A stretch of DNA of 63,904 bases, the filler included, from Collodictyon triciliatum (Eukaryota), in assembly GCA_043381765.1 (NCBI GenBank). It is 51 parts of 51 records of this genome, joined end to end, with 100 filler letters (N's around TTAATTAATTAA, not from the genome) between each part and the next. Parts side by side here need not be neighbours in the genome. Positions count along the whole stretch, not along the records: positions 17,622 to 18,778 come from JBHJMP010012052.1; positions 18,879 to 20,034 come from JBHJMP010012053.1; 49 more parts are not named here. The stretch is one strand, 5' to 3'. Positions 1 to 63,904 of this stretch are shown piece by piece. The notes beneath the pieces were generated by a model. That model saw only the letters and a list, made by a program, of their open reading frames with translations, searched no databases and had not been told where the DNA came from. The translations under genes and the position numbers were made by a program. How positions within the stretch are numbered: the first letter of the stretch is position 1; each line of letters starts with the position of its first letter.

Positions 1-1160
1 TTTTTTTTTTGGTTACTATTTAGTTGGGTAGTATGAAATATGCATCATCATATGTGATGACAACGTTAGTGACTCGAGGAGCCTTTTCATGGTTGGCTTG
101 ATAGGACTTCGGGCTGCTCCAGGATAGAAGCAGTTGTTTCATACCCTTGCAGCAACGGGCGCAGGGGTTGCTTCCTTTCCTTTCTTTTCTTTAGGCGGAT
201 GGACGCTCGTTTTCCTTTTCCTGTTTCGCTCGTGTCCATTCCTTTATAGAAAAAAAAACGATATCAGAAACACGCCAGAAAATATGATGAAACAAGAGAA
301 TCGTTAAAAAAACAAACAAACAAGAGAAGCCGAGGAGTTGAATGAGAATAAAAAGGACTTTAGTGGAATCACGTGAATATCAGTATATTTCTCGACGCAC
401 CTTGCTTGCCTTGCTGATCCATCTCGCTCTCGGCTCGTTCTTCTTCTTGGGCGTCGCCTTTCTCGGTTGTTCGGTCGATTCTGCCTCGTGCTGATTAATC
501 TCACGCGTTCTTTCCGATCAGCAAATTCCATATATGTGACACAACCGATCGTGTGGAATCGTGTGGATCAACCGAAAATGCCGGCCTTTGTTTCTTTTTT
601 CTTGTTTGAGATCGTCGGCAAAGAACCAAAGAACCAAAGAAGCAAAGAAGCAAAGAAGCAAATAACCAAAGAACCATAGAGATATAGAAACATAGCTTAC
701 AGGAACCGTAAACTATTTTCTTCTCTGCGTCTCATTATTTCCCGCCTTCCCTGTTTTGCAAGGCCAGCATGGGGCAGCAACAATCGCACGAGAGCCTCCA
801 TTTGGAAGTTGTGAGTACTTTCAAGAATCCCAGGCTGCATCCCATCTTCGCTTGTTCTTCAAATCTAGGAGGAAACGGGACTTTTGTTTGCGCTGCAGTC
901 GGCCGTGGCGATCGGGTATGTACCTAGCCTCCTTGTCTCGGCAATCATCTGCACACTGTAATTTGGCATATGAGAGCTTCTGAGCTGATCTCCATTGCTT
1001 CCTCTATACTTGGTGTCAGATTCTCTAAAAATACCAAACATCCAAACATCCAAACATCCAAACATCCAAACATCCAAACATCCAAACATCCAAACATCCA
1101 AACATCCAAACATCAATCATCAATCGTACCGTCTTGATGGATATATCCAGTTTGCAAAAA

Positions 1161-1260
1161 NNNNNNNNNNNNNNNNNNNNNNNNNNNNNNNNNNNNNNNN
1201 NNNNTTAATTAATTAANNNNNNNNNNNNNNNNNNNNNNNNNNNNNNNNNNNNNNNNNNNN
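1161..1260. other. Artificial contig linker (first of 50; 44 N + TTAATTAATTAA + 44 N)
   Basis: Identical 100-bp spacer with stops in all six frames recurs about every 1.25 kb (1161, 2421, 3681 ... 62656). Contig lengths fall from about 1160 to about 1150 bp. Confidence 0.99.
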
Positions 1261-1527
1261 AAAAAAAGGAAAAAAAAGGGGAAAAAAAGGGAAAAAAAAA
1301 GGAAAAAAGAAGGAAAAAAAAGGGGAAAAAAGCGCGTTGGTTGGTTCGATTTTCAATATTTTAACACGATTTGGTGAGCGCGTCAAAAAAGTTTACTGTT
1401 ATCGAGGACTTTCTATTTGCTGCGGAATATCACGATAGTATGAAGAAGAAGACGAAAACACACACATTACGCTGCTTATCTTAATTCCACCGCAACAAGA
1501 TAGGCATTCGTGGAGAGATGAGTGAAC

Positions 1528-1960
1528 TTTTTTTTTTTTTATTCTTCCTTTCAATTTAGTGCGGAATGGTGGAGATGTTGACTTTGGTTCGCTAGCCATC
1601 ATTTGCATGGACGCTACTTGTTGGCAAGGTGGCGGAGGAGTAATCGGTAATCAGGAATTGCATCCTGCGGTTTGGCCTGTAGCCTGGGTCTTGTGCTTGG
1701 ATGAGAGATACAAGGCGAGGTTGAGTCTCTTTCTCAGCTTCTTTCCACATGTCTCTTCTCACGGGGTCGGAGTAATAGAGAACGTGCGGGTGGCGAAGGA
1801 AACTGTCGAGGAAAGAGATTTGTATGATGTCATCCAGTCTTTTTTTTTTTTTTTTTTTTTTTTTTCCCTTTTTTTTTTTTTTTTTTTTTTTTCCCCTTTA
1901 TTCGATTCAAAGATGATGTCATCCAGTCTATTATCAGGAATGGGTGGCTGGTTGTTGAGA
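1528..1960 (-). mobile_element. Non-LTR retrotransposon family B, 3' fragment with poly(A) tail
   Basis: Homologous to 44270-44605 and 59310-59624. Ends ...AAATTGAAAGGAAGAAT(A)13. Confidence 0.85.
1841..1912 (-). mobile_element. Family A micro-retroinsertion nested in a family B copy
   Basis: CTTTGAATCGAATAAAGGGG plus long A-tail, flanked by 17-bp TSD ATGATGTCATCCAGTCT (1824-1840 and 1913-1929). Confidence 0.9.
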
Positions 1961-2520
1961 GAGATGAATAAACATCTTCAAAGCGCGGGGTAAGGGTGCG
2001 GAACCAAACACAGAAGATGGTTAATGTTTGCTTGTTTATCGATTTCCCAACCATCTAACGCCATCAACAGAGCTGATGGTTAACAAAAGGGAAGGAAAAG
2101 TGGAGAGAGAAACTGGAAAGGGAAAATGAAAGGCTCATTTTGGAATAGCTTGCCTCAGAAGAGAAAAGAAAGAAAATGAATAATGCATCTGGTATCTCAA
2201 ACGCAGACCCTAGGTGTGAAAATCGACTTTATTTGAACTCCTTGGGTGTCCTTCACCGCGATTCTGCTGTGTTTGGCTGTCTCTAAGTCAAATAAGAACA
2301 CCTCTTTAGACGAGGTGAGCCCAATATGCCTTGAATACGCCAGGGGCCTTGTAGGCTGCATCTGTTCTGGTTTGGGCATTGAAAGGCGCCGAATTTGTTT
2401 GGTTTCTGGATGAATCATGCNNNNNNNNNNNNNNNNNNNNNNNNNNNNNNNNNNNNNNNNNNNNTTAATTAATTAANNNNNNNNNNNNNNNNNNNNNNNN
2501 NNNNNNNNNNNNNNNNNNNN

Positions 2521-2930
2521 ATTGTCCTTTGTTGCAACTGTGTTTTGGAGTCTGCACACAGTTTGGTGATGAGTTTCCACATCCCAATTAGCCAAAACCC
2601 TTTCGGCTGTATGAACATGTCCGTCCACCACTTCATGGTCAGTGATATTCATGCGGTTTTGGGTGTGATGAGTCCAACGCCTCCCTCTGTGGGTGGCTTA
2701 ATTAGTGTTTTGATTTTGTATTGCTGTCTCTTTGTTGTGATGAAGGTGCGGCATATACTCTCCAGTGTGTCGAGATACTTTTGTGGCAGGTGAGGGCCTT
2801 TCATGTTGTGGATGAGGGTCGATAGCATGAGTTGGTTCCAAAGCCTCACTTTTCGATGTCTGATAGATGGAACCTTTTCCTTAACGGATTTCTTGAATGA
2901 TTCACACGTACGACTACTACTGTTTTCAAA
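2521..2930 (-). pseudogene. L1/Tx1-clade ORF2 fragment (post-RT thumb region), with in-frame stop
   Basis: ...KTLIKPPTEGGVGLITPKTA*ISLTMKWW... matches the LxxPxxxGGLGL...ALxxKW signature that follows L1-type RTs. Confidence 0.7.
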
Positions 2931-3169
2931 CAATTGAACACCAACGCGTCAACCACCCAGAGAAAAGCACAATAAACTGCGCTTTGGAAATTTCAAACGA
3001 GCAAACAACTCCGGAATTTACGAGCGAGTAGGAAATGCAAGTGTAAAACCATAAAACTGTCATTCCTAAAACATAATAAACACTAAAATGCTGCATAAAG
3101 TTTAAACGGTGCTTTCATTTGCGGTTGGCTTCGGAATTGAGTTCGCCAGCTTCTCGCTTCGGTTGCTGC

Positions 3170-3539
3170 GCCCGATGCTTTCATCGAGGAGGTACTTCTG
3201 CCACTCAGGCCACCCCGTCCACAACATACGTCACAATGTCTCGGTCGATGAGTGGGTTCAGTGTCCAGCTGAGAAGTCCGTGGAATTGTGACGCCGATGC
3301 TGTGTCAAACTTGTTCCCCCATACCTGTGGTCATCATATTTGCACCGTTCAATCTATTCTGCATAACCAGCTCTTTCTTTCATTGATGTGTAGTCGCTCA
3401 TCACCATCGACTTATCACCGCAAAAAACATGATTTCTCATTCTGCTTTTACCTTCAAGCAGTACAGCGTTTTGTTTGTTGAGTCCGTTAGCCAGTGCACT
3501 GAGGCCCGCACCAGATATGCTGTTGCTTGTGAGGTTCAA
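3170..3539 (-). pseudogene. LRRC34-like RNI-type LRR protein, C-terminal exons, disrupted
   Basis: LNLTSNSISGAGLSALANGL, then a frameshift, NKTLYCLK|VWGNKFD...DIVTYVVDGVA*VAEV across a GT-AG intron. Resembles the LRRC34 C-terminus (WGNKFD...VVDG..xAEV). Confidence 0.6.
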
Positions 3540-3793
3540 CCTGCCGTGCGATTTTCGAGTAAAGACCGTCCATCAATCACAGGACACACGAAGGAAAGAA
3601 AATGAAACGAAAAGGAAAGAGAAAAAAAAATGAAAAATGAAAAATGAAAAATGAAAAATGAAAAATGAAAAATGAAAAATNNNNNNNNNNNNNNNNNNNN
3701 NNNNNNNNNNNNNNNNNNNNNNNNTTAATTAATTAANNNNNNNNNNNNNNNNNNNNNNNNNNNNNNNNNNNNNNNNNNNNTTCATTTCATTTT

Positions 3794-3907
<114 letters not shown>

Positions 3908-3927
3908 TTTATTACTACGATGGCAAG

Positions 3928-3952
3928 CCTTTGAATCGAATAAAGGAAAAAA
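3928..3952 (+). mobile_element. Family A micro-retroinsertion (25 bp)
   Basis: CCTTTGAATCGAATAAAGGAAAAAA flanked by a perfect 17-bp TSD ATTACTACGATGGCAAG (3911-3927 and 3953-3969). Confidence 0.92.
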
Positions 3953-4117
3953 ATTACTACGATGGCAAGTAAAGCGTGAAAGATGGGAAGAGAAATAATT
4001 GCTTTTTTATGTGAATAAGTCAAGGTACGAATAGACAAGGAATTAGAGGTTATACACGCGAAAACAACCAAATACGTATGATTTAATCTTAACTGAAATA
4101 TGAATTTACCTTTTTAC

Positions 4118-4804
4118 TTTTGTTGTGGCATATTCCACTATTTTACCCACGTTCAATCCAGCATTGGCGCGAGTAAACAAAACTGGTATATCCTTTTGGG
4201 AATAGTAGTCTTTCACTTTCTATATTATTTTATGAAGAAAGTGAGGAATAAAATGATTCAGTTTTATACTTCAGCGAAATGTGGATTGTTTTAGTTTTTA
4301 TTTTAGTTATGAAAAAATTAGCGAGAATTGTATCTACATAAACAATTAATATAATTTATACGAAAAATCAAGATAAAACACCTTTTGATAGAGTGGGTTA
4401 GCCAAGTCCACCTTGTTTAAAACCACTAATCGCTTCTTATTTTGAATGCTGTTTTCTAATTGAGTTCGCACGGATGTAAACGGTATCTATTTTTGTAATA
4501 TCATCACCATTTAGAATGGGAAAAAATGCGTTGGAGATTGGGAGTATGGCATGATTTTCGGTGGTAGATATTTGTACATATCTACCAACTACGATGCTTT
4601 CAAAATGAGACCATCCCGATAAAACACCAATTAAACATCAGGAATGGGAACTTTATACAGAAATGCTGTATTTCATTATTCCATAGGCGAGTTGATAGAC
4701 AATTATTCTATCTTACCCGAGCATCAGCGACTTGAATGATAAGGTCCGAGCGCTTTAGCTGCAACAGTAGTTCATCGGTGGCGGATTTCATATGTCCTGG
4801 GTAC
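4118..4804 (-). CDS. MTG1: RbgA/YlqF-family ribosome biogenesis GTPase (mitochondrial MTG1-like), 3 internal exons
   Basis: Exons 4804-4717, 4486-4382 and 4219-4118 with GT-AG boundaries give YPGHMKSATDELLLQLKRSDLIIQVADAR|IPFTS...KRLVVLNKVDLA. Confidence 0.85.
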
Positions 4805-4838
4805 CTGAGGTATTTAGGAGATATCATCCTCAATAACA

Positions 4839-4940
<102 letters not shown>

Positions 4941-5257
4941 NNNNNNNNNNNNNNNNNNNNNNNNNNNNNNNNNNNNNNNNNNNNTTAATTAATTAANNNN
5001 NNNNNNNNNNNNNNNNNNNNNNNNNNNNNNNNNNNNNNNNAGAAAAGAAAAGAAAAGAAAAGAAAAGAAAAGAAAAGAAAAGAAAAGAAAAGAAAAGAAA
5101 AGAAAAGAAAAGAAAAGAAAAGAAAAGAAAAGAAAAAGAGAATCATATTCGAGGTTAATATTCAAAATTATCATCTGTTAAAGAACAGTATTTGCTATAA
5201 ACAGAACACCTGTATTGTCCATCAGCTGAAATTTAAATTTTGATGGGACAGATGTAC

Positions 5258-5896
5258 CTAGCAGCATTGATTGTCTCGATGCCTGATAGAGGCTTCACAA
5301 CAAAATTGGTTCCAGATATCTGCATTAAACATTCAATCTAGGAAATACATATTATCTTTGGTGAATAAATCACTTTGAATCGAATAAAGAAAATTTTTTT
5401 TAGTGAATATACGAAATCAATTAATCGGTTATTATTATCATTATATAAGAATGATAGTAAATGGAATGCATCGAGAAATCCTTGTTTATAGCAGTCGTCA
5501 ACCTTACATAATTTTTCTGGTGATTGGTACCTGGGTGATTGATATCAAATTTAAGACTCCTTCGCTGATAAACACAGTGATAGGGAGTCCAAGAAACTTG
5601 TGGGCAGTTATACCCAAGACAAGGATCGAGTTTGCAATTTTGTGACTGGGGCCTGTTTCAAAGAGGACAAGAACAACTCCATCCACAAGGTCGATACTAT
5701 CAACTCCCAACATGGACTAGATGAAATATTCACCTCTCAAGTTTAGAAGCACATTCAGATTATGGGTTATGTGATGCCAGAGGATGATATATAAACACAA
5801 AGCCAAAAGTAAATGCAGGAGCGCGCAAACCTTCTGCTGAAGAAAGTTTGATAGAACAATGCTGAGATACATGCGAGTCCCCATGTCTCCAGCTTC
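5258..5896 (-). CDS. Hypothetical protein, 3 putative exons
   Basis: Phase-compatible GT-AG exons: EAGDMGTRMYLSIVLSNFLQQK|SMLGVDSIDL...ISITQ|ISGTNFVVKPLSGIETINAA. No family recognised. Confidence 0.45.
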
Positions 5897-6302
5897 CTAA
5901 CACACGGTGAATTATTTGATTGTTAACTTCCATATCCAGTTCGTAAACACATACACAAGATATGTGCTCATATCGATCTTAATACACACGATAATCCAAA
6001 GACTAAGCTCAAGGTATAAATGAAAGACACAAGAAAAAGGGAAAAAAAAAGGGAAAAAAAAAGGGAAAAAATAAAAGGGAAAAAGAAGAAAAAAACCATT
6101 TACAAAATAAAGATACAAAATAAAGATACAAAATAAAGATACAAAATAAAGATACAAAATAAAGATACAAAATAAAGATACAAAATAAAGATACAAAATA
6201 NNNNNNNNNNNNNNNNNNNNNNNNNNNNNNNNNNNNNNNNNNNNTTAATTAATTAANNNNNNNNNNNNNNNNNNNNNNNNNNNNNNNNNNNNNNNNNNNN
6301 GA

Positions 6303-6394
<92 letters not shown>

Positions 6395-6418
6395 AGGAAT
6401 GTTTCATGAATCCAATAC

Positions 6419-7318
6419 ATCTGGCCCGGTGAGTCTAGCAATTAAATTAAAGCTGTGATCCGCGTCTATCGCTACATAAACTTTGGCCATCATCTCCGAA
6501 GGCTATTATATACAGCAATTATGTTTATAATGCTAGAAAGAACACCAAAAAATCAATTAGGGATGATTTCTTTAGTGCACAAATTCATAAGGCATCTAAA
6601 GAAAAGAAAACATAAATCTGCAGCATACCTTGGTAGTTTGTGGAAATGGAGTTCGCACTGTGTTATAAGGTGGGTAGGGCTGCATTTCATGTTTTGTAGG
6701 GACGAAGTATGGAGAATCCTGGTTCATGATTCGTTGTACCATTTCGACAGCCTTCAAGACATTCTCTTTTACATCAGAAGAAATGTGTAGATAGAGAGGT
6801 CGGTCGGTCATAGGCGTTGTGTCTCCAGGTGCTCGATAACGTCCTCGCACGACGATGGCGGCACCAGATTCTTTCTGGATCTACACATGAAATGCAAGTT
6901 TATATTAAACGACGAATTGTTTGTTTGTTTGATAGATTATTTTTTTAGGAAAGAAAAAAGATAGATATAAATGGTGACAGAAAGTTTCCCTCGCTGGTCT
7001 GAAATATCTAACCTCCAAATGTGTAGTGTTCTTAGTCAAATGTATTCTATTCTTTGAGTTGTTGATATCTATTTCTCGAACATGGCTGAGCGGACTCTTT
7101 GGATAGATGATGACGAATGTAAATGGATTTGTTACAGACTAAGCCACGTTAAATACAAAAATACACGCAATAAATGAATAAATAATAATATAGCAAAGAA
7201 AATTGGCTGTGGCAATGATAAAAATCCAAGCATGAACATACGAACAGTGAACAACACAAGAGCATAATAAATATGAAAATAAATTGAAATGATATTGACT
7301 ACAAACATAACGACAACC

Positions 7319-7410
<92 letters not shown>

Positions 7411-7459
7411 CCGCAGCCGGAGGTGATGCCATTGAGCCCATCTGAGCGGCGATTTCCTG
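6419..7459 (-). CDS. KHDC4: KH-domain RNA-binding protein KHDC4/BLOM7-like, 4 exons
   Basis: Exons 7459-7412, ~7096-7013, 6880-6629 and 6502-6419: REIDINNSKNRIHLTK...SGAAIVVRGRY...DRPLYLHIS...KVYVAIDADHSFNLIARLTGPD. Confidence 0.85.
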
Positions 7460-7559
7460 NNNNNNNNNNNNNNNNNNNNNNNNNNNNNNNNNNNNNNNNN
7501 NNNTTAATTAATTAANNNNNNNNNNNNNNNNNNNNNNNNNNNNNNNNNNNNNNNNNNNN

Positions 7560-7651
<92 letters not shown>

Positions 7652-8862
7652 GCATTTTTTTTTAAAAAGAATCACATGATAGGCGTAGTGATTGTCATTC
7701 ATGAAAGAAAACCATTAGCAGTTTTTGTTATAGCAAAGGTCTATACATCGATTCTTATTTTTTTGATTATAGAAAGTTGTCTTTTAACAATACAAAAATG
7801 ATTGAATGAGAAACAATGGGAGCCAAAGAATGGTGGAAGGCGATAAAAGAAGGTCATCAGATCAAGGTAACAATCAGGAAACGAGACCGACTGACCAGAA
7901 GTAATCTAGTAATAGCGTAATGAGGTTGAAGACAGCTTAATGGAACAAACAAGGCTGAGTGCACAATACATATTGTTGTAAGAAAAAGGGAAAAATATGA
8001 CCTGTAAAAAATGAAGACATAAATACACGAAAATAAAGAGATGAGTTTTTGATTATGAAAAAAATTGTGCTTTATGTGCAATCGTTATGGATATAATTTA
8101 CGCGAATAATAGTGCGGGGCTCTTTCTCTGGGGATAAGATCCACTTTACAGCTCATATTACTACAAGATTATCAGGCAGGAAAGCGATGCTTGCTCTGAT
8201 TGAACAAAAACATATCCTGTTACTATTGTAAGCAATAATAAGACAAAATAAACAAGAGTGGCAAGTGGATAGAGGACAACCTTGATATGTACCGTTCAAA
8301 TGAAGCAGCAAGACCAATACACAACTAATAATCTTTAAGCATCAAGGGCGTGTGCAACAACACCAATCTGTTATCTATGCATTACCAAAATAGTATTCAT
8401 AGTCCAATAAGATACTTCAAACGATTTATTATTCTGAGAGACTTAAGCATAGTACTTAAGTTTTTTTGGAAAAGGTTAACGTGGAAGCAAATTTGTGGGA
8501 TATCAAAGACAATGAGGAAAGAAAACTTTGCTTTTGTGAGTGTAGATATTGTGGTTCGTATTAAAGAAAAAAAAGAGTCGAAAATAAAAAATAACGAATG
8601 TGACATAGAGAAATGAAATTAATCTCATAAGAGACAGAGAAACACATAAACAGGGATGCAAATAATTTTCAATTAAATGAACGGGTTTACCTCTTCATGA
8701 AATATGTCACTAAATGTANNNNNNNNNNNNNNNNNNNNNNNNNNNNNNNNNNNNNNNNNNNNTTAATTAATTAANNNNNNNNNNNNNNNNNNNNNNNNNN
8801 NNNNNNNNNNNNNNNNNNACCGAATCGTGAGTACAACCACCTACTAATAAGACGGAGCGAGC

Positions 8863-8905
8863 TCTTTGAAACGAATAAATAATAATGATAATAATGATAA
8901 TAATG

Positions 8906-8964
<59 letters not shown>

Positions 8965-8970
8965 GGGGAA
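8863..8970 (+). mobile_element. Family A-like copy with internal (TAA)n expansion
   Basis: TCTTTGAAACGAATAAA-(TAA/TGA)n-AGGGGAA. The A core is split by a triplet microsatellite. Confidence 0.55.
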
Positions 8971-9079
8971 TAAGAAACCGATCGAGCCCAAGCCATCGAC
9001 TCACGTGCAACAAGATCAGTATGAATATAGTGTTCAGTATTAGTTGCTCTGATTCATTCATCGGGTTTTCTTTTTTTTT

Positions 9080-9977
9080 TCTTTCCTTTCTCTTCGGTCT
9101 CATTCAGCCTGTAAACGGATAAACCTCATAATAAAATGTTGTGACGAACTTGGTTTTATCCCTTTCAAGGCACAACACTTTTTATACAACGAAAGTGAAA
9201 CCATACATGTAGCTGTTTTTTGCACAGACAACCATCGAATTAAATCTGGATTGACAAAAGCAGGAGCTTGATGAATCCAAGAAACAACCTGAAAAATATA
9301 ATAGAATGATTAGTTTATATATTTAGTAAGATTAAAAATACTTAATAATCTCATTCTATTCCTATAATCAATTTATACTTTATTTTTCATTGATGTATGT
9401 ACTATCATAAGAATTCAAAAGTGACAAACAAGCCCTTGTCTTGGCCCAGACAGAACCCACCTTATAAACCTGCCACCAAACACGCATTCCAAAAAAGCAT
9501 ACTGTCCACACTTGCGGCGGTAATCATGTTGTTTGGGGCCGATATGTTGACTTTCAGCCGCAATAGATATACGGCCGTCCTTTCGAACCCGCCGAATCGG
9601 CTCTCATCCTTTCGTCTCAATTCTCTTGTATAAAAAACTTTGTGTGTTTGTTTGCCAAAATGTGCATATTTTGAGAGTCTTGGTAGATGCTTAATTTTAC
9701 ATAAATTGATTTTATGCAGTAATATATATTGACTAATTGACTAAAGTTTTATTAAAATTGAAAAATCGGTAGTTTTCAAAAGGAAAAAGTAAAACAAAGA
9801 CTTTCACATGAAGAAAAGAAAACGTCTTGAGTTTGAGAATATAAAGCCTGTAAAACCACACTATGGAAATGTGAAAACATCTCTAAAGTTGATTGTAAAG
9901 AATGCATATGACTATGACAAAACCAACAATACGGTTTTATTGTGTCATAATTTGGTTACAGACACTTATCTGTTTGC
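9080..9977 (+). mobile_element. Fanzor1-like element copy 1 (upstream module plus Fanzor N-terminus 9808-9977)
   Basis: Co-linear homology with 47995-48896 and 18420-18778. ORF MKKRKRLEF...NVKTSLKLIVKN...NNTVLLCHNLVTDTYLF. Confidence 0.75.
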
Positions 9978-10320
9978 NNNNNNNNNNNNNNNNNNNNNNN
10001 NNNNNNNNNNNNNNNNNNNNNTTAATTAATTAANNNNNNNNNNNNNNNNNNNNNNNNNNNNNNNNNNNNNNNNNNNNGGTTCTACTTTTAACAGAAAATA
10101 GTTCAATCTACGATGATTCCATGTTTCAAGCAAAAACTAACAGCATATGCAATTGAACGCAATATTTCAAAAAAAATAATGATATTGAAAGGAAAGGTGG
10201 TATGCTTTAATTGTTAAATATATTCAAATACAACATTATGCATAAAATGATGCAAGAAAGAAACCTGTCATATTTGTCCAGTAATCATATGTATGGTCGA
10301 CTATGGCATACCTTCTCACG

Positions 10321-10366
10321 CATCTCCACTATCCTGCACAAAATTGAAAGGAAGAATAAAAAAAAA
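10321..10366 (+). mobile_element. Family B micro-retroinsertion (46 bp)
   Basis: CATCTCCACTATCCTGCACAAAATTGAAAGGAAGAAT(A)n with a perfect 18-bp TSD ATGGCATACCTTCTCACG (10303-10320 and 10367-10384). Confidence 0.92.
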
Positions 10367-11334
10367 ATGGCATACCTTCTCACGACATCATCAGGCTTGT
10401 CATTTAATATTAACAAATATAATGAACAATTATCATGTGTTTATATACCTGGCATTTAGGACATACATATAAGATAAAAAAAAGAAGGTTATGCGTCTTC
10501 TATTGCATCTAATATTATCTATTGAAGTGTTTCTCAATCCATCCGTATCATTTTTTCATACCCTCCACCTATAATTCTGGTAACTAAAAAGCATTACACT
10601 ATTTTGTTTTTTGTTTTTTTTTGTTTTATTTCCTTATCATCTGCGACTATAACTTTTGATACATAGCCAAGCAGTGGAAGCAAAACAAAAAAAAACCCCC
10701 TTTCGTTCGTGCGATTTCTGCTCATCAATTAAAAAAAAAAGGAAAGACTGCTCAAGTGTGTTTTGCTTGTGTTAAGAATGCTCATATCCACCCTCCTTCT
10801 CGCGTTTATGTTGATTATTATAGGCTTTTCTGTCGACCTGCTTCGACCTTTGTGTAGTTGTGTAAGCGGTGTTGTGCGACTGTACCCCTGAAGCTGAACA
10901 CCGCTGAGGTGATTGCCTATGCGTTGTTTGTCATGTATAATTGTTTTGAGACATTCTCCCGCTATGACAGACTAGCAAATATACAACTATGTGGATCGAC
11001 CTTGCCTACAGTTTCCTCACACAACACAACACAACACATGAACAAAAATATGACTCACAGAAAAGAAACATGTCGTCTTTGTTGTTTTCTATTTTCTTTC
11101 TGTTTTTATTTATTGTTTTTTATTGTTTTTTTATTGTTTTTTATTGTTTTTTTATTGTTTTTTATTGTTTTTTTATTGTTTTTTTATTGTTTTTTTATTG
11201 TTTTTTTATTGTTTTTTTATTGTTTTTTTATTGTNNNNNNNNNNNNNNNNNNNNNNNNNNNNNNNNNNNNNNNNNNNNTTAATTAATTAANNNNNNNNNN
11301 NNNNNNNNNNNNNNNNNNNNNNNNNNNNNNNNNN

Positions 11335-11434
<100 letters not shown>

Positions 11435-13660
11435 GTTTGCACAAGAGATACCTTTGTTTTATGACAAGACTCTGAAATATGACTTTATTATATCTACATA
11501 TCATTTTCAAAATTTTATATGAACCTGGTCATTCCCAAGCTCCCATTAATCTACAGATTGTTTATTTATTGCAATAAAAACATCAAATTATCATTCATGT
11601 GGGTGGATAACTCACAACTCTTAGAATAAGCACAGAAAATAAACCCTTCAATATATTCTGCTTTATTATTAAAATTAAGATAAGTTTAGTACTTTCTTTC
11701 TGGGATTCATATCAGAATTTTGCAGGGAAAGACATCATTTAATGAATAAGCTTCATCTTCCTGAAAGCAAGTCAAATGTTTTGAACTACCCTCCAAATAC
11801 CAAGGTCTTGGTTATTACCTTGTTTAGTCTTGCAATTTCTACTCATTCATATTCAACATAGATATCTCGTGTCATCAACTATATTTGTGTGTGTTATTTT
11901 TTACGATTACTTTAATGAGATAGATAGTTATTTAATAATTAAATTGTCAGACACGAGAAAAATAAGTCCATAAATCATACACTTTCTAAGAGAAACTGTC
12001 TCACAGTAAAATATGAGTTTTATAAGCAACCCAATAATGTGCTCTCATCACTGGAGCATATGGAGGAGGAATGCTTGGCATATGTTCAGTTTTGGGAGCT
12101 GGACAAATGTGAATATATCATTTTGAGGATAACGCATATTTAACTTACAATTTCCTACTCTAAGCCGTTCCGTGCACCTCCTTCGCCGAGTAAGAGTCTG
12201 TCACAAAATGCGGGATCATACTCAAATAGCCGATTTCCTCCTCTTCCAAGCCCGACAGGCTCCACGTAATCAAGAATTCAGATTTTATTTAAGGACGCAA
12301 TCAATATACCATACCCATACATCCTGATCTTATCCGTACCCCAAAACGTTAATTTTAAATCTTGAATAATCTTCGCATTTGAGATATCTTCTAATATGTC
12401 CTTCATCACACTCATACATAATTGCCCCATATATATTCTAGTTTGATTTTATTACTCGCAAGGCCGTATGGCTTTTTTTTTTTTTTTGTGTGNNNNNNNN
12501 NNNNNNNNNNNNNNNNNNNNNNNNNNNNNNNNNNNNTTAATTAATTAANNNNNNNNNNNNNNNNNNNNNNNNNNNNNNNNNNNNNNNNNNNNTTATTATT
12601 ATTTTATTATTATTTTATTATTATTTTATTATTATTTTATTATTATTTTATTATTATTTTATTATTATTTTATTATTATTTTATTATTATTATATTTTAC
12701 GTAAAATATGAATAATAATCATTTCACAATCACATATTTAATTGCATAGGTGAGTTATGAAACAAATGAAGGCAAGGTGCGCATTATAAATATTCACTAT
12801 GATTTGGATGCCGAGGCCGAAAAAGCCTGTGGCGCGATACCATCCTGTCTTCGATATTTTGGTGTAAGTGAAGACTGCGGTATTTGCTCTGCAGATTTAC
12901 ATCACAGTTTTTGATTTCATAGATTTTATGAATTATGTGCATACATACCCTTTTTACTTTGATACTTATTATTTTATGTATATGTATAGTTGCACTCATA
13001 TTTATTCACATTTTTATCTGCATGTTCTCATATTTAATGCTGCTATGTAATCAGTGTATCGAGGAGTGTATCGCATCCACACTCAACTGCGTTCCTGTTT
13101 AGCTGAAATTTGGAGAGAACGATTGTTACTATGGAAGCGGCTCCAGAAAACACGGAGACGAGCGTTTCAATGCCCCCATTTCTCACCACATAGACTCGGC
13201 CGGACAGGAAATATACTTCCACCCAGACCACCCGCACAACATTGTACCACTCGTATTATTTCTTCTAGCCTTGGTGGGTTTTAATCGATTTACACAGCTT
13301 TTGAACAGTGCATACCCACAACCAAAATATTGCGTCTGTATCATCATCTAGGAGTATTTTTTTTATTAATTTTCGTTTGTGATTTCTTTTTGGACATCTC
13401 TTTTTGTGTTGGATTCGTCATTACTATCCCACACCTCTGCGATATAGACAATGACTATGGTACCTTGCTGCTTCTTTGGTGGAGTCATCGTTGCCTTTGC
13501 TGCAATATTTGATATGGATGTGGCCATCTTTAAGGGTTGGAGGTGTGATATTCAATCCGTCATCGAACACCGTGCAGTCCACATGACGCCATATTCGGCC
13601 TCCACATCGCTCCCAGTCACAATCCGCGACGCTGACAAACTCAAATAGTCCAACACTTGG

Positions 13661-13693
<33 letters not shown>

Positions 13694-14910
13694 CGTTCTT
13701 TTTTTTTTTTTTAAAATTATAAATTATATTAAATGTAAAAATATTGCCAANNNNNNNNNNNNNNNNNNNNNNNNNNNNNNNNNNNNNNNNNNNNTTAATT
13801 AATTAANNNNNNNNNNNNNNNNNNNNNNNNNNNNNNNNNNNNNNNNNNNNGTTCTTGTTCTTGTTCTTGTTCTTGTTCTTGTTCTTGTTCTTGTTCTTGT
13901 TCTTGTTCTTGTTCTTGTTCTTGTTCTTGTTCTTGTTCTTGTTCTTGTTCTTGTTCTTGTTCTTGTTCTTATTCTTATTCTTATTCTTATTCTTATTCTT
14001 ATTCTTATTCTTATTCTTATTCTAATTCTTATTCTAATTCTTATTCTTATTCTTATTCTTAGCATTCTCGGGCGCCCTCTGCTGATTCGATCGCGGTTGC
14101 GTGCAAGCAGCCAGGCCGGGCGGTTTGTGCGTATTTGCACCAGCGAATGAGGATTCAAAAGTTTGAATATTCGAATATATCCATATGTGGTATGATTGAC
14201 TCCTCTGCTGAAAGCAAGAGACAAACGATTCGAACATTCAGAGGTCTCCAAAACAAGGGTTTTCGTTGTCTGCTCCTCTAGGGTGTCAATTTGTTATTCA
14301 GAGAATGACTGGCAAATAAATCAAATCTGGATTTTATTGTATATATTGAATTAAAATTTAATTTATCGTTTATACACTTTTTTATACTATAATTGTTATA
14401 GTATAATACGTCATTATATATATTTGTCCATATTCCGACTTTAAGAGTGATTTATTCAGCGTGAGCGTGCTGGTAGTCGATTGTTGGGTTGTGCATTGGC
14501 TTCGTGCAGAGAAAAGTAAAGTTCCAGCATTGTCCAAGGCACCCGCCCAACCAACGGTCAATACTACATATGGGCAAGATATATATTCATTTTGGATGAG
14601 ATACATATAGAGAAGATCGCCGAGAAATTTGCGCACTATGCCCAACCCAGGACGAGGCTTATATTGCCACCCGGCGCTTGTTTGCACCTGCGAAGCAACG
14701 TTTACCTCGGAGCGGTATATATGGGCAGGCACGGCCGCTGTGCAGTGGTAGGTCGTGTGTGGAGCAGCGATCACAAGTACCATGGACGGACGAAGCCCGG
14801 GACGAAGGGCGGCCTGCGAAGCGGCAGGGACTGAGCGGATACCAATGGAGAGAAATAGAATGGAAGAATATAAGAGAACATAAGAAAACAAAAGAGAATA
14901 TAAGAGAATA

Positions 14911-14932
14911 TTTTTTTTCCTTTATTCGATTC
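14911..14932 (-). mobile_element. Family A micro-retroinsertion within a 10-bp tandem repeat
   Basis: TTTTTTTTCCTTTATTCGATTC between duplicated AAAGAGAATATAAGAGAATA. The TSD is ambiguous because of the repeat. Confidence 0.75.
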
Positions 14933-15107
14933 AAAGAGAATATAAGAGAATATAAGAGAATATAAGAGAATATAAGAGAACAAAAGAGAACAAAAGAGAA
15001 CAAAAGANNNNNNNNNNNNNNNNNNNNNNNNNNNNNNNNNNNNNNNNNNNNTTAATTAATTAANNNNNNNNNNNNNNNNNNNNNNNNNNNNNNNNNNNNN
15101 NNNNNNN

Positions 15108-15415
15108 ATTCCCATCCTCTTCCACTCCCCTCTAAACATAATCAAGCCCGCTACTTTCCCTCTCCCAAGGACTTCACCACAAGTCCTATCCTGAAAGGAA
15201 TCCCTGAGCCTCTTATCAAGCCCCAAGGTCATTACCTCTTTTCCTATTCCTCTTCATCCTCTTTCTCTCCTTTCTCTATCCCCCATCTCTATACTCCTCT
15301 GATGGCACATCCGCCATCACTTTCTCTTTTTTACCTCGGAATACTTGCTTGGTGGTTGAAAAAAGATTGTTGGCAAGGGCGCCAACAGCTAAGTCTGTCG
15401 TGAATAAAAAAAAAA
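15108..15415 (+). mobile_element. Non-LTR family C 3' end with stem-loop and poly(A)
   Basis: TGTTGGC-AAGGGC-GCCAACA hairpin (15368-15387), then CTAAGTCTGTCGTGAAT(A)10. Matches 51885-51934 and is related to 25737-26000. Confidence 0.75.
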
Positions 15416-15501
15416 TAGTTGAAGCGACAAAGACTATACAGGGTTTGTGAATCTTGTCCACTAGGGTGCCAAAGACCCGGCTAAATCATCGAAGGCACAT
15501 A

Positions 15502-16264
15502 ATGGAAGCGGAAGCAGAAGCAGCTGTTTGTGAGCCTAATCTTGCAGATATTGAGGCTTTATCTCTCTTTTGGAGGCCAAGCGAGCTACCACTCAAGCAA
15601 TTTACATGGCTCCAACTAAGCTGTAAAAACATCTCCGTTCTTCCCCGTTGCATCTTGGCACTTTCATTCTTAAGGGAGCTCCACGCCAATCAAGACCACA
15701 TCGGAGCTTTGCTTTTTGATACTCTCTTGTACCTAGATGTGTTAGTAGCTCATTTATGCTTTGTGGTTCATACAATAATTGCTCTTACCACGTCATTTTA
15801 TTTCATTTTGTCTGCATTTTTCATCGGGTTTTATGATTTTCATATGATTCAGGGTTTTTTTTTTTCATTATTGGTTTTTACATATATGTTCGCTATTCTA
15901 TATCATTTATTTGTTTCAATTACCTTTTTTTTTTTAAGTTTAACACATTTTTAAGTGTAATATTGTCAACATGTAATCATCACAGAGCTTGGCTCTCGTG
16001 GCTACCTGAGGAAATTACGATGTTAGATGCCCTAGAAATACTATGTTTGAATAACAGCGATATCAGATACCCCCGTTGAAATTTCAACGCTTTCGAAAAT
16101 GAAAATGATTAACTTATCAGATAACAAGCTCTCTTCGCTACCAACGGAGCTTTGTTTCCCGACTACCTTATCTTGTCTTTGTATTCAAAAAAATTTAATA
16201 TCCATTTTGCCAGCATACTTTTCGAATCTTCAATCGCTGATTCAACTGAGTTTATATGATAACC
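15502..16264 (+). pseudogene. Typical-LRR protein, apparently frameshifted
   Basis: LSCKNISVLPRCILALSFLRELH ... LPEEITMLDALEILCLNN, frameshift near 16070, then PVEISTLSKMKMINLSDNKLSSLPTEL...LIQLSLYDN. Confidence 0.6.
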
Positions 16265-16364
16265 NNNNNNNNNNNNNNNNNNNNNNNNNNNNNNNNNNNN
16301 NNNNNNNNTTAATTAATTAANNNNNNNNNNNNNNNNNNNNNNNNNNNNNNNNNNNNNNNNNNNN

Positions 16365-17447
16365 AACCGCAGAGCAACAAATCGAAAGACCACTCCAAGG
16401 GAGATATGACTTTGCTTGGGAGGTTTATCGCACTCGCTTTGGAAATGCAAAGTTTGTGATGGCACCCATGGTTTGCCTTCTACTATGTACCCTTTTTTCC
16501 ACAAGTGTTCGAATATATTTCTAATCTACTATTTTTCTGTGATTGTCTTTATATTTAAATCCGTATTTCTCATAATCCAAAATAAATTGTCGCAGGTTGA
16601 CCAATCAGAGTTAGCGTTTCGTATTCTTGTGCGCGGTTATACACCCGACGTATTGTGCTACACGCCCATGCTGCATAGGTAAGTTAGTATTACAAAGTGA
16701 AAATTGTCATCTCTTCAACATCACTGTGTAGGAATATACGGCAAATGGTTTAATTGATAAATCTTTTTTTTCCTTTATTCGATTTAATTGATAAATCTTA
16801 ACTTAGCTATCATTTTTCGACCAACGAAAAGTATCGACAAGAGCATTTCACCACAACACTAGATGACCATCCGTTGATTGCTCAGGTATCAAGACAAATT
16901 AATTTGCTGTATTCTTTGTGAAACCTTGCATATAGGTAATGTCATTTTAATTAGCTGTGAGAGTTACACAAAATATAATGAAGAAACCCTCCGCTCTATA
17001 GTTTTGTGCAAATGACCCTGATACATTGGTCAATGCGTCCAAGTTTCTAGAGAGTAAAATTGATGCCATTGATTTGAATCTTGGATGTCCTCAAGGGATT
17101 GCTAGACGGGGTCATTATGGTGCATTTCTGATGGAAGAGCCTGACCTTGTCTACAACATAGGTTTTTTTTCTTTCTTTTTTATTGTTCTCATACGTCTTC
17201 AAAAATCTTCGTTATGGAATATACTTCCCTTTTTTTTTCTTGTTGATATTGAGATATTTTTTTTTATTCTTCCTTTCAATTTTGTGCAGGATGGTGCTTT
17301 TGTTGAGATATATAACCATAAATTTTCCTTTTAGTCTCCAACCTAGTGAAGCATTCCTCTGTTCCTGTTACATGCAAGTGTAGAATTTTCGATGATTGGG
17401 AGAAAACCAAGAAGTGGGTCCAAATGCTCGAAAGTACAGGAATTGTG
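16365..17447 (+). CDS. DUS1: tRNA-dihydrouridine synthase DUS1, 5 exons
   Basis: Exons 16365-16470, 16596-16678, 16807-16885, 17002-17161 and 17335-17447: [12 protein letters not shown]...YTPMLH...PLIAQ|FCAND...[20 protein letters not shown]...PVTCKCRI. Confidence 0.95.
16766..16782 (-). mobile_element. Family A micro-retroinsertion (17 bp) in DUS1 intron 2
   Basis: TTTTTTCCTTTATTCGA between a perfect 17-bp TSD TTTAATTGATAAATCTT (16749-16765 and 16783-16799). Confidence 0.88.
17258..17296 (-). mobile_element. Family B micro-retroinsertion in DUS1 intron 4
   Basis: T-tract followed by ATTCTTCCTTTCAATTTTGTGCAGGATGGTG, with a flanking TTGAGATAT duplication. Confidence 0.8.
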
Positions 17448-17621
17448 GTATGATTCACTTCGTAATTTTCTGTGAAAAAAAAAAAAGCAGCAATCAAAAT
17501 CGGCCTTCTACTATGTGACTTNNNNNNNNNNNNNNNNNNNNNNNNNNNNNNNNNNNNNNNNNNNNTTAATTAATTAANNNNNNNNNNNNNNNNNNNNNNN
17601 NNNNNNNNNNNNNNNNNNNNN

Positions 17622-18593
17622 TTTCTTTCCAAGCAATGATGACACCGCCAAGCCGTCTGTTTGTATCATCTATTTAAAAATGTAGTCTGTTTGATGAAAG
17701 ACCCTCTTCTTCATTTCAAAGAAGGTCATCCCATAGGGTCTCTTTGCATCCTGATATATTCTTCATTAATGATATTTTCATATAATACTAATAGATCTAT
17801 CAAACATCAATATCTAGAGTAATATGACATTGTATATTGTTCGTTCTTATATAGATTGCTTGAAACAGTTTAGTTCCAATGTCCTCAAAAAAATACGATT
17901 CATGTGAATCAGACATGGAATGTACTTATTTGGATTGACTTTGGCGTTATATTCGATACTTTTTACAATATCGCTGCGAATGATATGACGCAAATGCGTT
18001 GTAGTCCATTCTTTATATTATTCCGGTATTTCGAGCTTCTTGAAGATGGCTTTTTTTTAACTAACGTAACTCTGCCTTTTAATGCCTTCCGTAATATTCT
18101 CATCTTTAGGAACTGTTTGATTTATAAAGCTCAGTAATCTCTTTACAAATGCTCCTTAATGTTAATATGATAAACTGTTAACATTTGCTTCGCTAAACAC
18201 GGTAACACATGAGATAAACCAACCAACAGAAAGCGTTCTTATCAGGATAAAAGGAATCGAAAATCATAGAGATAAAAAAGTCATCATGGCGATTTTCATA
18301 TCTGGTTTTTTTGTTTTAATCTTACGGGTCTATCTTGTGAGACTATTCTGACTGTCTTTAAGCGTACAAAAAAACATTTCATCGATTGTTGGGAGTTGTT
18401 GTGAATTCAGTATGTAACATCTTGCAAACACATAAGTGTCGGTAACCAATTTATGACACAATAAAACTGTATTGTTGACTTTGTAATCGTAATCCGAATT
18501 CTTTACAATCGACTTTAGATTTGTTTTTACATTTCGACAGTGTGGTTTTACAGACCTTAGATTCCCAAACTCAAGATGTTTTCTTTTCTCCAT
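17622..18593 (-). pseudogene. Fanzor1-like protein, degraded N-terminal ~320 codons (REC/WED region up to just before RuvC-I)
   Basis: Pieced across stops and frameshifts: NVKTNLKSIVKN..VLLCHKLVTDTYVFARCYIL..LPTIDE; LSHVLPCLAKQMLTVYHINIKEH..KRLLSFIN; YNAKVNPNKYIPCLIHMN; KLFQAIYIRTNNIQCHITLD..CLIDL; FFEMKKRVF..DYIFK*MIQTDGLAVS. This is the Fanzor1 motif order as I recall it. Confidence 0.8.
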
Positions 18594-19737
18594 CTGAAAG
18601 TCTTTGTTTTACTTTTTCCTTGAGAAAACTACCAAGTTTTTAATTTTAATAAAACTTTAGTCAATCGGTCAATTTAATATATATATTGAACTGCACAAAA
18701 TCAATTATGTAAAATTAAGCATCTGCCAAGACCCTCAAAATGTGCGCTATGTAGAAAAACACACAAAGTTTTTTTTTCNNNNNNNNNNNNNNNNNNNNNN
18801 NNNNNNNNNNNNNNNNNNNNNNTTAATTAATTAANNNNNNNNNNNNNNNNNNNNNNNNNNNNNNNNNNNNNNNNNNNNGGATTATCCTTGTTAAAATGAT
18901 TTGATGATAATAAAACAGGCTCGGACCCAGCAGACTTTGCTCTCTTTGCCGTGTCGCTGGCCTTGACGTGCTTCGTGCTGTTCCGCATAGCCGTGTCAGG
19001 CTCCTCTGTGCTTGTGGATTACCCAGCGCTGAATCCAAAGTACCGCAGATAGACGCCCCAAGTCAACACCAGCACATGTCAACGGATAAACGCATTAACC
19101 ACCACTCTGCCACAAGCCACAGGCCACAGGCCAACACATAATCAAATACGCATCCGGCGCCCTTTGTAACCAAGTTCGTTACAATCTACATATAGCAACC
19201 AAATTGTCGAGCCTTCCATCTGTGGACATCACACGCGCTCCACAAACCCAGCTATTCTGCGAATGTTCAGCTTCAGGCAGCCGAATACACCAAATCAGCA
19301 ACACGAGCGTGCATACGGGAGACAGAATGTAATGTCCCCAGGGGTGGTGACAAGGAGAGACCCGTTACAAGATAAAAGTCTTTTGCGTTTGAGAGGGACA
19401 AGTGTAGACACATGTGTTTCTATCAAACATGATACTCAGCCTAATATACCTGGGCGAGCGTGAGGAGCTCAGAGACAGGCACAAACACATCAGGCAAGGA
19501 AAGCCACGCGCGAGTGGGGCGGTATCCGGCCTCGCAGCCACCACAGTGCTTAAGCGCCACCAAGAAGGCAATCATTTGCCCCTGCGTATATAAGCACACA
19601 CACACACACAAATGCGCATATGCCAATGGGTCGGCAGCGGAAACCTTCGACCACACGCACCTCCGATGAATCCAATCGCACCCGAAGCACAAGCATGGAC
19701 ACAAGCATAGAAACAAGCACAAGCCGCGCCACGAGGA

Positions 19738-19789
<52 letters not shown>

Positions 19790-19823
19790 GTGCTTACCGT
19801 ACCTTTTCCCTCTTCACCCACAG

Positions 19824-19973
19824 CCTGTCATGACACAACTTGTGGGACCTGGGGGCGATCGCGCCTGGCTGGATCCCAACCTCGCTGCGGTGGAAGCGGC
19901 GCCGCCCGTGAAGCCAAAGAACTTTCCTGGTGTGGAGGAGATCGCCTTCAACGTGGCAGAAGAGCGCAAACAG
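19824..19973 (+). CDS. Single 150-bp internal exon of an unknown GC-rich gene
   Basis: Polypyrimidine tract and CAG acceptor, GTACGC donor, open phase-0 frame PVMTQLVGPGG...EEIAFNVAEERKQ. Confidence 0.55.
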
Positions 19974-19979
19974 GTACGC

Positions 19980-20034
<55 letters not shown>

Positions 20035-23000
20035 NNNNNNNNNNNNNNNNNNNNNNNNNNNNNNNNNNNNNNNNNNNNTTAATTAATTAANNNNNNNNNN
20101 NNNNNNNNNNNNNNNNNNNNNNNNNNNNNNNNNNCAAAACTAAAGGGTTAAAACATCTAACCATGGTGTTTTCTACCACAAGAGTCTAGTTTACTATGTT
20201 TTTTCTTCTTTTTGCTTTCTTTTTGCTTTCTTTTTGCTTTCTTTTTGCTTTCTTTTTGCTTTCTTTTTGCTTTCTTTTTGCTTTCTTTTTGCTTTCTTTT
20301 TGCTTTCTTTTTGCTTCATTACGAAAGGATTTATGCGTGTGTTATCAGCTCGTTTGTAAATTCACGATTTTTATATTTAGATACGGAGTTTGCCATGCAG
20401 CCAAAATTGAAATCGAAAGGTTCTCTATGCTGGAAAAATATGGAAAATGACCATCACTTTCTCCTTCCCCTTTAATCTATTTAAGTTTCGAATTTAATGA
20501 AAGTTATCAAAATGCACTCTTCATACTCAGAGAAATGGAGACTGCCAATCTCGATATCTTGGAAATTAATCCCCATTTGATGGACACGTCCCGGGTGATG
20601 CAGAATATTCGTGTTTGTTTTTTTTAAAAAAAAAAAAATAGAAAGAAAGAAAGAAAAAGACACAATTCAATAAAAAAAAAAAATCGAAAATTTTCAAATA
20701 AAATTTGTGGGCTTTAAGTACGCTCTCTTTTTAACAAAATAATCGGCGCCTCATATTGTTTTACAGAAAATTAGATTGCAGATTCTTGAAATGTTGCCAT
20801 TCGCCAAAACTTGTCCAGAGAGCGGCGAACTGTTGAAAACATTTAATGGACGAAGCCATTTAGGCGGACCACCCACAATTTTCTCACTACAGTTTGTATA
20901 TATATATATATATTTGCATTACCCCGATCTTTTTGCGCAACTTTTTTTAACTATTTATTTAAGGATATCATAATCATTTATGAGTTTTACTTCTGTCGAG
21001 GTATTCATACATCACCAAATAAGATGCATCAACCTTGACTGTTCTCGTTTCATTCAGAGACCTTCTTGATGCACACAAACGCCTGATGGAGGAGAATCTC
21101 TTGATTGTGCGAGACCACTTCTTAGACCATATCACGTCTACCTGTCGAGTACTAATCATTTTATAATATTATGGCATCCTTAAGATCTACTCTGTTTGTT
21201 TGTTTGTTTGTTTGTTTGTTTGTTTGTTTGTTTGTTTGTTTGTTTGTTTGTTTGTTTGTTTGTTTGTTTGTTTGTTTGTTTGTTTGTTNNNNNNNNNNNN
21301 NNNNNNNNNNNNNNNNNNNNNNNNNNNNNNNNTTAATTAATTAANNNNNNNNNNNNNNNNNNNNNNNNNNNNNNNNNNNNNNNNNNNNAAAAAAATGTTT
21401 AACTTCCCCCAAAAAAAACCCCAAAAAAAAGAAGGGGGGGGGGGGGGGGATTATATTTCATCATACAATAATTCTTTTTCAAAATCGCCCTAGCTTTAGT
21501 AATAATCAAAACTTATCAAAAAAAACCCCCCCTAAACTGATGACTAACATGGGTTAGCTCTCATATGATTGACATTTAAAATGAGAATAATTTAGTTATT
21601 AATTTTGCAAGCACCTCTTTCGTATCCAACACACCATCACGTGAAACAGGTCGAGGAAGCGGTTTGCTCGGATCTTTCGAATCAGTCTCAAAAGTTTTCT
21701 AGGGGTCATGAAAATAAAGGCATGTATAATTGTCTTGTCCATCGGATGATACTCATGGACTTTGTTACGGTGAAAAAGTGGTTTATAAGTAAAGAACAGC
21801 TAGAAAGAGAAACAGAAAGAGAAGATGGCAGCAGCAGCAACAGAAACTATGTTAAAAGTCTATAAGGGAATATGATGTCCTCACGATGATTTTCCGCTTC
21901 AACTGAACGGCGGCATCCTTCTCAGACATTGCTGAGTTGACCCTGTTCTGGACACTCTTTTGGAAGCGAAAGACTTTTTCACTCTTTTGTTGCTGCGCAA
22001 GTATGGCTTTGTGATCCATCACTTGAGCAGCAGCCTTGTTGATGAACAGAAAAGTATATCATTAACATGGACAAAGAGTCTATTCTTTGAGGAATCAAAG
22101 CGCGTTGGGCCGACTTGGATATCTGCGGTTGGGGCAAACAGAATACTCACGACAGCATCGGAGTTTTCTGCTGATCCTGCAGGGTTTCGACACACAACAG
22201 CTTCCGGAAGAGGCGCGTTGAACTCCATCTGGACACCTGCGCGGTACTGAAGCACAACTCTTGTTTGATCGCGCACCTGAGGCTGCGACTGGCGCGGTCG
22301 GAGTGCGTTGGAGCGGTACGCAGTGGCCCGGGCCTGTGTTGGGGTTGTTGACCGGTGTGAAGACTCCATCGATCGCTTCCTGCTTGCTTCTTTTATTTGA
22401 ACTGTTACGTTTCTTTCTGCTTTTTTTATGTTTTTTATATGTTTTTTATATGTTTTTTATATGTTTTTTATATGTTTTTTATATGTTTTTTACATGTTTT
22501 TTATATGTTTTTTATATGTTTTTTATATGTTTTTATATGTTTTTNNNNNNNNNNNNNNNNNNNNNNNNNNNNNNNNNNNNNNNNNNNNTTAATTAATTAA
22601 NNNNNNNNNNNNNNNNNNNNNNNNNNNNNNNNNNNNNNNNNNNNTTGAAATTTTTTATCTATTATAAAAGATGTTTGGCAAATAACAAAAAACCTTCAAC
22701 GCATCACCACAAGCTTATCGATTTGCTTGCACATTTGTAAGGAATATATTGAAAACACTTGCTATTTTTCGCTGGAAAACCCTAAAAAATTGCGTTTCTA
22801 AGGGAGAAGAGAGCAATTACTGATGTTCGCAATATTGCCACCTTGCTTGAGTGTGTATTTCTGTTTCTTAAAAACAAAGAATTTGAAACTGTTCCTTTCA
22901 ATACCTTTCTTATTCGAACATTTGTTTTTAAAAAACCATTCTTTAAATTATTCGTGTTTGATACCACCATAAATGCTTTTCTTGACCGGGTTTACTTCTC

Positions 23001-23900
23001 TTGGTGTTTATGCAAATCCAGTAAGTTTAAGTTAAGTTTGAATTATTCACTTTTTTTTTATTATTTGTGCAATATGATTTTACATATTTTTTTGTTTGTT
23101 TTCACTTCAGTAGCTAACAAGTATGCGAACATATGGAAGAGCCGCATGTGGAATCGCATCACTCACAAATGTGCTAGTGATGTGTATAAATAGAGACCTT
23201 ACAAATAGAATAAGGACAGTGTCATGCGAAATTACTTCACATTCTCTACTGCAACAACAGCTAGAAATATCGCCTATGCTTACACGCTCTGAAGCTCTAT
23301 GAACATGTTTGCTAAAAATCTTTAAATACATACATATAATAACAACTTAATATTTTACAAAAAATATTACATTAGTAGTTGAACAACACTGCCGGTGCCT
23401 TACAGGCTCAAAGAAAGTAGTAAAGTTGAACAGGCCACGCAAAGCCTGCATCTTGAAGAAATTACAATAACATATATTTCATAACAAAAATATAATAAAA
23501 TTATCATATTGAGAGCAAGTGACACACGCGCAAGAGTAAAAAACTGTCTACATATGTTGTGTAAATTATGATTTCTTACATATAATTTAATAATAAAATA
23601 GCAAAATCTTCCAGGAACACAAAATATGCAAACAAAATCAACAAACCTTACAATATTTTTGCATAGGATGAAATTTATGCCTTTCGCCCATGAAACACAG
23701 AACAGTGTACTCTAAATAATACTATTAATAATTTTATATCCTTCGTTCAATTCAAAGAAAGGGTTTTTTTTTTTGCATTTTTCTACAGTCCGCCGTTGTT
23801 NNNNNNNNNNNNNNNNNNNNNNNNNNNNNNNNNNNNNNNNNNNNTTAATTAATTAANNNNNNNNNNNNNNNNNNNNNNNNNNNNNNNNNNNNNNNNNNNN

Positions 23901-23979
<79 letters not shown>

Positions 23980-24962
23980 ATGTGAATTACATCTCACTTT
24001 TTACTTATGAAAGAGTTGCACAAATTAATTGCTGCAAGTGTCAAATTACCTAGTCCCAGTTCCTCAAACGCGCAATCGAGCTTTTGGGACACTTTAGCGC
24101 TGTAAATTATTGCTGTTAAGAATTTCTGCTTCATCACACCATTCACACAAAAACAAGATAACGTTTTTAGCGAGTGAGCTTGTAGTATGATTAATTTTTT
24201 TTTCATATGACAAGCAAATAAATAAAATAGTGGAGGGGGATTTGGTATGCAACTCTTGTATGGCGCTTATCTGATATGACAAAATATTGTTATACATAGG
24301 CGATAAAAGGGGAGGGGGCGTTGAGTATACCTAACAGGGAGCGGCAAAAGCTGCTTCGCGCTGCGCAGGGACGGGCCTATGATAATTCATTTAACTTGTC
24401 AGGGTATTGTCGATATAATGCTTTGTAAGTACAGAGGATTTCACAAAGAAAGCCAAACCAGGCCCCGCTTTGTCCTTTTTCTTTGGAATGATGATGTTTC
24501 TTTTCTTATTGGATTCAACCTAACACAGGATTTATTACATGAACATGATATTCCTACGTGTGGAGATGAATTTGCATGAACATAAAACGCAAAGGGGATG
24601 ACCTACAATCGAAAGGTCTTCGTTCCCAACAAGGTCATTATATGAACTACTTTCGGATGCTATTTTTGATAATTGTAGTATGCTTTTTCTATCGTGGCTG
24701 TGTTTCTTACAACTCTATTCAGTTGGTTCGACACCAAAATAAGAGGTTTTGAGTTCTTATACAATATAAACACAAAAATAATTATTATTTGATCGTGAAA
24801 ACACAGTATTTGAAAGTCAAAAGGTATTATACTTGTTCAATCCTCTTCAATTCAGTGAGTAAGTATTCCTCTTCCTAAATTTTCATTTATTAATTGGACG
24901 GCTTTAGTATCTAATTCGTCAAGTTTTCTATATAAAACACGGTAATGCTGGTTGTTCGATTA

Positions 24963-25077
<115 letters not shown>

Positions 25078-63904: not shown

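What the first reader, a model, noticed from the sequence alone, without database searches (positions are those of the whole stretch)
3911..3969. Family A: an abundant ~20-nt poly(A)-tailed 'nano-retroposon' with 17-18 bp TSDs
The core (CT)TTGAATCGAATAAAGG(A)n occurs about 9 times in roughly 59 kb of real sequence (1841, 3928, 5374, 8863, 14911, 16766, 33675, 39162, 51688), in both orientations. Four copies have clean 17-18 bp TSDs (1841, 3928, 16766, 51688). The shortest inserts are about as long as their TSD, and 5' ends cluster within a few nt. A-tail plus TSD is the established L1-type TPRT signature. Inference: either RT stalls at a fixed structure near the parent's 3' end, or the mobilised unit is a very small discrete RNA. 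No long parent is visible in this window.
Basis: partly seen in the sequence, partly recalled or inferred. Interest (0 to 1): 0.78.

Follow-up and report, generated by a model that had tools for sequence, protein, structure and literature searches.

The report
Twenty-base LINE tail retrocopies
A roughly 20-base sequence with an A-tail, scattered through these contigs, is the very end of an L1-like jumping gene that was copied and inserted many times at an unusually tiny and nearly fixed length.

Summary
The core CTTTGAATCGAATAAAGG(A)n occurs 9 times in about 59.5 kb (51 small eukaryotic contigs joined by N spacers). Five copies have clean 14-18 bp target-site duplications (TSDs). Two more have decayed 14/17 TSDs and one has a low-complexity TSD. 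One copy sits inside another repeat whose two paralogues show the empty site.

A long parent is absent from the window but exists elsewhere. A 1,157-bp metagenome contig (L030) carries the C-terminus of a LINE ORF2 (zf-RVT domain), a 93-nt 3'UTR and exactly this core plus A10. Distant full-length relatives are endonuclease + RT + zf-RVT proteins of about 1,230-1,340 aa. Contigs of two public runs cover this LINE over about 1 kb.

So Family A is the 3' tip of an L1-type LINE inserted by target-primed reverse transcription, not a new kind of element. One feature is unusual: none of the 9 copies reaches more than 20 nt into the parent, although A-tails vary from 4 to 27 or more. Smooth truncation does not fit this (P below 3e-7 for half-lengths of 30 nt or more). 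The cause of the fixed boundary is unresolved; I found no structure or ribozyme. The sample is small and the whole genome was not available.

The parts
3911..3927 (+). 5' TSD of the flagged copy (ATTACTACGATGGCAAG)
3928..3952 (+). Family A unit: one extra C, core CTTTGAATCGAATAAAGG, A-tail
   Evidence: Identical over 25 nt to L030rc 1029-1053.
3953..3969 (+). 3' TSD of the flagged copy
1824..1929 (-). Family A copy with its TSDs. The insert is 1841-1912, with tail GGGG-A24-GGG-A27. The 17-bp TSD AGACTGGATGACATCAT lies at 1913-1929 and 1824-1840. The copy sits inside a family B LINE fragment.
   Evidence: Two paralogous B copies show the empty site.
5351..5409 (+). Family A copy. The insert is 5368-5392 (AAT + CACTTTGAATCGAATAAAG + A-run), with decayed TSDs (14 of 17) at 5351-5367 and 5393-5409.
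8864..8880 (+). Family A core with 2 mismatches (CTTTGAAACGAATAAAT). The tail is replaced by an (AAT/GAT)n microsatellite. No TSD seen; the copy lies 45 nt from a contig start.
14892..14953 (-). Family A copy inserted into a 10-bp tandem repeat. The TSD is 14-20 bp, and the 5' edge is ambiguous by 4 nt (CTTT is shared with the target).
16749..16799 (-). Shortest clean Family A copy. The insert is 16766-16782 (TCGAATAAAGG + A6), with the 17-bp TSD AAGATTTATCAATTAAA.
33665..33718 (+). Family A copy (TTTTGAATCGAATAAAGC + A15) with a low-complexity TSD (12 of 13). It abuts the tail of a short family B copy on the other strand.
39145..39197 (+). Family A copy. The insert is 39162-39180 (ATCGAATAAAGGG + A6), with decayed TSDs (14 of 17).
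51670..51730 (-). Family A copy. The insert is 51688-51712 (CTTCGAATCGAATAAAGAGG + A5-6), with an 18-bp TSD carrying 1 mismatch.
44279..44625 (+). Comparator: long copy of the related LINE family B (ORF2 C-terminus plus 3'UTR). It serves as the empty site for the 1841-1912 insertion.
   Evidence: (tblastx to L030)
10303..10384 (+). Comparator: short family B copy (about 37-40 nt plus A-tail) with an 18-bp TSD.
51869..51950 (-). Comparator: family C unit (about 46 nt plus A-tail, with a 5' hairpin) and a 16-bp TSD. The second copy at 15362-15414 begins within 1-2 nt of the same position.

Best explanation
Family A is the extreme 3' tip of the RNA of an L1-type LINE, here called LINE-A. It comprises the last 11-20 nt, consensus CTTTGAATCGAATAAAGG, plus the A-tail. 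The LINE's ORF2 carries a zf-RVT domain, and distant full-length relatives have endonuclease + RT + zf-RVT.

Each copy was made by target-primed reverse transcription (TPRT):
1. The endonuclease nicks at a T|A step.
2. The freed T-rich end primes on the A-tail.
3. Only the last 11-20 nt are copied.
4. A second nick 14-18 bp away gives the TSD.

Shown here: the tail, the TSDs, the T|A targets, an empty paralogous site, and colinearity with the 3' end of a LINE.

Inferred: the usable template ends 18-20 nt before the tail. No copy is longer, although tail length varies widely, so the limit sits at a position on the template and not at a fixed cDNA length. The cause is either a processed 3' fragment of the LINE RNA or a near-absolute stop of the reverse transcriptase at that position. 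I lean slightly to a discrete RNA 5' end, about 55:45. Also inferred: LINE-A itself is present in the window's genome.
For: 1. Nine copies have a tail and 8 of 9 have a flanking direct repeat. Five are clean at 14-18 bp.
2. The junction is T|A in 10 of 11 insertions of families A, B and C; the remaining one is C|A.
3. Copy 1841-1912 interrupts a family B LINE fragment. The two other B copies carry one copy of the TSD and no insert.
4. L030, read on its minus strand, holds the ORF2 C-terminus. zf-RVT scores E 1.5e-7 at 32.4 bits, above the 27.5 cut-off. The frame continues after a frameshift, 48% identical to P0001 over 112 aa. A 93-nt 3'UTR then ends in ...CGCTACA-CTTTGAATCGAATAAAGG-A10. Window copies match L030rc from position 1027-1031 onward at 88-100%.
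5. A profile search found proteins of 1,226-1,339 aa matching at their C-termini (E 3e-18 to 6e-6). The five that I scanned all have Exo_endo_phos plus RVT_1, and four also have zf-RVT.
6. In one search, 90 contigs of run X1 and 343 contigs of run X2 were laid on L030 at 82% likeness or more. Listed pieces lie between places 102 and 1119. Loose ends just beyond the tail (places 101/102) have poorly agreeing consensus (0.59-0.6), which indicates several different flanks.
7. None of the 9 window copies shows homology upstream of L030rc 1025. A-runs range from 4 to 27 nt.
8. Under smooth exponential truncation with a half-length of 30 nt or more, the probability of 9 of 9 falling within 11-20 nt is at most 2.9e-7.
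9. Family B, in the same window, has 3 long and 3 short copies with the exact tail. Family A has 0 long and 9 short. Fisher's exact test gives p = 0.044.
Against: - The parent was seen only outside the window, in one metagenome contig and in two runs whose link to the window is a small, unlaid share of words (0.14 and 0.07). Its presence in this genome is therefore inferred.
- Only 9 copies were available, from small contigs that may be enriched for repeats.
- The listed X2 piece that reaches the tail (places 102-236) has only 28 letters on the tail side of the 129|130 boundary. That is under the tool's 31-letter rule for bridging.
- No structure, ribozyme or other feature explains a stop at that position.
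- Short family B copies have varied 5' ends (about 29, 34 and 40 nt). A general fixed-footprint mechanism therefore does not fit all families.
- The RT and endonuclease domains of LINE-A itself were not seen, because L030 is too short.
Confidence: 0.7

Rival explanations
1. Independent nano-SINE. A separate, very small RNA with its own source genes mimics the LINE-A 3' tail and is mobilised in trans. It is not derived from LINE-A transcripts.
For: The length is discrete: none of the 9 copies is longer than 20 nt. Family C also looks discrete, with 2 of 2 copies starting within 1-2 nt of each other. No long LINE-A fragment is present in the window.
Against: - An 18-20 nt unit leaves no room for a promoter.
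- Copies share nothing upstream of the core, so no source-gene context is carried along.
- No Rfam family matches in the window.
- The unit is identical to the end of the LINE 3'UTR, so LINE RNA is the simplest source.
Confidence: 0.12
2. Routine smooth 5' truncation of a LINE. The clustering would be a sampling accident combined with the detection limits of a 13-mer search.
For: - An ordinary L1-type parent exists.
- Severe truncation is normal for LINEs; passages in the Discussion of PMC2887409 describe this.
- Three copies are shorter than 18 nt (11-13, 12 and 14-18 nt), so the 5' end is not strictly fixed.
Against: - The probability of 9 of 9 falling within 11-20 nt is at most 2.9e-7 for any half-length of 30 nt or more.
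- A half-length of a few nt conflicts with contigs that cover the LINE up to about 1 kb from the tail.
- Longer copies would have been detected just as easily by the same motif searches.
Confidence: 0.1
3. The LINE is not the parent. The core at the end of L030 would then be one more Family A insertion that happened to land at the 3' end of a LINE copy.
For: - Only one contig shows the junction in full.
- The 14 nt before the core and the 12 nt after the tail share 9 of 12 positions if a 2-nt gap is allowed. This is my reading, not a computed result.
- L1-type elements often insert into A-rich tails.
Against: - L030 has no other A-tail or A-run upstream of the core.
- The 93-nt 3'UTR length is similar to that of family B, which is about 55 nt plus tail.
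- At least 6 contigs from two runs end their match just past the tail while being laid on the LINE (table 7).
Confidence: 0.05
4. The pattern is an assembly or library artefact, or a chance motif.
For: The contigs are tiny and come from a fragmented assembly.
Against: - Each copy has its own different 14-18 bp TSD.
- A paralogous empty site exists.
- The same core plus tail occurs in an independent metagenome contig.
- Motif counts are far above the shuffles.
Confidence: 0.02

Closest known systems
5'-truncated ('dead-on-arrival') copies of L1-clade LINEs made by TPRT
   Same: A-tail, variable-length TSDs of about 14-18 bp, T|A target, colinearity with the 3' end of an EN+RT LINE, and insertion into other repeats.
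   Different: The copies are 11-20 nt, far below the usual hundreds of bases (the usual range is recalled). Their 5' ends share a hard upper limit instead of being spread out: none of the 9 is longer than 20 nt.
Truncated RTE 3' ends that were mistaken for SINEs (PMC2887409, Discussion passages read; they cite Malik and Eickbush)
   Same: Short LINE 3' ends flanked by TSDs accumulate in large numbers from a few full-length elements. They can be misread as a separate short retroposon family. Their tails seed microsatellites, as in copy 8864.
   Different: [quoted passage not shown] The units here hold no coding sequence, have A-tails and have 14-18 bp TSDs.
SINEs that share the 3' tail of a partner LINE, such as eel UnaSINE1/UnaL2 (recalled, not checked in a paper here)
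   Same: A short non-coding unit ends in the partner LINE's 3' sequence and is mobilised by it.
   Different: SINEs have a Pol III promoter head derived from a small RNA and are about 80-500 nt. This unit is only the tail. The shortest primate SINE, Platy-1, is about 100 bp (abstract of PMC4864456, listed).
L1-mediated retrocopies of cellular RNAs (processed pseudogenes, U6 chimeras)
   Same: They use the same machinery and carry the same tail and TSD.
   Different: The template here is the LINE's own 3' tip. No cellular RNA family matches.

Membership tests
TPRT retrocopy of an L1-type poly(A) LINE | 3' poly(A) tail directly followed by the target | tested here: met
   8 of 9 copies have an A-run of 4-27 nt. 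Copy 8864 has an (AAT)n tail instead.
TPRT retrocopy of an L1-type poly(A) LINE | Target-site duplications of variable length flanking the insert exactly | tested here: met
   Five clean TSDs of 14-18 bp, two decayed (14 of 17), one low-complexity, one not seen. Control hits lie only in tandem arrays or are the A-copy TSDs themselves.
TPRT retrocopy of an L1-type poly(A) LINE | Endonuclease-type target (T-rich | A) | tested here: met
   T|A in 10 of 11 insertions of families A, B and C.
TPRT retrocopy of an L1-type poly(A) LINE | Insert colinear with the 3' end of an element encoding endonuclease and RT | tested here: inconclusive
   The insert is colinear with the 3'UTR end of L030, which encodes the zf-RVT C-terminus of ORF2. 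EN and RT were seen only in distant full-length relatives. L030 is not from the window.
TPRT retrocopy of an L1-type poly(A) LINE | Scattered 5' truncation points | tested here: not met
   None of the 9 copies exceeds 20 nt and most end at 18-20 nt. This departs from the typical pattern, not from the mechanism.
TPRT retrocopy of an L1-type poly(A) LINE | Empty site without insert and with a single copy of the TSD | tested here: met
   Shown by paralogous family B copies for insert 1841-1912. No allelic empty site was tested.
SINE | Internal Pol III promoter or a head derived from tRNA, 7SL or 5S | tested here: not met
   The unit is 11-20 nt. No Rfam family reaches its gathering score in the window, and nothing is shared upstream of the core.
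SINE | 3' tail shared with a partner LINE | tested here: met
   The core is identical to the end of the L030 3'UTR.
Self-cleaving ribozyme-processed retroelement RNA | Known ribozyme fold next to the processing site | tested here: not met
   Rfam scan of L030 at E up to 10 gave 4 weak lncRNA or snoRNA matches and no ribozyme.

The most novel reading that the evidence does not exclude
A discrete RNA of about 18-20 nt plus A-tail is the main template that this L1-type machinery inserts. It would be cut from the 3' end of the LINE transcript at a fixed site, for instance by small-RNA-guided slicing or as the exonuclease-protected footprint of the bound RNP. It would be the shortest retroposed unit known. 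It would show that 11-18 nt plus an A-tail suffice as a template. At about 1 copy per 6.6 kb here, it could outnumber conventional LINE copies genome-wide while staying invisible to repeat annotation.
Probability: 0.3. Interest if true: 0.7.

Novelty: new variant of a known kind. Interest (0 to 1): 0.45.

Why it matters
- Inserts of 17-45 bp with an AATAAA and an A-run are below the reach of normal repeat annotation. Here they occur about once per 6.6 kb (9 in about 59.5 kb, in possibly repeat-enriched contigs).
- They can add polyadenylation-like signals and seed microsatellites. Copy 8864 now carries an (AAT)n tail.
- They inflate apparent 'unique' sequence.
- On mechanism, a hard 5' limit at a fixed template position, independent of tail length, points to RNA processing or a sequence-specific RT stop at a LINE 3' end. 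That is testable.
- The copies also set a low bound (11-18 nt plus tail) on what an L1-type enzyme will insert.

Tried and rejected
- **Whole genome:** none is held.
- **Metagenome scan with the 17-mer lacking the tail:** In one search I examined all 121 loci, including 3 viral ones. Three were flagged as A-rich after the core, and only L030 has a true A-run. The rest are chance matches, mostly in coding DNA.
- **20-mer with tail:** 8 hits in prokaryote genomes and 3 in viral contigs. I took all as chance by number and source and did not inspect them further.
- **The look-up of sequencing runs:** no RNA holder is listed. Two small-share rows came back (X1 0.14, X2 0.07).
- **Read laying on L030, cover:** places 1-78, the flank beyond the tail, had no cover. 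That is not evidence of anything.
- **Read laying on L030, depth:** summed word depth is higher near the tail (X2 about 3,000-3,400 at places 118-273, against about 125-800 beyond place 508). The tool states that contig depth cannot rank parts of a gene, so I do not use this as a truncation profile.
- **RNA folds:** the 229-nt and 99-nt LINE 3' ends gave z-scores of -1.05 and -0.28. The A unit alone has a minimum free energy of 0. I dropped an idea that the core is a 5-bp hairpin.
- **Ribozymes:** none found.
- **Organism identity:** not resolved. The atlas hit list for a Roc-COR ORF mixes bacteria and chordates. Pfam scans show ordinary eukaryote-type exons such as Dus, KH, LRR and RNase_T. 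The closest LINE proteins are unnamed metagenome fragments.
- **Literature:** four searches found no report of a discrete LINE-tail unit of about 20 nt. They were three term searches, listings and abstracts only, plus a search for the motif itself, which gave 0 papers. This does not show that none exists. Supplements were not consulted.

Full report
**What the window is.** The 63,904 bases are not one locus. They are 51 contigs of 1,149-1,177 bp joined by N44-TTAATTAATTAA-N44 spacers, giving about 59.5 kb of real sequence. GC is 28-42%. The contigs are rich in microsatellites and tandem arrays. They carry eukaryote-type exon fragments such as Roc-COR, Dus, KH, LRR and RNase_T. No whole genome is held, and the organism could not be named.

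**Check of the observation.** The flagged site reads as follows:
- TSD ATTACTACGATGGCAAG at 3911-3927.
- Insert C-CTTTGAATCGAATAAAGG-A6/7 at 3928-3952.
- The same TSD at 3953-3969.

The 13-mer core has 6 exact matches and 10 matches at up to 2 mismatches, against 3.59 expected; 0 of 100 shuffles reached 10. Two other sub-motifs give 9 matches against 0.94 expected and 8 against 0.64. A tenth hit at 59877 has no tail and is probably chance. Two further degenerate traces exist: 45512-45523 without a tail, and 23746-23757.

**Target-site duplications.**

| Copy | TSD |
|---|---|
| 1841-1912 | 17 bp, exact |
| 3928 | 17 bp, exact |
| 16766 | 17 bp, exact |
| 51688 | 18 bp, 1 mismatch |
| 14911 | at least 14 bp; target is itself a tandem repeat |
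| 5368 | decayed, 14 of 17 |
| 39162 | decayed, 14 of 17 |
| 33678 | low-complexity, 12 of 13 |
| 8864 | none seen |

The chance of an exact 14-mer flanking repeat is about 7e-7 per insert, even allowing 49 placements. In a window-wide scan, 8 of 338 A-run anchors had such a repeat, and all 8 belong to three families: A (5), B (2) and C (1). Control anchors gave 24 hits. Of these, 22 lie inside two tandem-array contigs and 2 are the A-copy TSDs seen from the other strand. The junction upstream of the TSD is T|A in 10 of 11 insertions of the three families.

**An empty site.** Copy 1841-1912 interrupts a 300-430-bp repeat, family B. The two other long B copies (44279-44625 and 59320-59626) carry a single AGACTGGATGACATCAT-like stretch and no insert. 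This shows a precise insertion with duplication of 17 bp.

**The parent.** A 17-mer scan of metagenome contigs returned 118 stretches, nearly all chance. One 1,157-bp contig, L030, has the core followed by A10. Read on its minus strand, it contains:
- An open frame with a zf-RVT domain (PF13966, E 1.5e-7, 32.4 bits against a cut-off of 27.5).
- A frameshift, then a continuation that is 48% identical over 112 aa to the C-terminus of a related metagenome protein.
- A stop codon and a 93-nt 3'UTR ending ...CGCTACA-CTTTGAATCGAATAAAGG-A10.

The same reading frame is homologous to family B of the window (tblastx). A public protein is 95% identical over 39 aa to the window's B copy. A profile of these C-termini finds proteins of 1,226-1,339 aa matching at their C-terminal ends (E 3e-18 to 6e-6). 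All five that I scanned have Exo_endo_phos plus RVT_1, and four also have zf-RVT. That is the ORF2 architecture of L1-type LINEs.

When L030 was laid against two public runs, 90 contigs (X1) and 343 contigs (X2) matched at 82% or more. Listed pieces lie between places 102 and 1119, and identities range from over 99% to under 90%. Loose ends just past the tail have poorly agreeing consensus, which indicates different flanks. LINE-A is therefore a diverged multi-copy family whose natural 3' end is the Family A core.

There are caveats. The link between these runs and the window is only a small, unlaid share of words. The one listed piece reaching the tail has 28 letters on the tail side of the boundary, below the tool's bridging rule.

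**What is unusual.** None of the nine window copies shows homology to L030 upstream of position 1025 of its LINE strand. Counted up to the GG before the tail, the element parts are:

| Copy | Length |
|---|---|
| 1841 | 18 nt |
| 3928 | 18 nt, plus one extra C |
| 51688 | 18 nt |
| 5368 | about 20 nt, plus 3 extra nt |
| 8864 | 18 nt or more |
| 14911 | 14-18 nt |
| 33678 | 15-18 nt |
| 39162 | 12 nt |
| 16766 | 11-13 nt |

A-runs range from 4 to 27 nt. The limit therefore lies at a fixed template position, not at a fixed cDNA length; this is inference. Under smooth exponential truncation with a half-length of 30 nt or more, 9 of 9 within 11-20 nt has P of at most 2.9e-7. A half-length of a few nt is hard to square with contigs covering the LINE to about 1 kb.

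In the same window, family B has 3 long copies and 3 short copies with the exact tail. The short ones have 5' ends at about 29, 34 and 40 nt. Comparing long and short copies between A and B gives Fisher p = 0.044. Family C has two copies that begin within 1-2 nt of each other, about 46 nt before the tail, just upstream of a stable hairpin (-12 kcal/mol, z -2.3).

**Search for a cause.** The LINE 3' end folds no better than shuffles (z -1.05 and -0.28). The unit itself has no stable fold. No ribozyme or other Rfam family is present.

Two small hints favour a run-off at an RNA end or a template switch at this position. Neither is decisive.
- Extra, apparently untemplated bases precede the core in 2 of the 4 copies whose 5' junction is unambiguous: 1 nt in copy 3928 and 3 nt in copy 5368, against none in copies 1841-1912 and 51688.
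- One X2 contig joins place 129, the first base of the core, to place 230 with three extra letters between (table 5c).

**Verdict.** Family A is the 3' tip of an L1-type LINE, inserted by TPRT. It is a new variant of a known kind: ultrashort LINE-tail retrocopies of nearly fixed length. The best-supported reading is that the usable template ends 18-20 nt before the tail, either as a processed RNA fragment or through an absolute RT stop. Which of the two applies is open. The claim rests on 9 copies in small contigs and on a parent seen outside the window. A genome-wide census and 5'-end mapping of short A-tailed RNA would settle it.

**Literature.** Three term searches (listings and abstracts only) and a motif search (0 papers) turned up no description of such a unit. 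Passages of PMC2887409 describe the nearest analogue, truncated RTE 3' ends mistaken for SINEs.

Noticed in passing
window 1-63904: The window is a concatenation of 51 contigs of 1,149-1,177 bp, in roughly descending length, joined by N44-TTAATTAATTAA-N44 spacers. Many contig ends are microsatellites.
   Followed up: yes
window 1529-1843 with 1913-1959 (-), 44279-44625 (+), 59320-59626 (+); short copies at 10303-10384, 17255-17296, 29797-29867: Family B is a related L1-type LINE 3' end: ORF2 C-terminus plus a 3'UTR of about 55 nt ending ...CCTGCACAAAATTGAAAGGAAGAATAAA(A)n. It has long copies and short copies of 29-40 nt with 16-18 bp TSDs.
   Followed up: partly
window 51869-51950 (-) and 15362-15414 (+): Family C is a unit of about 46 nt plus A-tail (AAGATTGTTGGCATGAGCGCCAAC...GTCGTGAATAAA). 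Both copies start within 1-2 nt of each other, and the unit has a stable 5' hairpin (-12 kcal/mol, z -2.3). One copy has a 16-bp TSD. Its parent is unknown.
   Followed up: partly
window 1841-1912 (-): The tail of this A copy is interrupted: AAAGGGG-A24-GGG-A27. It could be a second, even shorter insertion (GG plus tail) into the first tail, RT slippage, or mixed tailing of the RNA.
   Followed up: no
window 8864-8960 (+): This A copy has an (AAT/GAT)n microsatellite where the A-tail should be. A-tails of these units may seed the abundant (AAT)n repeats of this genome.
   Followed up: no
window 33675-33749 (+): An A unit lies tail-to-tail with a short family B copy on the opposite strand. The insertion went into or next to an existing element's A/T-rich tail.
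   Followed up: no
families A, B and C (for example window 3939-3945, 10353-10359, 51890-51896): All three family tails carry GAATAAA within 0-2 nt of the A-tail. That is too close for a usual polyadenylation signal spacing (recalled). It may be a shared recognition motif or may simply merge with the tail.
   Followed up: no
L030 places 129 and 230 (run X2, table 5c): One contig joins the first base of the Family A core to a point about 100 nt further into the LINE 3' region, with three extra letters between. This is the same boundary as the 5' end of the short copies.
   Followed up: no
window 45512-45523 (-) and 23746-23757 (-): Two degenerate traces of the core lack a proper tail or TSD: CACTTTGAATCGAAT followed by unrelated sequence, and CTTTGAATTGAACGAAGG.
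   Followed up: partly
window 52754-53902 (+) and 32918-33706 (-): There are long uninterrupted ORFs with bacterial-type domains: Big_9 and cadherin-like in one, NAD_binding_1 plus the DHOD-B Fe-S domain in the other. Some contigs may be bacterial contamination. The second contig, however, also carries an A unit.
   Followed up: no
window 42872-43888, 34383-35118, 47745-48896: Contigs 35 and 28 are diverged tandem arrays (about 80% self-identity over hundreds of bases), and contig 39 holds an (AG)-rich array. Contigs 8, 39 and 15 share another repeat at 83-85% identity over 350-930 bp.
   Followed up: no

What the first reader, a model, noticed from the sequence alone, without database searches (positions are those of the whole stretch)
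17622..18778. Fanzor1-like RNA-guided nuclease family in this eukaryote (3 copies)
The whole contig decodes, through stops and frameshifts the ORF track misses, into Fanzor1-type motifs in the expected order, ending at IQTDGLAVS, which precedes RuvC-I. All three copies begin with a basic NLS-like M(K/E)KRK. Three diverged copies in 51 contigs imply a sizeable family. Two copies break at nearly the same base (9977, 48896), as expected if a collapsed higher-copy repeat lies beyond. RuvC, the omegaRNA and the right end are not in the window, so activity is unproven.
Basis: partly seen in the sequence, partly recalled or inferred. Interest (0 to 1): 0.85.

Follow-up and report, generated by a model that had tools for sequence, protein, structure and literature searches.

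The report
Decayed Fanzor1 nuclease gene fragments

Summary
The minus strand of contig 17622-18778 carries codons 1-324 of a Fanzor1-type gene (ATG at 18593) plus 185 nt of upstream sequence. Two other contigs carry only codons 1-56 and 1-59 plus about 740 nt of shared upstream DNA. The three copies are 83-85% identical to each other.

The read-through translation hits a 331-aa database protein (E 1e-55). That protein's 648-aa relative P0004 matches the solved Guillardia, Parasitella and Spizellomyces Fanzor1 structures by sequence (E 2e-28 to 4e-23) and by fold (TM 0.52-0.62). All 120 listed full-length relatives carry the Fanzor1 TDG motif, the DPG motif at RuvC-I and a Glu six residues before a CxxC zinc finger.

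The window copy is a pseudogene. It needs about 9 frameshifts and has 5-6 in-frame stops. No contig in the window holds the RuvC half or the right end.

Most relatives lie in giant-virus contigs. There they sit in roughly 2.4-kb inverted-repeat elements with a sharply bounded, structured 3' end, and some carry a DDE_3 transposase.

Verdict: a new member of a known kind, of modest interest.

The parts
17622..18593 (-). Copy 1: pseudogenised codons 1-324 of a Fanzor1 gene (the REC lobe, WED-REC-WED). The contig end cuts it about 50 codons before the RuvC-I Asp.
   Evidence: E 1e-55 to P0002; 56-58% identity to P0004/P0002 with 9 frameshifts and 5-6 stops
18330..18593 (-). The only intact stretch of copy 1: the first 87 codons, starting with the basic MEKRK.
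17652..17660 (-). TDG motif within IQTDGLAVS (17640-17666), characteristic of the Fanzor1 WED domain.
   Evidence: invariant T312 D313 G314 in alignment A3; present in 120 of 120 relatives
18594..18778 (-). 185 nt upstream of the copy 1 ATG, homologous to the upstream DNA of copies 2 and 3.
9808..9977 (+). Copy 2: codons 1-56, open, cut by the contig end.
9065..9807 (+). Copy 2: about 740 nt of upstream repeat DNA shared with copy 3. No protein family found.
48720..48896 (+). Copy 3: codons 1-59, with an in-frame TAA at 48849-48851, cut by the contig end.
47979..48719 (+). Copy 3: upstream repeat DNA shared with copy 2.

Best explanation
Contig 17622-18778 carries, on its minus strand, the front half of a decayed copy of a Fanzor1 gene together with 185 nt of its upstream DNA. 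Contigs 8819-9977 and 47745-48896 carry the first roughly 57 codons and about 740 nt of upstream DNA from two further copies of the same old repeat family.

Intact relatives are about 620-650-aa proteins. Their front half is the REC lobe (WED-REC-WED, with the TDG motif). Their back half is a split RuvC nuclease with a DPG motif, an alternative RuvC-II glutamate, a C4 zinc finger and an RD motif.

By homology to SpuFz1, GtFz1 and PpFz1, such a protein would bind an omega RNA transcribed from the 3' end of its own transposon. It would then cut double-stranded DNA that matches the guide next to a TAM. That mechanism is inferred for the family, not shown.

The copy in the window cannot do this, because its frame is broken about 15 times and the nuclease half is not present. 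What is shown: homology, motifs, pseudogene state, multi-copy state, and the terminal repeats and structured 3' ends of the viral relatives. What is inferred: RNA guidance, nuclear import through the basic N-terminus, and whether intact copies exist in this organism.
For: **Homology chain.**
- P0001 hits P0002 at E 9.7e-56 with 100% coverage.
- P0004 (648 aa) is 76% identical to P0002.
- P0004 hits GtFz1 9cer at 2.1e-28, PpFz1 9cf0 at 2.7e-24 and SpuFz1 8gkh at 3.7e-23. Its N-terminal residues 17-272 are aligned in those hits.

**Fold.** The top 7 PDB matches of the P0004 model are all Fanzor1 chains, at E 2.5e-18 to 7.5e-15 and TM 0.52-0.62. Cas12f follows at 5e-4 (TM 0.19) and Fanzor2 is at rank 15 (TM 0.16).

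**Motifs.**
- Invariant in 24 of 24 aligned relatives: T312 D313 G314, D364 P365 G366, E555, C562, C565, C587, C590, R603, D604.
- Regex counts over the 120 listed relatives: TDG 120, DPG 120, E-x6-CxxC 120, full Bao-Jurka motif 109.

**Pseudogene state.** 9 frameshifts and 5-6 stops. All three stop codons occur in frame.

**Family size.** 70, 59 and 158 diverged contig pieces cover the stretch in three runs. Other copies carry indels at 4 of this copy's 9 frameshift sites. At the stop 17670-17672, all 14 contigs of run X4 read C>G at 17670, which gives Tyr.

**3' ends of the relatives.**
- 78 of 80 giant-virus loci have an intact ORF.
- Conservation runs to about +80 nt past the stop and then falls to zero.
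- 72 of 78 end in ...AAAGGTGTAA.
- A matching left inverted repeat is present.
- The predicted 3' structure has 96.6% of cells paired, against 50-61% when slid, and 7 pairs with compensatory changes.
Against: - The window's own translation gives no direct hit. Pfam returned only a chance-level Ig_ADGRF3 match (E 0.019), and the PDB search returned nothing for P0001 or for the 87-aa ORF. The assignment therefore rests on a chain through P0002 and P0004.
- The local Pfam copy gives the full-length relatives only sub-threshold PF07282 hits: E 3.5e-4 to 0.57 in 5 of 6 tested, none in P0008.
- The P0004 model is of moderate confidence (mean pLDDT 68.7, pTM 0.62).
- No catalytic half, omega RNA region or element end of this organism's family was seen.
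- The viral terminal repeat is absent from the window.
- The 3' structure was predicted from the same alignment on which it was then counted.
- No RNA evidence exists for any member examined here.
Confidence: 0.9

Rival explanations
1. The contigs are not host DNA. They come from a giant virus, or a viral contaminant, carrying a live Fanzor1 element.
For: The family is overwhelmingly viral in public data. ESM Atlas clusters are 92-100% Viruses, mostly Nucleocytoviricota. IMG/VR holds 415 relatives. The lineage of P0004 and P0002 nests inside viral-contig sequences in the tree.
Against: - Viral copies are intact in 78 of 80 loci, whereas this copy has about 15 disabling lesions and copy 3 has a stop.
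- The three copies differ by 15-17%. The repeat is bordered by microsatellites in contigs whose G+C is 0.32-0.34, within the range of the other contigs.
- No viral terminal repeat or transposase remnant is present.
Confidence: 0.05
2. The gene is alive. The apparent stops and frameshifts are introns, or reflect a deviant genetic code.
For: Fanzor genes in eukaryotes can carry introns (Jiang et al. 2023, passage seen). Frame -2 can be read along the whole contig.
Against: - The frame changes are 1-2 nt steps inside continuously aligned protein blocks, with no inserted sequence between them.
- The stops use TAA, TAG and TGA alike.
- One stop replaces a conserved Tyr two codons before IQTDG, and other copies in public runs read Tyr there.
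Confidence: 0.02
3. The N-terminal domain here (DUF8286) belongs to a transposon protein that is not a Fanzor, and merely shares this domain with Fanzors.
For: Only the N-terminal half is in the window, and Pfam names the domain a DUF. Many database hits are short, 109-450 aa.
Against: - All 120 listed long relatives join this domain to a DPG / E-x6-CxxC nuclease half.
- The solved Fanzor1 structures align over the N-terminal part itself.
- The short hits examined read as fragments or frame-shifted ORFs of the same gene, for example P0190.
Confidence: 0.03

Closest known systems
Solved Fanzor1 nucleases: SpuFz1 (8gkh, 9ceu-9cez), GtFz1 (9cer-9cet), PpFz1 (9cf0-9cf3)
   Same: The full-length relative P0004 matches them by sequence (E 4e-23 to 2e-28) and over the whole fold (TM 0.52-0.62). 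It has the same order of TDG, DPG, alternative Glu, C4 zinc finger and RD, and a similar size (648 aa against 638 aa for SpuFz1).
   Different: Identity in the structural alignment is only 17-19%. The window holds only a broken REC-lobe half. No RNA, TAM or cleavage data exist for this lineage.
Mariner/Tc1-borne Fanzor1 elements of large DNA viruses and Hydra (PGv-1, PUl-4, HMa-1; Bao and Jurka 2013, PMC3627910, passages read)
   Same: The viral relatives found here sit in inverted-repeat elements flanked by TA (37 of 40 end pairs). Two of them (L001, L003) carry a DDE_3 transposase of the Tc1/IS630 type. Most encode the Fanzor1 alone, like PUl-4.
   Different: Whether the TA is a target duplication or part of the repeat is not resolved. 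The ends of this organism's own elements are unknown.
SfAV-type non-autonomous Fanzor1 transposons, in which the terminal repeat forms part of the guide-RNA scaffold (Yoon et al. 2023, PMC10711439, passages read)
   Same: In the viral relatives the last 12 nt of the element (...AAAGGTGTAA, part of the terminal repeat) are predicted to pair with a stretch about 70 nt upstream. This echoes the published inclusion of the terminal repeat in the scaffold.
   Different: The structure here is a prediction on DNA alignments only. No small-RNA data were available.
Fanzor2 / IS607 TnpB / Cas12f
   Same: Split RuvC with a zinc finger. Fanzor2 shares the DPG motif and the alternative Glu.
   Different: The fold match is far weaker (TM 0.16-0.19, E 5e-4 or worse). 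The long REC lobe and the TDG motif are Fanzor1 features. The associated transposase is DDE_3, not an IS607 TnpA.

Membership tests
Fanzor1 | Sequence homology to experimentally characterised Fanzor1 proteins | tested here: met
   P0004 v the PDB: GtFz1 2.1e-28, PpFz1 2.7e-24, SpuFz1 3.7e-23. The window copy is linked to P0004 through P0002 (E 9.7e-56; 56-58% identity in the frameshift-aware alignment). Direct PDB searches with the window's own reading found nothing.
Fanzor1 | TDG motif in the WED domain (Yoon et al. 2023) | tested here: met
   Present and unbroken in the window at 17652-17660. Present in 120 of 120 relatives. The definition was read.
Fanzor (1 and 2) | DPG at RuvC-I, plus the RuvC-II Glu six residues before the first CxxC (Ealt) | tested here: met
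   Met in the relatives: DPG in 120 of 120 and E-x6-CxxC in 120 of 120, and invariant in A3. For the window's own copies this is not testable, because all three contigs end before this region.
Fanzor/TnpB (Bao and Jurka 2013) | D-X(125,275)-[TS][TS]-X-X-[C4 zinc finger]-X(5,50)-RD | tested here: met
   109 of 120 relatives match my regex, which allowed 8-40 residues between the two CxxC. The 11 misses were not examined further. This part is absent from the window.
Fanzor1 | Whole-protein fold like Fanzor1 rather than Fanzor2, TnpB or Cas12f | tested here: met
   AlphaFold model of P0004 (pLDDT 68.7). Ranks 1-7 are Fanzor1 chains at TM 0.52-0.62. Cas12f is at TM 0.19 and Fanzor2 at rank 15 with TM 0.16. 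The REC2 kinked-helix hallmark was not inspected on its own.
Fanzor1 | Carried by a eukaryotic-type transposon, not IS607 | tested here: inconclusive
   The viral relatives lie in inverted-repeat elements, and two carry a DDE_3 transposase. For the window's family only a roughly 740-nt shared upstream stretch is seen. It has no ends and no transposase.
Fanzor1 / OMEGA systems | Conserved, structured non-coding 3' end that yields the omega RNA and guide | tested here: inconclusive
   The viral relatives show a sharp conservation boundary about 80 nt past the stop, and a predicted structure with covariation. There is no RNA evidence. The 3' end of this organism's family is not in the window.
Fanzor1 | Open reading frame able to make an active nuclease | tested here: not met
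   Copy 1 has 9 frameshifts and 5-6 stops. Copy 3 has a TAA at codon 44. Copy 2 is open but only 56 codons are seen. This bears on activity of these copies, not on descent from the family.

The most novel reading that the evidence does not exclude
This eukaryote may carry a large, old, host-resident family that descends from a Mariner-type Fanzor1 element of giant viruses, which would be a case of virus-to-host transfer followed by amplification. Some members, like the intact 648-aa P0004, may still be active RNA-guided nucleases with their own ends and guide RNA, different from the viral ones.
Probability: 0.3. Interest if true: 0.45.

Novelty: new member of a known kind. Interest (0 to 1): 0.3.

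Why it matters
Fanzor1 nucleases are compact eukaryotic RNA-guided DNA cutters that are used as genome editors, and new lineages are of practical interest. This finding adds one more host lineage. It also shows that its relatives form a very large giant-virus family whose element ends and predicted guide-RNA scaffold are cleanly defined, so those viral elements could be tested directly.

The window's own copies are dead fragments and teach little beyond presence. The nesting of the host lineage inside viral sequences fits the published idea that viruses spread Fanzors. It does not settle that idea.

Tried and rejected
- **Deviant genetic code:** rejected. TAA, TAG and TGA all occur in frame, and there are frameshifts as well.
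- **Introns:** rejected.
- **Direct Pfam search of P0001:** only a chance-level hit.
- **Direct PDB searches** of P0001 and of the 87-aa ORF: nothing relevant.
- **Tc1-like string upstream of copies 2 and 3.** I thought it might be a transposase remnant. Six-frame Pfam scans found 0 families. tblastn with the viral DDE_3 transposases gave nothing better than E 1.4.
- **Viral terminal repeat in the window:** 0 matches.
- **Own-genome search:** no genome is held for this window.
- **Earlier findings of the scan:** none by place or by sequence.
- **Metagenome scan with P0004:** a single distant locus, L081, at 21% identity.
- **Sequencing runs:** no RNA holder is listed. The raw-read run X5 laid 0 reads, which is no test.
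- **Literature:** searches for DUF8286 or PF26935 found 0 papers.

Full report
**What the window is.** It is not one stretch of genome. It is 51 contigs of 1149-1177 nt, ordered by length and joined by N/TTAATTAATTAA spacers. The finding's coordinates are exactly one contig, 17622-18778 (G+C 0.32).

A neighbouring contig (16365-17521) carries part of a dihydrouridine synthase gene (Pfam Dus, E 3e-12). Its coding sequence stops at a GT and resumes after an AG, which fits a eukaryotic source. No whole genome is held for this window.

**The observation.**
- On the minus strand an ATG at 18593 opens an 87-codon ORF that begins MEKRK.
- Read on in that single frame, the contig gives 324 codons with 12 stops: 6 TAA, 3 TAG and 3 TGA. 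A reassigned stop codon therefore cannot explain them.
- A frameshift-aware alignment that I scripted against the two nearest database proteins recovers the whole 324 codons at 56% (P0004) and 58% (P0002) identity. It needs 9 shifts of 1-2 nt and crosses 5-6 stops.
- The shifts fall inside continuously aligned blocks, so they are not introns.
- The reading ends in ...MIQTDGLAVSSLLGKK at the contig edge.
- 972 nt are coding and 185 nt lie upstream of the ATG.

tblastn with five relatives hits only three of the 51 contigs. Apart from this contig, they are:
- 9808-9977: 56 open codons, starting MKKRKR.
- 48720-48896: 59 codons, starting MKKRKH, with a TAA at codon 44.

All three copies share the upstream DNA. 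Copies 2 and 3 share about 740 nt of it. Pairwise identity is 83-85%. Copies 2 and 3 stop 7 alignment columns apart. No contig holds any part of the C-terminal half.

**What it is.** The read-through translation P0001 has no useful Pfam or PDB hit of its own. In the 5.8-billion-protein search, however, it finds P0002 (331 aa) at E 9.7e-56 over its full length.

A search for longer proteins with P0002 finds 632 at E <= 0.01 among 2020 candidates. All 120 listed are 593-660 aa and carry the precomputed family PF26935. The ESM Atlas names that family DUF8286.

P0004 (648 aa, 76% identical to P0002) matches three solved proteins by plain phmmer:
- Guillardia theta Fanzor1, E 2.1e-28
- Parasitella parasitica Fanzor1, E 2.7e-24
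- Spizellomyces punctatus Fanzor1, E 3.7e-23

The aligned stretches include residues 17-272, which is the part present in the window. The TDG of P0004 aligns with TDG in both printed alignments (GtFz1 and PpFz1).

An AlphaFold model of P0004 built on 24 relatives (pLDDT 68.7, pTM 0.62) finds Fanzor1 chains at ranks 1-7 in the PDB (E 2.5e-18 to 7.5e-15, TM 0.52-0.62 over the whole length). Cas12f follows at E 5e-4 (TM 0.19), and mimivirus Fanzor2 is at rank 15 (TM 0.16).

**Defining features.** I read passages of four papers.
- Bao and Jurka 2013 (PMC3627910) define the shared motif D-X(125,275)-[TS][TS]-X-X-[C4 zinc finger]-X(5,50)-RD.
- Yoon et al. 2023 (PMC10711439) give the Fanzor fingerprints as DPG at RuvC-I plus a glutamate six residues before the first CxxC. 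They also state that the Fanzor1 WED domain has a characteristic TDG motif.
- Saito et al. 2023 (PMC10432273) place SpuFz1 residues of about 21-345 in the WED and REC domains, and name D383, E541, N385 and D606 as coordinating the two Mg ions at the active site.
- Jiang et al. 2023 (PMC10530073) report that about 60% of Fanzor ORFs have a predicted nuclear localisation signal and that 21 of 22 tested N-terminal ones work. [quoted passage not shown]

In my alignment of 24 relatives these residues are invariant: T312 D313 G314, D364 P365 G366, E555, C562, C565, C587, C590, R603 and D604. Over the 120 listed relatives:

| Feature | Relatives with it |
|---|---|
| TDG | 120 of 120 |
| DPG | 120 of 120 |
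| E-x6-CxxC | 120 of 120 |
| Full Bao-Jurka motif (my regex) | 109 of 120 |
| At least four K/R in the first 12 residues | 101 of 120 |

The window fragment therefore corresponds to the REC lobe.

The local Pfam copy gave the full-length proteins only sub-threshold PF07282 hits, in 5 of 6 tested.

**The copies are dead, and the family is large.** Copy 1 has about 15 disabling lesions and copy 3 has a stop. P0002 (331 aa) and P0003 (352 aa), the nearest database proteins, end soon after the TDG motif. The tail of P0003 does not match P0004 and looks to me like a shifted frame.

Laying public runs on the contig showed 70, 59 and 158 short contig pieces at 85-99% likeness that tile the whole stretch. 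The first two runs are freshwater metagenomes. The third is labelled with a coded organism and is of uncertain library type.

- Among the 12 indel rows shown, other copies carry indels at 4 of this copy's 9 frameshift sites (near 17724, 17807, 17887 and 18146).
- At the stop 17670-17672, all 14 contigs in the third run read Tyr, as the proteins do.
- Short database ORFs P0133 and P0190 are 65-75% identical to the window copy. P0190 begins in a shifted frame.

This supports a sizeable, old family and explains why the assembly breaks inside it. It says nothing about expression.

**Relatives and how the family is built.** The family is mostly viral in public data.
- ESM Atlas clusters are 92-100% Viruses, chiefly Nucleocytoviricota.
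- IMG/VR holds 415 relatives among 542 pattern matches.
- The N-terminal half alone finds 1477 cluster representatives at E <= 0.001, of which 55 are at E <= 1e-30.

Of the 80 viral loci kept, 78 have an intact ORF (median 624 aa). Nucleotide conservation among 74 loci was counted after dropping pairs at 97% identity or more. It stays high through the last 200 nt of the ORF and for about 75-100 nt past the stop, then falls to zero.

- 72 of 78 loci end in ...TTTTAAATGnnnAAAGGTGTAA. In 45 of those 72 this lies 80-83 nt after the stop, with unrelated sequence beyond it.
- The reverse complement, TTACACCTTTnnnCATTTAAAACGCC, lies upstream of the ATG in 32 of 78 loci by my reading of the list, mostly 405-448 nt upstream. 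Eight further short TTACACC matches in that list (40 of 78 loci in all) look like chance.
- 37 of 40 end pairs are flanked by TA on both sides, and 25 of 40 span 2352-2394 bp. The next base out is also conserved, so the TA may be a target duplication or part of the repeat.
- L001 and L003 are about 3.3 kb. Inside the repeats they carry a divergently oriented transposase of Pfam family DDE_3 (E 1e-13 and 9e-15, above the family threshold).

RNAalifold on 21 diverse 3' ends predicts a hairpin within the ORF end, and a helix that pairs the terminal AAAGGTGTAA with a stretch about 70 nt upstream. On that structure 96.6% of cells pair, against 50-61% when slid. Seven pairs have compensatory changes, and 0 of 500 shuffles reach the covariation score. 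The caveat is that the structure came from the same alignment.

These features match what is published for Fanzor1 elements, but they belong to the viral relatives. The window has no such repeat and no remnant of that transposase.

**Origin.** I built a FastTree tree of 26 rows. These were 136 rows reduced by dropping near-duplicates at 85% identity or more, so 110 rows were left out. The tree was rooted on the distant L081.

It places P0004 and P0002 on a long stem (0.75), as sister to a viral-contig group (L005, L003, L001, L002 and P0005) with local support of 99, inside a larger mixed clade at 97.

This is compatible with transfer between giant viruses and this host lineage. It rests on a quick method, a very long outgroup branch, and viral bin labels that I did not check.

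**Verdict.** The thing in hand is a truncated pseudogene of a known kind. The family is already in Pfam as DUF8286, and Fanzor1 genes in Mariner-type elements of viruses and animals were described in 2013.

Searches for DUF8286 or PF26935 found no paper.

Interest is modest. The viral elements, with clean ends and a predicted scaffold, are the more useful by-product.

Noticed in passing
window 16365-17521 (exons near 17026-17157 and 17340-17450): Part of a tRNA-dihydrouridine synthase gene (Pfam Dus, E 3e-12). The coding sequence is interrupted by what looks like a GT...AG intron, which fits a eukaryotic source.
   Followed up: partly
whole window: The window is 51 length-sorted contigs joined by N/TTAATTAATTAA spacers. 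Most of the large repeat 'families' and long 'inverted repeats' reported by the repeat finder are spacer or microsatellite artefacts.
   Followed up: yes
window 1573-1843 and 44306-44576: A 271-nt pair, 89% complementary, lies on two different contigs (I3). It is probably another dispersed repeat family.
   Followed up: no
window 18879-20034: This contig has G+C 0.53, against 0.28-0.50 for the others, and holds (GA)n runs. It may be a different genomic compartment or another organism.
   Followed up: no
window 9065-9807 and 47979-48719: The roughly 740 nt shared upstream of copies 2 and 3 contains a string that looked to me like a Tc1 transposase motif. There is no Pfam hit in six frames and no match to the viral DDE_3 transposases. 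Its nature is unknown.
   Followed up: yes
L057 about 2234-2240; L023 just past its right end: L057 has a second right-end-like motif about 760 nt upstream of its Fanzor ORF. L023 repeats AAAAGGTGTAAAA immediately after its right end. These may be neighbouring or ORF-less 'ghost' elements.
   Followed up: no
proteins P0002, P0003, P0190: The nearest database proteins to the window copy are themselves truncated or frame-shifted ORFs. Only P0004 (648 aa) of this lineage looks intact.
   Followed up: partly
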